A stretch of DNA of 64,000 nucleotides from an uncultured Phycisphaeraceae bacterium (GTDB taxonomy: Bacteria; Planctomycetota; Phycisphaerae; Phycisphaerales; UBA1924). Below the pieces are notes generated by a model. The model did no database searches and was not told the origin of the DNA. It saw only the letters and a list, made by a program, of their open reading frames with translations. Numbering within the stretch: position 1 is the first letter of the stretch; each line of letters begins with the position of its first letter. The translations under genes were made by a program, and so were the position numbers. The DNA lies in the NCBI GenBank assembly GCA_964639935.1, contig CAZXGT010000001.1, forward strand, positions 6,635-70,634. Reading direction: 5' to 3'. Positions 1 through 64,000 of the stretch are shown here, in pieces.

Positions 1-144
1 GTCGAGCCTCGGGGCGCGAGCGCCGTCGAGCGCCAGGAGCAGCCCGCCGACCGCGGTCATCGACCCCATCAGCGAGAGCCACACGATCTGCGTGCGTCCC
101 AGTCGCTTGAGCGTCGATTGCAGTCCACGGATCGCGTCGTTCAT
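1..144 (-). CDS. Hypothetical protein, N-terminal fragment (gene continues past the left edge)
   Basis: ATG at 144..142 (plus-strand cat). Reads MNDAIRGLQSTLKRLGRTQIVWLSLMGSMTAVGGLLLALDG..., a hydrophobic anchor-like segment with high GC3. It is not in the ORF track because no stop lies inside the window. Confidence 0.4.
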   Translation of the reverse strand, partial: MNDAIRGLQSTLKRLGRTQIVWLSLMGSMTAVGGLLLALDGARAPRLD

Positions 145-288
145 CGTCGCTGAGGTGCTCCTGCTCGTCCCTGCGTGGGTGATCGGTCCGAGGACCGGCC
201 CGGCTTGTTCTTTTCTCCGCCGATTTCCTTCAAGAGCCCGCTCCCGAAGGCCGGGCCGACTTACCGGTCCGACCGAAGTCCGAACCGC

Positions 289-507
289 CTACCCCTTGGG
301 TTCGAGCCGGCCCGTGATGTTCGGCCGCCGCCGCCCGAACTCATCTTCCACATACTGCGGCGCCGACTGGTTCCGAACCTCGTCGAAGCGGTCGAACTGC
401 GTCCTCGGCTTGTTCGCCGGGAACAGCGGCTTCTGGCACCCGGCGAGCGTCGCCAGCGCCAGCGCTGCGCCGAGCGTCGCAACCGTGATCCGTCCACGAA
501 GTCGCAT
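289..507 (-). CDS. Small lipoprotein (about 72 aa), hypothetical
   Basis: Internal Met of ORF 289..549. MRLRGRITVATLGAALALATLAGCQKP has a signal peptide plus an LAGC lipobox. Third-position GC is high. Confidence 0.5.
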   Translation of the reverse strand: MRLRGRITVATLGAALALATLAGCQKPLFPANKPRTQFDRFDEVRNQSAPQYVEDEFGRRRPNITGRLEPKG

Positions 508-555
508 CGCCGCATCGTAGCGGAGGCGGCGTGTCGGCGCGATCCGCAAAATGGC

Positions 556-1161
556 CTACTCCGTGAGCTTCGGCATGGACTCGAGGACCTGATCGATCAG
601 CCCGTAGTCGAGCATCTCCTTGTCGTCGAGCCACTTATTGCGGTCGCAGTCCTTCTCGATGCGATCGTAGGGCTGGCCGGTGGCCGTCTCGTAGACCTTA
701 TAGAGCCGCTCGCGGAGGCGGAGCATCTCCTTGGCCTCGATCTCGAGATCGGTCGCCTGGCCCTCCATCACGCCGCCGAGGAGGGGCTGATGCATGAGGT
801 TCCGGGCGTTGTGCAGGGCGTAGCGCTTGCCCTTGGCGCCCGTGCAGGCGAGGACCGAGCCCATCGACGCGGCCTGCCCGATGATGTAGGTGCACACATC
901 GGGCTGGATGAAGTTCATGGTGTCGAGGATGCCCAGGCCCGCGGTGACCGATCCGCCCGGGCTGTTGATGTAGAAGTGGATGTCTGACTTCGGGTCCTCG
1001 TTGGCGAGGAAAAGAAGCTGGGCGACGATCAGGTTCGCGCTCTCATCCATGACGGGGCCGCCCAGGAAGACGATCCGGTCCTTGAGCAGGCGCGAGAAGA
1101 TGTCGTAGGCGCGTTCGCCGCGCCCGGTGTTCTCGATGACGATCGGGACAAGGTTTGACAT
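556..1161 (-). CDS. clpP: ATP-dependent Clp protease proteolytic subunit (canonical paralog)
   Basis: [33 protein letters not shown] matches the canonical ClpP N-terminus. Ser (GQAASMGS), His (MHQP) and Asp (DCDRN) triad contexts are present. GGAGAG lies upstream of the ATG at 1161. The alternative GTG at 1185 overlaps the upstream stop. Confidence 0.93.
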
Positions 1162-1181
1162 AGCTCTCCATCCAGCAGGCG

Positions 1182-1775
1182 TCACTCGGACGCGCCGGCC
1201 TCCTTGTTCGGGGCCACCAGGACCTCATCGACCAGACCGTACGCCTTGGCCTCCTCCGCGGAGAAGTACTTGTCGCGCTCCGAGTCTTCCTTGATCTGCT
1301 CCATGCTCTGGCCGGTGTGCTTCGCGAGGATCCCGTTGAGCAGCGCCTTGGTCTTGATGATCTGCTCGGCCTGAAGCTTCACGTCCTCGGTCTGGCCGAA
1401 CACGCCCCCGTAGGGCTGGTGGATCATCACCTTCGCGTGCGGCAGGATGTAGCGCTTCCCGGCGGTGCCGGCGGTCAGCAGCAGCGAGCCGCCCGAGTAG
1501 GCCCGACCCATGCAGTAGGTCGCCACGTCGGAGCTGAGGAACTGCATCGTGTCGTAGATGGCCAGCGTGTCGTCGACCGAGCCGCCCGGGCTGTTGATGT
1601 ACAGGTTGATGTCCCGGCCTCGCTTCTCGTTCTCGAGATACAGCATCTGCATCATCACCCGAGCCGCCGACGAGTAGTTGATCTCTCCGATGAGGAAGAC
1701 GACGCGATTCTCGAGCAGGAGCTCGTCGATCGTCATCTCGCGGGTCCGCTGATAGCTGACGCCTGCTGCGGGCAT
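1182..1775 (-). CDS. clpP: ATP-dependent Clp protease proteolytic subunit, divergent paralog
   Basis: Only the C-terminal 197 aa of ORF 1182..2669 looks genuine: [33 protein letters not shown]...YINSPGGSV...[10 protein letters not shown]...MIHQP...DSERDKYF. The catalytic contexts are kept but the LVPxVIE N-terminal loop motif is missing. Confidence 0.9.
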
Positions 1776-2042
1776 GGGTCTCTCCTGAAATCCAACCCCG
1801 CGCCCGAGAGGGACGCGGATTCCTGAACGCGCCCGGAGCAAACGTTTCCGGACGCGGGGGGCGATACTACGCCACGAAGCGCCCTGGCGCCGAGCCGCGC
1901 GGGGGACACGCCTCATCGGCCCCTCGGCGCCTCGAATCGAGCGCTGAACCCGCGCTGACGCGTCCCGCGTTGCCGCCCCGCGCCCGCTCCCGTAGCATCT
2001 CCGGTTCGCCTCAGAGAGTGAGCACACAGGGAACCAACGCGC

Positions 2043-2816
2043 ATGGCGCCCACCGCGATCATCAGCGATATCCATTCCAACGCGGTCGCCCTCCGCGCCG
2101 TCCTCGAGGACATCGAGTCCACCGATGCCAAACGCATCATCTGCCTCGGCGACATCATCGGCTACGGGCCCGAGCCCCTCGAGTCCGTCGACCTCGTCGC
2201 CGAGCGGTGCGAGTGGTCCCTCCTGGGCAACCACGATTTCGCCGTGCTCTACGAGCCGACGAACTTCAACCCCGGCGCCGAGAGCGCGGCCTACTGGACG
2301 CGCGACCGCTTCGAGGCCGAGCCCGACGAGGACAAACGCCGCCAGCGTTACGAGTTCCTCGGGCGTCTGCGCGTTCGCGTCGTCGAGAAGGCCGGCCAGT
2401 GGCCGCTGCTGGCCGTCCACGGCTCGCCCCGCAAGCCCATCAACGAGTACATCTTCCCCGACGACGCCATCAACTCCTACGAGAAGATGCGCCAGGTCTT
2501 CGACCGCGTCGACCGCCTCGCCATCGTCGGGCACACCCACGTGCCGGGCGTCTTCACCGATGAGCCCGACTTCTACCCGCCCGACGAGCTCGGCAACTTC
2601 ACCTACGCCTTCAACGGGGACGAGAAGGCCATCATCAATGTCGGCTCCGTTGGCCAGCCCCGCGATCACGACCCCCGCGCCTCATGGGCGCTCCTCCATG
2701 AGGATCGCGTCGAGTTCCGCCGCGTCGAGTACGACGTCGACGCCACCGCCAAGCTCATCTACCAGGCCGATCGTCTGAGCGACTGGCTCGGCGACCGCCT
2801 CTTCGAGGGCCGATAA
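2043..2816 (+). CDS. Metallophosphoesterase family protein
   Basis: Carries the calcineurin-like phosphoesterase motifs: ISDIHSN, CLGDIIGYGPEP, GNHD and GHTHVPG. Confidence 0.8.
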   Translation: MAPTAIISDIHSNAVALRAVLEDIESTDAKRIICLGDIIGYGPEPLESVDLVAERCEWSLLGNHDFAVLYEPTNFNPGAESAAYWTRDRFEAEPDEDKRRQRYEFLGRLRVRVVEKAGQWPLLAVHGSPRKPINEYIFPDDAINSYEKMRQVFDRVDRLAIVGHTHVPGVFTDEPDFYPPDELGNFTYAFNGDEKAIINVGSVGQPRDHDPRASWALLHEDRVEFRRVEYDVDATAKLIYQADRLSDWLGDRLFEGR

Positions 2817-2838
2817 ACCCTCGCCCCTCCGGACCACA

Positions 2839-5097
2839 ATGCCAGCAGCCGAACCCAACAAAGCCCTCAGGCTCGCCGTCCCGATCATCGTCGCCCTCTT
2901 CGGCGTCCTCGTCGTCGTGGGCGTCTTCATAGCGAGCCAGCCCAGCCCGCGGCCGGCGCCGGAGGAGCAGACGGCCGAACAGCCCGCCGCACCCGACCCG
3001 GAGCCCGGCGCCGTCGCCGCGGTCCCCGAGCAGGAGCCCCCGGCGACCGAGCCGGACGCCCCCGATCCGGTCGAGCTCGACGCAGGCGAGATCACTCCCG
3101 GACCCGCCCCGCGCGTGACCGAGGCGTCCCCGTCCGATCCCGAAGAGGACGCTACGCCGGAGGCCCCGGTCGCCGAGTTGACGGGCCTCCGCGCCCGCCC
3201 GCAGCCCGTCGCCCCGGACCTGCCCAACCTCGGCTCGGACGACCCGGACTCCGACTTCCCGCTCCTGCTCGCCTTCACGCAGGAGGGCGCCGGCGTCGAG
3301 GCCATCGTGCTCCCGAACTACGCCGAGACGCTCGGTTCAGACGAGCGATACGCCATCCAGGAGCGGACCACGCTCATCACGCCGGGCGGGCAGTCCTTCA
3401 CCGTCGCCGCGCTCGCCGCGCGCGGCGTGCGAATCAACGGCGAGTTCGTCGATCTCTTCGGCTCGCCCGACGCCCCGCTCTGGCGCCCGACGGCGCCCGG
3501 GGCCTTCGAGGCGATCATCGAGGACGCCGACGGCGAGCCCGTCGCCCGCGCCGTCCGACGATTCGTCATCAACCCCGACTCCTACGACATCTCGATCGAG
3601 CAGCGGCTCGAGAACCTCACGGCCCGGCCGCTGGACTACCAGTGGATCCAGTACGGCCCGGTCGACCTTCCCGAGGATGAGGCCAGCTACCTCCGCGACC
3701 CACGCCGCGTCTGGTTCGGGCATCTGCTCCCCGTGGAAACCGACCCCTCCCGGCAGATCGTCGCGCGCACCGACATCCGCTCCCGACAGTCGGTCATCGA
3801 CAAGCCGCTCACCGAATCGGGCCTGCTCTGGCCGCCGCCGAGCGCCGCGCCCGGGGCGCAGGAACTCGTCTTCGCGTCCCTCTCCAACCGCTACTTCGCC
3901 TTCGCGGTTCACCCGCAGATGCCCGAGGACGCGCTCGCCTCAGGCCAGCCGATCGACAAGCGCTTCGAGTCGGCCGCGCAGGTCTACCGCATCCTTCTGC
4001 GCGGCGCTCCGGCTCCCAACCTCCCGCCGACGACGCGCCTCGTCCTCGAGCTCCACAGCACGACCAGAACGCTCGATCCCGGCTCCACCGACGACCTCTC
4101 CCTCGCCGCCTACGCCGGACCGCTCTCGCGTCAGACGCTCGGCGCCGAGCCGATCTACGAGGCCCTCGGGCTCGACGATCTCATCGTCTACAACATCGGC
4201 GGGCCCTGCGCCTTTTGCACCTTCCAGCCCCTCGCCCGCGGGCTGCTCTGGTTCCTCTCGATCTTCCACGACTACATCGTCTTCGACTGGGCGCTGGCGA
4301 TCATGGTGCTCGTCGTCTTCGTCCGCGGCGTGCTCCACCCCATCACCAAGAAGTCCCAGATCCGCATGCAGCGCTTCGGCAAGCAGATGCAGGCGATCGC
4401 CCCCAAGCAGAAAAAGCTCCAGGAGAAGTACAAGGACGACCCCAAGAAGCTCCAGCAGGAAATGGCCCGCCTCATGCGCGAGGAGGGCGTCGACTTCACC
4501 GGCGCTCTCGGGTGCCTCCCCATGTTCCTCCAGACGCCCATCTGGATCGCGCTCTACGCGATGCTCTACTACGCCTTCGACCTCCGGCACGAGGCCGCCT
4601 ACTTCGGCGTCTTCCAGCAGATCTCCGGCGGCGGGTGGACGTTCCTCGCCGACCTCTCCGCTCCCGACCGCTTCATCGACTTCGGGCGATCGATCATCAC
4701 GCTCCCGCTCCTCGGCGAGATCTCCGCCCTCAACATCCTCCCCCTCGTCCTCGGCGTCGTCTTCTTCATCCAGCAGAAGTACCTCACCCCGCCGCCCTCG
4801 GCCTCCCTCTCCCCCGAGCAGCAGACCCAGCAGAAGATCATGAAGGTGGTCTTCGTCGTGATGTTCCCGCTCTTCATGTACCAGGCGCCCAGCGGCCTGA
4901 CGATCTACTTCATCACCAACTCCACCCTCGGCATCCTCGAGAGCCGGTACATCCGGGCGCACATCGAGAGCCTGCCCGAACCCGAGCCCAGGAAGCCGCG
5001 TCCCAAGAAGACCGGCCCGACCGGGCCGAAGAAGCCGCGCAAGCGCGTGCTCAACGAGAACGCCACGGGCTTCAAGGAACGTCGCAAGAAGCGCTGA
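2839..5097 (+). CDS. yidC: Membrane protein insertase YidC with a long Pro/Glu/Ala-rich periplasmic N-terminal region
   Basis: The C-terminal 60-kDa insertase core includes ...PKQKKLQEKYKDDPKKLQQEMARLMREEGV..., five hydrophobic segments and a basic tail. It sits directly upstream of mnmE, the conserved yidC-mnmE order. Confidence 0.9.
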   Translation: MPAAEPNKALRLAVPIIVALFGVLVVVGVFIASQPSPRPAPEEQTAEQPAAPDPEPGAVAAVPEQEPPATEPDAPDPVELDAGEITPGPAPRVTEASPSDPEEDATPEAPVAELTGLRARPQPVAPDLPNLGSDDPDSDFPLLLAFTQEGAGVEAIVLPNYAETLGSDERYAIQERTTLITPGGQSFTVAALAARGVRINGEFVDLFGSPDAPLWRPTAPGAFEAIIEDADGEPVARAVRRFVINPDSYDISIEQRLENLTARPLDYQWIQYGPVDLPEDEASYLRDPRRVWFGHLLPVETDPSRQIVARTDIRSRQSVIDKPLTESGLLWPPPSAAPGAQELVFASLSNRYFAFAVHPQMPEDALASGQPIDKRFESAAQVYRILLRGAPAPNLPPTTRLVLELHSTTRTLDPGSTDDLSLAAYAGPLSRQTLGAEPIYEALGLDDLIVYNIGGPCAFCTFQPLARGLLWFLSIFHDYIVFDWALAIMVLVVFVRGVLHPITKKSQIRMQRFGKQMQAIAPKQKKLQEKYKDDPKKLQQEMARLMREEGVDFTGALGCLPMFLQTPIWIALYAMLYYAFDLRHEAAYFGVFQQISGGGWTFLADLSAPDRFIDFGRSIITLPLLGEISALNILPLVLGVVFFIQQKYLTPPPSASLSPEQQTQQKIMKVVFVVMFPLFMYQAPSGLTIYFITNSTLGILESRYIRAHIESLPEPEPRKPRPKKTGPTGPKKPRKRVLNENATGFKERRKKR

Positions 5098-5121
5098 CGC
5101 GAAAGCGGGAGGAGCCACGAT

Positions 5122-6435
5122 TTGATCGGCGCGGGAACCATCGCCGCCGTCGCCTCCCCGCCGGGCCGCTCGCCCCGCGCCATCCTCCGTCTCTCGGGCC
5201 CGGACGCGCCCGCGGCCATTCAGAAGCTCGCGAGCCTCGCGTGGACCCGCGGCGTCTTCAAGGCCCGTCTCGCGCTGCCCGGTCTCGAGCTCCCGGCGCT
5301 GGCGATCCTCTACCCGGCTCCGGACTCCTTCACCGGCGAGGACAGCGCCGAGCTGCTCGTGTCCGGCTCGCCCCACATCGCTCGCGCCGTCCTCGAAGCG
5401 CTCCTCGCGATCGACGGCGTCCGACTCGCCGGCCCGGGCGAGTTCAGCGCCCGGGCGTATCTCGCCGGGCGCCTCACGCTCGAGCAGGCCGAGGGCGTGG
5501 CGACGATGATCAGCGCGACCAGCGCCGAGGAAGCCGACGCTGCGCGCCGCCTGCTCTCGGGCGAGGCCGGCGCCGAGACGCGCGACTGGATCGACCGTCT
5601 CGCCACGCTCCTCGCTCTCGTCGAGGCGGGCGTCGATTTCACCGATCAGGAGGACGTCGTGCCCATCCCGGCGCCGGAGCTTCTCACGCGCCTGCGCCGG
5701 CTCGCGCAGGAGATCGACGCGCGCGTCGCCGGCCCCGCGGTCGAGCCCCCGCCCGAGGGCCCGCTCGTCGCGCTGGCCGGACCACCGAACGCCGGGAAGA
5801 CGACCCTCTTCAACGCTCTGCTCGGGCGCGTCCGCGGCGTGGTTTCACGCGAGCCCGGCGCGACGCGCGACGCGATCGTCGAGCCGCTCCTCGTTCGCGG
5901 CGCGCGGGTCCGCCTCGCCGATCTCGCCGGGCTCGATGAAGCCCTCGCCGACCGCTCCGCGCTCGACGCGGCGGCGCAGGAGCGAGCGAGGGCCGCGCTG
6001 CGCGAGGCCGACGCGATTCTCTGGTGCGACCCGACCGGCCGCTTCGATCATCCGACGCTGCGCAGCGCGGCGAACGTCGTCCGCGTGCGCACCAAGGCCG
6101 ACCTGCTCGTCCCGAGCGAGACGCGAGAGGCGCTCGCCGTCTGCGCTCTCGACGGCTTCAATCTTGACTCGTTGCGGGAGGCGATCGCCGACGCCGCGCT
6201 CGGCGCCGCCGACGCCGCGCCGCGTCGCCGCCGCGCGCTGGTCGGCGCTCTCGTCGCGCTCAGGGACGCTCTTGAGGCGCTCGATCGCGCCGGGAGCGAG
6301 CGGGAGGTCGAATCGCCCGAGGTCATCGCCGGCGCGCTGCGCGAGGCGCTCGACGCTCTGGGCGAACTCGCCGGCGACGTCTCGCCCGACGACATCATCG
6401 CCCGCGTCTTTGCGACGTTCTGCGTTGGAAAATAG
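5122..6435 (+). CDS. mnmE: tRNA modification GTPase MnmE/TrmE
   Basis: N-terminus TIAAVASPPGRSPRAILRLSG, G1 motif GPPNAGKTTLFNAL, and the C-terminal FCVGK tetrapeptide (CxGK). The proposed start is TTG. Confidence 0.92.
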   Translation: MIGAGTIAAVASPPGRSPRAILRLSGPDAPAAIQKLASLAWTRGVFKARLALPGLELPALAILYPAPDSFTGEDSAELLVSGSPHIARAVLEALLAIDGVRLAGPGEFSARAYLAGRLTLEQAEGVATMISATSAEEADAARRLLSGEAGAETRDWIDRLATLLALVEAGVDFTDQEDVVPIPAPELLTRLRRLAQEIDARVAGPAVEPPPEGPLVALAGPPNAGKTTLFNALLGRVRGVVSREPGATRDAIVEPLLVRGARVRLADLAGLDEALADRSALDAAAQERARAALREADAILWCDPTGRFDHPTLRSAANVVRVRTKADLLVPSETREALAVCALDGFNLDSLREAIADAALGAADAAPRRRRALVGALVALRDALEALDRAGSEREVESPEVIAGALREALDALGELAGDVSPDDIIARVFATFCVGK

Positions 6436-6437
6436 GG

Positions 6438-6800
6438 CTAGACGTCCTCGTCGAGCCGCTCGATCGCCGCGTCAAGGAAGGCGTCCAGATAGCGCTCGCA
6501 GAACGCCTGCACCGCGGCGATCGTTCGCTCGTGATCCATGCCCCAGACGCAGACCGACAGGTCGTTCCACTCGAGGTCGGCCTGAATGAGCAGCTGGTCC
6601 TCGACCACGAACACGCTCGAGAGTTTGTCCCCGAGGAACGCCGAGAGAGCGTTGACGCCGGGGCCCCCGATGCTGACCGTCGGGCACTCGCCGATGGATT
6701 CATCGTTGAGGCGCCACACGTCCGAGCACACGACCGGGTCGAGCGGGGGGTCCTCGCCGAAGCGATCGCTCAGACGGCGCTCGATCTCCTCGCGGAGCAT
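6438..6800 (-). CDS. Hypothetical protein (start uncertain; the coding signal continues upstream)
   Basis: ORF with high GC3. The in-frame region 6801..6947 also looks coding but has no ATG, GTG or TTG (see finding). Confidence 0.5.
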   Translation of the reverse strand: MLREEIERRLSDRFGEDPPLDPVVCSDVWRLNDESIGECPTVSIGGPGVNALSAFLGDKLSSVFVVEDQLLIQADLEWNDLSVCVWGMDHERTIAAVQAFCERYLDAFLDAAIERLDEDV

Positions 6801-6921
6801 GTAGGCGAGCGGTCGGTCGCCGATCTCCGCGCGAAGGTGCGCGCCGACGGCGATCAGGAGCAGCCGATCCGTCTCGATCTGATGCGGGCCGAGCTGGATG
6901 TCCGGGTGGGTGTCGATGCGG

Positions 6922-7842
6922 TCAGTGTAGCCCGGGGCGCCGCGCCTCGACGGCGGCGGGGAGCCGCTCGAGCAGGTCGGTCGCGAGCATCCCCCCGGTC
7001 GCGCCGGCGTCGTGACACCACGACCGAGCGGCCTCCGCGTGGGCGATCACCGCGTGGATCGCGCACGCTCGCACGCCGATCTCCCCCGCATGACCCGCCA
7101 GGAGCGCCCCGATCACCCCCGAGAGCACGTCGCCCGTCCCGCCCGTGGCCAGCGCCGGGTTCTCCGCGTCGTGCGTCCACGTCCCTGCGGCGTCGGCCAC
7201 CACGGTCCGCGCTCCCTTGAGCACGACGACCGCGCCGAGAAACGCCGCGAGCCGCTGCGCCGCGGACGCCCGCGTCTCGGGGTCGACCGGGTCGCCCTCG
7301 AGTCCGAGCGACGTCGCCAGCCGCCTCCACTCGCCCGGGTGCGGCGTCAGCACGCACGTCGCCCGCACGTCCCGCTGCGCCTCGGGCGTGCGCGACAGCA
7401 TCGTCAGCGCCCCTGCGTCGAGCACCACCGGGACCTCCTCCTGCGCGATCGCCTGAAGCGTCAGCGCCCGCGACGCCTCGCTCGCGCAGAGCCCCGGCCC
7501 GACCACCAGCGCGTCGGCGCTCCGGGTCGTCTCGGCCAGTCGCGACGCCGCCGCGCTCGCGACGATCTCACCGGCGCGATCCACCGGGAGCGGAACCCCC
7601 GTGCACACCGGCGCGATCGCCAGCGCCGCGTCCACGATCGGTTCGGGCATCCCGAGCATCGCCAGCCCCGCTCCGGCGCGCAGAGCGCCGAGCGCCGCCA
7701 GCGCCGGCGCCCCGATCATCCGGGGCACCGCGCGCTCCGCGCCCATCGCGCACCCGCCGAACACCGCGACCGTGCCGAAGGTCCCCTTGTGCCCGCGCGG
7801 GTCGCGCGCCGGCAGCGGCGGGATGTCGCCCCCGTGAGTCAC
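6922..7842 (-). CDS. nnrD: ADP-dependent (S)-NAD(P)H-hydrate dehydratase (YjeF C-terminal type, no epimerase domain)
   Basis: HKGTFGTVAVFGGC...GTGDVLSGVIGALLAG are carbohydrate-kinase-like NnrD motifs. The GTG start at 7842 overlaps the upstream stop (GTGA). The ATG at 8028 would run deep into the upstream gene. Confidence 0.85.
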   Translation of the reverse strand: MTHGGDIPPLPARDPRGHKGTFGTVAVFGGCAMGAERAVPRMIGAPALAALGALRAGAGLAMLGMPEPIVDAALAIAPVCTGVPLPVDRAGEIVASAAASRLAETTRSADALVVGPGLCASEASRALTLQAIAQEEVPVVLDAGALTMLSRTPEAQRDVRATCVLTPHPGEWRRLATSLGLEGDPVDPETRASAAQRLAAFLGAVVVLKGARTVVADAAGTWTHDAENPALATGGTGDVLSGVIGALLAGHAGEIGVRACAIHAVIAHAEAARSWCHDAGATGGMLATDLLERLPAAVEARRPGLH

Positions 7843-9326
7843 TCGATCCACACCGTTTCGATCTCGAGCGTCCCGATGAGCGGCGTGATCTCGACCAGCG
7901 AGTTCACCAGCCCGCCGTCGGTCATGGGCGACGCCGAGATCGCGATGTGCGCCGCATCGAACGCCCGGTCGCCCGAGAGCGTCGCATCGAGATCGATCCA
8001 CCGGCCGTCGACGTGAGCCTGCGTCCACACGTGATAACCGAAGACGTCCCGCGCCCCCGCGAACGCCTGCGTGTACACCAGCCCGCTCACCACCCGCGAC
8101 GGGATGTTCGCCGCGCGAAGCAGCGCCGCGAGCAGCACGCCGTGCTCCGAGCAGTCGCCCTCACCCGTTCGCGCCACCTCAGACGCCGACGCGAACCCCA
8201 CCCCGAGCGACTTCTCGTCGATGAACCCGTGCGCGAACCGCCAGAGCGCCACCGCCCGATCGATCGCCGTGTCGGGCGCGCCCTCGAGCGCCCTCGCCTT
8301 GAGCTGCGTGATCACCCCGTCGTCGGCCGCGATCATCGACGAGCTCGCCAGGTGCTCCGGCCGCGCCCGCGCATCGTCCACCCGCGAGAGATCCACCAGC
8401 ACGCGCACCGACCCGTCCTCGAGCCGCTCGGCCCGCTGCGCGCCGCCCGAGAACGCCGGGATCTTCTGGCCCTCGGCGCGCAGAATGAACTCCGCCCGCG
8501 TCGCCCGTCGCGGGCTCTCGATCGGCGCTCCCGTCGGCCTGACGAATGTGCTGGCCATCATCTCGGGCGGATCCAGCTCCGCCAGCGCGAGCTCCTTCTC
8601 CGCCGCGATCACCTTGAGCGTCATCGCACCGAAACGCTGCTCCGTCACCAACGCCCGCCCGTCAAGATCCGTCCACTGCGCCGACGACTGCCCCGGCGCC
8701 ATCGACGTCTCCACGCTCGTCCGCAGCGCCGGAACCGTCTTCCCGAACACCTCGATGTTCTCCCGGCCCTCCACCACCATCGTCGTTTCGATCGGCGCCG
8801 GGCCCGCGATCGGCGTCACCATCCGCACCGTCACCGCCTCCGCGCCCCGCTCAAGCTGCTCGGCAATAAACGCCTGCGCCTCTAGCGGCGTCAGCCACTC
8901 CCCCTCCGGGAGCGGCATCGTCTGCGTGAACTCCCGCCCCGCGTTGCTCGCCGTCATCTCGAGGCCCTCGTCGGTAAAGACGAACCGCGTCGTCACCGGC
9001 GCCTGCCCGAGCCGCTGGGTCATCGACATCTCGATCGGCTCGCCGTCCTCGGTCTCCAGGAACGACGTCTCGATCCCCACCGACGCCTGCTGCCCCCCGC
9101 GACCAAACGACAGCCGCATCTCCATCCCCGTCTCGAGACCACGCTCCGTCTCGCGAACAAAGTCTCGCATCCAACCCGAGCGCTGGCCGTCAAGCTCGAC
9201 CACGTACCAGTCCTCCCGCGGCGTGACCTCGACCGCCAGCGCCGGCGCCACGACCGAGAGAAGAAACACAAGCGGCAGCATCAAACGGCGAATCATCAGC
9301 ATCACAAGGCCTCCGGATAATCTCAT
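7839..9326 (-). CDS. Secreted transglutaminase-like cysteine protease domain protein
   Basis: Signal peptide MRLSGGLVMLMIRRLMLPLVFLLSVVAPALA. The C-terminal transglutaminase core reads GEGDCSEHGVLLAALLRAANIPSRVVSGLVY...GYHVWTQAHVDGRWIDLDAT. Starts at 9302 or 9296 are also possible. Confidence 0.8.
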   Translation of the reverse strand: MRLSGGLVMLMIRRLMLPLVFLLSVVAPALAVEVTPREDWYVVELDGQRSGWMRDFVRETERGLETGMEMRLSFGRGGQQASVGIETSFLETEDGEPIEMSMTQRLGQAPVTTRFVFTDEGLEMTASNAGREFTQTMPLPEGEWLTPLEAQAFIAEQLERGAEAVTVRMVTPIAGPAPIETTMVVEGRENIEVFGKTVPALRTSVETSMAPGQSSAQWTDLDGRALVTEQRFGAMTLKVIAAEKELALAELDPPEMMASTFVRPTGAPIESPRRATRAEFILRAEGQKIPAFSGGAQRAERLEDGSVRVLVDLSRVDDARARPEHLASSSMIAADDGVITQLKARALEGAPDTAIDRAVALWRFAHGFIDEKSLGVGFASASEVARTGEGDCSEHGVLLAALLRAANIPSRVVSGLVYTQAFAGARDVFGYHVWTQAHVDGRWIDLDATLSGDRAFDAAHIAISASPMTDGGLVNSLVEITPLIGTLEIETVWIE

Positions 9327-9425
9327 CGTAGAGCCCTCCCGCCCATCCAGCGCCGCGCCGCCCCCCGCGCCGGCGCTTCCTTCCCGCGTTGGCATGCGTC
9401 TCGCCCGACCTCTACCCTTCCCTCC

Positions 9426-10202
9426 ATGATCGACACGCACTGCCACCTCACCTTCCCGCAGTACGAGGGCCGGCTCGCCCAGGTGCTCAAGGACGCCGCC
9501 GCCGAGGGCGTCACCGGCGCCATCACGATCTCCACCACCCACGCCGACGCCGCCAACGCCCTTGAGCTCGCCGAACGCTACGACCGCATCTGGTGCTCCG
9601 CCGGCGTCCACCCGCTCTACTCACATGAGTTCCCGCACGACTGGGGGGAGATCGAGCGCATCATCCGCCACGAGAAGTGCGTCGCATGGGGCGAGCTCGG
9701 GCTCGACAACCACTACGACGAGCCCGCGAAGTCAACACAGCTCGCCGTCCTCGAGGAGCAGCTCGACGTCATCGCCCGCGCTCGCCCCGAGATCGACAAG
9801 CCCGTCATTCTCCACTGCCGCGAGGCCTACGCGGAGCTCATCCCGATCCTCGAGAAATCCCTCATCCCCGCCGAGAGGTTCGTCTTCCACTGCTTCACCG
9901 CCGGCGCGGACGACGCCCGCCGCTGCCTCGACTTCGGCGCCATGCTCTCCTTCACCGGACAGGTCACCTTCAAGAACGCGACCGAGGCGCAGGAGTCAGC
10001 CAAACTCGCGCCGCTCGACCGCATCATGGTCGAGACCGACGCCCCCTTCATGACGCCCGCGCCCTACCGCAAAGTTCGCACCTGCGAACCGAAGTTCGCC
10101 GCCGTCACCGCCAAGTTCCTTGCCGACCTCCGCGGCGATGCGTGGGAAAGCTTCGAGCGAGCGATCAGCGAGAACACCCAGCGCTTCTTCGGCGTCAGCT
10201 AG
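9426..10202 (+). CDS. tatD: TatD family metal-dependent hydrolase/DNase
   Basis: MIDTHCHL start, then GVHP, WGELGLD, ILHCREA and VETDAPF motifs. Confidence 0.9.
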   Translation: MIDTHCHLTFPQYEGRLAQVLKDAAAEGVTGAITISTTHADAANALELAERYDRIWCSAGVHPLYSHEFPHDWGEIERIIRHEKCVAWGELGLDNHYDEPAKSTQLAVLEEQLDVIARARPEIDKPVILHCREAYAELIPILEKSLIPAERFVFHCFTAGADDARRCLDFGAMLSFTGQVTFKNATEAQESAKLAPLDRIMVETDAPFMTPAPYRKVRTCEPKFAAVTAKFLADLRGDAWESFERAISENTQRFFGVS

Positions 10203-10278
10203 AACGATCCCAAGCAAATCGTTCGGGCGCCACGACACGCCGTCCGCGGCGCGTCGTGTTCAGACCGGCGGATCCTCG

Positions 10279-11412
10279 CTAGCCCCCGACATACCGCGAG
10301 TAGATCGCCCGCGCCCGCGCCGGATCCGTCGTCCCGCCCACGATCACCCGCCCCGTCGGGAAAACGTGCAGCGTGATCCGCCCGAACTCGCCCGACTCGC
10401 TCGCGAACTCCCCGCGCAGCGAATCCGCCTCGGTGCGGAACTCGCCGAAGGGCTCGAGCCGCTGCGCGAGCGCGTCGAGCGCGACCATCCCGCGCCGGTG
10501 GGGGGCGATCTGCACGCTCCTGCGACCGCACAGCGGCGTCAGCTCCTCCGCGTCGCCATCGAGATAGACAAAGTCGCGCTTGCCGCAGCACAGGCACGCC
10601 GGATCACGCGCCCCGCTCACGTCCACGGACCGCATCGCCGGGGCGTAGGCGTCGAGATGGATCAGCCGCGTGTTCGCCTCATCCGTGTTGCCCGCGAGCA
10701 GCTTGATCGCCTCCGCCGCCGCCAGGCTCGCCACCGCCCACGCCGCCGGGCCGAGCACGCCCGCCGTGTCGCACGTCGCCTCCGATCCCGGCGCCGGCGC
10801 CTGCGGAAAGAGGCACCGCAGGCACGGCCCCACGCCCGGCCGAACCGTCAACAGCGTCCCGCTCGTCCCGACGACTCCCGCGTGCACGTACGGGATCCCC
10901 TGCGACACCGCGACGTCGTTGAGCAGGTACCGCGTCTCGAAGTTGTCCGTCCCGTCAAGCAGAAGATCGACCGCGTCTCGCTCTCCCTCCGGCCCCCTCT
11001 CCCTGTGGGAGAGGGTTGGGGTGAGGGGCTCCCCGCTTCCAGCGCCTTCCCCCTCAACATCCCACTCGAACCCCACGATCCCCGGCGCCGTCGCCGCCGA
11101 GAAATCCTCCACCAGCGCCCGCACCTCCACGCCCGGATCAATCTCGGCAAGCCGATCCCGCGCCGCCGTCGCCTTCGCCCGATGCTTCTCCGCGTCCTCG
11201 GTCGTGTAAAGCGTCTGACGCTGCAGGTTCGTCAGCTCGACCACGTCCCGGTCAACGATCGTCAACCTCCCGACGCCCGCCCGCACCAGCGCCTCGGCGA
11301 TCGTCGACCCAAGCGCCCCGACGCCCACGATCAGCGCGTGCGACGACCGAAGCCGAGCCTGCCCGGCCGAGCCGATCTCCGGCAGAATCTCCTGTCGATG
11401 GTGGCGATTCAC
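10279..11412 (-). CDS. ThiF/MoeB/HesA family adenylyltransferase carrying an in-frame ~35-aa insert
   Basis: RQEILPEIG..AGQARL, the dinucleotide fold LIVGVGALGS, DRDVVELTNLQRQ, TDNFETRYLLND, and Cys pairs CLRC / CLCCG. The insert is GFEWDVEGEGAGSGEPLTPTLSHRERGPEGERD. Confidence 0.85.
   Translation of the reverse strand: MNRHHRQEILPEIGSAGQARLRSSHALIVGVGALGSTIAEALVRAGVGRLTIVDRDVVELTNLQRQTLYTTEDAEKHRAKATAARDRLAEIDPGVEVRALVEDFSAATAPGIVGFEWDVEGEGAGSGEPLTPTLSHRERGPEGERDAVDLLLDGTDNFETRYLLNDVAVSQGIPYVHAGVVGTSGTLLTVRPGVGPCLRCLFPQAPAPGSEATCDTAGVLGPAAWAVASLAAAEAIKLLAGNTDEANTRLIHLDAYAPAMRSVDVSGARDPACLCCGKRDFVYLDGDAEELTPLCGRRSVQIAPHRRGMVALDALAQRLEPFGEFRTEADSLRGEFASESGEFGRITLHVFPTGRVIVGGTTDPARARAIYSRYVGG
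10995..11028. repeat. Palindromic mini-element CCCTCTCCC-TGTG-GGAGAGGG followed by TTGGGGTGAGGGG, lying inside the ThiF-family CDS
   Basis: Direct reading shows a 9-nt left arm, a 4-nt loop and an 8-nt right arm (8 bp paired). The G-rich tail follows. On the coding strand it encodes PLTPTLSHRERG. Confidence 0.5.
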
Positions 11413-11432
11413 GCCCGTATCCTAGGGCGAAA

Positions 11433-12527
11433 TCAATCCTCAAAGAGCGCCGCGCACTCCCGAAGCTCGGCCCCCGCCGGCGTGCAGATCGCATACTGCC
11501 GACCGCCGCGCATGCACGCGGAGCCGAATGCCCCGTCCTTGCGCACCGCGTAGTACACCACGTTGAAGCTCGGCTCGCCCTTCTCGTTGAGCAGACGCTT
11601 CGCCCGCGTGCGCTCAGCGATCTGCCGCAGCGCATGCAGGCACGCGTCCGTCGGGTGATCCCCCGCCGCCATGCGCATCACGACCGTGTGGGCGCCGCAG
11701 GTCTGCATCACGGCCTCGCCCCGCCCGGTGGCGCCGGCCGAGCCGATCGCGTTGTCCGTGTAGCACCCGGCGCCGATCATCGGCGAGTCGCCCACGCGGC
11801 CCGGCAGCTTGAAGAACAGACCCGACGTCGTCGTGCACCCGGCGAGATCCCGATCCGCCGTCAGCGCCGAGCAGTGGATCGTCCCGGTGGGGGGCTCGAC
11901 GATCGGCGGGCTCGGTCGCGTCTCACCGGCGGGGCGGCGCGAGCTCTGCGCGTCGTCGCCGAAGGCGGGCAGGTCCCACTCGTCCTCCTCGAGCCAATCG
12001 TCGCGCCGGTTCGCCTCCGCCTTCCACTTGAGCCACGCCTGTCGGGCTCGATCGGTCAGCAGGTTCTCCTCCTCAAAGCCCATCCGCAGCGCAAAGCGCT
12101 TGGCGCCCTCGCCCACGAGCATGACGTGATCGGTGCGCCGGGCGACCTCAAGGGCGACCGCGGCGGGGTTCTTGATCCCCTCGAGCGCCGCGACCGCGCC
12201 AGCCCGGTGCGTCGGCCCGTGCATCACCGACGCGTCGAGCGACACCACGCCGTCCTCGTTGGGCAGGCCGCCGTAGCCGACCGTCATGTCGTCCGGATCG
12301 TTCTCGTTGATCTCGACGCCCTTGACGATGGCGTGCGCCGGATCGGCGCCCTCCTCGATGAGCGCGAACGCGCGCTTCACGCAATCGAGCCCGTTGCCCG
12401 AGGCGATGACGACGGGCGGCTCGGCGCCCTGCCCCGCGCGAGCCCGCCCTCGCCGCTGGGGCTGGGCGCGGGAGCTCGCAGCTGCCGCGTAGACGGCGGA
12501 AGCGATCAGAAAATCTCGGCGTTTCAT
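11433..12527 (-). CDS. Ntn-hydrolase, glycosylasparaginase / isoaspartyl peptidase-L-asparaginase family, Tat-exported
   Basis: Twin-arginine signal MKRRDFLIASAVYAAAASS. Autoprocessing/active-site region is HCSALTADRDLAGCTTTSGLFFKLPGRVGDSPMIGAG...GATGRGEAVM. Confidence 0.85.
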   Translation of the reverse strand: MKRRDFLIASAVYAAAASSRAQPQRRGRARAGQGAEPPVVIASGNGLDCVKRAFALIEEGADPAHAIVKGVEINENDPDDMTVGYGGLPNEDGVVSLDASVMHGPTHRAGAVAALEGIKNPAAVALEVARRTDHVMLVGEGAKRFALRMGFEEENLLTDRARQAWLKWKAEANRRDDWLEEDEWDLPAFGDDAQSSRRPAGETRPSPPIVEPPTGTIHCSALTADRDLAGCTTTSGLFFKLPGRVGDSPMIGAGCYTDNAIGSAGATGRGEAVMQTCGAHTVVMRMAAGDHPTDACLHALRQIAERTRAKRLLNEKGEPSFNVVYYAVRKDGAFGSACMRGGRQYAICTPAGAELRECAALFED

Positions 12528-13732
12528 GCGAACTCCTCCACCACCGGCAGCTCGCCCACGAGCGGGCGAAGGTACCTGATGAACTCGTCGGACACGTTGT
12601 TGTCGCCCGCGAGGAACTCGTCGGGCATGACGCGCGTCTTGCCCGCGACGGCCGTGAGCTTCACCGCCACCGGCTCGGATCGGTAGGGCTCGTCGCCTCC
12701 CCGCTTGATAGCGATCGAGCCGTCGAGATCGCCGCTCATCGCAAGCTCCGCGGCGCGCGCGCCCGCGGCGCGGGCCTCCCGCTGGTCCACGGGCGACGGG
12801 TCCGGGTAGCAGCGCTGCATGTACCCGAGGGTGTCGGCGCGGATGCGCGGCGGCGTCCCCCCCTGGGGCGTCAGCTTCTGCCGCAGGAGGTTTGCGAGAA
12901 AATCGCCCAGCGCCCCGGAGCCCGAGAGCTGCACGTTGCCGTGCGCGTCGACCTCGCCCGTCTGGCTCAGGACGTAGCTGATCGCCTCGCCGTCGGCGTT
13001 GTGGATCCCCTCGGAAACCGCGATCAGGCAGCGCCCGAGCTTCGAGTAGACGCCCTCGACGTCCGCAACGAACCTGTCCGGGTCGAAGTCTCGCTCGGGG
13101 AGGTAGATCAGGTGCGGGCCGTCGTTCTCAAAGCGACGCGCCATCGCCGAGGCGGCGGCCAGGAAGCCCGCATGGCGCCCCATGACGATGTCGATCTTGA
13201 TCCCCGGCAGCGACTTGTTGTCGAGGTTGTCGCCGGTGAAGGCGTTGGCGACGTACCGCGCCGCCGAGGGGTAGCCCGGCGTGTGATCGTTCTCCATCAG
13301 ATCGTTGTCGATCGTCTTGGGGATATGGAAACAGCGCAGCTCGTAGCCGGCCTGATCCGACAGATCGTTGACGATCCGGCATGTGTCGGAGGAGTCGTTG
13401 CCGCCGATATAAAAGAAGTAGCGCACGTCGCGCGCGCGCAGCGACTCGAAGATGCGCTCGCAGTACGCCTCGTCGGGCTTGTCGCGCGTCGATCCCAGCG
13501 CGGCCGAGGGCGTCTGCGCGATCGCCTCGAGAAAGTCCGGCGGCGAGTTCGTCAGATCGACGTACCGGTTCTCGATCATCCCGCGCACGCCGTTTCGCGC
13601 GCCATAGATGTTCGTGATGGCCTGATGTCCCTGGAGCGCGAGCACGGCCCCAACAAGCGACTGATTGATGACGGCGGTCGGCCCGCCGGACTGACCGATG
13701 ACCGCGGCGCCCTGGATCAGGTCTGTAGGCAT
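12524..13732 (-). CDS. pfp: 6-phosphofructokinase, probably pyrophosphate-dependent
   Basis: GGPTAVINQSL, FFYIGGNDSSDT, IPKTIDNDL and MGRHAGFLA. Asp in GGxDS and Lys in PKTIDND are the residues associated with PPi rather than ATP use. The internal Met MPTDLIQG is chosen as start. The stop overlaps the downstream ATG (ATGA). Confidence 0.85.
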   Translation of the reverse strand: MPTDLIQGAAVIGQSGGPTAVINQSLVGAVLALQGHQAITNIYGARNGVRGMIENRYVDLTNSPPDFLEAIAQTPSAALGSTRDKPDEAYCERIFESLRARDVRYFFYIGGNDSSDTCRIVNDLSDQAGYELRCFHIPKTIDNDLMENDHTPGYPSAARYVANAFTGDNLDNKSLPGIKIDIVMGRHAGFLAAASAMARRFENDGPHLIYLPERDFDPDRFVADVEGVYSKLGRCLIAVSEGIHNADGEAISYVLSQTGEVDAHGNVQLSGSGALGDFLANLLRQKLTPQGGTPPRIRADTLGYMQRCYPDPSPVDQREARAAGARAAELAMSGDLDGSIAIKRGGDEPYRSEPVAVKLTAVAGKTRVMPDEFLAGDNNVSDEFIRYLRPLVGELPVVEEFA

Positions 13733-13794
13733 TCGATGTCCTCCGGCGAGCATCCTAAAGCGATCGGGCCTCTCGATGGGGTACACTCCGCGCC

Positions 13795-14400
13795 ATGACG
13801 ATCTCCCGTTTCGTTTTCGGTGCCGCGGCGATGCTCGCCGGACTGATTCTCGGCGGCTGCCGGGCCTCCGGACCGACGGCGGTGACGGTCGGATCGGATC
13901 GCTTCGAGGAGGCGTTTGAGTCGACGAAAGACGTGCTTCGCGCCGAAGGCTTCGAGCTCGAGCGCGTCGATGCGCGAGCGGGCGTCATCACCACGCGCCC
14001 GCTCGCCTCGAGCGGCTTCTGGACGCCCTGGGTCACAAGCGAGCGGCGCCTGCGCGACGAGGTGGAGTCGACCCTCCACCGCCAGCGACGCCGGGCGGAG
14101 GTGCGTTTCGTCACCGATTCGCCCGACGCGCGCCAGGCCAGCACACCCGTTCGGGTGGATATCGACGTGCGCGTCGAGCGCGTCTATCAGCCCGGGGTGC
14201 GCGCGACGCCGGCGAGCGTCCGTCTCCGTCATGTCGCGAGGCGCCCGGGTGAGCCGTCGCCGCACGGCGAGACCGTCTTCGCCGTCGACCATTCAAGCGA
14301 CCGGGCGCTCGCGGCCGAACTCACGCGCCGCCTCGCCTTCGCGCTCGGCCTCGATCTCAGCGCGACCGACCGCGTTCGCCGCGGGCCGCCGGGGTTCTGA
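13795..14400 (+). CDS. Lipoprotein, hypothetical
   Basis: MTISRFVFGAAAMLAGLILGGCRASG has a signal peptide plus an LGGC lipobox. GC3 is high. Confidence 0.6.
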   Translation: MTISRFVFGAAAMLAGLILGGCRASGPTAVTVGSDRFEEAFESTKDVLRAEGFELERVDARAGVITTRPLASSGFWTPWVTSERRLRDEVESTLHRQRRRAEVRFVTDSPDARQASTPVRVDIDVRVERVYQPGVRATPASVRLRHVARRPGEPSPHGETVFAVDHSSDRALAAELTRRLAFALGLDLSATDRVRRGPPGF

Positions 14401-14523
14401 AACGGGGCGTTCCCGAGCGCAAGCGGGTGAACCCCCGATATCGCGGACGAGACGCGGTGTGTATTCGTACTTGCCTTCCGGTCAGCAACGCTCGGCACGG
14501 TCGCCCGCGGCTCATCGGATGAC

Positions 14524-15453
14524 ATGGATGGCTTCCAAGGGATTGAAGGAGCCGTGATGAGGTCAGCATCTCGGGATGTGCATGAACAGCTGGCGCGGGT
14601 CGGTGAGGTGGTGCAGCGCGTCTGCGCCCTGCCGGCGGTGCCGACGGGCGACTGGTGCCAGCGGGCCGCCGCCGAGACGCTTCCGCTCGCCGGAGCGGGC
14701 CCGGTGCTCGTCGGCATCGCGCGCCATAACGGCCGGGGCGAGGCGATCGAGCTCGAGGACGCCGGGGCCGCGAGCCGCAACGGAGATTCGGTCGTCTCGC
14801 TCCGGTCCCTTCTCGAGCCGGAGGCCGGCGGGTGGAATCTTCCCGAGTCCCGGACGGTCGACGAAGCTGGCGGCGCGCGCATCCTGCGCGTGATCGATAT
14901 CGACCAGCTCTCGAGCGAGTCGCGCGACCGCTGGTCGCCCTTTGGCGTCCGGACGCTCCTCGCGGCGAGCGAAGCGCTCACGCCGGACGCCCCGCGGCGC
15001 CGGCTGGCCGTGATCATCTCGGCCGGAGTCGAGATCCCGAATCTGCCCTCGGTCCTGGCGGCTGTCGCGCCGGCGCTCCTGCGCCGCGCCAGGCTCGCCT
15101 TCGGCTCCGCCGACGGCGCCTCCCGGGGGCCGGCGCGGCTCACCGCGCGCGAGGTCGAGGTGCTCGACCGCCTCCTGCTCGGGCTGAGCATCAAGAAGAT
15201 CGCCGAGGATCTCGAGCGGAGCCCGCACACGGTGCACGATCACGTCAAGAGCCTGCACGCCAAGCTCGGCGCCTCGAGCCGCGGGGAGCTCGTCGCCCGT
15301 GCGCTCGGGCACATCGACCCGCGCGCTGCCGCCGAGACGAGCGCCGAGCCCGGGCTCATCGGAACAACCCCGCAGCGGGCCCCGGGCGACGACCCGGACG
15401 GCTCGCCGCGGCCCGTCGTCAAGCCGATGACCCTCGCCGGGCTCAAGCTCTGA
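14524..15453 (+). CDS. LuxR/FixJ-family HTH transcriptional regulator with an uncharacterised N-terminal domain
   Basis: C-terminal LTAREVEVLDRLLLGLSIKKIAEDLERSPHTVHDHVKSLHAKLG is a GerE/LuxR-type HTH. The start could instead be at 14557. Confidence 0.8.
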   Translation: MDGFQGIEGAVMRSASRDVHEQLARVGEVVQRVCALPAVPTGDWCQRAAAETLPLAGAGPVLVGIARHNGRGEAIELEDAGAASRNGDSVVSLRSLLEPEAGGWNLPESRTVDEAGGARILRVIDIDQLSSESRDRWSPFGVRTLLAASEALTPDAPRRRLAVIISAGVEIPNLPSVLAAVAPALLRRARLAFGSADGASRGPARLTAREVEVLDRLLLGLSIKKIAEDLERSPHTVHDHVKSLHAKLGASSRGELVARALGHIDPRAAAETSAEPGLIGTTPQRAPGDDPDGSPRPVVKPMTLAGLKL

Positions 15454-15478
15454 GCGACCGGCGCGCTTCTGCTACAAC

Positions 15479-16198
15479 GTGACGATGAGCAGCCCCGACC
15501 GCGCCGCGCGAGCCCTCCGCCAGACGCTTGAGACCTCCGCGCTTCTGGGCGTCGACTTCGCGCCGCGCCGCGTTGAGATTTCGGACCTCCACGAGTCGCC
15601 CGTCGCCGAGCCGGCCACCGCCAAGGGCGAGGCCATGGAGGCCCTCCGCGCCGAGCACGAGCGCGAGTGCCCCGAGCGCGAGTTCATCACCGAATTCAAC
15701 AGGATCGTCTTCGGCGAGGGCGACCCCGACGCACGCCTCATGTTCATCGGCGAGGCCCCCGGCGCCGACGAGGACCGCACCGGGCGCCCCTTCGTCGGCC
15801 GCGCCGGCCAGTTGCTCGAGGGCATGATCCGCGCGATGGGCCTCTCCCGGGAGTCGGTCTACATCGCCAACGTCCTGAAGGTCAGGCCCCCGGGCAACGC
15901 CACGCCCACACCGAATGAGGTCGCCGCGTGCGGTCCGTTCCTGCTCCGGCAGATCGAGATCGTCGAGCCCGAGGCGATCGTCACCCTCGGCAAGCCCGCG
16001 ACGAACTTCCTCCTCGAGACCGACGAGGCTCTCGGGCGGCTCCGCGGACGCTGGCACGAGATCCGCGGCGTCCCCGTCATGCCGACCTACCACCCGGCCT
16101 ACCTGCTCCGCACGTACACCCCGGAGAATCGCGGGAAGGTCTGGTCCGACCTCCAGCAGGTGATGCAACGCCTCGGGCTCGAGCGCACGCCCGGATGA
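15479..16198 (+). CDS. Uracil-DNA glycosylase, family 4
   Basis: GEGDPDARLMFIGEAPGADEDRTGRPFVGRAGQLL and a C-terminal HPAYLLR motif. The start is GTG 15479 or ATG 15485. Confidence 0.88.
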   Translation: MTMSSPDRAARALRQTLETSALLGVDFAPRRVEISDLHESPVAEPATAKGEAMEALRAEHERECPEREFITEFNRIVFGEGDPDARLMFIGEAPGADEDRTGRPFVGRAGQLLEGMIRAMGLSRESVYIANVLKVRPPGNATPTPNEVAACGPFLLRQIEIVEPEAIVTLGKPATNFLLETDEALGRLRGRWHEIRGVPVMPTYHPAYLLRTYTPENRGKVWSDLQQVMQRLGLERTPG

Positions 16199-16381
16199 CG
16201 CCCTCGACGCGTCGTCGGGCGATTTCCCGATCCACAGCCGCCCGGGTGGAACCCGCCGGGGCGAACCCCGTATGACTGGATGAACCAGCCCCCACGAGGC
16301 CCGGCGCGTGAGACGAGAGCGACTCGTCCGCCGCCGGGCTTTTCTTAGGCTCGGAGCATCCGAGCGAGCGGCTCCGGTGGG

Positions 16382-16855
16382 TCAGTTCGGCTCGGCCGCC
16401 TCGATATCCGAGACCGTCGGTGGAACCTTCCCGAAGGAGAGTTCGGTGTCGGCTGGCAGCTTCTCGACCTCCGTCGCCTCCCAGCCGACGAGATCGCCCG
16501 TTTCCGGGTCGTACTCCACCAGGAACTCGACGCGAACGATGTCGCCGACCTCGACCCCTTCGAGCGAGAGCGCCTCGCCGACGGGGAACGGCATGGCCAT
16601 GGCGTTCATGCCGGTGGGTTCGGCCTCATTGGCGTTGGCCTTGAAGGCGGGGATCGCCTCGTGGTAGACCTGAAACTCGGCCTTGGGCTCCGCGGACGAC
16701 GGGATCTGCATGACGCGACCGCGAACGCTGTAGAAGCTCACATTCGCGCTCTCCCGCGCCTCCTGCGTCGCGACTTCGGTCTCGTTCGAGCAGGCGACGA
16801 GCGCGAGAGGCGAAAGGCCAAGCGCAACAGTCACGACGAGTCTTTGGATCAGCAT
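16382..16855 (-). CDS. Lipoprotein with a CusF-like Met-rich metal-binding fold (tentative)
   Basis: Lipobox LALVACS. The segment VYHEAIPAF....MNAMAMPFPVGE...GDIVRVEF resembles the CusF/copper-chaperone pattern. Confidence 0.5.
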   Translation of the reverse strand: MLIQRLVVTVALGLSPLALVACSNETEVATQEARESANVSFYSVRGRVMQIPSSAEPKAEFQVYHEAIPAFKANANEAEPTGMNAMAMPFPVGEALSLEGVEVGDIVRVEFLVEYDPETGDLVGWEATEVEKLPADTELSFGKVPPTVSDIEAAEPN

Positions 16856-16894
16856 GCCGGAAGGATAGCCCCGCCCCGGCAGGAGAAGCGGGCG

Positions 16895-17275
16895 CTACGC
16901 GGGCTTGACCTCGAGATGCTTCTCAACGGAGCGGAAGTCGCCCGCGAGGTGAGGGATGTAGGTCATCTCCCAGGAGGCCCCGGGCTCGACGCGGACGACC
17001 TTGGCCGGGTGCTGGCGAATAAACCACCGACGGCCGCCGCGGGTCTTGGTCGGGGTCTCGCGGCGACGCGTCCGCTGCGCCCGGGCGAGAGCGCGCCGAG
17101 CGGAGACATCCTGCCGCATCAGCCGCTCGATCGTCTGGACCTCGTTCTCACGGTGCGGACGGGAGGTGACGCTGACGGTGATCTTCTGGCCGGGTTTGAC
17201 GTTCTCGAGCATGGCGGTCGCCTCGGGCTCGCCCGGAGCGGTGGTCGGGCGGGGGGATGAAAGTTGCGTGGACAT
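16895..17275 (-). CDS. Hypothetical basic protein (about 126 aa)
   Basis: Only the 3' part of ORF 16895..18580 is not antisense to the MEMO-like gene. ATG at 17275 gives MSTQLSSPRP...; a start at MLENVKPGQ is also possible. Confidence 0.45.
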   Translation of the reverse strand: MSTQLSSPRPTTAPGEPEATAMLENVKPGQKITVSVTSRPHRENEVQTIERLMRQDVSARRALARAQRTRRRETPTKTRGGRRWFIRQHPAKVVRVEPGASWEMTYIPHLAGDFRSVEKHLEVKPA

Positions 17276-17377
17276 CGCCCGCGGTTCCGCGAGGCGAGCC
17301 CAAGAGGATAACGCCTCGCCGCCGCTTGTCCAAGCGGGCGCGGAACGCGCGAAGACGGGCGTGTTAGACTGACCGCT

Positions 17378-18760
17378 ATGAGCGATCAGCAGACACCGCA
17401 GGGCGCCGGCGGCGCCGAACCCGACCAGCCCTCCCAGCCCGCGAGGTTCGATCCGCAGGCCGAGCATCAGCAGAAGCCGCAGCTCCGCCCGGTCCGCGGC
17501 TTCATGACGCAGCATCAGGGCCGCCCCATGCTCGGGCTCGCCGACGCGATGCAGGTCTCGGACAAAATGGTCTTCACGGCCCCCGCGGTGCAGACGGTGC
17601 TCCCCAAGTTCGACGGCCAGCACGATCTCGACCAGATCGTCGAGGAGGTTGGCAAGGGGCTCACCCGCGACGTGCTCGAGAACGTCGTCGCCCAGCTCGA
17701 CGACGCCGGGCTCCTCGCCGGGCCCAAGTTCGACGCGATGTACGAGAAGCTCAAGGAGGATTTCCACTCCCAGGATCACCTCCCGCCGGGCATCTCCGCG
17801 GCCGTCGCCGATCGTCTGGTGATCCTCGAGCACGGGCAGGAGGCCACCGACGAGCAGAAGGCCGAGGAGGGGCCGGCCAAGCTGCGCGAGCAGTTCGACA
17901 CCTGGATCGACCAGGCTCTGAAGGAAGCGAGCGATCCGAGCTTCGACAAGCTGCCCCGGGCCGTCTTCGTTCCAAGCGTTGACTATCAGATGGGCTGGCC
18001 CAACTACGGGGCCGTCTACGGCCGCATGCGCGTCGTCGATCGCCCGAAGCGGGTCGTCATCCTCGGCTCCCAGCAGGGCGGGTTCGCCACCGGCGTTTGC
18101 GGGTGCGACAAGGGCTACGCCACGCCCCTGGGCGTCTCCCCGCTCGCCAGAGACTTCTTCGACGCCCTCACCGGCGCCCTCGGCGAAGAGAACACCGAGA
18201 AATTCCTCCGCCACCGCTACGACCACGAACGCGCCCACGCCGTCGAGGCGCAGGTCGCCTGGCTCCAGCACGTTCTGGGCGCCGAGGGCGACACGCCCCC
18301 GGTCATGGGCGTGCTGATCCACGACATCCTCCAAAAGAGCGGGAAGAGCTACGACGGCGAGGGGCTCGATCTCGACCCCTTCGTCGACGCGCTCAAGGCC
18401 GCAATCGATCAGGTCGAGGGCCCCACCCTCATCGTCGCTTCCGCCGACCTCGCCCACGTCGGCCCGCAGTTCGGCGATCAGCAGAAGCTCGTCGGCGACG
18501 ATGAACAGGCCCAGGCGTTCCGCCAGCAGGTCATGCAGCACGACCAGCAGATGGTCGGGCTCATCGGGCAGGGCAAGCACAAGGAACTCGTCAGCGCCAT
18601 CCAGTGGCAGCAGAACCGCATGCGCTGGACCGGGCTCGGCCCCATCGTCGCCGCCATGCAGGCCGCCGAGGGCGGGACCCCGAGGCTCCTCAACTACTTC
18701 GCCGCCGCCGACCCGCAGGGCAACGCCCTCGTCAGCAGCTTCGCCGCCTCCATCGGCTGA
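17378..18760 (+). CDS. MEMO1 / AmmeMemoRadiSam system protein B family protein with a ~150-aa N-terminal extension
   Basis: The segment ...HERAHAVEAQVAWLQHVLG...LIVASADLAHVGPQFGD is typical of the MEMO/UPF0103 family. Confidence 0.78.
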   Translation: MSDQQTPQGAGGAEPDQPSQPARFDPQAEHQQKPQLRPVRGFMTQHQGRPMLGLADAMQVSDKMVFTAPAVQTVLPKFDGQHDLDQIVEEVGKGLTRDVLENVVAQLDDAGLLAGPKFDAMYEKLKEDFHSQDHLPPGISAAVADRLVILEHGQEATDEQKAEEGPAKLREQFDTWIDQALKEASDPSFDKLPRAVFVPSVDYQMGWPNYGAVYGRMRVVDRPKRVVILGSQQGGFATGVCGCDKGYATPLGVSPLARDFFDALTGALGEENTEKFLRHRYDHERAHAVEAQVAWLQHVLGAEGDTPPVMGVLIHDILQKSGKSYDGEGLDLDPFVDALKAAIDQVEGPTLIVASADLAHVGPQFGDQQKLVGDDEQAQAFRQQVMQHDQQMVGLIGQGKHKELVSAIQWQQNRMRWTGLGPIVAAMQAAEGGTPRLLNYFAAADPQGNALVSSFAASIG

Positions 18761-18768
18761 GCGCGCCG

Positions 18769-19245
18769 GTGCGTCTGGTCATCCAGCGCTGCGCTCGCGC
18801 GAGCGTCGTCGCCTCCGCCGATCGACTCGGCGACCCGATCGATCACGCCGAGTCCATCGGCCCCGGCCTCGCCGTGCTCGCCTGCGCTGAAGAGGGCGAC
18901 GACGACGCCGTCTTCGACTGGGCCGCCAGGAAGCTCGCCCAGATGCGCATCTTCGAGGACGACGCCGGCAAGATGAACCGCTCGGTGAGCGACGTCGGCG
19001 GGAGCGTGCTCGTGGTGAGCCAGTTCACGCTCGCGGGCGACGCGAGCAGAGGCAACCGACCGAGCTTCACGCGCGCCGCGCGCCCCGATGTCGCCGAGCC
19101 GCTCATCGAGCGACTCGCCTCGGCGCTCGAGCGGGATCACGGCCTCCCGGTCGCGAGGGGCGTCTTCGGCGGGTCGATGCGGGTGGAGCTCGTCAACGAC
19201 GGCCCGGTGACGATCATCCTTGAACGCCGCCCCGAGCGGCACTGA
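18769..19245 (+). CDS. dtd: D-aminoacyl-tRNA deacylase
   Basis: GTG start in frame with ORF 18604..19245. VRLVIQRCARASV...GPGLAVLAC...MRIFEDDAGKMNRSV...VLVVSQFTLAGD..RGNRPSF...GVFGGSMRVELVNDGPVTI. Confidence 0.9.
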   Translation: MRLVIQRCARASVVASADRLGDPIDHAESIGPGLAVLACAEEGDDDAVFDWAARKLAQMRIFEDDAGKMNRSVSDVGGSVLVVSQFTLAGDASRGNRPSFTRAARPDVAEPLIERLASALERDHGLPVARGVFGGSMRVELVNDGPVTIILERRPERH

Positions 19246-19261
19246 GGTCGACGCGGCGCGC

Positions 19262-19301
19262 GAAAACGCGGCGTGGTCGCTGGGCAGAGCGCACGCCGCG
19301 T
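19262..19301 (-). terminator. Hairpin terminator candidate downstream of the PEP-CTERM gene
   Basis: 10-bp stem ACGCGGCGTG / CACGCCGCGT (19266..19275 and 19292..19301) with a 16-nt loop. It is followed by TTTTCG on the minus strand. Confidence 0.4.
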
Positions 19302-19328
19302 GGTAATGATGCTCTCGGTCGATGTCGC

Positions 19329-20060
19329 TTAGCGTCGCCGACGCGCGGCCGCGAGGCCGGCGAGGCCGAAGAGCGCCGCCGATCCCGGAGACGGGATCAC
19401 GTCGAAGGCGTTGTCGATGGTCAGAACCTGACGCGTGCCGTCGGCGAGCACCGCGCTGAGCTCCCCGCCCAGGAACGCGGTGGTGATGTCCTCGCCGGGC
19501 GAGAGCTCAACGGAGAAGCGTCCGACGAAGATCTCGCTGTTCTCATCAGCGGGGACCGTCGATCCCACGCCCGCCCCCGGGTTCGGCGCCCAGACCCCGC
19601 GCAGACGCGTCCCGCCGGCGACGCCGAAGTCCACCGCGGAAGCGACGAGGATCTCAGAGTCTTCGAACGGCCCGAGCCCGACGTACGAGTCGAACTCGAG
19701 CGCCGGCGCGAAATCGATCTCGCTCTGGCTCGGCGGAAGGTTGTTCGCGCCGAGGAAGTCGACCTGATAGAACGTGCCGCCCGAGACGCTGATCCCGTCG
19801 TTCTGGATCACCGACGCGAGATCGTTCGAATCGATGGCGGACACCGGAACGCCGCCATCGTCCTGCAGAAACAGGTCGAAGGTGTACACGTTGGTCAGCC
19901 CGGTGGGCTGCCCCGCGAGCGAACCGAAGTTGTACGTTGAGTTGTCGATGACCTCCCAGCGGTGGCCGGTGACGGCGGCGCTGGAGATCGTCGCGCAAGC
20001 GAGCAACGCGACGACGCTGATTGAGGGCGCAGCGCGCCCGATGCATGCGATGCTGTTCAT
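19329..20060 (-). CDS. Secreted PEP-CTERM-type sorting domain protein
   Basis: Signal peptide MNSIACIGRAAPSISVVALLACATISSAAV. C-terminus VIPSPGSAALFGLAGLAAARRRR has a P-x-P motif, a TM helix and an Arg cluster. Confidence 0.8.
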   Translation of the reverse strand: MNSIACIGRAAPSISVVALLACATISSAAVTGHRWEVIDNSTYNFGSLAGQPTGLTNVYTFDLFLQDDGGVPVSAIDSNDLASVIQNDGISVSGGTFYQVDFLGANNLPPSQSEIDFAPALEFDSYVGLGPFEDSEILVASAVDFGVAGGTRLRGVWAPNPGAGVGSTVPADENSEIFVGRFSVELSPGEDITTAFLGGELSAVLADGTRQVLTIDNAFDVIPSPGSAALFGLAGLAAARRRR

Positions 20061-20672
20061 CTCTCTGACTCCTCCGGCCGGCGTGACTGCCCCACGCGCA
20101 CGGACGCGATAAACAAACGCGACGGCCTGTGTATTTTCTCTCGGATGTGAATCGGCGCTCCCTGGCAAGGACGCCTTCACTGGCAATGTAGAGGAACACG
20201 CTCCTGGATCAATACCCTACCCAAAGAATTTTTCGACGCGCAAAGCAATGAGTGCCTTCAACTTGCCAAAACGCCGGTCACGCGCGACGCCGGTTCCGCG
20301 TCGGGAAGAAAGGCGGGGGGCGCCGGTTGCGCGGATCGTGCGGGCGGAACCGATCGGGGGCCATCAAGCCGAAACGGCCGAATGGGCTTGCGACGAGGTC
20401 GAACCAGCCGAGCACGAGGTCTCAAGGGCGACAGTCGCGAGCGTCGACGCCGGTCGTTCCGGAGGGCGGGAAGTGGTTGAGGCCAAACGCCTCGGCGTCC
20501 GCCCGGGAGACTCTCGTCTCCATCTGGCGGCCGAAGAGAGGGCGATCGCTCCAGCGGGAGAGATCGGGCCCTCAGCCGAAGGGGCTCACGATGATCGTGG
20601 ACCCGTTGACATCAGAGACTGTGCGTGATGCTTGGTGAGGCCGCCGGGGTTGCGGAGTATTTCCCGGTCTGG

Positions 20673-20709
20673 AAAAAAACGGCAGGGCGGGCTTTCGCCC
20701 GCGCTGCCG
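20673..20709 (-). terminator. Rho-independent terminator of the dockerin-tailed protein gene
   Basis: 13-nt arms CGGCAGGGCGGGC / GCCCGCGCTGCCG with one central mismatch and loop TTTC. It is followed by T7 on the minus strand (A7 at 20673..20679 on plus), 47 nt past the stop at 20756. Confidence 0.7.
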
Positions 20710-20755
20710 CGATGTATGGGTTCAGCTCAGGATGAGCTGATGAATCGCAGCGCGA

Positions 20756-21892
20756 TTACGGAGCGGTCCAGCCCCAGTTGTTCAGGAGCAGGGACAGGTC
20801 GACCACGTCGACGCCGCCGTCGAGGTTGAGGTCGCCGTTGGACAGGAGGACCATGGTGTCGTTCTCGCCGCCCGGGGTCTCGCCGTTGCCGCCGTCGTCC
20901 GGAACGTGCTTGTTCCACTCGACCTTCACGGTGTAGCAGGTGCCGCAGCCGTGGACCGGGGGAAGCTCGACCGGGGGCGTCCCGATGTTGCGGTCGCTCT
21001 CGTAGCCCTCGACGTCGTCGAGGAGGCCGTCGAAGTTCTCATCGCCGGCGCCGGAGACCGAGAAGCGGACGCGGCCGTTGGCGTCGGAGATGACGGCCAG
21101 GGAGGCCGCCGGGGCGCCCGTGGCGACCGGGAAGACCTGCTCGCCGTTCTTGTTCCACCAGCCGAGGATCGCGCAGTTGGGGGTGCAATCCTTCTGGACG
21201 CCGCCGATCACGGTGATGGCGTAATCGCAGGCGGCCTCGAGGCCCTCGAGCTGGTAGAAGTCGACGTCGTTGTAGATGTCGAAGGTCTCGGTGGTGTTGT
21301 CGATCTCGACATCGACCGTCGCCGTGCCCTCGGGAACGACGTAGTTGATGCGGAACGCCTCGGCGCCCGTCACGAAGGTGCAGAGGTAGATGTCGGTGTC
21401 GATGACCGACCCGCCCTCGTCGTAGTAGGTCACGCAGACCTCGGCCTCGCCGAACTGGCTGTGGGGGGCGTTGAAGAACAGGCCGTTGAACATGTTGTCA
21501 ACGCCATCGGCACGGCCGGTCACGCCGAGGCGGACCGTGGCGCCGTCGTCGTCGCCGTTGGCGATCGGGGCGACCCCGAAGCAGGCCGAGGCCTTGCCGT
21601 TGCCCTTGGTGGACGAGTTGTCGTCTTCGCAGACGACGTTGTCCTGCTTGTCGAACATGAACAGGTAGGTGTCGGGGTAGCGGCCCGGGAACTCGTTGGC
21701 GTTGAGCTTGCCGGACAGGTAGAAGCAGAACGGATCGTTGACGTCGACGATCTCACGGGTCTCGAACGTGTCGTTCTCGTCGATGTACGAGGGGGCGCCC
21801 TCGTAAGCGACATCGTAAATCGGCGCGTCGATCGCGAGCGCCATGGAGCTGGCGAACGCAACGCCAGCCGCAGCAGTCAGTGCCTTCAGCAT
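20756..21892 (-). CDS. Secreted protein with a PPC-like domain and a C-terminal dockerin-like module
   Basis: Signal peptide MLKALTAAAGVAFASSMALA. The DVDFYQLEGLEAACDYAITV motif resembles a pre-peptidase C-terminal domain. The C-terminus is GDLNLDGGVDVVDLSLLLNNWG. Confidence 0.75.
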   Translation of the reverse strand: MLKALTAAAGVAFASSMALAIDAPIYDVAYEGAPSYIDENDTFETREIVDVNDPFCFYLSGKLNANEFPGRYPDTYLFMFDKQDNVVCEDDNSSTKGNGKASACFGVAPIANGDDDGATVRLGVTGRADGVDNMFNGLFFNAPHSQFGEAEVCVTYYDEGGSVIDTDIYLCTFVTGAEAFRINYVVPEGTATVDVEIDNTTETFDIYNDVDFYQLEGLEAACDYAITVIGGVQKDCTPNCAILGWWNKNGEQVFPVATGAPAASLAVISDANGRVRFSVSGAGDENFDGLLDDVEGYESDRNIGTPPVELPPVHGCGTCYTVKVEWNKHVPDDGGNGETPGGENDTMVLLSNGDLNLDGGVDVVDLSLLLNNWGWTAP

Positions 21893-22176
21893 CGGACTCT
21901 CTCCTTGTCGGAACAGGTTTGTTTGTCGTGAACTCCACGACATGACGGATCTCAGATGCTCAAGAGATACCGAAACGGATCCCGCGAAGCAATGGTCTGG
22001 GCGCAATCCGTTGAGACACAACAGGGTGCGATTGAGGACCCGGCGCTCCGGTTCGCCCCCGATTAGGGGTGGCTGATATCCTTAAAGTGAGAAATATCAG
22101 GAACTTAGGGGTCAATGCCCCATTGGCCGCCGCGGCCGCCTCCAGCCCAGCCCCTAAAGCGAAACAGGGAAAGATT

Positions 22177-23916
22177 TTACGGACTCGATCGAGAATCCAC
22201 CGGTTCGGGGCGGGCCGCTTCCCGCGCCTTGACGACCGGAACCCGCCTCCCGATCCCGAAGGCCTGCGGCGTCACCTTGAATCCGATCGGCATCTGGCGG
22301 CGTTTGTACTCCGCCCGCGCCGTCATCAGCGCGATCCGCTCGACCAGCTCCACCACGGCCCCCGTCCGCGCCGAGACCCTCGCGATCGACTCCCGCCGAT
22401 CGATCAGCCCCTCGAGCACCGCGTCGAGCTCCTCGTAGGGCGGGAGCGTGTCCTGGTCGGTCTGGTCGGGCTTGAGCTCGGCGCTCGGCGCCTTGGCGAG
22501 CACCGTCTCCGGGATCGGGGGCGACGCGAAGCCGGCGCGGTCATGGTTGGCGTTGATCCACCGCGCCAGCCCGTAGACCCGCGTCTTGTAGAGATCCGCG
22601 ATCGGCGCCACCCCGCCGTTCATATCCCCGTAGAGCGTGCAGTACCCGACCGCCATCTCGCTCTTGTTGCCCGTCGCGAGCGGCAGCAGATTCAGCTTGT
22701 TCGAGACCGCCATCACCGTCGCGCCGCGAAGACGCGACTGCACGTTCTCCTCGGCGATTCCCGGCTCGTTCGCGACGCCCGCCTGCTCGCAGAGCGCGTC
22801 GTAGGCAGGCTCGAGCGACGATTCGGCCGCCCGGTGCATCGCTTCGATCGGAACCTCGATCAGGCGCAGGCCTGTCCGCTCCGCCTGATCGCGCGCGTCG
22901 GCGACGGAACCGGAGGAGCTGTGACGGCTCGGCATCGCGATGGCATAGACGTTCTTCGCGCCCAGCGCGGCCGCCGCGATCGCGGCGACAAGCGCGGAGT
23001 CGATCCCGCCCGAGAGCCCGAGCACCGCCGCGCGAAACCCCGTCTTTCGCGCGTAGTCGCGCAGCGCAATAGTCAGCGCGCCCCAGAGCGCCTCGTCGGC
23101 GTCGACCTCAAGCTCCGCGGTCCACCCGGGGTGTTCGCGGGCGCCGGTGTCGATCACGCCGATCTCTTCCCGGAAGCGCTCGCGGCTCAGGCAGCGCGGC
23201 GACGTATCGCCGGGAAAGACGGCGTGGATGGCGCCGTCGAAGATCAGCTCGTCGTTGGCCCCGAGCTGGTTCACCGACAAGACAGGCCGGCCCAGGCGAG
23301 TCGCGGCCTCTAAGAGGATCCGCTGCTGGCGTTCGTCCTTGCCGAGCACGAACGGGCTGGCCGAGGAGGTCACGACCAGATCAACGCGCTCGGCGGCGAG
23401 GGCTTCGATCGGGTCGGTTCGGTCCGAATATCCGCGAGCCCCCGGGACGTCCGCCGCCTTCCAGAGGTCCTCGCAGATCGCGAGCCCCACCCGCCGGCCA
23501 TTGATCTCGACCACCGGCGACCGATCGCCCGGAACGAAGTAGCGCTTCTCGTCGAAAACGTCGTAGGCGGGGAGCAGCTTCTTGTCGTAGCGGTGCTCGA
23601 CCCGTCCGCCAAAGAGCAGCAGGAGGCTGTTGGCGAGGGCCGCCTCGGGCGAGTCATCGACCCGCGCCGGAGCTCCGATGATCGTTGGGATCTCGGGGAG
23701 CCTCGCCGCCAGTTCTCGGACGGCCTCCTCCACCGCGTCGATGAAGTCCGCCCGCAGGAGCAGGTCGCGAGGGGGATAGCCGGTCAGGGCAAGCTCGGGC
23801 AGGACGACCAGCTCGGCGCGCTCGGCGAGGGCGCGCTCGGCCGCGGCGACGATCAGCGCCGAGTTACCGGACAGATCGGCGATGGTCGGGTTGATCGGAG
23901 CCAGAGCGACGCGCAT
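22177..23916 (-). CDS. nadE: Glutamine-dependent NAD+ synthetase
   Basis: N-terminal CN-hydrolase domain (MRVALAPINPTIADLSGN...LPELALTGYPPRDLL...ICEDLW). The synthetase domain has LGLSGGIDSALVAAIAA (SGGxDS PP-loop). Confidence 0.93.
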   Translation of the reverse strand: MRVALAPINPTIADLSGNSALIVAAAERALAERAELVVLPELALTGYPPRDLLLRADFIDAVEEAVRELAARLPEIPTIIGAPARVDDSPEAALANSLLLLFGGRVEHRYDKKLLPAYDVFDEKRYFVPGDRSPVVEINGRRVGLAICEDLWKAADVPGARGYSDRTDPIEALAAERVDLVVTSSASPFVLGKDERQQRILLEAATRLGRPVLSVNQLGANDELIFDGAIHAVFPGDTSPRCLSRERFREEIGVIDTGAREHPGWTAELEVDADEALWGALTIALRDYARKTGFRAAVLGLSGGIDSALVAAIAAAALGAKNVYAIAMPSRHSSSGSVADARDQAERTGLRLIEVPIEAMHRAAESSLEPAYDALCEQAGVANEPGIAEENVQSRLRGATVMAVSNKLNLLPLATGNKSEMAVGYCTLYGDMNGGVAPIADLYKTRVYGLARWINANHDRAGFASPPIPETVLAKAPSAELKPDQTDQDTLPPYEELDAVLEGLIDRRESIARVSARTGAVVELVERIALMTARAEYKRRQMPIGFKVTPQAFGIGRRVPVVKAREAARPEPVDSRSSP

Positions 23917-24076
23917 GGAGCGGCATCGTAGGTGCGGAGGCCGCGGCGGGGGAGGCTTCGGCGCCCGGCGATCCCGGTCTTGGGGGAGGTGGAACCGATC
24001 GCTACCATCCGCGTCGGATCACGGCCGGCGTCTCTCGTCGGCGCGAGCCGCACTCTTCGCCAAGGGGAACCTTTCC

Positions 24077-25003
24077 ATGCCTCGACTCCTGCTCGTTGTC
24101 TTCATCGCCGCGACGTTTCTCTCGCCACACGCGGTACGCGCCGAGGGGGGCGCCGAGATCACCCCCAAGCTCGAGGAGGGGCGGACGCTCGTGTACGAGG
24201 TGGGCTTCGAGCTCGAGCGGGGGCTCGTGCTCGGCGCGGGTCGCGACCGCCTCGTTCAGCAGGCGGGCGTGAGGCTGACGGTCGAGTCCGTCGATGAGGA
24301 CGGCGTCGCAACGGTGACGGGCGAGTTCGACTGGGTCGTGATCGACCTGGACCGAGCGGCCTTCCGGGTGCGCGTGGACTCGCGCGACATCGTGGGCGAC
24401 TCGCCGAACCTTGCGGAGACCACCATCCGCGAGATGGTCGGGATGTATCTCGATTCGACGTTCGCGCTCACCGTCGGGCCCGACGGCGTCGTGCGTGACG
24501 CCACGGGTCTCGAGGCAATCGAGAACAAGCTCGCCGAATCGCGCGGATCCCTCCCGCGGCTCGCCGCCGGTCGGCTGACGCTCGAGACCCTCAAACAGGA
24601 TCTCGAGCCCGTGTGGCGCGCCGACGGCGCCGCCGGCAAAGCGCTCGCTGATGGTGATCGGTGGACGACCTCGCGGAAGAGCCCGCTCGGCGCCGGCGTG
24701 GACCTCGAGCTGACCACGGCGTGGACGGTCGAGGCGGTGACGGACGAAGGCGTGGAGATGGTGGGCGACGTGACGGCCGAGATCTCGCTCCCTGAAATGG
24801 AGCAGGAGATCCCCGTGACCTTCGAGGTGAGCGAGCAGGAGGGGACGTCCTCCGGCGTGTGGGACCGCGAGCTCGGGGTGATGCGGGAGCGCGAGGCTTT
24901 CATGAGCTACACCGTGACGGTGTCGGTGAGGGATGAGGCCCAGTCGAGTCAGCGGTCCGGTCGCTCGACGCTCGAGCTCGTCTCTGTTTCCTCTGGCGAG
25001 TGA
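24077..25003 (+). CDS. Secreted hypothetical protein
   Basis: The internal ATG of ORF 23882..25003 gives MPRLLLVVFIAATFLSPHAVRAEGG, a signal peptide. GC3 is high. Confidence 0.6.
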   Translation: MPRLLLVVFIAATFLSPHAVRAEGGAEITPKLEEGRTLVYEVGFELERGLVLGAGRDRLVQQAGVRLTVESVDEDGVATVTGEFDWVVIDLDRAAFRVRVDSRDIVGDSPNLAETTIREMVGMYLDSTFALTVGPDGVVRDATGLEAIENKLAESRGSLPRLAAGRLTLETLKQDLEPVWRADGAAGKALADGDRWTTSRKSPLGAGVDLELTTAWTVEAVTDEGVEMVGDVTAEISLPEMEQEIPVTFEVSEQEGTSSGVWDRELGVMREREAFMSYTVTVSVRDEAQSSQRSGRSTLELVSVSSGE

Positions 25004-26040
25004 GGTTCGGGCGCGGGCGCGACGGAGGCCAGGAGGCGATCGGGCCGCTCGTAAATCGCGCCGGCCGCGCCGGCGATGAGCGCGCCGAGGATCTCCGCGG
25101 CGGTGACGGTCAGGGCGAGAAGGGCGAACTGCTCGTGGGCGTTGATCGCTGGGAGGAACCCGACGCCGGTGACCGCGCCCTCGCGAGCGCCGAGATTCCC
25201 GGAGGGTGAGAGGATGCCGGTGATGAAATAGACGCTCGCGGCGACGATGGCGGCCCCGGGGGTCAGCTCGATCCCGAGGATCCACCCGGCGATCGTGAAA
25301 CGAAGCGCCATCGAGGCGAGATCGGTCAGGCGCAGCGAGCCGAGGAGCGCGACCTTGCCGGGATCGGTGGCGTAGTCGGCCGAGCCGAGGGTGACCGCGT
25401 GCAGCGCCGGGACGCGGCGAACGCGCCTGGCGACGGCGACCGCCAGCGCGAGCAGGCCCGCGGGCGCGACGACGCCTCCGAGGAACCAGAGCGCGTCGAG
25501 GTCGGCCCTCCAGAGGCTCGCGAGCGTGGCGGGCCCGAGCACGCAGAGCGAGAGCCCCCCGACGGCGGCGAGCCACGCGACGAGCGTCCGATAGCGGAGG
25601 CGATCGCGCCGGCGATGGATGAACACCCGCGAGAGCAGGCTGAGCTTAAAGGGCGCAAACGCCAGGAGCGTGGCGATCCCGGTGACGGCGGTCATATGCA
25701 CCGTGCCGAGGCGGTGGGTGTGGGCCAGGATCGCCTGGAAGATGACGCCGTTGAGGAGAACGCTCGCGAGGACGAGGCCGACGAGCGCGATCGCCAGATG
25801 CGGCGGGGCGTTGCGCAGTCGCACGAGGCTCTCCTGATTCTCGGGCGTCAGGGCCTGGGAGGCGGCCCAAACGAGAAGCCCGAGCGAGAGGAGGGTCCCC
25901 ACGATCTGGAGCGTGATTCGCAGCGTCGAGCGTCGCTTCGGCGGCTCGAGGTCCTCGAGCGCCACGGGCGCGAGCCCGCCGCGCGGGCCGTGGAGGCCCT
26001 CGGGGCGGCGCTGGTCGGGATTTTCGTCGTGCGGCCTCAT
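24949..26040 (-). CDS. Polytopic membrane protein, possibly UPF0104 / LPG-synthase-TM (flippase-like) family
   Basis: About 8 hydrophobic segments follow a charged N-terminus. The family assignment is from overall architecture only. Confidence 0.5.
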   Translation of the reverse strand: MRPHDENPDQRRPEGLHGPRGGLAPVALEDLEPPKRRSTLRITLQIVGTLLSLGLLVWAASQALTPENQESLVRLRNAPPHLAIALVGLVLASVLLNGVIFQAILAHTHRLGTVHMTAVTGIATLLAFAPFKLSLLSRVFIHRRRDRLRYRTLVAWLAAVGGLSLCVLGPATLASLWRADLDALWFLGGVVAPAGLLALAVAVARRVRRVPALHAVTLGSADYATDPGKVALLGSLRLTDLASMALRFTIAGWILGIELTPGAAIVAASVYFITGILSPSGNLGAREGAVTGVGFLPAINAHEQFALLALTVTAAEILGALIAGAAGAIYERPDRLLASVAPAPEPHSPEETETSSSVERPDR

Positions 26041-26171
26041 CGGTCGGGTGGATGCTATCAGCGGCGGTGAAATGCGTTGTTTCTGGTTTGGCGTGCGGGG
26101 TGAAGGCTTTACACTCGCGGGCTGAGTCAGCGAGTCGCAGCCTCCTTCGGGACGCTCTGGAGACGAGAGAC

Positions 26172-28262
26172 ATGCCGAAGTGGATGTCGGCGATCACGCC
26201 GGTGCCGGTTGTGATGTGGCTGGCGGTTCCCGCGGGGATCGCAGGCGGATCGTGCGAGCATGGTCATGGGTCCTGCGCGCCGGCGCCGCTCGTGCGGCCG
26301 GCGGCGGAGTGGCCGGCGCTCTGGTGCTTCGACGCGTCGGATCCGAAGGCGGTGGATGCGGTGTTGTCGGAGCTCTCGGCGCAGCCGCCGACGTGGCGGG
26401 CGCCGCTGCTCCCTCGTCTGGCGGTGGACACGTTCTCGTGGCGCGACGAGGCGCAGATCAGTCTTGGCGGTCGGGCGCAGCGGGCGAGTTTCACCTACTC
26501 GTTCCCGCCGGACGGAATCGTGTGGGGTCTTGAGGAAGTGTCGATCCCGGGCGGTTCGACGGGCGTGAGCGACCTCTCAGCGCGGCTCGAGCTTGTCTTT
26601 GGCGATGCGGAGCTCGGGCGGGAGTACATCCGTCAGTCGATCGCGGCGTGGGCGCGCGACGCGGGCGTGACGTACCGGGAGGTCGCCGACGACGGCTCGC
26701 CCATGACCCAGGCGACGGCTCGCTCGGCGCTTCGGGGCGACATCCGGATCGGTGGGGCTCCGCTCGGGGTCAACGGGGTGCTGGGCTACAACGCGTTCCC
26801 GAGCCCGAACGGCGCGATCGGCACGGGCGGGGGGGACATGCTCATCAACACGTCCTATTTCGGGACGGCGACCTTCAACAACCCGTCCAACGACTACGCG
26901 GGGTTCCGCAACACGGTGACGCACGAGCACGGCCACGGGCTCGGGCTGATCCACGTGGTGCCGTGCACGGGCAGCAAGCTGATGGAGCCGTTCATTTTGA
27001 CGTTCAACACGGGCGTGCAGATCGACGACGCGCGGGCGGTCGCGCGGATGAACGGCGACCGGTACTCCGGGAGCGTCTCGCCCGGCGCGGCGGCGAATCT
27101 TGGGAACCTCACGACGCCGACCCTCCGCTCGGTGCTCGAGCCGCGCCTTTCGACCAACGGGGCCACTGGCTTTGGCAACACCGACGAGGACTACTTCCGC
27201 TTCACCATCGATACGCCGCAGGACGTGAGGATCACGGTCACGCCCACGGGGGGCGTGTACGACAATCAGCGGCAGGGCTTCGGCTGCATCGCCGACGACG
27301 TCGATTCGGTGGACGCGAACCGGGCGGGGAACCTTCGGCTCGAGCTTCGCGACGGGGGCGGGGCGGTGGTGCTCCAGACGGCGCCCGACGCGCCGGCGGG
27401 GCTTCCCGAGACGCTCGATCTGCCCGAGCTGGCGGCGGGGACGTACGTGGTGAAGGTGTGGGACATCGGCCCGAACCCGGCGGTGAACCAGGTCGTGCAG
27501 CTCTATGACCTGGAGGTCCGTGTTGGCGACGCGACGGCGTCGCCGATCGCGGTGGCGGGGCTGGACAAGCGGGTGGCGGCCGATGCGCCGGCGCATTTCA
27601 TCGGCGATCTGCACTCGATGGCGACCGAGGAGGGGGCTCTGCTCGTCGGGTACGACTGGGATCTCGACGGCGACGGGGCGTTCGAGGCGACGGGAGCGCG
27701 GACGCAGACGACCTACGTCTCCAACGGGGAGTTCACGGCGACGCTTCGCGCGACCGACAGCCTGGGCGGGGCGGGCGAGGATTCGATCACGGTGACGGTC
27801 TTTGGGGCGACGACCCGCGTGACGGGGATCGAGCCGGGCGCGGGCGCGGTCGGCTCGAGCGTCCCGGTCGTGATCAGCGGGACGAATCTGCGGAATGTGA
27901 CGAGCGCTTCGGAGGTGAGCGTATCGGGGGCCGGCGTGAGCGTGGTCGGCGCGCCGACGCCCAACGCGATGGGGACGGAGATCTCGGGGCTGAGCCTGGT
28001 GATCGACGGGAGCGCGATCGAGGGGCTTCGGTCGGTGACCGTGGACGCGGGCGATGGGGCGGGCGTCGGCGCGAATCTCTTTGAGGTGACGAGCGGGTCG
28101 GGGACGCCGGGGGATTTCAACGGCGACGGGTCGGTGGACGCGAGCGACCTGGCGTCGCTGATCGCGGCGTGGGGAGCGTGCGGCGGGTGCGCAGAGGATC
28201 TTGATGGGGACGGGTTGGTGGGCGCGAGCGATCTGGCGGCGCTGATCGCGGCGTGGGGTTGA
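26172..28262 (+). CDS. Secreted metzincin-like zinc metalloprotease with PPC, PKD-like and tandem dockerin-like modules
   Basis: HEHGHGLGLIH (HExxHxxGxxH) followed by KLMEP. TDEDYFRFTIDTPQDVRITV is PPC-like. YDWDLDGDGAFE...TATLRATDSLG is PKD-like. The C-terminus is GDFNGDGSVDASDLASLIAAWG...DLDGDGLVGASDLAALIAAWG. Confidence 0.85.
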   Translation: MPKWMSAITPVPVVMWLAVPAGIAGGSCEHGHGSCAPAPLVRPAAEWPALWCFDASDPKAVDAVLSELSAQPPTWRAPLLPRLAVDTFSWRDEAQISLGGRAQRASFTYSFPPDGIVWGLEEVSIPGGSTGVSDLSARLELVFGDAELGREYIRQSIAAWARDAGVTYREVADDGSPMTQATARSALRGDIRIGGAPLGVNGVLGYNAFPSPNGAIGTGGGDMLINTSYFGTATFNNPSNDYAGFRNTVTHEHGHGLGLIHVVPCTGSKLMEPFILTFNTGVQIDDARAVARMNGDRYSGSVSPGAAANLGNLTTPTLRSVLEPRLSTNGATGFGNTDEDYFRFTIDTPQDVRITVTPTGGVYDNQRQGFGCIADDVDSVDANRAGNLRLELRDGGGAVVLQTAPDAPAGLPETLDLPELAAGTYVVKVWDIGPNPAVNQVVQLYDLEVRVGDATASPIAVAGLDKRVAADAPAHFIGDLHSMATEEGALLVGYDWDLDGDGAFEATGARTQTTYVSNGEFTATLRATDSLGGAGEDSITVTVFGATTRVTGIEPGAGAVGSSVPVVISGTNLRNVTSASEVSVSGAGVSVVGAPTPNAMGTEISGLSLVIDGSAIEGLRSVTVDAGDGAGVGANLFEVTSGSGTPGDFNGDGSVDASDLASLIAAWGACGGCAEDLDGDGLVGASDLAALIAAWG

Positions 28263-28269
28263 CGCGGGG

Positions 28270-28671
28270 CTAGTGGGGGACTTCCTTGACCGCGTTTCGG
28301 TTCCAGGCGGGGACGCGGACGACGATGGGGCCGTCGCCCTCGATCTCGCACTGGCAGGAGAGCCGTGAGTTGAGCTGAAGGCCCGGGGCCTCCTCGACGC
28401 GATCCTCCTCGGCCTCGGTGGCCTCGGAGACCTGGTCCATGCCCTCTTCGACGTAGACGTGGCAGGTCGAGCAGGCGCAGACGCCGCCGCAGGCGTGTTC
28501 GATGTTGATGCCGTGCTCGACGGCGATCTCGAGGAGGTGCTCGCCCTTGGCGGCCTTGACCTCGATCTCGGTCTTGTCGGGGTCGCCGGTGAGGCCCGCG
28601 GGATCCTCGAGGTGGAAGGTCACCGGAACGGTGGCGGGGTCGTGAACGTGATCTGACTGGCGCAGGTGCAT
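28270..28671 (-). CDS. fdx: 2Fe-2S ferredoxin, ISC/adrenodoxin type
   Basis: HACGGVCACSTCHVYV...RLSCQ cysteine pattern. The overall similarity is to the Fdx layout (GINIEHAC...LSCQCEI...VRVPAWNRN). Confidence 0.85.
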   Translation of the reverse strand: MHLRQSDHVHDPATVPVTFHLEDPAGLTGDPDKTEIEVKAAKGEHLLEIAVEHGINIEHACGGVCACSTCHVYVEEGMDQVSEATEAEEDRVEEAPGLQLNSRLSCQCEIEGDGPIVVRVPAWNRNAVKEVPH

Positions 28672-28801
28672 CGGAAAACGGGCTCCCTCTTGAGCGTTCC
28701 TTTGGCGGTGGTGTGCGGCGCGATGATAGCCGGGCGGGGGCGGGCGGTCTGAAACGGGGAGTTTGCTGGATCGATCGGCGGCGGGGGCCGATGATGGGAC
28801 C

Positions 28802-29443
28802 ATGAGCACGACGACGATGCGCGCGTACCTGGACGATCAGCCTCTGGAGCTCGAGGAGACGACGCTGACGGCGGCGGTCGTCGCGGGCAAGCGGGAGGCG
28901 GACGCGAAGGGTCGGATGATCATCGAGGTGTGGGCCGACGGGGAGAAGGCGCCCCCGTCGGATCTGGCGAACCCGCCGGGGCGGGCGCCCTATGCCTCGG
29001 AGGTCCGGTTCGTCTCTGTCGAGCCCCGGGCGCTGGTTGCCGAGGCGCTGGCGGAGGCGGCGGAGAATCTGGAGTCGGTCCGCGGCCCGCAGCGGGAGGC
29101 CGCGGCGGCGCTGGCGCGTGGGGAGCGAGGGGAGGCGATGGGTCGCGTGGGGTCGTGCCTGAAGGCGTGGGAATCGGCTCGCAAGGCGATTCAGGAGGGG
29201 GCGGCGGTGCTGGGCGTGACGCCCGCGCAGCTCGCCGGCCCGGGCGCGAGCGAGGAGCGGTGCGCCGCGGCAATCGACGATCTGCTCTCGGCGCTCAAGG
29301 AGGTGCAGCGGTCGATTCAGGATGAGGACGTGGCGTCGCTCGGGGACGTTCTGGAATACGATCTGGACGAGCTCGCCGAGACGTGGATCGAGCTGCTGGT
29401 GGAGATGGCCGAGCACGTCCGCTCGCGGGTCATGGAGAGCTGA
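28802..29443 (+). CDS. Hypothetical protein
   Basis: The internal ATG of ORF 28763..29443 gives MSTTTMRAYLDDQPLELEE. GC3 is high and the protein is predicted helix-rich and acidic. Confidence 0.55.
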   Translation: MSTTTMRAYLDDQPLELEETTLTAAVVAGKREADAKGRMIIEVWADGEKAPPSDLANPPGRAPYASEVRFVSVEPRALVAEALAEAAENLESVRGPQREAAAALARGERGEAMGRVGSCLKAWESARKAIQEGAAVLGVTPAQLAGPGASEERCAAAIDDLLSALKEVQRSIQDEDVASLGDVLEYDLDELAETWIELLVEMAEHVRSRVMES

Positions 29444-29447
29444 GGCC

Positions 29448-30098
29448 GTGTCGAAGCGCAAGTCGGCGGAGAAGATCGACGCCCTGATGGAAGAGGCGAG
29501 CGGCGCGCTCGTGAAGGGCCGGTACTTCGAGTGCGAGAAGCTGTCTGTTCGTGCGCTGGAGCTGGCGCACATGGCGGGCGACTGGGATCGCATGGCGCGG
29601 ATCCTGATGCCTCTTGAGGAAGCGCGCCGTCAGAAGCGCCTGGAAGCGGCGGACGCCGGGGCGATTCACGTGGTGGATCAGCTCGATGAGCTGCAATCGA
29701 TCGATGCGATCGAGCCCGGGTGCTGGCTTCTTGAGCCGATGATCGTGGCGGCGCACGGGCGGGAGTTTCGCGATCGGGCCGATGAGCAGGGGGTCCCGGT
29801 GATCGTGATCGTGCGTGAGCCGGAGACGCAGCTTCGGGAGTGGCCGCTCGCGGCGATCGGTCCGGTGGTGGTGCGGACGCGGGTGGCGCCGCCGGAGGAG
29901 CTGACGCCGGAGTGGTTCGTGGCGGCGAGCGAGGCGCTTGGGGAAGAGGCGATCGACTCGGTTGAGAACGATCTGGAGCCTGAGGCGCGGATCAACCGGT
30001 ACATGGACCGGCTCGGCGCGCTGCGCGACCATGACGAGCTGCACCAGGCTCTGGCGGAGGCGTGCCGCGACGCGATCCGGGAGTCGGCCGCGGCCTGA
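29448..30098 (+). CDS. Hypothetical protein
   Basis: The GTG start lies 4 nt after the upstream stop (VSKRKSAEKIDALMEE...). It is in frame with ORF 29322..30098. Confidence 0.55.
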   Translation: MSKRKSAEKIDALMEEASGALVKGRYFECEKLSVRALELAHMAGDWDRMARILMPLEEARRQKRLEAADAGAIHVVDQLDELQSIDAIEPGCWLLEPMIVAAHGREFRDRADEQGVPVIVIVREPETQLREWPLAAIGPVVVRTRVAPPEELTPEWFVAASEALGEEAIDSVENDLEPEARINRYMDRLGALRDHDELHQALAEACRDAIRESAAA

Positions 30099-30110
30099 GG
30101 GCCGGCCTGA

Positions 30111-30647
30111 TCACCAGCAGGCGCGCCCGGTGGAGAAGCCGACGCCCCACGAGACGCCGCTGCGGTGATAACGTCTGTAGATCGGTCGGGTTTCGTGCCT
30201 GATGATGACGCGCGGCTCTGAGCGGTACTCTTCGTATCGCTCGTAGCGGTAGTGGTCGCCCCGGCTCTCGTAGCGTTCGTAGCGGTCTCCCCAGTTCCGG
30301 TCGCGATCGCGACGGTAGGGGTCGCTCGAGGATCGGTAGGGATCGGAGCGGTATCGCTCGTAGCGCGCGGCGTCGCGGTAGGCGTCGGCCTGTCTTGCGC
30401 TGTTGCGGGCCTGGCGGTCGTTCTGATCGCCGATGACGCCGCCGATGACGGCGCCCGAGGCGGCGCCGAGGACGGCCCCCTCGCCGGCGTCGCCGACCAT
30501 TGATCCGAAGACCAGGCCGGTAAGCGCGCCGATGCCGGCGCCGGAAACGGCGCCTTCGCCGGCGGTGGAGCAGCCGGTCATGAGGGCGGGCGTGCCCGCG
30601 ATCGAGAGGGCGAGGCAGGCGGCCTTGAGGCGGGACTGAGGGCTCAT
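30111..30647 (-). CDS. Glycine-zipper lipoprotein with an Arg/Tyr/Glu/Asp-rich repeat tail
   Basis: GGAGGAT lies upstream of the ATG at 30647. Lipobox LMTGCS. Glycine zipper GAGIGALTGLVFGSMVGDAGEGAVLGAASGAVIGGVIG. The tail reads RYERYRSDPYRSSSDPYRRDRDRNWGDRYERYESRGDHYRYERYEEYR. Confidence 0.7.
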   Translation of the reverse strand: MSPQSRLKAACLALSIAGTPALMTGCSTAGEGAVSGAGIGALTGLVFGSMVGDAGEGAVLGAASGAVIGGVIGDQNDRQARNSARQADAYRDAARYERYRSDPYRSSSDPYRRDRDRNWGDRYERYESRGDHYRYERYEEYRSEPRVIIRHETRPIYRRYHRSGVSWGVGFSTGRACW

Positions 30648-31061
30648 GGGATCCTCCGCTTCCGGGCAAAGCAGGTGGTTGCTCTGAACCATGATACGCG
30701 TGGGGGGTATCATGAGTTTCACGCGATCGGCGTGGTCGTCCTTTGGTGGGAGGATTCGGCTTGGGATTTCGGCACCGGCGACAGCGGATCCTCACGGCGT
30801 CCGAGCAGGCGCGGCGCGTTCATTCGGCGTGGCTGACGAGGGCGCTTTCGGGGGACGCGGGCGAGCTTCCGCGGATCCCGGCGCGGCGCGTGCAGGAAGG
30901 CGGGTTCGGCGCGCTGCTCTGGACAAGCCAGGGGCGACGTTGGGCGGCTGATTGGTGGCGCCGCATGCTTGAGAAGCTCGATTAGCGGGGGCGCGGGGCG
31001 TCTCGTGATGCGGTAGTCTGGCGCCTCCGCTCGGTGAGGCGGCTGGAGGGCGTGGACCGCT

Positions 31062-31967
31062 ATGCGTGAGACGACGATCAGCAGGAACTGGCTCGCGAAG
31101 ATGACGCTGTTCATCGCGGCGTTCATCGGGCTTGGCATCTGGGGCCTCGTGGACGCGATCTGGGTCTACCCGGCCCGCGGGGCCAAGCACGCCGAGTACA
31201 TGGAGTATCAGTACCTCGAGGCGCAGCAGGAGGCGGGCGAGATCCTGCGCTCGAGCGTGGTCGAGCCGGACGCGGAGTACACGCGTCTGCGGGAGACTCA
31301 GGAGAGGCTCGCGGGGGAGCTGGCGTCGGCGGCGCCGGAGAGCGTGCAGCGTCGGCGTCTGCAGGCGGAGCTCGACAAGCTCGCGTGGCTTCGGTCGCTT
31401 GCGATCATCGGGCGGCTTGATCCCGAGTACACGACGTTCGAGGCGCCTCGGGAGCGGCTCGAGGAGCTCGAGGAGCGGTGGTCGACGGCGGAGCAGCCCA
31501 AGCCGCTCAGCGGGCTGGACATCCCGACGCAGTGGCTCTTTGTGGCGATCGGCTTCGGCGGGGCGATCTGGATGCTGCTCGTGGTGAGCCGCGTGATCAA
31601 GACGAAGTTCCGCTACGACGAGGCGGAGCACCGGCTGGTGCTGCCGAGCGGGGAGTCGTTCACGCCCGAGCAGGTGCAGGAGCTCGACAAGCGCAAGTGG
31701 GACAAGTTCTTCGTGACGGTGAAGCTCACGGACGGCGCGACGCACAAGCTGGATCTGCTCCGCTATCAGCCGCTCGAGTCGTGGATCCTCGAGATGGAGA
31801 AGCTCTCGCCGCACTGCGAGACGCCGGAAGACGAGGGCGAGGACGAGGCGGAGGCCGCGGCGGAGACGACCGCGGCGACGCAGCCGCGCGTGGGCGAGAG
31901 CCCGGTGACGGGCGAGCCGGACGCGGCGGCCGAATCGCCGTCGCGTGAAGAGACGCCGCGGAGCTGA
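31062..31967 (+). CDS. Membrane protein, hypothetical
   Basis: Two hydrophobic segments (MTLFIAAFIGLGIWGLV and WLFVAIGFGGAIWMLLVV) and an acidic C-terminal tail. GC3 is high. Confidence 0.6.
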   Translation: MRETTISRNWLAKMTLFIAAFIGLGIWGLVDAIWVYPARGAKHAEYMEYQYLEAQQEAGEILRSSVVEPDAEYTRLRETQERLAGELASAAPESVQRRRLQAELDKLAWLRSLAIIGRLDPEYTTFEAPRERLEELEERWSTAEQPKPLSGLDIPTQWLFVAIGFGGAIWMLLVVSRVIKTKFRYDEAEHRLVLPSGESFTPEQVQELDKRKWDKFFVTVKLTDGATHKLDLLRYQPLESWILEMEKLSPHCETPEDEGEDEAEAAAETTAATQPRVGESPVTGEPDAAAESPSREETPRS

Positions 31968-32012
31968 GGCAACCGGCTCCGTCTGGAGTCGACGAACGGG
32001 CGGAGGATTCGC

Positions 32013-32540
32013 GTGGAACTGCTCGGGGCGATCCTGCTTGCGGTCTTGTTCGTGACGCTCGGTCTGCTCGGCGCTCTGCTGGTGGCGGCGGGGCTGCCGG
32101 GGGTGTGGCTGATCACGGTGATCGCGGCGGCGGCGGAGCTGATCTGGCCCGGGACGTTCGGGTGGTGGGTTGTGGGGGCTGCGGTCGCGTGCGCGGTGAT
32201 CGGGGAGATCGCGGAGTTCGTGGCGGGGGCGGCGGGAGCGAAGGCGGCGGGAGGCTCGCGGTCCGGGGCGCTGGCGGCGATCTTCGGCGGGCTCGCGGGC
32301 GCGGTGCTCGGGACGGTGTACCTGTTCTTCCTGCCGGTGGTCGGGACGATTGTCGGCGCGGTGGTCGGGGCGGGTTTGGCGGCGGGGCTTGTCGAGCGGG
32401 GCGTGGTGAAGCGGACGTGGCTTGAGAGCGGGCGGGTGGCGCGCGGCGCCGCGACGGGCCGGCTGCTGGCGATCGTGATCAAGGGCGGGATCGCGATCGC
32501 GCTCGGCGGCGCGCTGGCGGTCAAGGCGCTCTTCTTTTAG
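32013..32540 (+). CDS. DUF456 family membrane protein
   Basis: GTG start. LLGALLVAAGLPGVWLI...EFVAGAAGAKAAGGS...GAVVGAGLA is the typical DUF456 glycine-rich 4-TM pattern. Confidence 0.65.
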   Translation: MELLGAILLAVLFVTLGLLGALLVAAGLPGVWLITVIAAAAELIWPGTFGWWVVGAAVACAVIGEIAEFVAGAAGAKAAGGSRSGALAAIFGGLAGAVLGTVYLFFLPVVGTIVGAVVGAGLAAGLVERGVVKRTWLESGRVARGAATGRLLAIVIKGGIAIALGGALAVKALFF

Positions 32541-32566
32541 ACACGGCGGAGCGGGAGCTTGGGGCG

Positions 32567-35221
32567 TCAGGCTCCGGCGGAGGCGGTCTGCGGCCTGCTT
32601 TCGTCCGCGGCGCGGCCCTCCGGCGCTTCGTGGGCGAACCAGGTGATGAGCCCGGGGATGAAGGGGTTGACGAGGTTGTCGCTGGCGGGGAGGACGCGGA
32701 CGGAGACGCCGCAGCGGCCGGCGCTGGTGGGCGTGAAGGCGCCGGCGAACTCGTGGAGTCCGGGCTCGAGCTCGCGGACGTGCCGCATGGGAGCGGCGGC
32801 GGCCTCGACGAGATCGCCCGAGCTGGCTTCGCGCCCGTGGTAGAGCTGGACGGCGATCTCATCGGGGGCGAGGCCGCCGAGGGCGACGCGAGCGGTCGCG
32901 CCGACCTCGGCGCGGATCGGGTGCGCTTCCTTGGCGTCGACCGAGAGGCTCTGGACGACGACGCTCGGCCAGTGATCCCTCCAGCGTCCGACCTGAGCGG
33001 CGAGCTGTCTGCCGCGCTCGAGTCGATCGGCGGTGAGGCGTTTCCCGGCTTGCCACGCGGGGACGTAGTAGTTGCGGGTGTAGTCGCCGACCATTCGGTT
33101 GGTGTTGAAGAAGGGGGTGAGGGAGGCGATGGCCTTCTTCATGCGCTGGACCCAGGCGCGTGGGATGCCGGCGCGGTCGCGGGTGAAGAACTCGGGGATG
33201 ATCTGGCGCTCGAGGAGGTCGAAGAGGGCGCGGCTCTCGATGGCGTCGGCCTGCTCGGAGTCGGCGTAGGTCTCGCCGCGGCCGATGGCGAAGCCGAGGT
33301 CGGACTCGTAGGCCTCGTCCCACCATCCGTCGAGGATGGAGACGTTGAGCCCGCCGTTCATGGCGGCCTTCATCCCGGAGGTTCCGGAGGCCTCCATGCC
33401 GCGGCGCGGGGTGTTGAGCCAGACGTCGCAGCCCTGGACGAGGCGGCGCCCGACGTGCATGTCGTAGTCCTCAAGGAAGAGGATGCGGTCGCGCTGGCCG
33501 GACTCGTCGGCCCAGCGGACGATCTCGCGGATGAGCTCCTTTCCGGGCCCGTCGGCGGGGTGGCTCTTGCCCGCGATGAGGAACTGGACGGGGCGCTGCT
33601 GGTTGCTCAGGAGCCTGTGGAGGCGTTCGCGGTCGCGGAGCAGGAGCGTGGCGCGCTTGTAGGTGGCGAAGCGTCTGGCGAAGCCGATGGTGAGGGCCTC
33701 GGGGTCGAGGAGGTCGTCGACGGCGCGGACTTCCTCCTGTCGGGCGCCTCGGTCGCGGAGCTGGCGTCGGACCTTGCGGCGGGCCCAGGAGACGAGCTCG
33801 CGCCGCTTGCCGACGTGGGTGCGCCAGAGCTCGTCGTCGGGGATCTCGTGGACGTCTTTCCAGACGGTGTGGTCGGCGGGGTCGTCCTGCCAGGCCCAGC
33901 CGAGGTAGCGGTCGTAGAGCTCGCGGAGCTCCGGTGAGATCCAGGTCCGGGTGTGGACGCCGTTGGTGACGTGCCCGATGGGGACGTCGTCGACGGGCGT
34001 CTGGGGCCAGATGCGGCGCCACATGTGGCGCGAGACGACGCCGTGGAGCTTGCTCACGCCGTTGTGGAAGGCGCTGGTGCGGAGAGCGAGAACGGCCATC
34101 GAGAAGAACTCGTTCTTGTCGAAGACGTTCTCTCGGCCGAGGGCGAGGAGGTGTTCGAGATCGATCCCGAGGGCGTCGATGTCCTTGGCGAAGTACTTCT
34201 CGACGAGGGGCGGGCTGAAGCGGTCGATGCCGGCGGGGACGGGGGTGTGGGTGGTGAAGACGTGCTGGGGCCGTGCGGCCTGACGCGCTTCCTCGAAGGA
34301 GACGCCGTGGGTCTCGCGGAAGCGGCGGATGCGCTCGAGGGCGAGGAATGCGGAGTGGCCCTCGTTCATGTGGAAGACGGTGATGTTCTCGCCGACGGCC
34401 TCGAGGGCGCGGACGCCGCCGATGCCGAGGACGACCTCCTGGCGGATGCGGGTCTCGACGTCGCCGCCGTAGAGGTTTCGCGTGATCTCGCGGTCGTCTG
34501 GGTGGTTGCTCGCCATGTTGGCGTCGAGGAGATAGAGGGGGACGCGGCCGACGTCGGCGCGCCAGATGCCGAGCTCGACGTCGCGGTCGGCGACGCGGAC
34601 AGTGACGGACTTCTGGCGGTTCTTGCGGTCGAGGACGCGGCGGACGGGGTGTGTCGCGGGGTCGATCTCGGGGTAGGTTTCCTGCTGCCAGCCGTCTGCG
34701 GAGACGTACTGGTGGAAGTAGCCGTGGCGGTAGAGGAGCCCGACGCCGACGAGGGGGAGGCCGAGCTCCGAGGCGCTCTTGAGGTGATCGCCGGCGAGGA
34801 CGCCGAGGCCGCCGGAATAGATCTGGAAGCACTCGGTGAGTCCAAACTCGGCGCAGAAGTAGGCGATGCGGAAGGGGTGGTCGCCCGTGGCGCCGGCGAG
34901 CTCGGGGAAGTCGCGGTCGAACCAGCCGGGCTTATTGAGGTGGCCCTGGAGGGACTCGGTGGCGCGCTGGAGGGCGGTGATGTAGGTCGGGTCCGCGGCG
35001 GCGCGTTCGAGCTTGCCCTGATCGATGAGGGTGAGCATCTGGACGGGGTTGTGCCCGGTGCGTCGCCAGAGGTCGCGGTCGAGTCGGCGGAAGAGCTCGA
35101 CGGCCTCGGGGCGCCACGTCCACCAGAGGTTGTGCGCGAGGTCGTGGAGCGGCTCGAGAGCCTTGGGGAGGCTCGGAACGACTCGGAAGGTGTGGATATG
35201 GGCTTGGCCGGCGTGAAGCAT
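32567..35221 (-). CDS. glgP: Alpha-glucan (glycogen/maltodextrin) phosphorylase, GT35
   Basis: GGLGVLAGDHLKSASELGLPLVGVGLLY is the N-terminal DUF3417-type region. EASGTSGMKAAMNGGLNVSILDGWW is the PLP-lysine region. Confidence 0.93.
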   Translation of the reverse strand: MLHAGQAHIHTFRVVPSLPKALEPLHDLAHNLWWTWRPEAVELFRRLDRDLWRRTGHNPVQMLTLIDQGKLERAAADPTYITALQRATESLQGHLNKPGWFDRDFPELAGATGDHPFRIAYFCAEFGLTECFQIYSGGLGVLAGDHLKSASELGLPLVGVGLLYRHGYFHQYVSADGWQQETYPEIDPATHPVRRVLDRKNRQKSVTVRVADRDVELGIWRADVGRVPLYLLDANMASNHPDDREITRNLYGGDVETRIRQEVVLGIGGVRALEAVGENITVFHMNEGHSAFLALERIRRFRETHGVSFEEARQAARPQHVFTTHTPVPAGIDRFSPPLVEKYFAKDIDALGIDLEHLLALGRENVFDKNEFFSMAVLALRTSAFHNGVSKLHGVVSRHMWRRIWPQTPVDDVPIGHVTNGVHTRTWISPELRELYDRYLGWAWQDDPADHTVWKDVHEIPDDELWRTHVGKRRELVSWARRKVRRQLRDRGARQEEVRAVDDLLDPEALTIGFARRFATYKRATLLLRDRERLHRLLSNQQRPVQFLIAGKSHPADGPGKELIREIVRWADESGQRDRILFLEDYDMHVGRRLVQGCDVWLNTPRRGMEASGTSGMKAAMNGGLNVSILDGWWDEAYESDLGFAIGRGETYADSEQADAIESRALFDLLERQIIPEFFTRDRAGIPRAWVQRMKKAIASLTPFFNTNRMVGDYTRNYYVPAWQAGKRLTADRLERGRQLAAQVGRWRDHWPSVVVQSLSVDAKEAHPIRAEVGATARVALGGLAPDEIAVQLYHGREASSGDLVEAAAAPMRHVRELEPGLHEFAGAFTPTSAGRCGVSVRVLPASDNLVNPFIPGLITWFAHEAPEGRAADESRPQTASAGA

Positions 35222-35341
35222 CGCGTCCCCTGACGTTGTGCGGATGGACAGATTGGCGCCCGAAGAGCGTCCGGGGCGATATCGGACGAGTCCGGAGGCA
35301 AGTTTACCCGCGTCCGGCGCGGGCTCGCATGAACGCCCTTT

Positions 35342-36958
35342 TTACGGGCGAGGTCGGCTGCGGCGGAGCATCCAGCGCGGCTCGGGGCGGCCGACCATGA
35401 TCGACAGGGCGAGGAAGACACCGGCGCCGACGCCGACGCCCGCGGCGAGGCGAAGGGCGTCGAAACCACGGGTCTGGCCGGGGGCGGGGAGCAGCTCGAG
35501 GGTGAGGGCGACGGCGGCGGCCATGGCGAGGGTCAGCAGGAGCGTCCATGCGGCGGATCGGGCGAGGTCTCTGTGGACGATGGCGCCCGGCGCGGCGTGA
35601 CGCCGGCGCCAGATGATCGCGAGGGTGACGAACTGGAGGATGGCGCAGATCGCGGTGGACCAGGCGAGCCCGGCCTCGGCGAGGGGCCAGATGAGGATGA
35701 GATTGAGGGTGACGTTGATCGCGACGAAGGCGAGGGTGACGCGCATGGGGGTGGTGGTGTCGCCGCGGGCGTAGTAGGCGCGGGTGAGGGTGTGGTTCAT
35801 GGCGTAGGCCCAGACGGCGGGGGCGTAGCCGGTGAGGATGGTGGCGACGCGGGCGACGTCCGAGGCGTCGAAGAGGCCCCCGGCGAGGATGACGGCCACG
35901 AGATCGACGCGGACGAGGATGAGCCCGACGGAGGCGGGGAGCCCGATGAAAAGCGTGAGGCGCAGGCCGTCGCGCAGGGTTGAGGCGAAGGCGTCGGGGT
36001 CCCTGGATTGCCTGGCGAGCATGGGGAAGACGGCCGTGGCGAGGGCGATGCCGAAGACGCCGAGGGGGAACTGGTAGAGGCGGTGGGCGAAGAAGAGCGC
36101 GGCGTTTGAGGATTGGTCGAGGGGGTACTCGAGGCCGGCGATGGTCGGGCCGACGAGGATGGGGTAGCTGGCGATGAGTCCGTCGAGAAGGGTGTTGAGC
36201 TGGAGCGCGCCGAGGCCGAGGACGACGGGAGCGGTGCGCACGAGGGTCCGGCGTACGGCGAGGCGAGCGGCGGCGAATCGGGGGGTCCAGTTGACATAGG
36301 GGGCGGCGGCGAAGAGGGACCAGATGATCTGGAGGAGGCCGGCGATGAGGACGGCGGCGGCGGCGGCAAAGGCGGCGGCCTCGAGGGTGGCCGAGGCGAG
36401 CCACGCGGCGCCGGCGACGGCGAGAATGATGCAGAGATTCAGGATGACAGGGGCGGCGGCGGTGGGGGCGAAGCGGCCGTGGGACTGGAGCATGCCGCCG
36501 AGGAGGGCGGTGACGCAGATCATGGGAGCGAAGGGGAGCAGGAGCATGGAGAGCTGGAGGGCGAGGGCGCCGGAGTCGCGGAGCGGGGAGAAGAGATAGA
36601 GGGCGAGGAGGACGAGCTCGCCGACGACGGCGGCGGCGGTGACGAGCGCGGCGACGAGCGCGAGCATCGCGCTGGCGTAGCGGTGAGCTTCGGTCGGGTC
36701 GGCTTCGAGGAGTTCGGCGTAATCGGGGATGAAGGCGCCGGTGAGGGCGCCCTCGCCGAAGAGGCGGCGGGCGAGATTGGGAAGGAGGAAGGCGAAGGCG
36801 AAGGCGGACCAGACCGGCCCGGCGCCGAAGACGCGGGCGCAGACGGCGTCTCGGAGGAGCCCGAAGACGCGCGAGAGGAGGGTGAGGGCGGCGACGACGC
36901 GGGCGGCGCCGACGACCTGCGATCTTGCGCCGGCGTGTCGCTGAGCGTGGTCGTTCAC
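35342..36958 (-). CDS. murJ: Lipid II flippase MurJ (MviN)
   Basis: SRVFGLLRDAVCARVFGAGPVWSAFAFAFLLPNLARRLFGEGALTGAFIP, followed by about 14 TM segments. GTG at 36958 is chosen; the longer ATG at 37108 is less likely. Confidence 0.88.
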   Translation of the reverse strand: MNDHAQRHAGARSQVVGAARVVAALTLLSRVFGLLRDAVCARVFGAGPVWSAFAFAFLLPNLARRLFGEGALTGAFIPDYAELLEADPTEAHRYASAMLALVAALVTAAAVVGELVLLALYLFSPLRDSGALALQLSMLLLPFAPMICVTALLGGMLQSHGRFAPTAAAPVILNLCIILAVAGAAWLASATLEAAAFAAAAAVLIAGLLQIIWSLFAAAPYVNWTPRFAAARLAVRRTLVRTAPVVLGLGALQLNTLLDGLIASYPILVGPTIAGLEYPLDQSSNAALFFAHRLYQFPLGVFGIALATAVFPMLARQSRDPDAFASTLRDGLRLTLFIGLPASVGLILVRVDLVAVILAGGLFDASDVARVATILTGYAPAVWAYAMNHTLTRAYYARGDTTTPMRVTLAFVAINVTLNLILIWPLAEAGLAWSTAICAILQFVTLAIIWRRRHAAPGAIVHRDLARSAAWTLLLTLAMAAAVALTLELLPAPGQTRGFDALRLAAGVGVGAGVFLALSIMVGRPEPRWMLRRSRPRP

Positions 36959-37070
36959 GTCTGGTGAGAGTATCGGGGCGTGGCGGGAGGTCTCGCCAGT
37001 TGCGACGGGCGTTGGCGCAAGAGAACGCCCCCCGGCGCGGCCGCGCCGGGGGGCGTGTTTGAGCACGTGT

Positions 37071-37109
37071 GTGCAACGAAAATTGGTGCGTGAGGCCCCG
37101 TGCCTCACG
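37071..37109 (-). terminator. Hairpin terminator candidate downstream of the second PEP-CTERM gene
   Basis: 8-bp stem CGTGAGGC / GCCTCACG (37089..37096 and 37102..37109) with a 5-nt loop. On the minus strand it is followed by CACCAATTTTCG. Confidence 0.35.
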
Positions 37110-37147
37110 TCTTCTTTGCGTTACACGGATGGTCGCGCGTCGGCGCC

Positions 37148-37744
37148 TTAGCGGCGGCGGCGAGCGGCGGTGAGACCGGCGAGGCCGAAGAGGGCCGCGG
37201 CGCCCGGAGCGGGCACCACGTCGCCGTCCACGCGGACGGAGTAGACGCGGCTGGCGGCGCCGGGGATGAAGGTCTTGCCGGTGATGGTGTCGAGACCGGC
37301 GTTGGCGAGACCGCTCCCGCCGAGGCCGACGTTGCCCTCGGCGTCGGACAGGGCCCGGCGCCAGTTGGCGTTGGTCTCACTGGTCATGATGACGAAGTAG
37401 TCCCCGGCCTCGACGGTGACGCCGGAGGCGTCGAGGTCGGTCCAGTCGTAGCCCGCGCCGGCGGCGCCGTTGGAGCTCCAGACGATGTCGAACTCGTCGC
37501 TGGCGGAGTGGCCGACGTTCGAGGCGAGGTAAAGGGTAAAGTTCCCGCCAGAGGCGTTGACGCCGATGGTGTTCAGGTTGTAGGCCTGATCGAAGCTCAC
37601 CTCCTGCATGAGATGCAGGTTCGGGTTGGCCCCGTGGGCGTTGTTCCCGGCGCCGGCGAGATCGGTATCGACGATCATGGCCGCGTTGGCGGCGGCCCCG
37701 GCGACGAGGGCGAGCCCAACAGCCGCAAGTGTTCTGGTCTTCAT
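37148..37744 (-). CDS. Secreted PEP-CTERM-type sorting domain protein
   Basis: Signal peptide MKTRTLAAVGLALVAGAAANAA. C-terminus VVPAPGAAALFGLAGLTAARRRR. Confidence 0.8.
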   Translation of the reverse strand: MKTRTLAAVGLALVAGAAANAAMIVDTDLAGAGNNAHGANPNLHLMQEVSFDQAYNLNTIGVNASGGNFTLYLASNVGHSASDEFDIVWSSNGAAGAGYDWTDLDASGVTVEAGDYFVIMTSETNANWRRALSDAEGNVGLGGSGLANAGLDTITGKTFIPGAASRVYSVRVDGDVVPAPGAAALFGLAGLTAARRRR

Positions 37745-37951
37745 TCTCTCTGACTCCTCAGAATCTTTGACGCGATGGCCGAGAGCCGATCGGACCCCGT
37801 GCGGTCCGTTCGCCTGTTCGATTCGCGCGTCGTGATGTGATCGGGGCCGCTGTGCGGGCGGACCCCGGGTTTCCCTGTACGGACGCTTCAGAGATAGCAC
37901 GACCGCGGTCGCGTCGCAAGACGTAATCCGTGATTTGGCAATGAACTAGAG

Positions 37952-38344
37952 TTAAGAGTCGTCGCTGTCGGTAAATGGTCGGATAACCATCATCGCCAGC
38001 GCCGATGCGAGGGCCGCTCCCGCGGCGTTCGCGGCCATGTCCAGGAAGGAGAACTGTCGCTCGAAGGCGGGGATGAGCTGGCTGGTCTCATCGATGGTCC
38101 CATAAGCGATCGCCAGCAGCGTGGCGAGCAGGATGTTGCGGCGGGAGTTCCAGCGGCCGAAGAGTCCTGCGGCGATGGCCAGGGCGGTCCAGAGGAAGAA
38201 GGCGAGAAAATGGGCAAGCTTGTCGGAGCCGGCCTCGGGGCCTGGCACGTTGAGTCGCGGCCAATGGGTCAGGGTGAAGAGGAGCACCGCGTAGAGCACG
38301 AAGCCGACGCGGTAGAACGAGCGGCTCGCGAGAAGGCGGTTCAT
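37952..38344 (-). CDS. VanZ-like family membrane protein
   Basis: MNRLLASRSFYRVGFVLYAVLLFTLTHWP...DKLAHFLAFFLW...YGTIDETSQ is the VanZ pattern. Its ATG overlaps the parA stop (ATGA). Confidence 0.68.
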   Translation of the reverse strand: MNRLLASRSFYRVGFVLYAVLLFTLTHWPRLNVPGPEAGSDKLAHFLAFFLWTALAIAAGLFGRWNSRRNILLATLLAIAYGTIDETSQLIPAFERQFSFLDMAANAAGAALASALAMMVIRPFTDSDDS

Positions 38345-39270
38345 GACCGGGAGGGCTCGGCGCGATCCCGCGCGGCGGGCGCGACGTGGATCTCGGGCGG
38401 AGCCTGCGCGGCGAGGCGCTCGCGGCGACGCTCGAGCATGAGATCCCATTCCGCGAGGAAGTTCTCGCCGAGGTCGGCGTAGTCCTTGGCCCCGGCGAGG
38501 CCCGGGGCGTATTCGAAGATCGTCTGTCCGAAGCTGGGGCACTCGGCGAGCTTGATGTGTCTTCGGATGGGTGGGCGGTAGACGCGGGCGCCGCGCCACG
38601 GGACGGGCTGCTCGCGGGCGGCGGCGAAGAACTCCTCGAGATCGGCGACGACCTCGCGGGCGTGGCGCGTCTGCTCGTCGTGGGCGGTGAGAACGATGCC
38701 GGAGACGCGGATCTCGGAGTTGACGCCCCGGGCGATGAGCTGGACGGTCTCGAGAAGCTTCCCGACGCCCTGGAGGGCGAGGAAGTGCGCTTGCATCGGG
38801 ACGACGACCTCGCGGGCGGCGGCGAGCGCGTTGAGTGTGAGCAGGCCGAGCGAGGGGGGGCAGTCGATCAGGATGAACTCAAACGCGCCGGAAAGTCCGG
38901 CGAGGCCCAGGCGGAGGCGGTCGTTGCGGTCGTGGGCGCTTGAGAGCTCGGTCTCGGCGGCGGCGAGGTCGACCTCTGCGGGGATGACGCCGAGGTTGGG
39001 CCGCGCGTGCACGACGGCGTCGGGCGCGGCGGCGGGGTCGAGGAGGACGTCGTAGACGGAGGGCTTGTCGGGCTCGGGCTCGACGCCGAGGTGGATGGTG
39101 GCGTGAGCCTGCGGGTCCATGTCGACGACGAGCGCGCGACGCCCCTTCTCGGCGAGCGCCGCGGCGAGATTGACGGTGGTGGTCGTCTTGCCGACGCCGC
39201 CCTTCTGGTTGATGAGGGCGACGGTGCGGGTGAGGGGGGCGGGCGTTCGGGCGTGGTCTTCGGCTCCCAT
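38341..39270 (-). CDS. parA: ParA/Soj family ATPase
   Basis: Deviant Walker A motif QKGGVGKTTTTVNLAAALA, then VVDMDPQAHAT and IDCPPSLGLLTLNAL. No parB lies adjacent. Confidence 0.88.
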   Translation of the reverse strand: MGAEDHARTPAPLTRTVALINQKGGVGKTTTTVNLAAALAEKGRRALVVDMDPQAHATIHLGVEPEPDKPSVYDVLLDPAAAPDAVVHARPNLGVIPAEVDLAAAETELSSAHDRNDRLRLGLAGLSGAFEFILIDCPPSLGLLTLNALAAAREVVVPMQAHFLALQGVGKLLETVQLIARGVNSEIRVSGIVLTAHDEQTRHAREVVADLEEFFAAAREQPVPWRGARVYRPPIRRHIKLAECPSFGQTIFEYAPGLAGAKDYADLGENFLAEWDLMLERRRERLAAQAPPEIHVAPAARDRAEPSRS

Positions 39271-39329
39271 GACGTGAGTGTACCGGGGGAGCGCCGGCGC
39301 CGTCCCGCGGCGGTCAGGTACTATCGGGC

Positions 39330-41126
39330 ATGACCTGGACGCCGCCGACGGCTCTTGCCGCCGCCATTACGGAACTGCCGCTCCTGACCACGCTCGCGGC
39401 CGGGCTCGCTGCGGCGTGGCTCTTCGGCTTGATGACAAAGCGACTGGGGTTGTCGCCGATCGTCGGCTATCTGCTTGGCGGCGTCGTCATCGGTCCGTAC
39501 ACGCCCGGGTTTGTGGGCGATGAGGAGATCGCGCATCAGCTCGCCGAGATCGGCGTGATCCTGATGATGTTCGGTGTCGGTCTGCACTTCAAACTCAAGG
39601 ATCTGATCGCGGTCCGCCGAATCGCGGTCCCGGGGGCGGTGGTGCAGAGTCTCTCTGCGACGATCGTGGGGACGTTCGTTTTCCTCGGTTTCGGCTGGTC
39701 CTGGCAGTCCGGGATGGTGATCGGCATGGCGATGGCGGTGGCGAGCACGGTGGTGCTCCTGCGCGTGCTGATGGACCGGAAGATGCTCGCCACGCCGCAC
39801 GGTCACGCGGCCGTCGGGTGGCTGCTGGTTGAGGACATCTTCACGGTGCTTGCGCTCGTGTTCGTCCCGATGATGGCGGTGGGGGAGGCGGTCGAGTCGT
39901 CCGGGGCGAGCGAGGGCGGCGGCGTCGTCATGACGATCGTCATCGCGCTCGCGAAGTTCGGTCTGCTCGTGGCGATCCTGCTGCTCGTGGGGTCGCGGGT
40001 CATTCCGTGGCTGCTCGGCAGGATCGCAAAGCTGCGATCGCGCGAGCTCTTCACGCTCACGGTTCTGGTGCTTTCGATCACGATCGCGGTGGGTTCGGCG
40101 GCCTTCTTCGGCGTCTCCGTGGCGCTGGGCGCGTTTCTGGCGGGCATGGTGGTCGCGCAGAGCCCGACGAGCCATCAGGCCGCCGCGGACGCGCTCCCGC
40201 TGCGAGACGCGTTCGCGGTGCTTTTCTTCGTCGCGGTGGGCATGCTGTTCAATCCGGCGTTCGTCGTTCGTGAGCCGCTCATGCTCGCCGCCGGTCTCGG
40301 GATCGTCATGATCGTCAAGCCGATCGCCGCGCTCGCGATCGTCTCGATTCTCGGGTACCCCGTCCGCACCGGTCTGACGGTCGCGCTGGGGCTGGCGCAG
40401 ATCGGCGAGTTCTCGTTCATTCTTGGTCAGGTCGCGCTGCTCTACGGCGTGATCCCCGCGGACGGCCAGCAGGTCCTCGTCGGCGCCGCGATGATCTCGA
40501 TCACGCTCAACCCGATCCTGTTCGGTTCTCTCGACCGGATCGAGGCGTCGGTCCGGCGGGTTCCCTGGCTCTGGAGACTGCTCGACGGCAAGGCCGAGCG
40601 TCTCCGGCGCGCTGTGAATGAATCATCGTCGGCGCGCATCGAGACGGCGGAGGGTCCGCTCGCGCTCGTGGTCGGGTACGGCCCGGTTGGGCGTCTCGTC
40701 GACGGTCTGCTTCGCGATTCCGGCGTCCACACGGTCATCGTGGAGATGAATCTCCGCACCGTGGAATCGCTCGTCGCGAAGGGGCGTCCGGCCATCTTCG
40801 GCGACGCCACGAGGCCCGAGATTCTTGAAGACGCGGGGATCCGTCGGGCGGAGTATCTCGTCGTCACCCTTCCTCACGCCGAGGATCGGTCGGACCTGAT
40901 TCAGATCTCCAAGGAGCTGAACGCCGACATCCAGATCATCATGCGGGCGCAGTACCTGACCGAGGCCGAGGCGCTCAGCGGGTGGGACAAGACGATCTCG
41001 GTCTACGAGGAGGGGGAGACGGGTCTTGCTCTGGCGCGGAAGGTGATGGAGCTTCGCGAGATGGAGCCGGCGAAGATCGACGCGTTCCTGGACGCGGTTC
41101 GCAAGCTCTGGCGGCTCCGGTCGTGA
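39330..41126 (+). CDS. Cation:proton antiporter (CPA2, Kef/YbaL-like) with a C-terminal TrkA-N/RCK domain
   Basis: About 12 TM segments with an Na_H_exchanger-like pattern, followed by LVVGYGPVGRLV (a Rossmann GxGxxG). Confidence 0.88.
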   Translation: MTWTPPTALAAAITELPLLTTLAAGLAAAWLFGLMTKRLGLSPIVGYLLGGVVIGPYTPGFVGDEEIAHQLAEIGVILMMFGVGLHFKLKDLIAVRRIAVPGAVVQSLSATIVGTFVFLGFGWSWQSGMVIGMAMAVASTVVLLRVLMDRKMLATPHGHAAVGWLLVEDIFTVLALVFVPMMAVGEAVESSGASEGGGVVMTIVIALAKFGLLVAILLLVGSRVIPWLLGRIAKLRSRELFTLTVLVLSITIAVGSAAFFGVSVALGAFLAGMVVAQSPTSHQAAADALPLRDAFAVLFFVAVGMLFNPAFVVREPLMLAAGLGIVMIVKPIAALAIVSILGYPVRTGLTVALGLAQIGEFSFILGQVALLYGVIPADGQQVLVGAAMISITLNPILFGSLDRIEASVRRVPWLWRLLDGKAERLRRAVNESSSARIETAEGPLALVVGYGPVGRLVDGLLRDSGVHTVIVEMNLRTVESLVAKGRPAIFGDATRPEILEDAGIRRAEYLVVTLPHAEDRSDLIQISKELNADIQIIMRAQYLTEAEALSGWDKTISVYEEGETGLALARKVMELREMEPAKIDAFLDAVRKLWRLRS

Positions 41127-41320
41127 AGACCGGCCGATGGCGGGCGGGCGAGGGACGCCGAAAGCATCCCGGCCGAGGGTGATCGCGCTGGCTCTGTGAG
41201 AAGCGTCTGGATGCAAGGATGCGGCGGGGTCCCGCTTGAAGCTGTACGGGGCGGTACGCGCCGCTTGCCCCGCCCTGGACACTCTGCCTACAAGCTCTGA
41301 TATATCAGAGAGTTGAAAAG

Positions 41321-41394
41321 TCGGGGTGACTGGATTCGAACCAGCGACCTTCTCGTCCCGAACGAGACGCGCTACCAAGCTGCGCTACACCCCG
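41321..41394 (-). tRNA. tRNA-Pro (anticodon CGG)
   Basis: The reverse complement folds by hand as a cloverleaf: CGGGGTG TA GCGC AGCTTGGTA GCGC G TCTCG TTCGGGA CGAGA AGGTC GCTGG TTCGAAT CCAGT CACCCCG A. CCA is not encoded. Confidence 0.9.
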
Positions 41395-41486
41395 AAGTGA
41401 GCGGAGCACTGTAGCAACGCTCGGGCCTGAAACGCAACCGGCGGCGTTTCCGCCGCCGGTCGCACGGTTTGCTTTGTTGCTGACGA

Positions 41487-43022
41487 TCAGCAGCCCGAAC
41501 CGGTCCAGCTGGCGATGAGCGCCGCCAGATCGGAGGCGTTGGTGACCCCGTCGCCGGTGATGTCGGCGTCGTCGGAGTTCCACGCGGCGATCAGGATCGC
41601 GAGGTCGGTGGAGTCGACGCAGCCGTTTCCGTCAATGTCCGCGGGGTCGGGGGGCGTGCCTCCCTGAAGGGAGATGATGATGTCGTACATCTGGGCTTCC
41701 TGGAAGCCGATGCCGGCGGTGGAGGAGACACGGATGAACCAGTTGCCGAGCTGGTCGGCCGTGAAGCCCGAAATCGTCTCGCTGTCGCCGAAGCCGCCGG
41801 TGTCGGAGGTGGCGGCGGCGGAGAAGCTCGGGCGGAGGATGTCCAGCTTCAGATCGCCGATCTCGGAGGCGATGAACGTGCTTCCTGTGTTGCAATTGCC
41901 GACCTGCGGGCCCTGCGTGTACGTGGGTCCGACCGGGATGGCCTGGACGTTGATGATGGTCCCGGGCTCGGCTTCGACGCGGAAGAGGTCGAAGTCGCTC
42001 GAGCTGTGGAGGGACATCTCATCGATGACGACGGGGATGCCGTTGTTGGTCAGCCCGAGGCCGGCGAGATCGACGGCCGAACCGCCCGAGTTGTTGGGCT
42101 CGAAGAAGTCGCCGTAGAGGTACTGCCCGGCGAGGCGATCGTCGAAGCGGGGTCCGACGAGGAAGTTGGCGAAGGGCTCCATGAGCTTGGTGGAGTTGGC
42201 GGGGCAGACGTGGTTGAGCCCGATGCCGTGGCCGTGCTCGTGGGCGATGACGTTGCGGAAGAAGGTTCCGTTGCCCCAGTTCTCGGCGACGTCGAAGTAC
42301 ATGTCGCCGTTGTCGGGGAAGAAGTTGAAGGCGAGGACGCTGCCGGAGCCGTCGTTGGGCCCCATGACGATGCGGACGTCCCCGCGGCTGCTGCTGCCGT
42401 TGAAGGGGCCGGGGGCGCCGGGCCAGGTTGCGCCGTCATCGGAGACCTCGGTGTAGGTGTTGCCGGTGGCGTCGCCCCAGCGCTGGAACTCGTCGGCGAA
42501 GATCTGCTTCCACGTGGCGGTGGAGCCGTAGATGCCGTCGAGCGTTGCGTTGAGCGAGTTCGATCCACCGGATATGGAGATACCGTCAGGGGGGAAGCTG
42601 TAGGTCAGGTCGACGGAGACTCCGCGCCCGCCGAGTCCGCCCCAGCGATCGCCGGGCTGGAAGCGGGCGGTCGGGCCGTCGCCCTCCCAGGGGTTGTCGG
42701 CGAGCCACTGCATCATCCGGTCGTAGGTGTCCTGGATGACGTCGGGGGGGGTTCCGGGCGCCGCAAGGACGCTGCCGTACTCGAACATCTCACAGGCGGC
42801 CTTCTCGGGGTCGTTCATGGCGGCGAGGCTGGCGCCGACCTGCTCGCGGATCTGTACGGCGACGGCCTCCTGCACGAAGGCCGGAGCGCCTGCCGGGGCG
42901 GCGTTGGACTCGGCGGCGGATTTGAGCGACGGGCCGGCGGCCCCGACGCTCAACGCGGCGGCGACCGAGACAGCGGCGGCGCCGACCGCGCCGAAGAGGG
43001 CCAGTTCATACAACTTGTTCAT
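41487..43022 (-). CDS. Secreted metzincin-like zinc metalloprotease with PPC-like and dockerin-like modules (paralog of 26172..28262)
   Basis: Signal peptide MNKLYELALFGAVGAAAVSVAAA. HEHGHGIGLNHVCPANSTKLMEPF. DFDLFRVEAEPGTIINV. C-terminus DIDGNGCVDSTDLAILIAAWN...ITGDGVTNASDLAALIASW. Confidence 0.85.
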   Translation of the reverse strand: MNKLYELALFGAVGAAAVSVAAALSVGAAGPSLKSAAESNAAPAGAPAFVQEAVAVQIREQVGASLAAMNDPEKAACEMFEYGSVLAAPGTPPDVIQDTYDRMMQWLADNPWEGDGPTARFQPGDRWGGLGGRGVSVDLTYSFPPDGISISGGSNSLNATLDGIYGSTATWKQIFADEFQRWGDATGNTYTEVSDDGATWPGAPGPFNGSSSRGDVRIVMGPNDGSGSVLAFNFFPDNGDMYFDVAENWGNGTFFRNVIAHEHGHGIGLNHVCPANSTKLMEPFANFLVGPRFDDRLAGQYLYGDFFEPNNSGGSAVDLAGLGLTNNGIPVVIDEMSLHSSSDFDLFRVEAEPGTIINVQAIPVGPTYTQGPQVGNCNTGSTFIASEIGDLKLDILRPSFSAAATSDTGGFGDSETISGFTADQLGNWFIRVSSTAGIGFQEAQMYDIIISLQGGTPPDPADIDGNGCVDSTDLAILIAAWNSDDADITGDGVTNASDLAALIASWTGSGC

Positions 43023-43295
43023 GGGGGCTCACACCTTTCGACTCTGCGTTTTTGATGCGCGGATGCGCTCCGATAATCGGAACACCTCCCCCGCGCAATC
43101 CTCACCAGTTCCGATTGTGACCTGTTGGGGGGAATTAGGCGAGGAGAATCTGCGAAAACGTCGGATTTGATACCGTTCAGAGTGCAAACATGACCACGAG
43201 TCGAGTCTCTGGGGGGCTCATCGTCGGCGCAGCGGTGGCCGGGGGCGGTCGTTTGGCGGCGGTCGGCTCTGGGGATTGCGAGCTCGTCGGCCGGG

Positions 43296-44819
43296 TCAGG
43301 CGTGAATCACGCGGCCTTCGGAGGCGAGGGCGGCCTCGTGAACGGCCTCGTACATCGTGGGATGAGCGTGGATGGTGGCGATGAGCTCTTCGCTGGTGGC
43401 TTCGAGCCGGCGCCCGAGGGCGAGCTCGCCGATGAGCTCGGTGGCGTTGTCGCAGCAGAGGTGGGCGCCGAGGATCTCTCCGCGGGGAAGCCCCCGGATG
43501 ATCTTGATGAGGCCCTCGTTGACGTTGGCGGCGATGGCCTTTCCGTGCGCGTTGAGGGCGAAGTTTCCGACGGCGTAGTCCTTGTCCTTCTCGAGGCCCT
43601 GTTCCTTGAGGGCGCGCTCGGTGTAGCCGACGGAGGCGACCTGAGGGTGGCAGTAGGTGCAGCCGGGGACGACGGAGTAGTCGATGGGATAGGGGTCGTG
43701 TCCGGCGATCTGCTCGACGCAGATGATGCCTTCCTCGCTGGCGACGTGGGCGAGCCATGGCGCGCCGATGATGTCGCCGACGGCGTAGACGCCGGGGACG
43801 GATGTCTCGTAGGTGAGCTTCTGACTCTGGAAGGGGGGCCCGGGGGTGTAGTCGGTGACGATGGCGCCGCGCTCGGTCTTGAGCCCGAGGGACTCATCGA
43901 AGAGGCCGTCGAAGCGTCCGGTGACGCCGATGGCGAGGAGCACCTTGTCGGCCTCGATGGTCTCGGCCTTGGATTCGTCGGCCTTGCCGTCCTTGAAGGG
44001 GGCGATGGTGACCTTGACGCCGTTCTTGGTCTTCTCGACGGCGGTGGTGGTGGTGGACGTCCGGATGTCCATGCCCTTCTTCTTGTAGGTCTTCTCGAGG
44101 AACCTGGAGACGTCGTCGTCCTCGACGGGGAGGATGCGGGGCATCATCTCGACGACGGTGATCTCGGTTCCGAAGGAGTGGTAGAAGTAGGCGAACTCGA
44201 TGCCGATGGCGCCGGCGCCGACGACGACCATTTTTTCGGGGCGCTCGGGGAGGGTCATGGCCTCGCGGGCGCCGATGATCTTGTCGCCGTCGAACTTGGC
44301 GAAGGGGAGGTCTCGCGCGACGGCGCCGGTGGCGACGAGGACGTTGTCGGCGGTGATGGTCTCGCGGAGCTTCTTCACCTCGCTCGGGGAGGGGGTGATC
44401 TCCTCGTGAGTCTCGACGTCGTGGATCTCGACCTTGCAGGGCGAGTCGCCCGACCGGCCGGCGACGATCTTGGCGTGGCCGTCGATGTGCTCAACCTTGT
44501 TCTTCTTGAGGAGGAAGCCCACGCCCTTGTTGAGCTTTCCGGCGACATCGCGCGAGCGGCCGATGATCTTGGGCCAGTCGTAGGAGAGCTTGTCGAAGGA
44601 GAGGCCCCAGTCCTCGGATTGTTTGGTGACCTTCTCGTAGAGCTCGGCGTTGGCGAGGAGGCTCTTGGAGGGGATGCAACCCCAGTTGAGGCAGACGCCG
44701 CCGAGCTTGGCGCGCTCGACGCAGGCGGTCTTGAGCCCGAGCTGGGCGGCGCGGACGGCGGCGACGTAGCCGGCGGGGCCGCCGCCGATGATGACGAGAT
44801 CGAAGTGCTTGTCGGCCAC
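43296..44819 (-). CDS. lpdA: Dihydrolipoyl dehydrogenase
   Basis: DLVIIGGGPAGYVAAVRAAQLG, the redox-active GGVCLNWGCIPSK, and C-terminal HAHPTMYEAV. Confidence 0.93.
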   Translation of the reverse strand: MADKHFDLVIIGGGPAGYVAAVRAAQLGLKTACVERAKLGGVCLNWGCIPSKSLLANAELYEKVTKQSEDWGLSFDKLSYDWPKIIGRSRDVAGKLNKGVGFLLKKNKVEHIDGHAKIVAGRSGDSPCKVEIHDVETHEEITPSPSEVKKLRETITADNVLVATGAVARDLPFAKFDGDKIIGAREAMTLPERPEKMVVVGAGAIGIEFAYFYHSFGTEITVVEMMPRILPVEDDDVSRFLEKTYKKKGMDIRTSTTTTAVEKTKNGVKVTIAPFKDGKADESKAETIEADKVLLAIGVTGRFDGLFDESLGLKTERGAIVTDYTPGPPFQSQKLTYETSVPGVYAVGDIIGAPWLAHVASEEGIICVEQIAGHDPYPIDYSVVPGCTYCHPQVASVGYTERALKEQGLEKDKDYAVGNFALNAHGKAIAANVNEGLIKIIRGLPRGEILGAHLCCDNATELIGELALGRRLEATSEELIATIHAHPTMYEAVHEAALASEGRVIHA

Positions 44820-44921
44820 GTGGAATCCCTCGCTTGTGATCGGAGTGAGTCGCTGAGAAGGGGTCGGGATTGTAGCTCCCGCTAACCGCGCGGGCGCGCG
44901 CCGTCACCGCGTGGGCGCACG

Positions 44922-44954
44922 AAAAAGCCGGCGTCTCGGGGCGGAGACGCCGGC
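44922..44954 (-). terminator. Rho-independent terminator of the large zinc metalloprotease gene
   Basis: 11-bp perfect stem GCCGGCGTCTC / GAGACGCCGGC (44927..44937 and 44944..44954) with a 6-nt loop. T5 follows on the minus strand (A5 at 44922..44926 on plus). Confidence 0.7.
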
Positions 44955-45015
44955 AAGGGGCGGTCGGGCTGCGGCTCTGGGCCGCGCCCGACCTGGGGTT
45001 GGGGCTTGTGTTCGC

Positions 45016-47904
45016 TTACGGCTGGGAGCCGAAGCTGATGACGATCGATCCTCCGCCGGCCGCGATGTCGTCGGAATTATAGATGAATTCGGCGTCGAGG
45101 GCCTGTTCAATCTTAGCCTGCACGCTCTCGAGATGCGAGAGGGAGTAGGCGTCGAGCTTTCCACTCGAGCTTTCGAGGGTGTCGTCGATGCGGCCCTTGA
45201 CCTCGCGAAGGTGGTGAGCGGCGAGGTTCGCGACGGGCTTGCCGGCGGCTCCGCTGACGCGTCCGGCGGGGAGCGTCAGGTCGATGAGGCGGGCGACGTG
45301 CTCGTCCTGGAGGTTTCGCCGGAGGCTCGAGATCATGGGCTTGCGGGCGGAGTAGCGCCCGGCGGCCTTCTCGTCGAGCTCGGACCACACGGCGGCGGTG
45401 ACGCTCTCGAGCAGCTCGGGAAGGGTGAAGGCGTCCTCGCCCTCGGGGATGCGGAACTCGTTGTCGTAGACGCGCCGGAGGGTCGTCGGGTTCATGACCA
45501 TGGTCATGGCCGAGGACTGGATGCCGACGATGGTGTCGTGAACGTTGAGCTGGGGGTCGCCCATGATGGTGCGGAAGCCGCCGGCGTCCCACCACTTGTC
45601 GCGGCTCATCTTGTTGAGGAGCTCGTGGGTGAGACCGAAGGCGTCGTCGCTGAAGGTGTACTCGACGACCTGCTCGAGCGCGCGGCGCTGCTTCTGGGCG
45701 TCGACGGGCTCGGTGGGGTTGCGGTCTCCGGGATCGCCCATGCGGTCGCGGTTGACGTGGACGCCGCCGATCCAGTTGGCGGCGTGGCTGACCGAGCGGA
45801 CGTGGCGGCCCAGCAGCGCCATGTAGGCGTTGCGGACCTCTTCCCAGCTCTCGCCTTCCTCGAAGACCTTGTCGACGATCTCGCCTCGGAGGTTCTGGAC
45901 GAGCTTCATCTCGGCGTCGACGAAATCGAGGGCGTTGGCGCCCATGTCGCGCCGGCGGGCGAGGGGGTCTGGGCCCCAGGTGTCTTCGTCGGTGAGGTAG
46001 ACGTTCTCGTTCTCGCCGACCCGCTCGAGGACGGGCTTGAGGTCGTTGTCGAAGGTGTAGCCGTACTCGATGGCCCAGTGGTCGTAGGGCCCGAGGGTGG
46101 TCATGAAGTAGGGGCCGTCGCCGATGGCGCCGTCCTTGGTGTAGTTCATGGCGTTGTAGTCCATGACGGAGCCGGTGATGGGCTTGCCGCCCTCGCGCCA
46201 CTCCTCGGAGTTGATCTCCTCGAGGGTGTAGATGGAGGAGGCCTTGAAGTTGTGCCGGAGGCCGAGGACGTGGCCGACCTCGTGCATGACGACGTCCTTG
46301 ACGATGCCGCCGATGAACTTCTCGGGCGCCCCGTCGACGGTGTCGCCCTCGCTGTAGGCGGGGAGGTCGAGGAGGGAGCTTCGGATCATGGCGAGGTCCA
46401 TGCCGCGATCGTGGGCGTAGGAGCAGTGCCCGTTGACCTGCACGGTGCGATGGGCGAGGCCGTCGTGCCGCTCGGCGCCGAGGGGGGAGAGCGCGGGCTC
46501 GGCGGCCTTGTCGGCGCGCTCGAGGATGTCGCGGCTCTCGCGGTGGAGTCGCGCGACGCGATCCTGGAGGATCTCCTCGCGGAGCTCGGGCGGGGCGGTG
46601 CGGACGCGGGGATCCCACTGCGGGCGCCGGTCGAGCCACTTGAGCGTCTCGGGGCTGAAGCCCTCGATGGCTTCCTGACCGAGGTTGAGCTCGAACTCGC
46701 GAGAGGCGTATCGGAGCCAGCCGTCGTTCATGACGACGTCGGCGTCGAGGATCTGACCGGTGCGCGGGTCGACGCGCGACGGGCCGATCGCGAAGGAGGC
46801 GTTGTTGGAGTTCCAGACGATGAAGTTGTAGCGGACGTCCTCGGGGTCCTTGTCCATGTGGGCGCCGGAGCGGGCGTCCTGCTGGTAGACCTCAATGGCG
46901 TTGGCGATCCCGATCTTCTCGAAGGCGTCGTTCCAGGCGAGGACGCCGTCGCGGACCCAGCGTCGGTACTGGATGGGGGTCTTGTGATCGAGGTAGAAGA
47001 CGATGGGTTCCTTGGGGGGACTCAGCGAGAGGGACGGATCGGCCTTCTCGAGCTTCCAGCGGTTGATGTAGCGGGTCCAGCCGGAGGACTCCTCGGCCTT
47101 CCCGAGGTCGTTGTAGGCGGTGGCGAAGTAGCCGACGCGCGGATCGGCTTCGCGGGGCTTGTAGCCGGTGTTCTCGGGGAGGACGCTCATGGAGTAGGCG
47201 AGCGTGATGAGCTGGCCGTTGGCGTCGGGGACTTCGTAGGAGACCGTGATGTTCTCGGGGAAGGCCTTGGCCTTGGCGATGGTGAGCAGGTCTCCCTGAA
47301 GGCCGCGGGCGGCGCGTCCGAAGAAGCTGCCCGCCTTACCGACGAGGAGCTGATCGAGGTCGATGACGGGTCCGCCGCCGGGGCCCATGGTCTTGATGGG
47401 CACGCTCAGGAGCACGCGGTCGGTGAAGAGCTGCTCCTGGGATTTCTTGCTCTCGAAGTCGCCCGAGGTCCGGGTCTCGAGCTGGGGCTGGATGAGGGCG
47501 AGCTTTTTGTCGTAGCGCTTCCAGTAGACGTAGGCGTCGCCGAACTGGATGCCGGCGGTGGGGGTGCCGGCGGAGACGGTGTAGCCGACGAAGAGCTTCT
47601 GGCGCTCGAAGTTGGTCGGGAGCTCGGCGAGCATCTGACCGTCCTTGGTCCGCCGGTAGAGCGTGTACATGGGCTTCTCGTCGAGGCTGGAGACGATCTT
47701 CTCGTAGCCCTCGGAGACGGAGTCCCAGTCGGGGAAGTCGCTCTTGGAGTCGTCGTTACTCCCGTTGCTCGCCATGGCGGCGCGCATCTGGGCGATCTGC
47801 TCTGGGGACGGCTGGGCCTGGCTCTGCGCCGCGAAGGAAAGGGCGACGCCGGAGAGGGCGAGCCCCGCGACAAGGGACAGGTTGGTGACGGTGCGTCGAT
47901 GCAT
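45016..47904 (-). CDS. Secreted zinc-dependent metalloprotease (DUF5117/DUF4953-like)
   Basis: Signal peptide MHRRTVTNLSLVAGLALSGVALSFAAQSQA. The motif VVMHEVGHVLGLRHNF is HExxHxxGxxH. The protein is 962 aa. Confidence 0.85.
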   Translation of the reverse strand: MHRRTVTNLSLVAGLALSGVALSFAAQSQAQPSPEQIAQMRAAMASNGSNDDSKSDFPDWDSVSEGYEKIVSSLDEKPMYTLYRRTKDGQMLAELPTNFERQKLFVGYTVSAGTPTAGIQFGDAYVYWKRYDKKLALIQPQLETRTSGDFESKKSQEQLFTDRVLLSVPIKTMGPGGGPVIDLDQLLVGKAGSFFGRAARGLQGDLLTIAKAKAFPENITVSYEVPDANGQLITLAYSMSVLPENTGYKPREADPRVGYFATAYNDLGKAEESSGWTRYINRWKLEKADPSLSLSPPKEPIVFYLDHKTPIQYRRWVRDGVLAWNDAFEKIGIANAIEVYQQDARSGAHMDKDPEDVRYNFIVWNSNNASFAIGPSRVDPRTGQILDADVVMNDGWLRYASREFELNLGQEAIEGFSPETLKWLDRRPQWDPRVRTAPPELREEILQDRVARLHRESRDILERADKAAEPALSPLGAERHDGLAHRTVQVNGHCSYAHDRGMDLAMIRSSLLDLPAYSEGDTVDGAPEKFIGGIVKDVVMHEVGHVLGLRHNFKASSIYTLEEINSEEWREGGKPITGSVMDYNAMNYTKDGAIGDGPYFMTTLGPYDHWAIEYGYTFDNDLKPVLERVGENENVYLTDEDTWGPDPLARRRDMGANALDFVDAEMKLVQNLRGEIVDKVFEEGESWEEVRNAYMALLGRHVRSVSHAANWIGGVHVNRDRMGDPGDRNPTEPVDAQKQRRALEQVVEYTFSDDAFGLTHELLNKMSRDKWWDAGGFRTIMGDPQLNVHDTIVGIQSSAMTMVMNPTTLRRVYDNEFRIPEGEDAFTLPELLESVTAAVWSELDEKAAGRYSARKPMISSLRRNLQDEHVARLIDLTLPAGRVSGAAGKPVANLAAHHLREVKGRIDDTLESSSGKLDAYSLSHLESVQAKIEQALDAEFIYNSDDIAAGGGSIVISFGSQP

Positions 47905-48046
47905 GGGTGAGATCTCCCGTTCTCGCGTGGATGGACTCTTTTGAAGGCCGATTCGCCCAAGCCGGAATGGGGCGGCGGCGGTCTGTTTCTACCTATTAAA
48001 CGCACGATGGATGCGTTTTGATCGCTGAACCTTCCGAATGGATGCC

Positions 48047-48976
48047 TCACGGGGTCGGCGTCAGGCGGAAATACCAGACGAGGAAGGCGGTGACCGCGGC
48101 GAAGACGATCGCCCCGGCCTGGAACCCGCGATCGTGGACCGCGAGCTCGGTGGGGTCGTCGTAGCGGCCCTGCTCGATGACCACGACGACGCGGAGGAGG
48201 ACATAGGTGGCGGGCAGGACGGTCAGCCACAGGAGGTTGAAGCCGAAGACATACGCCTCCTGGGCCTGCACGTAGATGGTGTAGCCCATGAGCGTGGCGA
48301 CGCCGGTGACAACAACGGACATGCGGAGCAGGTCGTCGGTGTAGGCGGCCTGGACGCGTCTGGCGGCGCCCGCGCCGGCGCCGAGGGTGCGGCGCTCGCC
48401 CAGGCGCTTGCCGAAGGCGAGGAACATCGCGAGAAAGAGCGTGCAGTTGAGGAGCCAGACGGAGGGGACGACGGCGATCGCCACGCACCCGGCGAAGACC
48501 CGGAGCACGAAGCCGATGGAGAGGCTCATGACGTCGGCGATGACGTGGTGCTTGAGGAAGACCGAGTAGACCGCGACGTTCGAGGCGTAAAGGGCGAGGA
48601 TCACGGCGAGCCACCAGCGGGCGACCCGCTCGGGGATGAAGAGCACGGCGACGGCCGCAATGAGGATCAGCGCGGCGGCGAGGGCGATTCCCTCCGCGCG
48701 GCTGACGGCGCCCGAGGCGATGGGGCGGTGCTTCTTGCGCGGGTGGGCCCGGTCCGCTTCGGCGTCCATCATGTCGTTGAAGATGTACATGGCGCTCGAG
48801 ACGAGCGAGAAGGCAAGCGCGGCGAGCAAGGCCTTCCAGAGCGTCTCGGCGAGTTCGATGCCCTGATCGGCGACCGCGTAGAAGGGTCCGACCAGCACGA
48901 AGACGCTCTTGGCCCACTGGGTGGGCCTGATGAGCTTGACGAGCTGAACGGGCTTGGCGGCGGAGGGGTCGGGCAT
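48047..48976 (-). CDS. UbiA-family prenyltransferase, decaprenyl-phosphate phosphoribosyltransferase-like
   Basis: LVKLIRPTQWAKSVFVLVGPF, and NDMMDAEADRAHPRKKHRPIASG (NDxxDxxxD followed by a basic patch). About 8 TM segments. The internal Met MPDPSAAKP is chosen as start. Confidence 0.8.
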   Translation of the reverse strand: MPDPSAAKPVQLVKLIRPTQWAKSVFVLVGPFYAVADQGIELAETLWKALLAALAFSLVSSAMYIFNDMMDAEADRAHPRKKHRPIASGAVSRAEGIALAAALILIAAVAVLFIPERVARWWLAVILALYASNVAVYSVFLKHHVIADVMSLSIGFVLRVFAGCVAIAVVPSVWLLNCTLFLAMFLAFGKRLGERRTLGAGAGAARRVQAAYTDDLLRMSVVVTGVATLMGYTIYVQAQEAYVFGFNLLWLTVLPATYVLLRVVVVIEQGRYDDPTELAVHDRGFQAGAIVFAAVTAFLVWYFRLTPTP

Positions 48977-49091
48977 GGTCTTGGCGAGAGCGGCATCGGC
49001 TCTTTTCCCCCGCCAGCTGGACAGGGGAGGGCGGAAAGGGGCGATTCGCCGCTCATCCGGCGGGCCCGCAGCGCCGAGTATGCTATCGCGC

Positions 49092-50450
49092 ATGTCCGCC
49101 GATGAACCGAACCCGCGTCGCCCTCATCCGCTCGCGGCGGCGATGATCGCGGTTCCGGGGCTCATCGTGCTGGCGGTGTCGCTCGTGATTATCGCCAGCG
49201 GGCGGGGCGGCCCGAGCGAGGCGAGCGATCAGGATCAGTACCACCTCGTGGTGATCGAGGGCATGGTCGAGCAGTGGCCGGCGATCGACGTGGTGAACTA
49301 CCCGTCGGCGACCAGTCCCGGGTACCACGCGCTGATGGCGGCGGCGGCGCAGGCGGCGCCGAGCGGGAGCGAGCTTCTCGCGATGCGTGTGGCGACGGCG
49401 GTGATCGGTGCGGCGCTGCCCGTGATGCTGGCGCTCTCGCTTCGGGCTCGGGTCGGGGCGGGCGCCGCGGCGATGCTCTCGCTCCCGCTCGCCCTGAGCG
49501 TGTACGTGCTCGGCGGGGCGGCGTTCCTGACAACCGATAATCTCGCGCTCGGCCTGCTCGTGGCGATCTTGTGGCTCTCGATTCGGCCCATGACCCTCGG
49601 AAGGGGCGTCGGCGCGGGGCTTCTCGCGGCGGGGCTCGTGGCGGTGCGCCAGATTCACGTCTGGTCGATTGCGCCGGTCGCGGTGGCCGGGGCGCTGGCC
49701 AGCCCGCTGGCTCGTGCGGCGCCGAGGTGGGCGAGGCGGGATCGCCGAGCGTGGACGCCGCTTGGAGGCGCGGCGATCGGCGTCGCGTGCGCCGTGGCGA
49801 CGCTCGGCGCCTTCGTCTGGGTCTGGGGCGGCCTGACCCCGCCGAGCGATGCGGCGGCGAAGCACGCGGGCGATCCGAACCCGGCGACGCTCGCGATGGG
49901 CCTGGCGGTCTTCGCGATCGCGGCGGTCCCGCTCGGGTGGGCGGCGGTCCCGGAGATCCGGCGATTGGCGTCGGCGCCGGCGATCGTCGCCGGGGGGGTG
50001 ATCGGGCTGCTCGCGGGGACGCTCGTCGAGACGAGCTTCGAGCTCCGGGCGCGGGCGTACGGGTGGATCTGGGTGCTCGTCCGGGAGACCCCGGTGGCGG
50101 GCGAACGGTCGATCCTTCTGGCGGGCATGGCGACGCTCGGCGGGGCGGCGCTCGGGGCGATCGCGAGCGCCGCGGCGCGCTCGGGTCGCGGCGCGGAGAC
50201 GCTCACGCTGCTTGTCGGCGTCGTCGCGTGGCTCTCGGCGCAGTCGATGAACTCGATGGCGTGGCAGCGGTATTTCGAGCCGCTGGCGATCGTGTTCTCG
50301 GCGCTGCTCGTGGCGCTGGTGCTGAGCGCGCGGCGGGAGCGGTGGCGCTGGTGGTGGCTCGGTCCGGCGGCGCTGGCGGCGTTGCAGCTCGCGGTCAGCG
50401 CGGCGACGCTGCTGCGCGAGGTGCTGGAGGCGCCGGCGGTTCGGTTCTGA
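49092..50450 (+). CDS. Polytopic membrane protein, possibly a GT-C-type glycosyltransferase
   Basis: About 11-12 hydrophobic segments, with a first periplasmic loop reading DQDQYHLVVIEG...YPSATSPGYHAL. It is divergent from the UbiA-family gene. Function is inferred from architecture and context only. Confidence 0.5.
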   Translation: MSADEPNPRRPHPLAAAMIAVPGLIVLAVSLVIIASGRGGPSEASDQDQYHLVVIEGMVEQWPAIDVVNYPSATSPGYHALMAAAAQAAPSGSELLAMRVATAVIGAALPVMLALSLRARVGAGAAAMLSLPLALSVYVLGGAAFLTTDNLALGLLVAILWLSIRPMTLGRGVGAGLLAAGLVAVRQIHVWSIAPVAVAGALASPLARAAPRWARRDRRAWTPLGGAAIGVACAVATLGAFVWVWGGLTPPSDAAAKHAGDPNPATLAMGLAVFAIAAVPLGWAAVPEIRRLASAPAIVAGGVIGLLAGTLVETSFELRARAYGWIWVLVRETPVAGERSILLAGMATLGGAALGAIASAAARSGRGAETLTLLVGVVAWLSAQSMNSMAWQRYFEPLAIVFSALLVALVLSARRERWRWWWLGPAALAALQLAVSAATLLREVLEAPAVRF

Positions 50451-50465
50451 ACGGGCGGAGCGGGC

Positions 50466-51848
50466 TTAGCCGATGGAGGACTCGGACCGCGAGGCGCCGA
50501 CGGGGATGTGCCCCGGGCGAGCCGTGGCGCGTCCGACCGAGTGGTAGATGAACCCCTCGCGGGCCATCTGCTCGAGGCGGTAGAGGTTGCGTCCGTCGAA
50601 GACGACGGGCGCCTTGAGGCCGTCCTTGACCTTCTGGAAGTCGGGGGACTTGAACTCGTCCCAGTCGGTGCTGATGACCAGGGCGTCGGCGCCCTCGAGC
50701 GCCTCGACCATGGTGTCGCAGACGGTGACGCCGCTGCTTTCCCTGCGGCAGTTGTCGCCCGCGACGGGGTCGTAGGCTCGGACGGCGGCGCCGGCGTCGA
50801 TCGCCCGCTGCATGAGCGTCAGCGACGGGGCCTCGCGAATGTCGTCGGTGTTGGGCTTGAAAGCGATGCCCCAGAAGGCGAGCGTCTTGCCGGCGAGCCC
50901 GCCGTTCTCGGCGAAGTGGCCCTCGATCTTGGCCCAGAACGTGTCGCGCTGATTCTGATTCACGCGGTGGACGCTCTTGAGAAGCTCGGTGGGGCGTCCG
51001 GCGCGATCGCCCATGGAGATGCAGGCCTTGACGTCCTTGGGGAAGCAGGAGCCGCCGTAGCCCAGCCCCGGGTAGAGGAACTGGTTGCCGATGCGCTTGT
51101 CGGAGCACATGCCCTCGCGGACGCGGTTGATGTTGGCGCCGTAGACGTCGCAGAGCCCGGCGATCTCGTTGACGAAGGAGATCTTGGTGGCGAGCATCGC
51201 GTTGGAGGCGTATTTGACCATCTCGGAGGAGAGGATGTCCATCAGGTAAATGGGGTTGCCCTGGCGGACGAAGGGCTCGTAGAGGTCGCGCATGATCTGG
51301 CCGGTTTCCTCATCCTCCACGCCGCAGACCACGCGGTCGGGCTTGTTGAAGTCGTTGAGGGCGGCGCCCTCCTTGAGGAACTCGGGGTTGTTGGCGATGC
51401 GGAAGGGGAGGTCGCCGACCTTCGCGCGGATGCGGTCCCGCACAGCGAGCGAGGTCCCGACGGGGACGGTGCTCTTGACGACGACGGTCTTCGACTTCGC
51501 GCCCGGGCCGAGCTCGAGGATGGCCTCGGCGATGTCGTCGGCGGCGCCGAAGACGTACTTCAGGTCGGCGTGCCCGTCGTCGTCCGAGGGCGTGCCGACG
51601 CAGATGAAGATGATGTCGGCGTCGCGATAGGCGGCCTTGGGATCGGTGGTGAACTTCAGGCGCCCGGCGGCGGTGTTGATCTCCATGAGCTCGGTGAGCC
51701 CGGGCTCGTAGATGGGGCATCCGCCGTCGTTGAGCGTCTTGATCTTCTCGGAGTCGAGATCGAGGCAGGTGACCTCGTTGCCGGTGTTCGAGAAGCACGC
51801 GCCCGTGACGAGCCCGACGTACCCGGAGCCAACCATCGTGAGCTTCAT
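50466..51848 (-). CDS. ugd: UDP-glucose 6-dehydrogenase
   Basis: MKLTMVGSGYVGLVTGACFS...FICVGTP...GGSCFPKDV (catalytic Cys). Confidence 0.92.
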   Translation of the reverse strand: MKLTMVGSGYVGLVTGACFSNTGNEVTCLDLDSEKIKTLNDGGCPIYEPGLTELMEINTAAGRLKFTTDPKAAYRDADIIFICVGTPSDDDGHADLKYVFGAADDIAEAILELGPGAKSKTVVVKSTVPVGTSLAVRDRIRAKVGDLPFRIANNPEFLKEGAALNDFNKPDRVVCGVEDEETGQIMRDLYEPFVRQGNPIYLMDILSSEMVKYASNAMLATKISFVNEIAGLCDVYGANINRVREGMCSDKRIGNQFLYPGLGYGGSCFPKDVKACISMGDRAGRPTELLKSVHRVNQNQRDTFWAKIEGHFAENGGLAGKTLAFWGIAFKPNTDDIREAPSLTLMQRAIDAGAAVRAYDPVAGDNCRRESSGVTVCDTMVEALEGADALVISTDWDEFKSPDFQKVKDGLKAPVVFDGRNLYRLEQMAREGFIYHSVGRATARPGHIPVGASRSESSIG

Positions 51849-51964
51849 GAGTCTGCTCTCCCCGCTGCTTGCGGTGTATTCGGACGATGTTCGCGTCCGA
51901 GCTCGCCCGGGCCGAAGCCCGCGTGAAAAAGTCGATATGGATCGTTCAGTATCGTCGCGGCGGC

Positions 51965-52939
<975 letters not shown>

Positions 52940-53187
52940 GGGGCTCGGTATTCTCCCTCTCCCAGCTGCGACATCGCCGCGGGTCCGGAGAATAACGCCC
53001 GCCGGGATCAACCGCTGGCATCCAATCAGCCGATGCGGGCGACGCCGCGAGAGGAGCACCGCCCACCCATGCCCCCCCATCCTCGCTTATTCACATCGGC
53101 TATCACAAAACCGGCACGACGTGGCTTCAGGCGTTCATCTTTGACAACGCGGACCTCGGCTTCACGAGCCCGTGGTCCCGCGGCGAG

Positions 53188-54003
53188 ATGATCGAGCGGA
53201 TTGCGCTGACCAAGCCGCTCTTCTATGACGCCGAAGCGACGCGGGCGTGGCTCACGGAGGGCATGGCGGAAGCCGGCGCCCGGGAGCTCATTCCGGTGCT
53301 TTCCGCGGAGCGCTTCAGCGGGAATCCGCACTCCGGCGGGTACGACAGCGAGCTGATCGCTCGGCGCTTTGCGGCCGCGACGCCGGAGGCGCGAGTCGTG
53401 GTCATCACGCGCGAGCAGCGGGCGATGATCGCCTCGTGCTATAAGCAGTACGTCCGCGTGGGCGGAGTCTGCTCGGCCCGCGGCTATCTCCGGCCTCCTC
53501 TGCTCGGGCGGCCGCGCGTGCCGCTCTTTGATGCCGACTTTTTTCAGTACGACCGCCTCATCGGCCTCTATCGCGGGCTCTTCGGCGCCGACGCCGTTCT
53601 CGCGCTGCCCTTCGAGCGGCTCAAGGAGGATCCGCAGTCGTTCGCCGAGCGGATCATCGCGTTCGCCGGGGCGCCGAAGCCCGGCCCGATCCCGCGGGAG
53701 AAGAAGAACGTGGCCCTCTCGGCGTTGGCGTGCTCGATCAAGCGGCAGTTCAATCGGTTTCTCGTGCGCGACGCGCTCAACCCGGGGGCGCCGGTGGGGA
53801 ATCCGCGCGTCGCCGGAGCGGTGCAGCGGGCGTTCGAGTCCGCCGACCGCCTGACGCCCGGGACGGTCCGGGCCCGGAGCGAGCGTCGCCTGCGCCGCCT
53901 TGTCGATGAGGTCGCCCGCGAGCGGTACGCCGAGAGCAATCGCCGGCTCTCGGAGATGATGGGTGAGGATCTCGGGGCGCTCGGGTACGACGTCGGGGTA
54001 TGA
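53188..54003 (+). CDS. Sulfotransferase; the annotated ATG removes the PAPS-binding loop, and the true 5' end appears frameshifted at a C7 tract
   Basis: In-frame upstream codons (53083..53187) read [23 protein letters not shown] but contain no ATG, GTG or TTG back to the stop at 52993. ATG 53069 is out of frame by one C (see finding). Confidence 0.72.
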   Translation: MIERIALTKPLFYDAEATRAWLTEGMAEAGARELIPVLSAERFSGNPHSGGYDSELIARRFAAATPEARVVVITREQRAMIASCYKQYVRVGGVCSARGYLRPPLLGRPRVPLFDADFFQYDRLIGLYRGLFGADAVLALPFERLKEDPQSFAERIIAFAGAPKPGPIPREKKNVALSALACSIKRQFNRFLVRDALNPGAPVGNPRVAGAVQRAFESADRLTPGTVRARSERRLRRLVDEVARERYAESNRRLSEMMGEDLGALGYDVGV

Positions 54004-54029
54004 AAAAAGCCGCTCCAGAGAGAGCGGCT
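54003..54029 (-). terminator. Rho-independent terminator of sat
   Basis: 8-bp stem AGCCGCTC / GAGCGGCT (54008..54015 and 54022..54029) with a 6-nt loop. T6 follows on the minus strand (A6 at 54003..54008 on plus), about 30 nt past the sat stop. Confidence 0.65.
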
Positions 54030-54058
54030 CATGACGTGTGCGAGTCAGGCGGCGAGCC

Positions 54059-55255
54059 TCAGCTGCCGACGGGCTGCTTGCTGGTGGCCCAGTCGATGAG
54101 GATGTCGGCGACCTCGGGGCGGGTGAACTCCGCCGGCGGGCGCTCGCCCTTGCTCAGGAGTTCGCGCACCTTGGTGCCGGAGAGGAAGACCTGGTCGCCC
54201 TCGAGCTTGGGGAAGGTCTTGCCCGAGACCATGCCCTGGGCCTTGTGGCTCCAGGCGGCGTGCTCGAACTTGAGCGGCTCGATCTGGAGGTTGTCCCGGT
54301 CAAGCTCGTCGAAGATGTTCTGGGCGTCGTAGGTGCCGTAGTAGTCGCCGACGCCGGCGTGGTCGCGGCCGACGATGAAGTGGGTCACGCCGTAGTTCTT
54401 GCGGATGAGGGCGTGGAGGACAGCCTCGCGGGGACCGGCGTAGCGCATCGCGGCCGGCATGACCGAGAGGACGGTGCGGTCGTCGACGAAGTAGCTGTCG
54501 ATGAGCGTCTCGTAGCACTTCATGCGAACGTCGGCGGGGATGTCGCCCTCCTTGGTCTCGCCGACGAGCGGGTGGATCAGGAGGCCGTCGCAGATCTCCT
54601 GAGCGACCTTGCAGAGGTACTCGTGGGCGCGGTGGATGGGGTTGCGCGTCTGGAACGCGGCGACGGTCTTCCATCCGCGCTTCTCGAACTCGGCGCGGGT
54701 CTCGGCGGGGGTCAGGCGGCGATCGAGGAAGGCCTCGGGGCCCTCGGGATCGACGCAGACGGTGAGAACCTCGACCGGTCCGGCGACGCAGACGTCGCCC
54801 TCGGCCCGGACCTGGGCGACGCCCGGGTGCGCGTCGTCCTCGGTGCGGAAGACGCTCGGGATCTCGAGGCTCTTGTCATGGTCGAAGACCTCCTCGACGG
54901 TCATGACGGCCTGGATCACCTTCTCGCCCGTGGAGGGCGCATTGGCGACGAGCGCGACGCGGTCGCCGACCTTCGGGGCGTCGGCCTTGTCCACGGCAAG
55001 GAGGATCGGGATGGGCCAGATGTCGCCCGAGGCGAGTTTCATGTTCTTGCAGACCGACTCGAAGTCGGCCTTGCCCATGAAGCCGGTGAGCGGAGAGAAG
55101 GCGCCGATGCCGATCATCTCGAGGTCGCAGGACTGCTTCTGGGAGAGCTCGATGACGGGCAGGCTCTCGGCTTGCTTGCGGAGGGCGTCGGCCTTCTCGC
55201 CGGTGACGACGCGGCTGACGAGCTCGCCGCCGTGGGGGGTGATCAGATCGGGCAT
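54059..55255 (-). CDS. sat: Sulfate adenylyltransferase (ATP sulfurylase), single-domain type
   Basis: [13 protein letters not shown]..., [14 protein letters not shown] and VGRDHAGVG are the canonical motifs. At 398 aa it has no fused APS-kinase domain. Confidence 0.92.
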
Positions 55256-55641
55256 GGGTCTCTCTCCGAGGGGTTGAGGCGTCGCGATGGCGGTCGGCGA
55301 CGGGTTGCGGGTGGTTGGTTCTCCGGCGGTCGCCGGGGGTTGTCGAGCGTAGCGAATCGGGGGTGGGGCGCGGGCGCGAGCGTGAAAAAATCCGTGGCGG
55401 GCGGGGGGAAGCGCCGATCGCGCGAACCTTGACTCAAGCTGAATCGTTCTGGGAGGACGGGCGGCGTGCGCCGCGGCGGCGTTTCAGTAGGATGCCCGGC
55501 CCGCTCCGGAGCCGGACGCCGGGCCGCGTGATCGAGTGGACCGGCGGGCGGAAGCGGCCGATGGTGGCTGATTCCGGGGCGGAGGGCGTCGCCGGCGCGG
55601 CGTCGTCCGAGAATCACCTCGAGCGGAAGGTTCAAGAAGCG

Positions 55642-56700
55642 ATGCGTGTTCTGGTCACGGGAAGCAGCGGGTTGATCGGCTCTGAAGCCGTCACGTTCTT
55701 TGACAACATGGGCTTCCCGGTGTGGGGCGTCGACAACAACATGCGGGCCGAGTTCTTCGGACCCAAGGGCGACACCACCTGGAACCGCCAGCGGCTCGAG
55801 AGCCAGAGCAAGAACTTCACGCACATCGAGCAGGACATCCGCGACCGCAAGGGCGTCGAGGAGGTGTTCCGGAAGGTCGACCCGGAGCTGATCATCCACG
55901 CCGCGGCCCAGCCGTCGCACGATCTGGCGGCGACCAAGCCCTTCGAGGACTTCGACGTCAACGCGACGGGCACGCTCAACCTTTTGGAGGCGTGCCGGCG
56001 CCAGACGCCCGAGGCCGTGTTCATCCACGTCTCGACGAACAAGGTCTACGGCGACGGCCCGAACTTCATCAAGATGAAGGAGCTCGAGACGCGCTGGGAC
56101 TACGACGACCCGGCGTTCGAGCACGGCATCCCGGAGAGCTTCTCGATCGACCAGACCAAGCACTCGCTCTTCGGCGCGAGCAAGACGGCCGGGGACGTGC
56201 TGGCTCAGGAGTACGGCAAGTACGACGGGATCGAGCTCAAGACGGGGATCTTCCGCGGCGGGTGCCTGACGGGCCCGCAGCACTCGGGCGTCGAGCTGCA
56301 CGGGTTCCTGAACTACCTCGTGCTGACGGCGCTTCGCGAGGGCCCGTACACGATCTTCGGCTACAAGGGCAAGCAGGTCCGCGACCAGATCCACTGCCAC
56401 GACGTGATCAACGCCTTCTGGCATTTCGCCCAGAACCCGAAGCCGGGCGAGGTCTACAACCTGGGCGGCGGCAGGGACAACGCCGCGAGCCTGCTCGAGT
56501 GCGTCTCGATGATCGAGGAGCGCACGGGGAAGAAGCCGGAGCTGACCTACTCCGACCAGAACCGGATCGGCGATCACATCTGCTACTACTCGGATCTGCG
56601 GAAGCTCAAGGAGCACTACCCGGACTGGGATCTGACGTACTCCCTGGATCAGATCGTCGACGAGATGATCGAGTGCATCGTCGATCAGCAGCGGGTGTGA
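55642..56700 (+). CDS. NAD-dependent epimerase/dehydratase (SDR family, CDP-paratose-2-epimerase-like)
   Basis: [17 protein letters not shown] (GxxGxxG), ...STNKVYGD..., YGASKTAGD (YxxxK). Confidence 0.85.
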
Positions 56701-56720
56701 CGCGGTAAGGGCGGGCGCCG

Positions 56721-57974
56721 ATGCGGGTGACCATCATCAATCAGTTCTACGCGCCGGACATCAGCCCCACGGCGCATCTGGCGGCCTCGCTCGCCGAGGA
56801 TCGCGCCCGACGGGGCGACGACGTGCGGGTCGTGGCGTCGCTCGGCGGCTATGTCCCCACCAGCGCGCAGGCGAGGGCCGCCCGCGAGGGCAACCCCCGG
56901 ATCCACCGCCTGTGGACCCCGCGCTTCGGGAAGGCCACGATCCTCAAGCGCTGCCTCGATTACCTCTCCTTCTACGTTCTCTGCGCGTGGACGCTCGCCA
57001 CGATGCCCCGCCAGGACGTGATCATCAGCCTGACGACGCCGCCCTACGTCGCGTGGACGGCGTGGCTCCACCGCCTGTTTCACCCGAGCGCGAAGATCGT
57101 CCTTTGGAACATGGACTGCTACCCCGACGCCGCCGAGCGACTGGGCGTGATGAAGCGCGGCGGCGTCATGAGCCGGTCGATGCGCTGGCTCAATCGCCGC
57201 CTCTTCGCCCGGCTCGACCACCTCGTCACGCTCGACACCGCCATGACCGACCTGCTCGTGAGCCAGTACGTGGAGAAGCCCGAGAAGCTGCCCGTGACCG
57301 TCATCCCCAACTGGGAGAAGGCGGAGATGTTCCCGGCCGGGGCCGACCCGGGCGAGTGGGCGCCGGCCTCGGAGTACGGTCTCAAGGATCGTTTCACCGT
57401 GGTCTACCTCGGCAACACGGGCTACGGGCACGAGTTCGACACGGTGCTCGACGCGGCGAAAGAGCTCGAGAGCGAGCCGGTGACGTTCCTCTTCGTCGGT
57501 GGCGGGAAGCGCTGGGACGAGATCGCCCAGGGGGCCAAGGACCGCGGTCTGAGCAACGTCATCATGCACGGGTACGTGCCGAAGGAGGAGACGCCCGCGG
57601 TGATGGGCGCCGCGGATTGCGCGCTGATCACGCTGCGCGAGATCTCCCTCGGCGTGATGAGCCCGAGCAAGATGCACGCGAACCTCGCGGCGGGGCTGCC
57701 GATCCTTTACGTCGGGCCCGAGCGCAGCAACGTGGACGACGGGATCGAGCGATTTGGCGCCGGGGTCAGCCTCCGCGAGGGCGACGTCAGCGGCGTGGCG
57801 GGCTTCATCCGTGAGTCGATCGCGGACAGGGCAGCGCACGAGGAACGGCGAGAGAAGGCCCGGCGGGCGTTCGACGAGGCGTACAACGACGACGCGACGC
57901 TTCCGGCCTTCGATGGTGTGCTGGCGAGCCTTGCGAGCAAGCCGGCGGGCGCGACGCGGGAGGCCTCGGCGTGA
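56721..57974 (+). CDS. Glycosyltransferase family 4 (WcaI/WbuB-like)
   Basis: MRVTIINQFYAPDISPTAHLAASLAEDRARRGDDVRVV. The C-terminal half has the GT-B pattern (FVGGGKRWDE...MSPSKMHANLAAGLPILYVG). Confidence 0.85.
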   Translation: MRVTIINQFYAPDISPTAHLAASLAEDRARRGDDVRVVASLGGYVPTSAQARAAREGNPRIHRLWTPRFGKATILKRCLDYLSFYVLCAWTLATMPRQDVIISLTTPPYVAWTAWLHRLFHPSAKIVLWNMDCYPDAAERLGVMKRGGVMSRSMRWLNRRLFARLDHLVTLDTAMTDLLVSQYVEKPEKLPVTVIPNWEKAEMFPAGADPGEWAPASEYGLKDRFTVVYLGNTGYGHEFDTVLDAAKELESEPVTFLFVGGGKRWDEIAQGAKDRGLSNVIMHGYVPKEETPAVMGAADCALITLREISLGVMSPSKMHANLAAGLPILYVGPERSNVDDGIERFGAGVSLREGDVSGVAGFIRESIADRAAHEERREKARRAFDEAYNDDATLPAFDGVLASLASKPAGATREASA

Positions 57975-59482
57975 GCGAGAAGCGATCCAACATCGAGGTG
58001 CTGATCCCGACCTTCAACGAGGAGCTCAACATCCCGCACGCGCTGCACTCGGTCGTCGAGTGGGCGAGTGCCGTGCACGTGGTCGATTCGGAGTCGACCG
58101 ACCGCACGCGAGAGATCGCCGAATCGCTCGGCGCCAACGTCGTGGTCCAGCCGTGGCTCGGATACGCGAAGCAGAAGAACTGGGCGCTCGAGAACCTGCC
58201 GATCAAATCGGACTGGGTCTTCATCCTCGACGCGGACGAGGCGGTGACGCCGGCGCTGCGCGACGAGCTGCTCGAGATCGCCAAACGCCCGGCGAGCGAG
58301 GTGCCCGAGGACGGGTTCTACGTGAACCGGCTGACGTACTTCCTCGGGCGGCCGATCCGCCACTGCGGCTATTTCCCGAGCTACAACCTCCGGTTCTTCA
58401 AGCACGGACGCGCGCTCTACGAGGACCGTGACGTCCACGAGCACATGGTGGTGCAGGGGCAGACGAGCCGGCTCAGACACATCATGACGCATGAGGACCG
58501 GCGCGGTCTCGAGCACTTCATCGCCAAGCACAACCGTTACTCCACCCTCGAGGCGAAGGAGATTATCCGCGAGGGCATTCGCGACAAGCGCAAGCGGGCG
58601 CGATCGCTCGAACGCGGGATCGCGCTGCGCCGGTTCCTCAAGCAGCATGTTCAGCCTCGCCTGCCGTTCGCCGGGCTCTGGCGGTTCATCTACATGTATA
58701 TCGTGCGGCTCGGGTTCCTCGACGGGCTGGTGGGCCTGCGTTTCTGCCTGCTCCTGGCGTGCTACGACTTCTTCATCTCGCTCAAGCTGCACGAGCTCAA
58801 GCAAAAAGGGGTGGACCAGAGCCCGGAGGTCATCAAGCGATACAGCGAGCGCGGGCTGGCGGTGAGCGAGGGCGGGATGGTCTCGGGCTCGGAGGGACCG
58901 CGCAGTGATTTCGAGCAGCGCGAGAAGGCGCTCGCCGAGTCGATGGGGCAGATGCACCCCGAGTCCAGCCCGTGGACGACGTGGGAGAAGATCAAGCGAA
59001 CGCTCTGGATGCTCGTCGGGCGCCCGCTCTTTGCGCTCTCCTTCCACAACTGGTACGGCTTCCGGGCGCGCCTGCTCCGTCTCTTTGGCGCGCGCATCGG
59101 GCGCGACGTTCACATCCGGCCGTCGGTGAAGATCGAGATCCCCTGGCACCTGAATATCGGGGACAACGCCACGATCGGCGACTACGCGATTCTCTACTCG
59201 CTCGGGCCGATCCGCATCGGGGCGCGGTCGATCGTCAGTCAGTACGCGCATCTGTGCGCCGGGACCCACGACTACACGGACCGGCGCTTCCCGCTGCTTC
59301 GCCTGCCGATCGACGTGGGCGAGGACGCGTGGGTCTGCGCCGACACGTTCGTCGGGCCGAACGTGAAGGTCGGGAAGCTCGCGGTGCTCGGGGCGCGGTC
59401 GAGCGCCTACAAGGATCTGGAGCCGGGGTTCGTCTATGCGGGCAACCCGGCGAAGCGGATCAAGGAGCGTGAGCTCTCATGA
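57971..59482 (+). CDS. Bifunctional fusion: GT2 glycosyltransferase (N-terminal) and WcaF-type hexapeptide O-acetyltransferase (C-terminal)
   Basis: GTG overlaps the upstream stop (GTGA). The GT2 part has VLIPTFNEELNIPHAL...VVDSESTDRT...ILDADE. The WcaF-like part has WMLVGRPLFALSFHNWYGFRARLLRLFGARIGRDVHIRPSVKIEIPWHLNIGDNATIGD...YAGNPAKRIKER. Confidence 0.85.
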   Translation: MSEKRSNIEVLIPTFNEELNIPHALHSVVEWASAVHVVDSESTDRTREIAESLGANVVVQPWLGYAKQKNWALENLPIKSDWVFILDADEAVTPALRDELLEIAKRPASEVPEDGFYVNRLTYFLGRPIRHCGYFPSYNLRFFKHGRALYEDRDVHEHMVVQGQTSRLRHIMTHEDRRGLEHFIAKHNRYSTLEAKEIIREGIRDKRKRARSLERGIALRRFLKQHVQPRLPFAGLWRFIYMYIVRLGFLDGLVGLRFCLLLACYDFFISLKLHELKQKGVDQSPEVIKRYSERGLAVSEGGMVSGSEGPRSDFEQREKALAESMGQMHPESSPWTTWEKIKRTLWMLVGRPLFALSFHNWYGFRARLLRLFGARIGRDVHIRPSVKIEIPWHLNIGDNATIGDYAILYSLGPIRIGARSIVSQYAHLCAGTHDYTDRRFPLLRLPIDVGEDAWVCADTFVGPNVKVGKLAVLGARSSAYKDLEPGFVYAGNPAKRIKERELS

Positions 59483-60129
59483 ACGCGCGTCCCGAAACCG
59501 ACGCCGCCCGCCCGGAGGAGCCGTCGCGCCGCCAGACCGCCGGTCTCGAGGCGGCCGATCACGTCCAGCGATCCAGGAGCCCGTACTCGCTCGGGATCAA
59601 GATCAAGCGCGTGCTCTGGATGCTCTTCGGTCAGCCTTTGATGCGGCTTACGTTCCACAACTGGTACGGCGCTCGTCGCGGGCTCCTGCGGCTCTTTGGC
59701 GCGCGGATCGCGCCCTCGGCGCGCGTCCGGCCCAGCGTTCGCGTCGAGCAGCCGTGGAACCTGACGATCGGCGAGGACACGATGGTCGGCGACCACGTGA
59801 TCCTCTACTGCCTCGGCAAGGTCGTCGTCGGCGCGCGCTGCTCCATCAGCCAGTACGCACACCTCTGCGCGGGGACGCACGACTACACCAGGCCCGACAT
59901 GCCGCTCCTGACGCTTCCGGTGACGCTCGAGGACGAGGTGTGGGTGGCGGCGGACGCCTTCATCGGGCCCGGCGTGACGCTCCATGAGGGCGTCGTCATC
60001 GGGGCGCGCTCGAGCGTGCACCGCGACTGCGACGCGTGGTCGGTGTACGCGGGCAACCCGGCGAAGCGCATCAAGGAGCGGGTGCTGCGCGACGCCGACG
60101 GCGCGGTGGCGGAGCGGCGAGATGGCTGA
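59479..60129 (+). CDS. WcaF-type hexapeptide O-acetyltransferase (stand-alone paralog)
   Basis: ATGA overlap with the upstream gene. WMLFGQPLMRLTFHNWYGARRGLLRLFGARIAPSARVRPSVRVEQPWNLTIGEDTMVGD...YAGNPAKRIKER. Confidence 0.85.
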   Translation: MNARPETDAARPEEPSRRQTAGLEAADHVQRSRSPYSLGIKIKRVLWMLFGQPLMRLTFHNWYGARRGLLRLFGARIAPSARVRPSVRVEQPWNLTIGEDTMVGDHVILYCLGKVVVGARCSISQYAHLCAGTHDYTRPDMPLLTLPVTLEDEVWVAADAFIGPGVTLHEGVVIGARSSVHRDCDAWSVYAGNPAKRIKERVLRDADGAVAERRDG

Positions 60130-60976
60130 GCTCAGGCGGCCCATCATCATCATCGGGACGCATCGCTCGGGGACGACGTTCCTCGGCAAGGTGTTCCGTG
60201 CGCACCCCGATGTCGCCTACTGGGAGGAGCCGCGGCACGTCTGGGCCTGGAAGCACAACTTCCGCTCGAGCGACGCGCTCGCCGCCAAGGACGCCAAGCC
60301 GGGGATCGTCCGGCACATCCACCGCGCGTTTCGCGAGCGGATGGAGAGCGAGGGCAAGAGCCGCTTCTGCGAGAAGACGCCGAGCAACTGCCTGCGGCTC
60401 GACTTCATCGAGGCGGTCTTTCCGGATGCGATCTACGTGCATATCTATCGAGACGGACGGGCCGTCGTGCGCTCGACAGGGAAGGTCCTCGGGCGCGGGC
60501 CCGATACGCACTGGATGAGCAAGCGTCTCCTCGGCACGCCCGTCTGGGAATGGCCGGCCTACGCCCCGCGGGCGGCGCGGACAATCGGGCGGAAGCTGCT
60601 CGGCAAGCAGATGACCTTCTGGGGCCCGCGTCCGCCCGGGTGGCGGTCGTGGCTCAAGGAGCACCCGGGCCACGTTGTGCGCGGGCTGCAGTGGGTGAAG
60701 ACCATCGAGCCCGTGCTCGAGTTCCGCGACCGGGTCGAGCCCTCCCGGTGGGCCGAGATGCGCTACGAGGATTTCATGGCCGACCCGATCGCTCACTTCG
60801 AGCGGCTTCGCGAGCACGCGGGCCTCGCGCCGGCGGAGGAGCCGCTGGAGTACCTGCGCGAGAGGGTGGACCCGACGCGCCAGTCCAAGTGGCGGCGAGA
60901 TCTTTCAGATGAGGTGCTCGCGGATCTGCGTCCACATCTCGAGCCGACGCTCGAGCGTCTGGGGTACGAGTGGTGA
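60122..60976 (+). CDS. Sulfotransferase
   Basis: MAELRRPIIIIGTHRSGTTFLGKVF is a 5'-PSB loop. It overlaps the upstream stop by 8 nt. The internal ATG of ORF 59984..60976 is used. Confidence 0.85.
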   Translation: MAELRRPIIIIGTHRSGTTFLGKVFRAHPDVAYWEEPRHVWAWKHNFRSSDALAAKDAKPGIVRHIHRAFRERMESEGKSRFCEKTPSNCLRLDFIEAVFPDAIYVHIYRDGRAVVRSTGKVLGRGPDTHWMSKRLLGTPVWEWPAYAPRAARTIGRKLLGKQMTFWGPRPPGWRSWLKEHPGHVVRGLQWVKTIEPVLEFRDRVEPSRWAEMRYEDFMADPIAHFERLREHAGLAPAEEPLEYLRERVDPTRQSKWRRDLSDEVLADLRPHLEPTLERLGYEW

Positions 60977-60999
60977 ATCGAGACGCGATCGAGCGAGTC

Positions 61000-62037
61000 T
61001 CAGCCCTGTTCGTCGCCCCGCTCGATCGGCGTGCGCCGGAAGCCCCGGGCGACGAAGAGCGTCGCGCGCTTCGCCGTGTTGGCCGCGGCCTCGAGGCGCC
61101 CGGCGAGCCGGCTCATCGCGAGGCGGAGGCTCGCGCCGCGGACGTCGGGGGCGGCGGGCTCGTAGCCCATGAGCGGGATCAGGTCGCCGAGATCAGCGTC
61201 GACCATCGCGACGTGTTTGGGTTTCATCTCGGATCTCCATCGGTCGACGCTCGTGGTGAACACCGGCTTCATGGTGTTCTCCATCCAGCCGGTCGAGCGC
61301 GTCGGGAATCCCTTCTGGTCCCGCTTGTGATGCTCGAGCATCGCCTCGGTCATCTCGATCCCGAGGAACTCGCAGACGCGCGAGAGGGTCGCGCGCTGAT
61401 CGGCGACGAGGTCCTCATAGCGGATGAGCAGGTAGCGCCTCGGTCCGAGCGGGCCCGCGAACTCCCGGTGCATCTCCGCCGCCCGGCGCCACCGGTGGAT
61501 GTTCGGCGCAATGAGATTCGAGCCGAAGCCCGCCCGCACGCGCGAGAGCACGACGGCCCGCGGGTCGCGCATGATGTGAACGAACTTCGCCTCGGGGAAC
61601 GAGGCGCTCAGCGGCCCGACGTAGTGCGTGTGAACGGGCGACTTCTCGCCGATACGCGTCGCGCCGGAGGGTTCGGCGTAGGCCGCGAGATAGGCGATGA
61701 ACAGGCCTTCCCAGCTTCTCGGGGCCGCGGCCGCGAAGCGCTCGAAGGTCGCGCGGTCGCACTCGAGCCCGCGCCGCGCCTGATCCTCCCAGACCTCCCG
61801 CACGGCTCGCTCGAAGTCCTCGGCCCGGCCCAGGTCGAGGCGGGCGCGCCACCCGCGGGCGTCGAGCGCCGCGAAGTATTTGGTCTCGGGCGGGAGCACG
61901 ATCGACGGGTCGCTCAGGAGCATGGTCTGCAGGAGCGTGGTCCCGCTGCGCCCGCACCCGACGATGAAGAACAGACCGCGCTCGATCTCCGCGAGACGCT
62001 GCTCGGTCGTGAGGCCGCTTACGCTGTCTCCACTCAT
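61000..62037 (-). CDS. Sulfotransferase
   Basis: LFFIVGCGRSGTTLLQTML is a 5'-PSB loop. The internal Met MSGDSVSG is chosen as start. Confidence 0.83.
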   Translation of the reverse strand: MSGDSVSGLTTEQRLAEIERGLFFIVGCGRSGTTLLQTMLLSDPSIVLPPETKYFAALDARGWRARLDLGRAEDFERAVREVWEDQARRGLECDRATFERFAAAAPRSWEGLFIAYLAAYAEPSGATRIGEKSPVHTHYVGPLSASFPEAKFVHIMRDPRAVVLSRVRAGFGSNLIAPNIHRWRRAAEMHREFAGPLGPRRYLLIRYEDLVADQRATLSRVCEFLGIEMTEAMLEHHKRDQKGFPTRSTGWMENTMKPVFTTSVDRWRSEMKPKHVAMVDADLGDLIPLMGYEPAAPDVRGASLRLAMSRLAGRLEAAANTAKRATLFVARGFRRTPIERGDEQG

Positions 62038-62101
62038 GATCCGGAGCGTAGCAGAGCCGATGCGGCGCCGACGCGCCCGCGCGGCGGGGGGGCGTCCTGA
62101 G

Positions 62102-63262
62102 ATGCGCATCGCGCACTACCTTCCCCGAGTCAGCATCGCCGAGGGCGGCGTGACCCGCGCCGTGCTCGATCTGACCGACGCGCTCGCGAGGCTCGGCGAG
62201 GGCGTCGAGCTGCTGACCTATCAGGATGGGGACGTCCCGAGCGAATGGGCGGCGTCGGATCGGGCGCCGAGGGTCGCGCTCCTGGACGCGCCCGCGGGGC
62301 CAGCGGGGCTCTTTTCCCGGACGCAGCTCGCGGCGATCGCCCGCACGCTCGACGGCGCGAGCGTGCTGCATCTTCACGCCCCGTGGACGCTCTCCAACCG
62401 GCAGCTCGCGGCGATCGCCCGTCGGCTCGGCGTCCCCTACATCCTGAGCGTCCACGGCATGCTCGACGACTGGTCGATGGCCCAGCGGAACCTCAAGAAG
62501 CGGCTCTACCTGGCGTTCGGCGGCCGGCGGATGCTCGAGCGCGCCGCCGCCGTGCACTGCACCGCCGCCTTCGAGGAGGAGCAGGCGAAGAAGTGGTTCC
62601 CGCGCGGGCGGGCCGTCACCATCCCGCTCGTTTTTGACGTGTCCCCATTCCGCGGCGAGATCGACCCGAGCAAGGCGCCCGGGCTCCCGCCGGGCGGGCG
62701 TCCGCGGCTCCTCTTCCTGAGCCGGCTCCACGAGAAAAAGGGTCTCGATCGCCTGCTCGAAGCGGCGGCGATCCTCCAGAAGCGCGGCGTCGAGACCGAC
62801 GTGCTCGTCGCCGGGACGGGCGAGCCGGCCTACGAACGGCAGATGCGAGAGCTCGCCGCGAGACTCGGTCTCGCCGAGCGAACCCGCTTCCTCGGGCTCG
62901 TCACGGGCGAGGCCAAGTCGGCGCTCTACGCCGCCGCGGATCTTTTCGTGCTCCCGACGAGCCAGGAGAACTTCGGTTTCGTCTGTCCCGAGGCGCTCGC
63001 CTGCGGGACGGCCGTCGTGACGACCCGGGGCGTCGACATCTGGCCCGAGCTGCTCGAGAGCGGCGGGGCGGAGATTGTGGACAATGCGCCCGAGCCGATC
63101 GCGGAGGCGGTTGAAGCGTTGCTCGGAGATCCCGAGCGCCTCGCGGAGATGGGACGTCGCGGGCGCGCGTGGGTGCTCGATCGCTTCGAGGGCGAGCGCG
63201 TGGCGCGGGAGTACCAGTCGCTCTACCGGGACGTGGCGGGCTCGCAGGAGGCGACGCCGTGA
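62102..63262 (+). CDS. Glycosyltransferase family 4
   Basis: MRIAHYLPRVSIAEGGVTRAVLDL..., then GT-B C-terminal motifs LLFLSRLHEKKGLD...LPTSQENFGFVCPEALACGTAVV (E-x7-E-like). Confidence 0.85.
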   Translation: MRIAHYLPRVSIAEGGVTRAVLDLTDALARLGEGVELLTYQDGDVPSEWAASDRAPRVALLDAPAGPAGLFSRTQLAAIARTLDGASVLHLHAPWTLSNRQLAAIARRLGVPYILSVHGMLDDWSMAQRNLKKRLYLAFGGRRMLERAAAVHCTAAFEEEQAKKWFPRGRAVTIPLVFDVSPFRGEIDPSKAPGLPPGGRPRLLFLSRLHEKKGLDRLLEAAAILQKRGVETDVLVAGTGEPAYERQMRELAARLGLAERTRFLGLVTGEAKSALYAAADLFVLPTSQENFGFVCPEALACGTAVVTTRGVDIWPELLESGGAEIVDNAPEPIAEAVEALLGDPERLAEMGRRGRAWVLDRFEGERVAREYQSLYRDVAGSQEATP

Positions 63263-64000
63263 GCAGGAGACTCTTCACCGATCGCCGGCGTCGCTCGTGG
63301 GAGCCGAGGGTGCGCGCGGTCTCGCACAAGGCGACGTGGTGGCTCGGGAAGCACGCTCCGGACCTCAGCCCGCTGGTCTACGTCGTCGGGTACCCCAAGA
63401 GCGGGACGACCTGGGTGTGCCAGCTCCTTGGCGATTACCTCCAGCTGCCCTTCCCGCGCGCGTCGCTGCTCCCGGTGATGTTCCCCGCGGTGGTGCACGG
63501 TCACGAGGAGGCGCGAGAGCACTACCGCTACGGCGCCTACGTGCTTCGCGACGGGCGCGACGTGATGGCCTCGCTCTACTTCCATCTCGCCCGGCGGATG
63601 CCGAGCGGGGACCATCCGCGACTCACGCGCCGGCAGCGCCGCATGTTCCCCGGGCTCATCAACAAGGACGACGTCAAGGCGAACTTCACGGCCTTCCTTG
63701 AGGCGCAGATGCGCGATCCCTTCGCCAGCCGGTTCCACTGGGGCGAGCACGTCCGGCGCTCGCTCGACGCGATGGGCCCCGGCGTCGCCTCCGTGAAGTA
63801 CGAAAAGCTCCTGACCGACGGCCGGGCGGAGCTCTCGCGCGTGGTCGAGACGATCACCGGCGAGCCCGCTGAGGAAGAGCGCGTTGGCTGGACCATCGAG
63901 AAGTTCTCCTTCGCCCGCCAGGCCGGGCGTCGGGCCGGGAGCGAGAAGCGGGCGTCGTTCCTGCGCAAGGGCGCCGCGGGGGACTGGAAGAACCACTTTA
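63259..64000 (+). CDS. Sulfotransferase, 3'-truncated by the window edge
   Basis: Hand translation from a GTG that overlaps the upstream stop (GTGA). VYVVGYPKSGTTWVCQLL is the 5'-PSB loop, and ...RKGAAGDWKNHF is the classical Sulfotransfer_1 C-terminal motif. It is absent from the ORF track because no stop lies in the window. Confidence 0.85.
   Translation, partial: MSRRLFTDRRRRSWEPRVRAVSHKATWWLGKHAPDLSPLVYVVGYPKSGTTWVCQLLGDYLQLPFPRASLLPVMFPAVVHGHEEAREHYRYGAYVLRDGRDVMASLYFHLARRMPSGDHPRLTRRQRRMFPGLINKDDVKANFTAFLEAQMRDPFASRFHWGEHVRRSLDAMGPGVASVKYEKLLTDGRAELSRVVETITGEPAEEERVGWTIEKFSFARQAGRRAGSEKRASFLRKGAAGDWKNHF

Follow-up and report, generated by a model that had tools for sequence, protein, structure and literature searches.

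A species-wide frameshift in a C run beside the start codon of a selected Phycisphaerae sulfotransferase gene, possibly compensated by +1 slippage of tRNA-Pro

The stretch of DNA that was analysed here (the window; 64,000 nucleotides) derives from an uncultured Phycisphaeraceae bacterium and contains a sulfotransferase gene in which a run of cytosines separates the only usable start codon from the coding body and throws the two out of frame. The frame break is real, species-wide and old (dS about 0.15), and the gene is still selected. Since selection preserves the gene despite a break found in every public assembly, neither a dead gene nor a sequencing error is the likely explanation; the cell probably has a way of regaining the frame at the C run. 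Our best reading, a tentative one, is that a one-base frameshift has become fixed and that +1 slippage of tRNA-Pro makes up for it, with the product predicted to be a working PAPS-dependent polysaccharide sulfotransferase.

The anatomy of the break agreed with a preliminary description of the locus. The C7 run (53072–53078) directly follows A53069-T-G53071 and is followed by A53079, and the frame of ATG 53069 comprises 40 codons and is terminated by TGA 53189–53191, which overlaps ATG 53188 (ATGA). The sulfotransferase frame, which is that of the 53188..54003 open reading frame, is open upstream to a stop at 52993–52995. Between that stop and ATG 53188 it contains no ATG, GTG or TTG, as had been stated, and it was confirmed that one extra C or two fewer would join it to ATG 53069. 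At the GGAG, the 19 nucleotides GGAGCACCGCCCACCCATG are identical in all seven assemblies of the species cluster. The features of the locus are as follows:

53053..53056, plus strand: Shine-Dalgarno-like GGAG, 12 nt 5' of the ATG; intact orthologs have GGAG at similar spacing
53069..53071, plus strand: ATG, the sole start codon open to the gene and positional homologue of the ATG of intact orthologs (MTTPLIHIG..., MTRPLIHIG...)
53072..53078, plus strand: C7 run, read as CCC CCC C in the ATG frame, with the CCC-C slippery motif (properties in PMC4519876 and PMC6335274) at codons 2–3
53072..53085, plus strand: hypervariable linker from the ATG to the first conserved codon, CTT; 14 nt in the window
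53069..53191, plus strand: ATG-frame open reading frame, MPPHPRLF...AAR and stop, 40 codons, whose sequence is not conserved among alleles
53086..54003, plus strand: sulfotransferase coding body, 305 codons from Leu-Ile-His-Ile-Gly to the stop TGA 54001–54003
53098..53124, plus strand: 5'-phosphosulfate-binding loop GYHKTGTTW, with Lys at 53107, aligned with TYPKSGTTW of human SULT2B1
53188..53190, plus strand: first canonical in-frame start and the choice of gene callers; its 271-aa product lacks the PAPS loop
53410..53436, plus strand: 3'-phosphate-binding motif R-EQRAMIA-S, aligned with RNPRDVVVS of SULT2B1
54007..54030, no strand assigned: GC-rich hairpin between the convergent sulfotransferase and ATP sulfurylase genes, scored as a minus-strand terminator

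With this hairpin separating the two convergent genes, the sulfotransferase forms a single-gene unit, preceded by 130 nt of upstream region that belong to it alone. In each of the six full-length copies, its coding body is uninterrupted and collinear.

Joined across the break, the 311-aa protein scored 34.4 bits against Pfam Sulfotransfer_1 (PF00685; cut-off 22), covering profile positions 4–186, and 33.3 against Sulfotransfer_3 (PF13469; cut-off 27). The 271-aa open reading frame from 53188 reached only 19.3 with Sulfotransfer_1, under the cut-off, with a match beginning at profile position 88; these scores support a predicted loss of function of the short form. The earlier view that a start at 53188 would remove the cofactor loop is correct. 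The 5'-phosphosulfate loop K-[ST]-G-[ST]-T is present after strand beta-1, with IHIGYHKTGTTW aligned to FIITYPKSGTTW of SULT2B1, and is invariant among about 45 orthologs. The 3'-phosphate motif (Arg ... Ser, strand-loop-helix) is present as well, with RVVVITREQRAMIASCY aligned to KVIYMGRNPRDVVVSLY of the same enzyme, and a His in SGNPHSGGYD, a candidate for the catalytic base, is kept in all orthologs compared by sequence. The neighbourhood comprises ugd, uxs, sat, glycosyltransferases and three further sulfotransferases, giving four sulfotransferases in the island.

The species cluster comprised seven assemblies, namely the MAG that contains the window and six others, which represent at least four Illumina metagenomes and two MAGs and were assembled by MEGAHIT, Logan, JGI and MAG pipelines. 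The frame was broken in all seven, and the stretch from the ATG to the CTT that opens Leu-Ile-His took five different forms:

C7ATCCTCG: 14 nt (3n+2), the window allele
C7ATCCCG: 13 nt (3n+1)
AC8GCCG: 13 nt (3n+1)
ATC7G: 10 nt (3n+1)
C6G: 7 nt (3n+1)

Spacing of the 3n+1 type, which a single +1 slip corrects, is thus found in four of the five alleles and six of the seven assemblies, and the window allele is 3n+2 through one extra T, inserted outside the C run. Each allele is one C short of or beyond the in-frame state, and every allele has two in-frame CCC codons at codons 2–4, followed by C or G. Were the phases random, a set of five with none in frame and four or more sharing one off-phase would arise with p about 0.05 by our own arithmetic, a figure from a small sample of five alleles with shared ancestry. 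No in-frame protein of more than 84% identity was found in 5.8 billion clusters, either with the full-length query or with an N-terminal 123-aa query for fragments from short contigs, and DNA pattern scans of metagenome and genome contigs, allowing any tract length, returned 0 matches in collections from which close records may be missing. An apparent premature stop in L014 was rejected as junk sequence at a contig end.

These data make a sequencing or assembly error in the homopolymer, with a true sequence in frame, extremely improbable. The source genome is a 235-contig MAG and the extra T of the window is known from its assembly only, but all seven assemblies are out of frame, the alleles are reproducible, and run ERR2407578 yields the same tract with two assemblers. 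Furthermore, the Tebenquiche and La Brava data were obtained by Illumina MiSeq (10.1101/870428), with which C6–C8 runs are read reliably.

The linker is the sole indel site in the 1.16-kb alignment of the seven sequences. The 3n+1 state is shared by the basal allele (L009) and three further alleles, which differ from one another by indels of 3, 3 and 6 nt. What is conserved thus seems to be the +1 configuration itself, although a C run would be expected to mutate most often by one-base slips. The tract is also stable, as identical tracts are common to haplotypes that differ at 4–13 other sites (L011/L013 and L010/L014). The length of the run does vary among strains (C6, C7 and C8), always alongside other changes, and no pair among the five alleles differs in run length alone.

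The coding body behind the break is under purifying selection. Among cluster alleles, dN/dS ranged from 0.04 to 0.2, with p down to 1e-10 (in one comparison, 11 of 42 changes were nonsynonymous against 74% expected, p=1e-10), and the frameshifted alleles were no higher than two intact orthologs compared with each other (0.25). The 34 loop-coding codons (102 nt) upstream of ATG 53188 carry six synonymous changes and one Ile-to-Val replacement, and are themselves under purifying selection. A search of the six full-length copies revealed no second lesion. Diverged lineages share both the same frame disruption (3n+1 in four alleles, including the basal one) and purifying selection downstream of it. 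Two of the origins offered in the preliminary description are accordingly unlikely: a homopolymer consensus error, in view of seven assemblies by different assemblers that are all out of frame with five alleles, and recent plain pseudogenisation, in view of the dN/dS values, the intact remainder of the gene and the constraint on the loop codons.

Parallel recent inactivation would posit that the enzyme is dispensable or harmful in the mats, and that each lineage suffered its own recent knockout at the most mutable site. Such a scenario would account for every allele being out of frame, the C run being the likeliest frameshift site, and very recent events would not yet have raised dN/dS. It requires, however, four or five independent hits in a single spot of 7–14 nt and none elsewhere in 915 nt. 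Parsimony moreover roots 3n+1 at the base of the cluster, so that the later divergence (dS up to 0.18) would be that of a dead gene, yet dN/dS within the cluster is 0.12–0.14 (p=1e-10 to 3e-11), and close pairs with different tracts show 0–1 nonsynonymous against 6–10 synonymous changes. We consider this scenario quite improbable.

About 50 orthologs were examined, comprising about 44 protein sequences and the reading frames of further genome loci. All start 1–55 residues ahead of the conserved LIHIG/PAPS-loop segment and none at the equivalent of 53188, so that active orthologs with such a start, which the preliminary description had envisaged, were not encountered among them. Intact orthologs read ACG ACG CCT or ACG CGA CCG at the place of the C run, which, judging from this alignment, is newly arisen in this species. 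The same frame break is absent from relatives: in 20 of 20 family- and order-level loci, an in-frame ATG, GTG or TTG is present and the C run is not.

It is highly improbable that the ATG is irrelevant and that translation begins at a near-cognate codon in the sulfotransferase frame (ATT 53089 or ATC 53095) or at one that lies 5' of the run. Some orthologs do begin at M-LIHIGYHK, such that a very short N-terminus is tolerated, and purA (contig C159) of the same genome also has no canonical in-frame start and may use CTG. Nevertheless, with respect to the DNA ahead of it, the body lies in one frame in the window allele and in another in the 3n+1 alleles, and therefore no upstream start can be shared. 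In four of the six other assemblies, a TGA occurs in that frame about 45 nt upstream (GTTGA for the ATCCA of the window), and neither frame has CTG, GTG or TTG. As to the near-cognate codons, ATT reads GTT in allele L012, and both lie 32–38 nt from GGAG, where a start would remove part of strand beta-1. The ATG and GGAG are, in contrast, invariant and homologous to the start of the orthologs.

The source organism is a free-living, MMR-proficient Phycisphaerae from hypersaline mats, whose genome encodes MutS and MutL. Within 2.54 Mb at 69% GC, there are 159 G/C runs of length 7, fewer than composition predicts, and 798 of length 6. By itself, a C7 run is thus nothing rare for this genome, and the locus stands out by where the run lies and by the break in frame. 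A scan across the genome, covering 2290 runs of length 6 or more, yielded no second convincing combination of start codon, homopolymer and out-of-frame body.

This background bears on slipped-strand phase variation, the third origin proposed earlier and the main rival to ribosomal slippage, which we regard as unlikely. As a contingency locus, the C run would change during replication and switch one sulfotransferase of the island on or off; the OFF state would be the majority in all sampled mats, and selection on the gene would be kept up by rare ON cells with an occasional advantage, for instance in the presence of a phage or grazer that recognises the unsulfated glycan. A homopolymer directly 3' of the start codon of a surface-glycan modification gene is the textbook location for such a switch, and a high-GC precedent exists in the 7C tract of M. 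tuberculosis glpK (10.1101/717272). The run is new in this species and determines the reading frame by its length, no indel hotspot other than the linker occurs in the 1.16 kb, one C separates each allele from the in-frame state, and purifying selection is retained. Against this, ON alleles were found in none of the seven assemblies and none of the public gene calls, no alleles are separated by C count alone, the lone 3n+2 allele owes its spacing to an inserted T that is not part of the run, and identical tracts persist across haplotypes diverged elsewhere. Moreover, runs of C6–C8 are ordinary in the genome, MutS and MutL are present, no other gene has the pattern and hence there is no phase-variable gene set, and dN/dS lacks relaxation although every tip is OFF. 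What stands of the earlier proposal is the variation between C6, C7 and C8 among strains; the switching itself is opposed by the lack of an ON allele and of a length-only pair, by the shared tracts and by MutS/MutL.

Surface-glycan contingency loci include the fucosyltransferases of H. pylori and the capsule and LOS genes of Campylobacter. Poly-C/poly-G loci are further exemplified by N. meningitidis siaD, with (dC)7, and about 115 genes are predicted (PMC5084427). Glycan loci of this type and the glpK 7C tract (10.1101/717272) resemble the present gene in their 5'-coding G/C homopolymer and in a strain-variable tract that sets the frame, here that of a glycan-modifying enzyme. They differ in having ON and OFF states, length-only alleles and tracts above the genome background, none of which was seen here, and in that the present host is free-living and MMR-proficient.

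Compensation by +1 slippage of tRNA-Pro is at least as well supported as phase variation. According to this model, the start region of the species cluster would carry a fixed frameshift within the newly evolved C run. Ribosomes would initiate at ATG 53069 and read one or two CCC proline codons, after which a fraction would slip forward, with peptidyl-tRNA-Pro re-pairing from CCC to the overlapping CCC or CCG. The slipped ribosomes would carry on in the sulfotransferase frame and produce the full enzyme, with a predicted N-terminus such as MPPL..., MIPPL... or MTPPPL.... As non-slipping ribosomes would give only a useless peptide of 20–40 residues, the frameshift would act as a strong attenuator, whose leak may depend on tRNA-Pro m1G37 and EF-P. 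The shift-prone junction codon, CCC-C or CCC-G at codons 2–4, is present in every allele and, as read from the alleles, four of the five need exactly a +1 shift on this motif adjoining the AUG. In the window allele, the extra T makes the spacing 3n+2, which is beyond repair by a single +1 slip; only a −1 or +2 event would bring it into frame, and the allele may be a weaker or null variant. Both the restoration of the frame on the ribosome and its efficiency are what we infer from these observations. The preliminary description had not considered compensation at the level of expression, i.e. ribosomal +1 slippage on CCC-C adjoining the AUG.

CCC-C adjoining the AUG is the most +1-prone position known, with about 1% slippage in wild-type E. 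coli, and is held back by m1G37 and EF-P (PMC4519876, PMC6335274). The context in the E. coli CCC-C reporters and reconstituted ribosomes of the same sources (Gamper, Masuda, Hou 2015) is identical, with a Shine-Dalgarno sequence, AUG and CCC-C or CCC-CG at codon 2, and a one-base forward slip likewise leads to full-length protein. Of the components involved there, tRNA-Pro GGG and UGG, TrmD and EF-P are also encoded here, together with tRNA-Pro CGG. However, the E. coli case concerns an engineered reporter and a translation error of about 1%, whereas the present configuration is natural, species-fixed and selected. A suppressor tRNA was considered and rejected, as the anticodon loop of each of the three tRNA-Pro species is of the normal 7 nt and contains G37; a further call, an 84-nt "tRNA-Pro(CGG)" on contig C2, is probably spurious in view of its mismatched stems.

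Two further systems offer partial parallels. In the G7 run of herpes simplex thymidine kinase, low-level compensatory frameshifting follows a "savior" indel (PMC5009743). That system shares with the present gene a one-base indel in a G/C homopolymer of about seven and, with the proposed model, a small fraction of ribosomes that restores the frame so that the gene is kept, low expression being the selected state. It differs in that it is viral, mid-gene and shaped by within-host drug selection, whereas the present case is bacterial, lies at codons 2–4 and has persisted through dS about 0.15. Utilised +1 shifts at CCC are known from the Listeria phages PSA, A118 and A500, which together with pheL CCC_UGA (PMC5009743) demonstrate a productive +1 slip of peptidyl-tRNA-Pro from CCC. 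There, the CCC is paired with a stop or slow codon and the shift gives a second, longer product; here, nothing but the shifted product would be of use, and the A-site codon is not a slow one.

No stimulator was detected near the junction: a Shine-Dalgarno-like sequence is lacking at 3 nt upstream, the A-site codons (GCU, GCC and CAU) are neither stops nor rare, and the RNA shows no structure (the fold z-score at the tract was +0.55, within chance); GGAG sits 12 nt ahead of the AUG. Slippage may therefore be only about 1% efficient. It also speaks against slippage that an attenuator based on frameshifting is uneconomical and rare in bacteria. A prfB-like site, CUU UGA C, which ends the ATG frame in 3n+1 alleles with TTT, was dismissed as a coincidence, since shifting at this point would leave out the PAPS loop, and alleles with TTC lack the site.

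The frame could alternatively be restored during transcription, if RNA polymerase stuttered on the template G run and some mRNAs, with one C fewer or more, were in frame. The population and selection evidence applies equally to this mechanism, which could rescue 3n+1 and 3n+2 alleles alike, and conserved homopolymer frameshifts under selection are known. Work attributed to Tamas and colleagues in 2008 reportedly described poly(A)-tract frameshifts of Buchnera and Blochmannia that are rescued by transcriptional slippage; the likeness lies in a homopolymer frameshift kept across lineages and a broken gene under purifying selection. Those tracts, however, are A9–A12 in AT-rich reduced genomes with efficient polymerase slippage, whereas poor slippage is expected for C6–C8 at 69% GC, where ribosomal slippage of tRNA-Pro is a documented route. 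The known productive cases of transcriptional slippage require either an A or T run of about nine or longer, or a special hairpin-associated motif of the T5C5 type. Its requirements are also treated in PMC5009743. Neither a long A/T run nor such a motif with a hairpin is present, the run being C6–C8; no upstream hairpin adjoins it, and a 6–8 bp rC:dG hybrid is the most stable possible and the least prone to slip. Transcriptional slippage is therefore as improbable, in our estimate, as parallel inactivation.

Gene callers and MAG pipelines annotate a 271-aa protein without the cofactor loop, and the break is easily dismissed as a homopolymer error; the population data show that neither view is right. 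It is possible, if somewhat unlikely, that a free-living bacterium has fixed a selected one-base frameshift at codons 2–4 and makes the enzyme only by a tRNA-Pro +1 slip on the AUG-proximal CCC-C. If true, this would be a natural use of a slip so far studied only as a translation error, and the level of sulfation would report on the m1G37 methylation of tRNA-Pro, on EF-P activity or on the supply of proline. Should the frame be restored on the ribosome, this would be the first known case of a natural gene that relies on the AUG-CCC-C +1 slip, which has so far served as a laboratory model of frame-keeping by m1G37 and EF-P, and a rare case of chromosomal +1 recoding besides prfB. If a DNA switch operates instead, homopolymer contingency loci would extend to the Planctomycetota of hypersaline mats and to the sulfation of surface polysaccharides.

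Sequence inspection confirmed the anatomy in the preliminary description: ATG 53069–53071 is followed directly by seven C (53072–53078) and opens a 40-residue frame that stops at TGA 53189–53191, and the frame of the ORF at 53188..54003 stays open upstream as far as 52996, with no ATG, GTG or TTG from there up to 53188. The 311-aa product obtained by joining this ATG to the body with one extra C scored 34.4 bits for Sulfotransfer_1 and 33.3 for Sulfotransfer_3 in Pfam (cut-offs 22 and 27, respectively). The 271-aa form from ATG 53188 misses the first 87 profile positions and scores under the Sulfotransfer_1 cut-off, in line with the earlier claim that such a start deletes the cofactor-binding loop. 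In a comparison with solved structures, IHIGYHKTGTTW aligned to the 5'-phosphosulfate loop FIITYPKSGTTW of human SULT2B1 and RVVVITREQRAMIASCY to its 3'-phosphate motif. The enzyme is accordingly classified, from both nucleotide-binding motifs and above-threshold Pfam scores, as a PAPS sulfotransferase family member. Its gene lies between uxs/ugd and ATP sulfurylase, in an island of glycosyltransferases and three more sulfotransferases, which have ordinary in-frame starts. Elsewhere in the window, a G7 run at 62086–62092 (C7 on the minus strand) occupies a short divergent region flanked by a plus-strand GT4 gene (ATG about 62102) and a minus-strand sulfotransferase, whose ATG is probably 62036 rather than 62109; the run lies ~10 nt ahead of the GT4 start, so any gain or loss of bases in it would shift the ribosome-binding spacing of GT4.

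The 90% cluster of the 271-aa product comprised six sequences, whose DNA was retrieved to yield six more assemblies. Project PRJEB25599 consists of Illumina MiSeq data from hypersaline mats at Tebenquiche and La Brava (10.1101/870428).

Further assemblies carrying the gene
Another MAG, GCA_963990925.1 (L009)
MEGAHIT assemblies of ERR2437276 and ERR2407578
Logan contig of ERR2407578
JGI metagenomes 3300012009 and 3300012002 (the latter L014)

All seven assemblies share GGAGCACCGCCCACCCATG and CTT-[A/G]TT-CA[C/T]-ATC-GGC, and the stretch separating these two blocks varies.

Linkers between the ATG and the first conserved codon, CTT, with length and phase
Window: C7ATCCTCG, 14 nt, 3n+2
L012: C7ATCCCG, 13 nt, 3n+1
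L009: AC8GCCG, 13 nt, 3n+1
L011 and L013: ATC7G, 10 nt, 3n+1
L010 and L014: C6G, 7 nt, 3n+1

The gene is out of frame in 7/7 assemblies, which makes the homopolymer sequencing or assembly error proposed earlier hardly credible, and we rejected it. Full-length and N-terminal fragment queries of a 5.8-billion-cluster collection returned no in-frame protein above 84% identity. No indels other than those of the linker occur in the 1.16-kb alignment, which also covers the 130-nt intergenic region. L009, basal on the gene tree, and three other alleles are 3n+1 and are set apart from one another by net indels of 3, 3 and 6 nt. The sole 3n+2 allele, that of the window, differs from L012 by one T inserted outside the C run. 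The last ~45 nt of the JGI 3300012002 contig (L014 3510–3574) bear no relation to the gene and give rise to a spurious early stop; the other half of the gene is on a second contig from that sample (L015). GCA_963990925.1 (L009 3817–4763) diverges completely from the window at 54004 onward, right after the sulfotransferase stop, with a different 311-aa gene in place of ATP sulfurylase. Within-species dS is 0.14 for the sulfotransferase and 0.08 for the neighbouring uxs, roughly a twofold difference, and the locus appears to be a hotspot of recombination or diversity.

Orthologs were compared for their starts. The syntenic gene of a same-genus genome is intact (GGAG, 10 nt, ATG ACG ACG CCT CTG ATT CAC) and has no C run, and an 84%-identical relative reads ATG ACG CGA CCG CTG ATC. 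Among about 50 further orthologs (20 from family and order genome loci), the start always precedes the loop by 1–55 residues, many have the N-terminus M-LIHIGYHK, and none begins at the equivalent of 53188, a comparison the preliminary description had called for. It follows that ATG 53069 is the ancestral start, that no constraint acts on the residues separating Met from Leu-Ile-His, and that the C run is a novelty of this species cluster.

The coding body is under purifying selection. All six full-length copies retain 305 open, collinear codons, with pairwise dN/dS of 0.04–0.2; 11 of 42 changes between the window and L009 are nonsynonymous, against 74% expected (p=1.2e-10), and L009 versus L010 gives p=2.6e-11. 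No relaxation was detectable, as dN/dS in the cluster does not exceed that of intact orthologs (0.25 between two of them; 0.14 between the window and an intact ortholog). The neighbours have lower values (uxs 0, sat about 0.05); tighter constraint is expected of such housekeeping genes. Across the 34 codons from the linker to ATG 53188, six synonymous changes and one Ile-to-Val were found (p about 0.002 against neutrality, by our own arithmetic), which argues that the PAPS-loop segment is translated in the sulfotransferase frame. These results overturn the earlier alternative of a plain pseudogene. Recent inactivation in parallel lineages, which would also leave every copy out of frame, is given little credence.

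No canonical or near-cognate start in the sulfotransferase frame fits, and a non-canonical one is very improbable: relative to upstream DNA, the body is in one frame in the window and in another in the 3n+1 alleles; L009, L010, L011 and L013, four of the other six assemblies, have a TGA ~45 nt upstream in that frame; and ATT 53089 is GTT in L012. At ATGA 53188–53191, where the 40-codon frame's stop overlaps ATG 53188, termination-reinitiation could yield the loop-less 271-aa protein, in the window allele only, since the ATG frame stops earlier in the others. At purA on another contig of this genome (adenylosuccinate synthetase, ...RVTAVAGLQWGDEGKGKIVD..., C159, about 2380–2480, outside the window), no in-frame ATG, GTG or TTG precedes the conserved N-terminus and the sole ATG is out of frame, terminating at TGA just past a G6 run; the start there is likely CTG, 6 nt after AAAGGA.

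With alternative starts set aside, what remains is a change of tract length at the level of the DNA, the RNA or the ribosome. Slipped-strand phase variation, also raised in the preliminary description and with meningococcal siaD and M. tuberculosis glpK 7C as precedents, is the main rival reading, at a fairly low probability. The locus resembles contingency loci in the position of its run but differs in ON/OFF co-occurrence, tract length against genome background and repair deficiency. Fast switching predicts free 3n+1 to 3n+2 drift by single-C changes and some ON consensus sequences, neither of which was seen; slow switching, all tips being OFF, predicts a relaxed dN/dS, again not seen. No allele pair differs by C count alone, among five alleles of shared ancestry in a small sample, and identical tracts are common to haplotypes differing at 4–13 other sites. 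The 2.54-Mb MAG (235 contigs, 89% complete, 69% GC; homologs labelled Phycisphaerae/Phycisphaerales) encodes MutS and MutL and has 159 G/C runs of length 7 and 798 of length 6, all rarer than composition predicts, and the C7 run by itself is unexceptional. A scan of all 2290 runs of at least 6, for a start codon close by and a body resembling coding sequence in a different frame, recovered this locus and no second convincing case. Transcriptional slippage, the RNA route, is considered improbable.

We tentatively favour ribosomal +1 compensation of a fixed frameshift by tRNA-Pro slippage. Every allele has two CCC codons at positions 2–4 of the ATG frame, and C or G comes next. If peptidyl-tRNA-Pro slipped once by +1 (CCC to CCC or CCG), CCG-CTT-ATT... 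would be read, giving MPPL-, MIPPL-, MTPPPL- or MPP(I/H)PL-IHIGYHK. Of the positions measured in E. coli, CCC-C beside AUG is the most prone to +1 slips, which occur at about 1% when the tRNA is fully modified and more often when m1G37 or EF-P is lacking, and tRNA-Pro(UGG) readily slides on CCC-CG (PMC4519876, PMC6335274). The genome encodes normal tRNA-Pro GGG, UGG and CGG, plus TrmD and EF-P. An 84-nt ARAGORN 'tRNA-Pro(CGG)' on its contig C2 (73852–73935; long extra arm, 73% GC) is probably a false positive rather than a frameshift suppressor, given its mismatched stems. At window 53137–53143 and the corresponding position of L009 and L012, the TTT-carrying 3n+1 alleles end the ATG frame in CUU UGA C, the exact prfB shift site; this was treated as coincidence, since a shift at this site would skip the PAPS loop and TTC alleles lack the site.

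The locus shares conservation, selection and a slippery site with the conserved +1 frameshift class; it has no stimulator, RNA structure included, and its shifted product is a predicted one. The nearest precedents are engineered AUG-CCC-C reporters, the G7 'savior indel' of herpes thymidine kinase, where frameshifting compensates at a low level, and the utilised +1 shifts at CCC in Listeria phages (PMC5009743). A 3n+1 frameshift that is fixed and leaks steadily at a low level would explain the conserved phase, 3n indels, stable tracts and unrelaxed selection. Such compensation would have to be enough for selection in spite of its inefficiency, and would probably make the window's own 3n+2 allele a hypomorph or null. 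The poly-C run has evolved newly, and the out-of-frame start that it creates is real, species-wide and selectively maintained; tRNA-Pro slippage is the favoured, if tentative, account of how it is read through.
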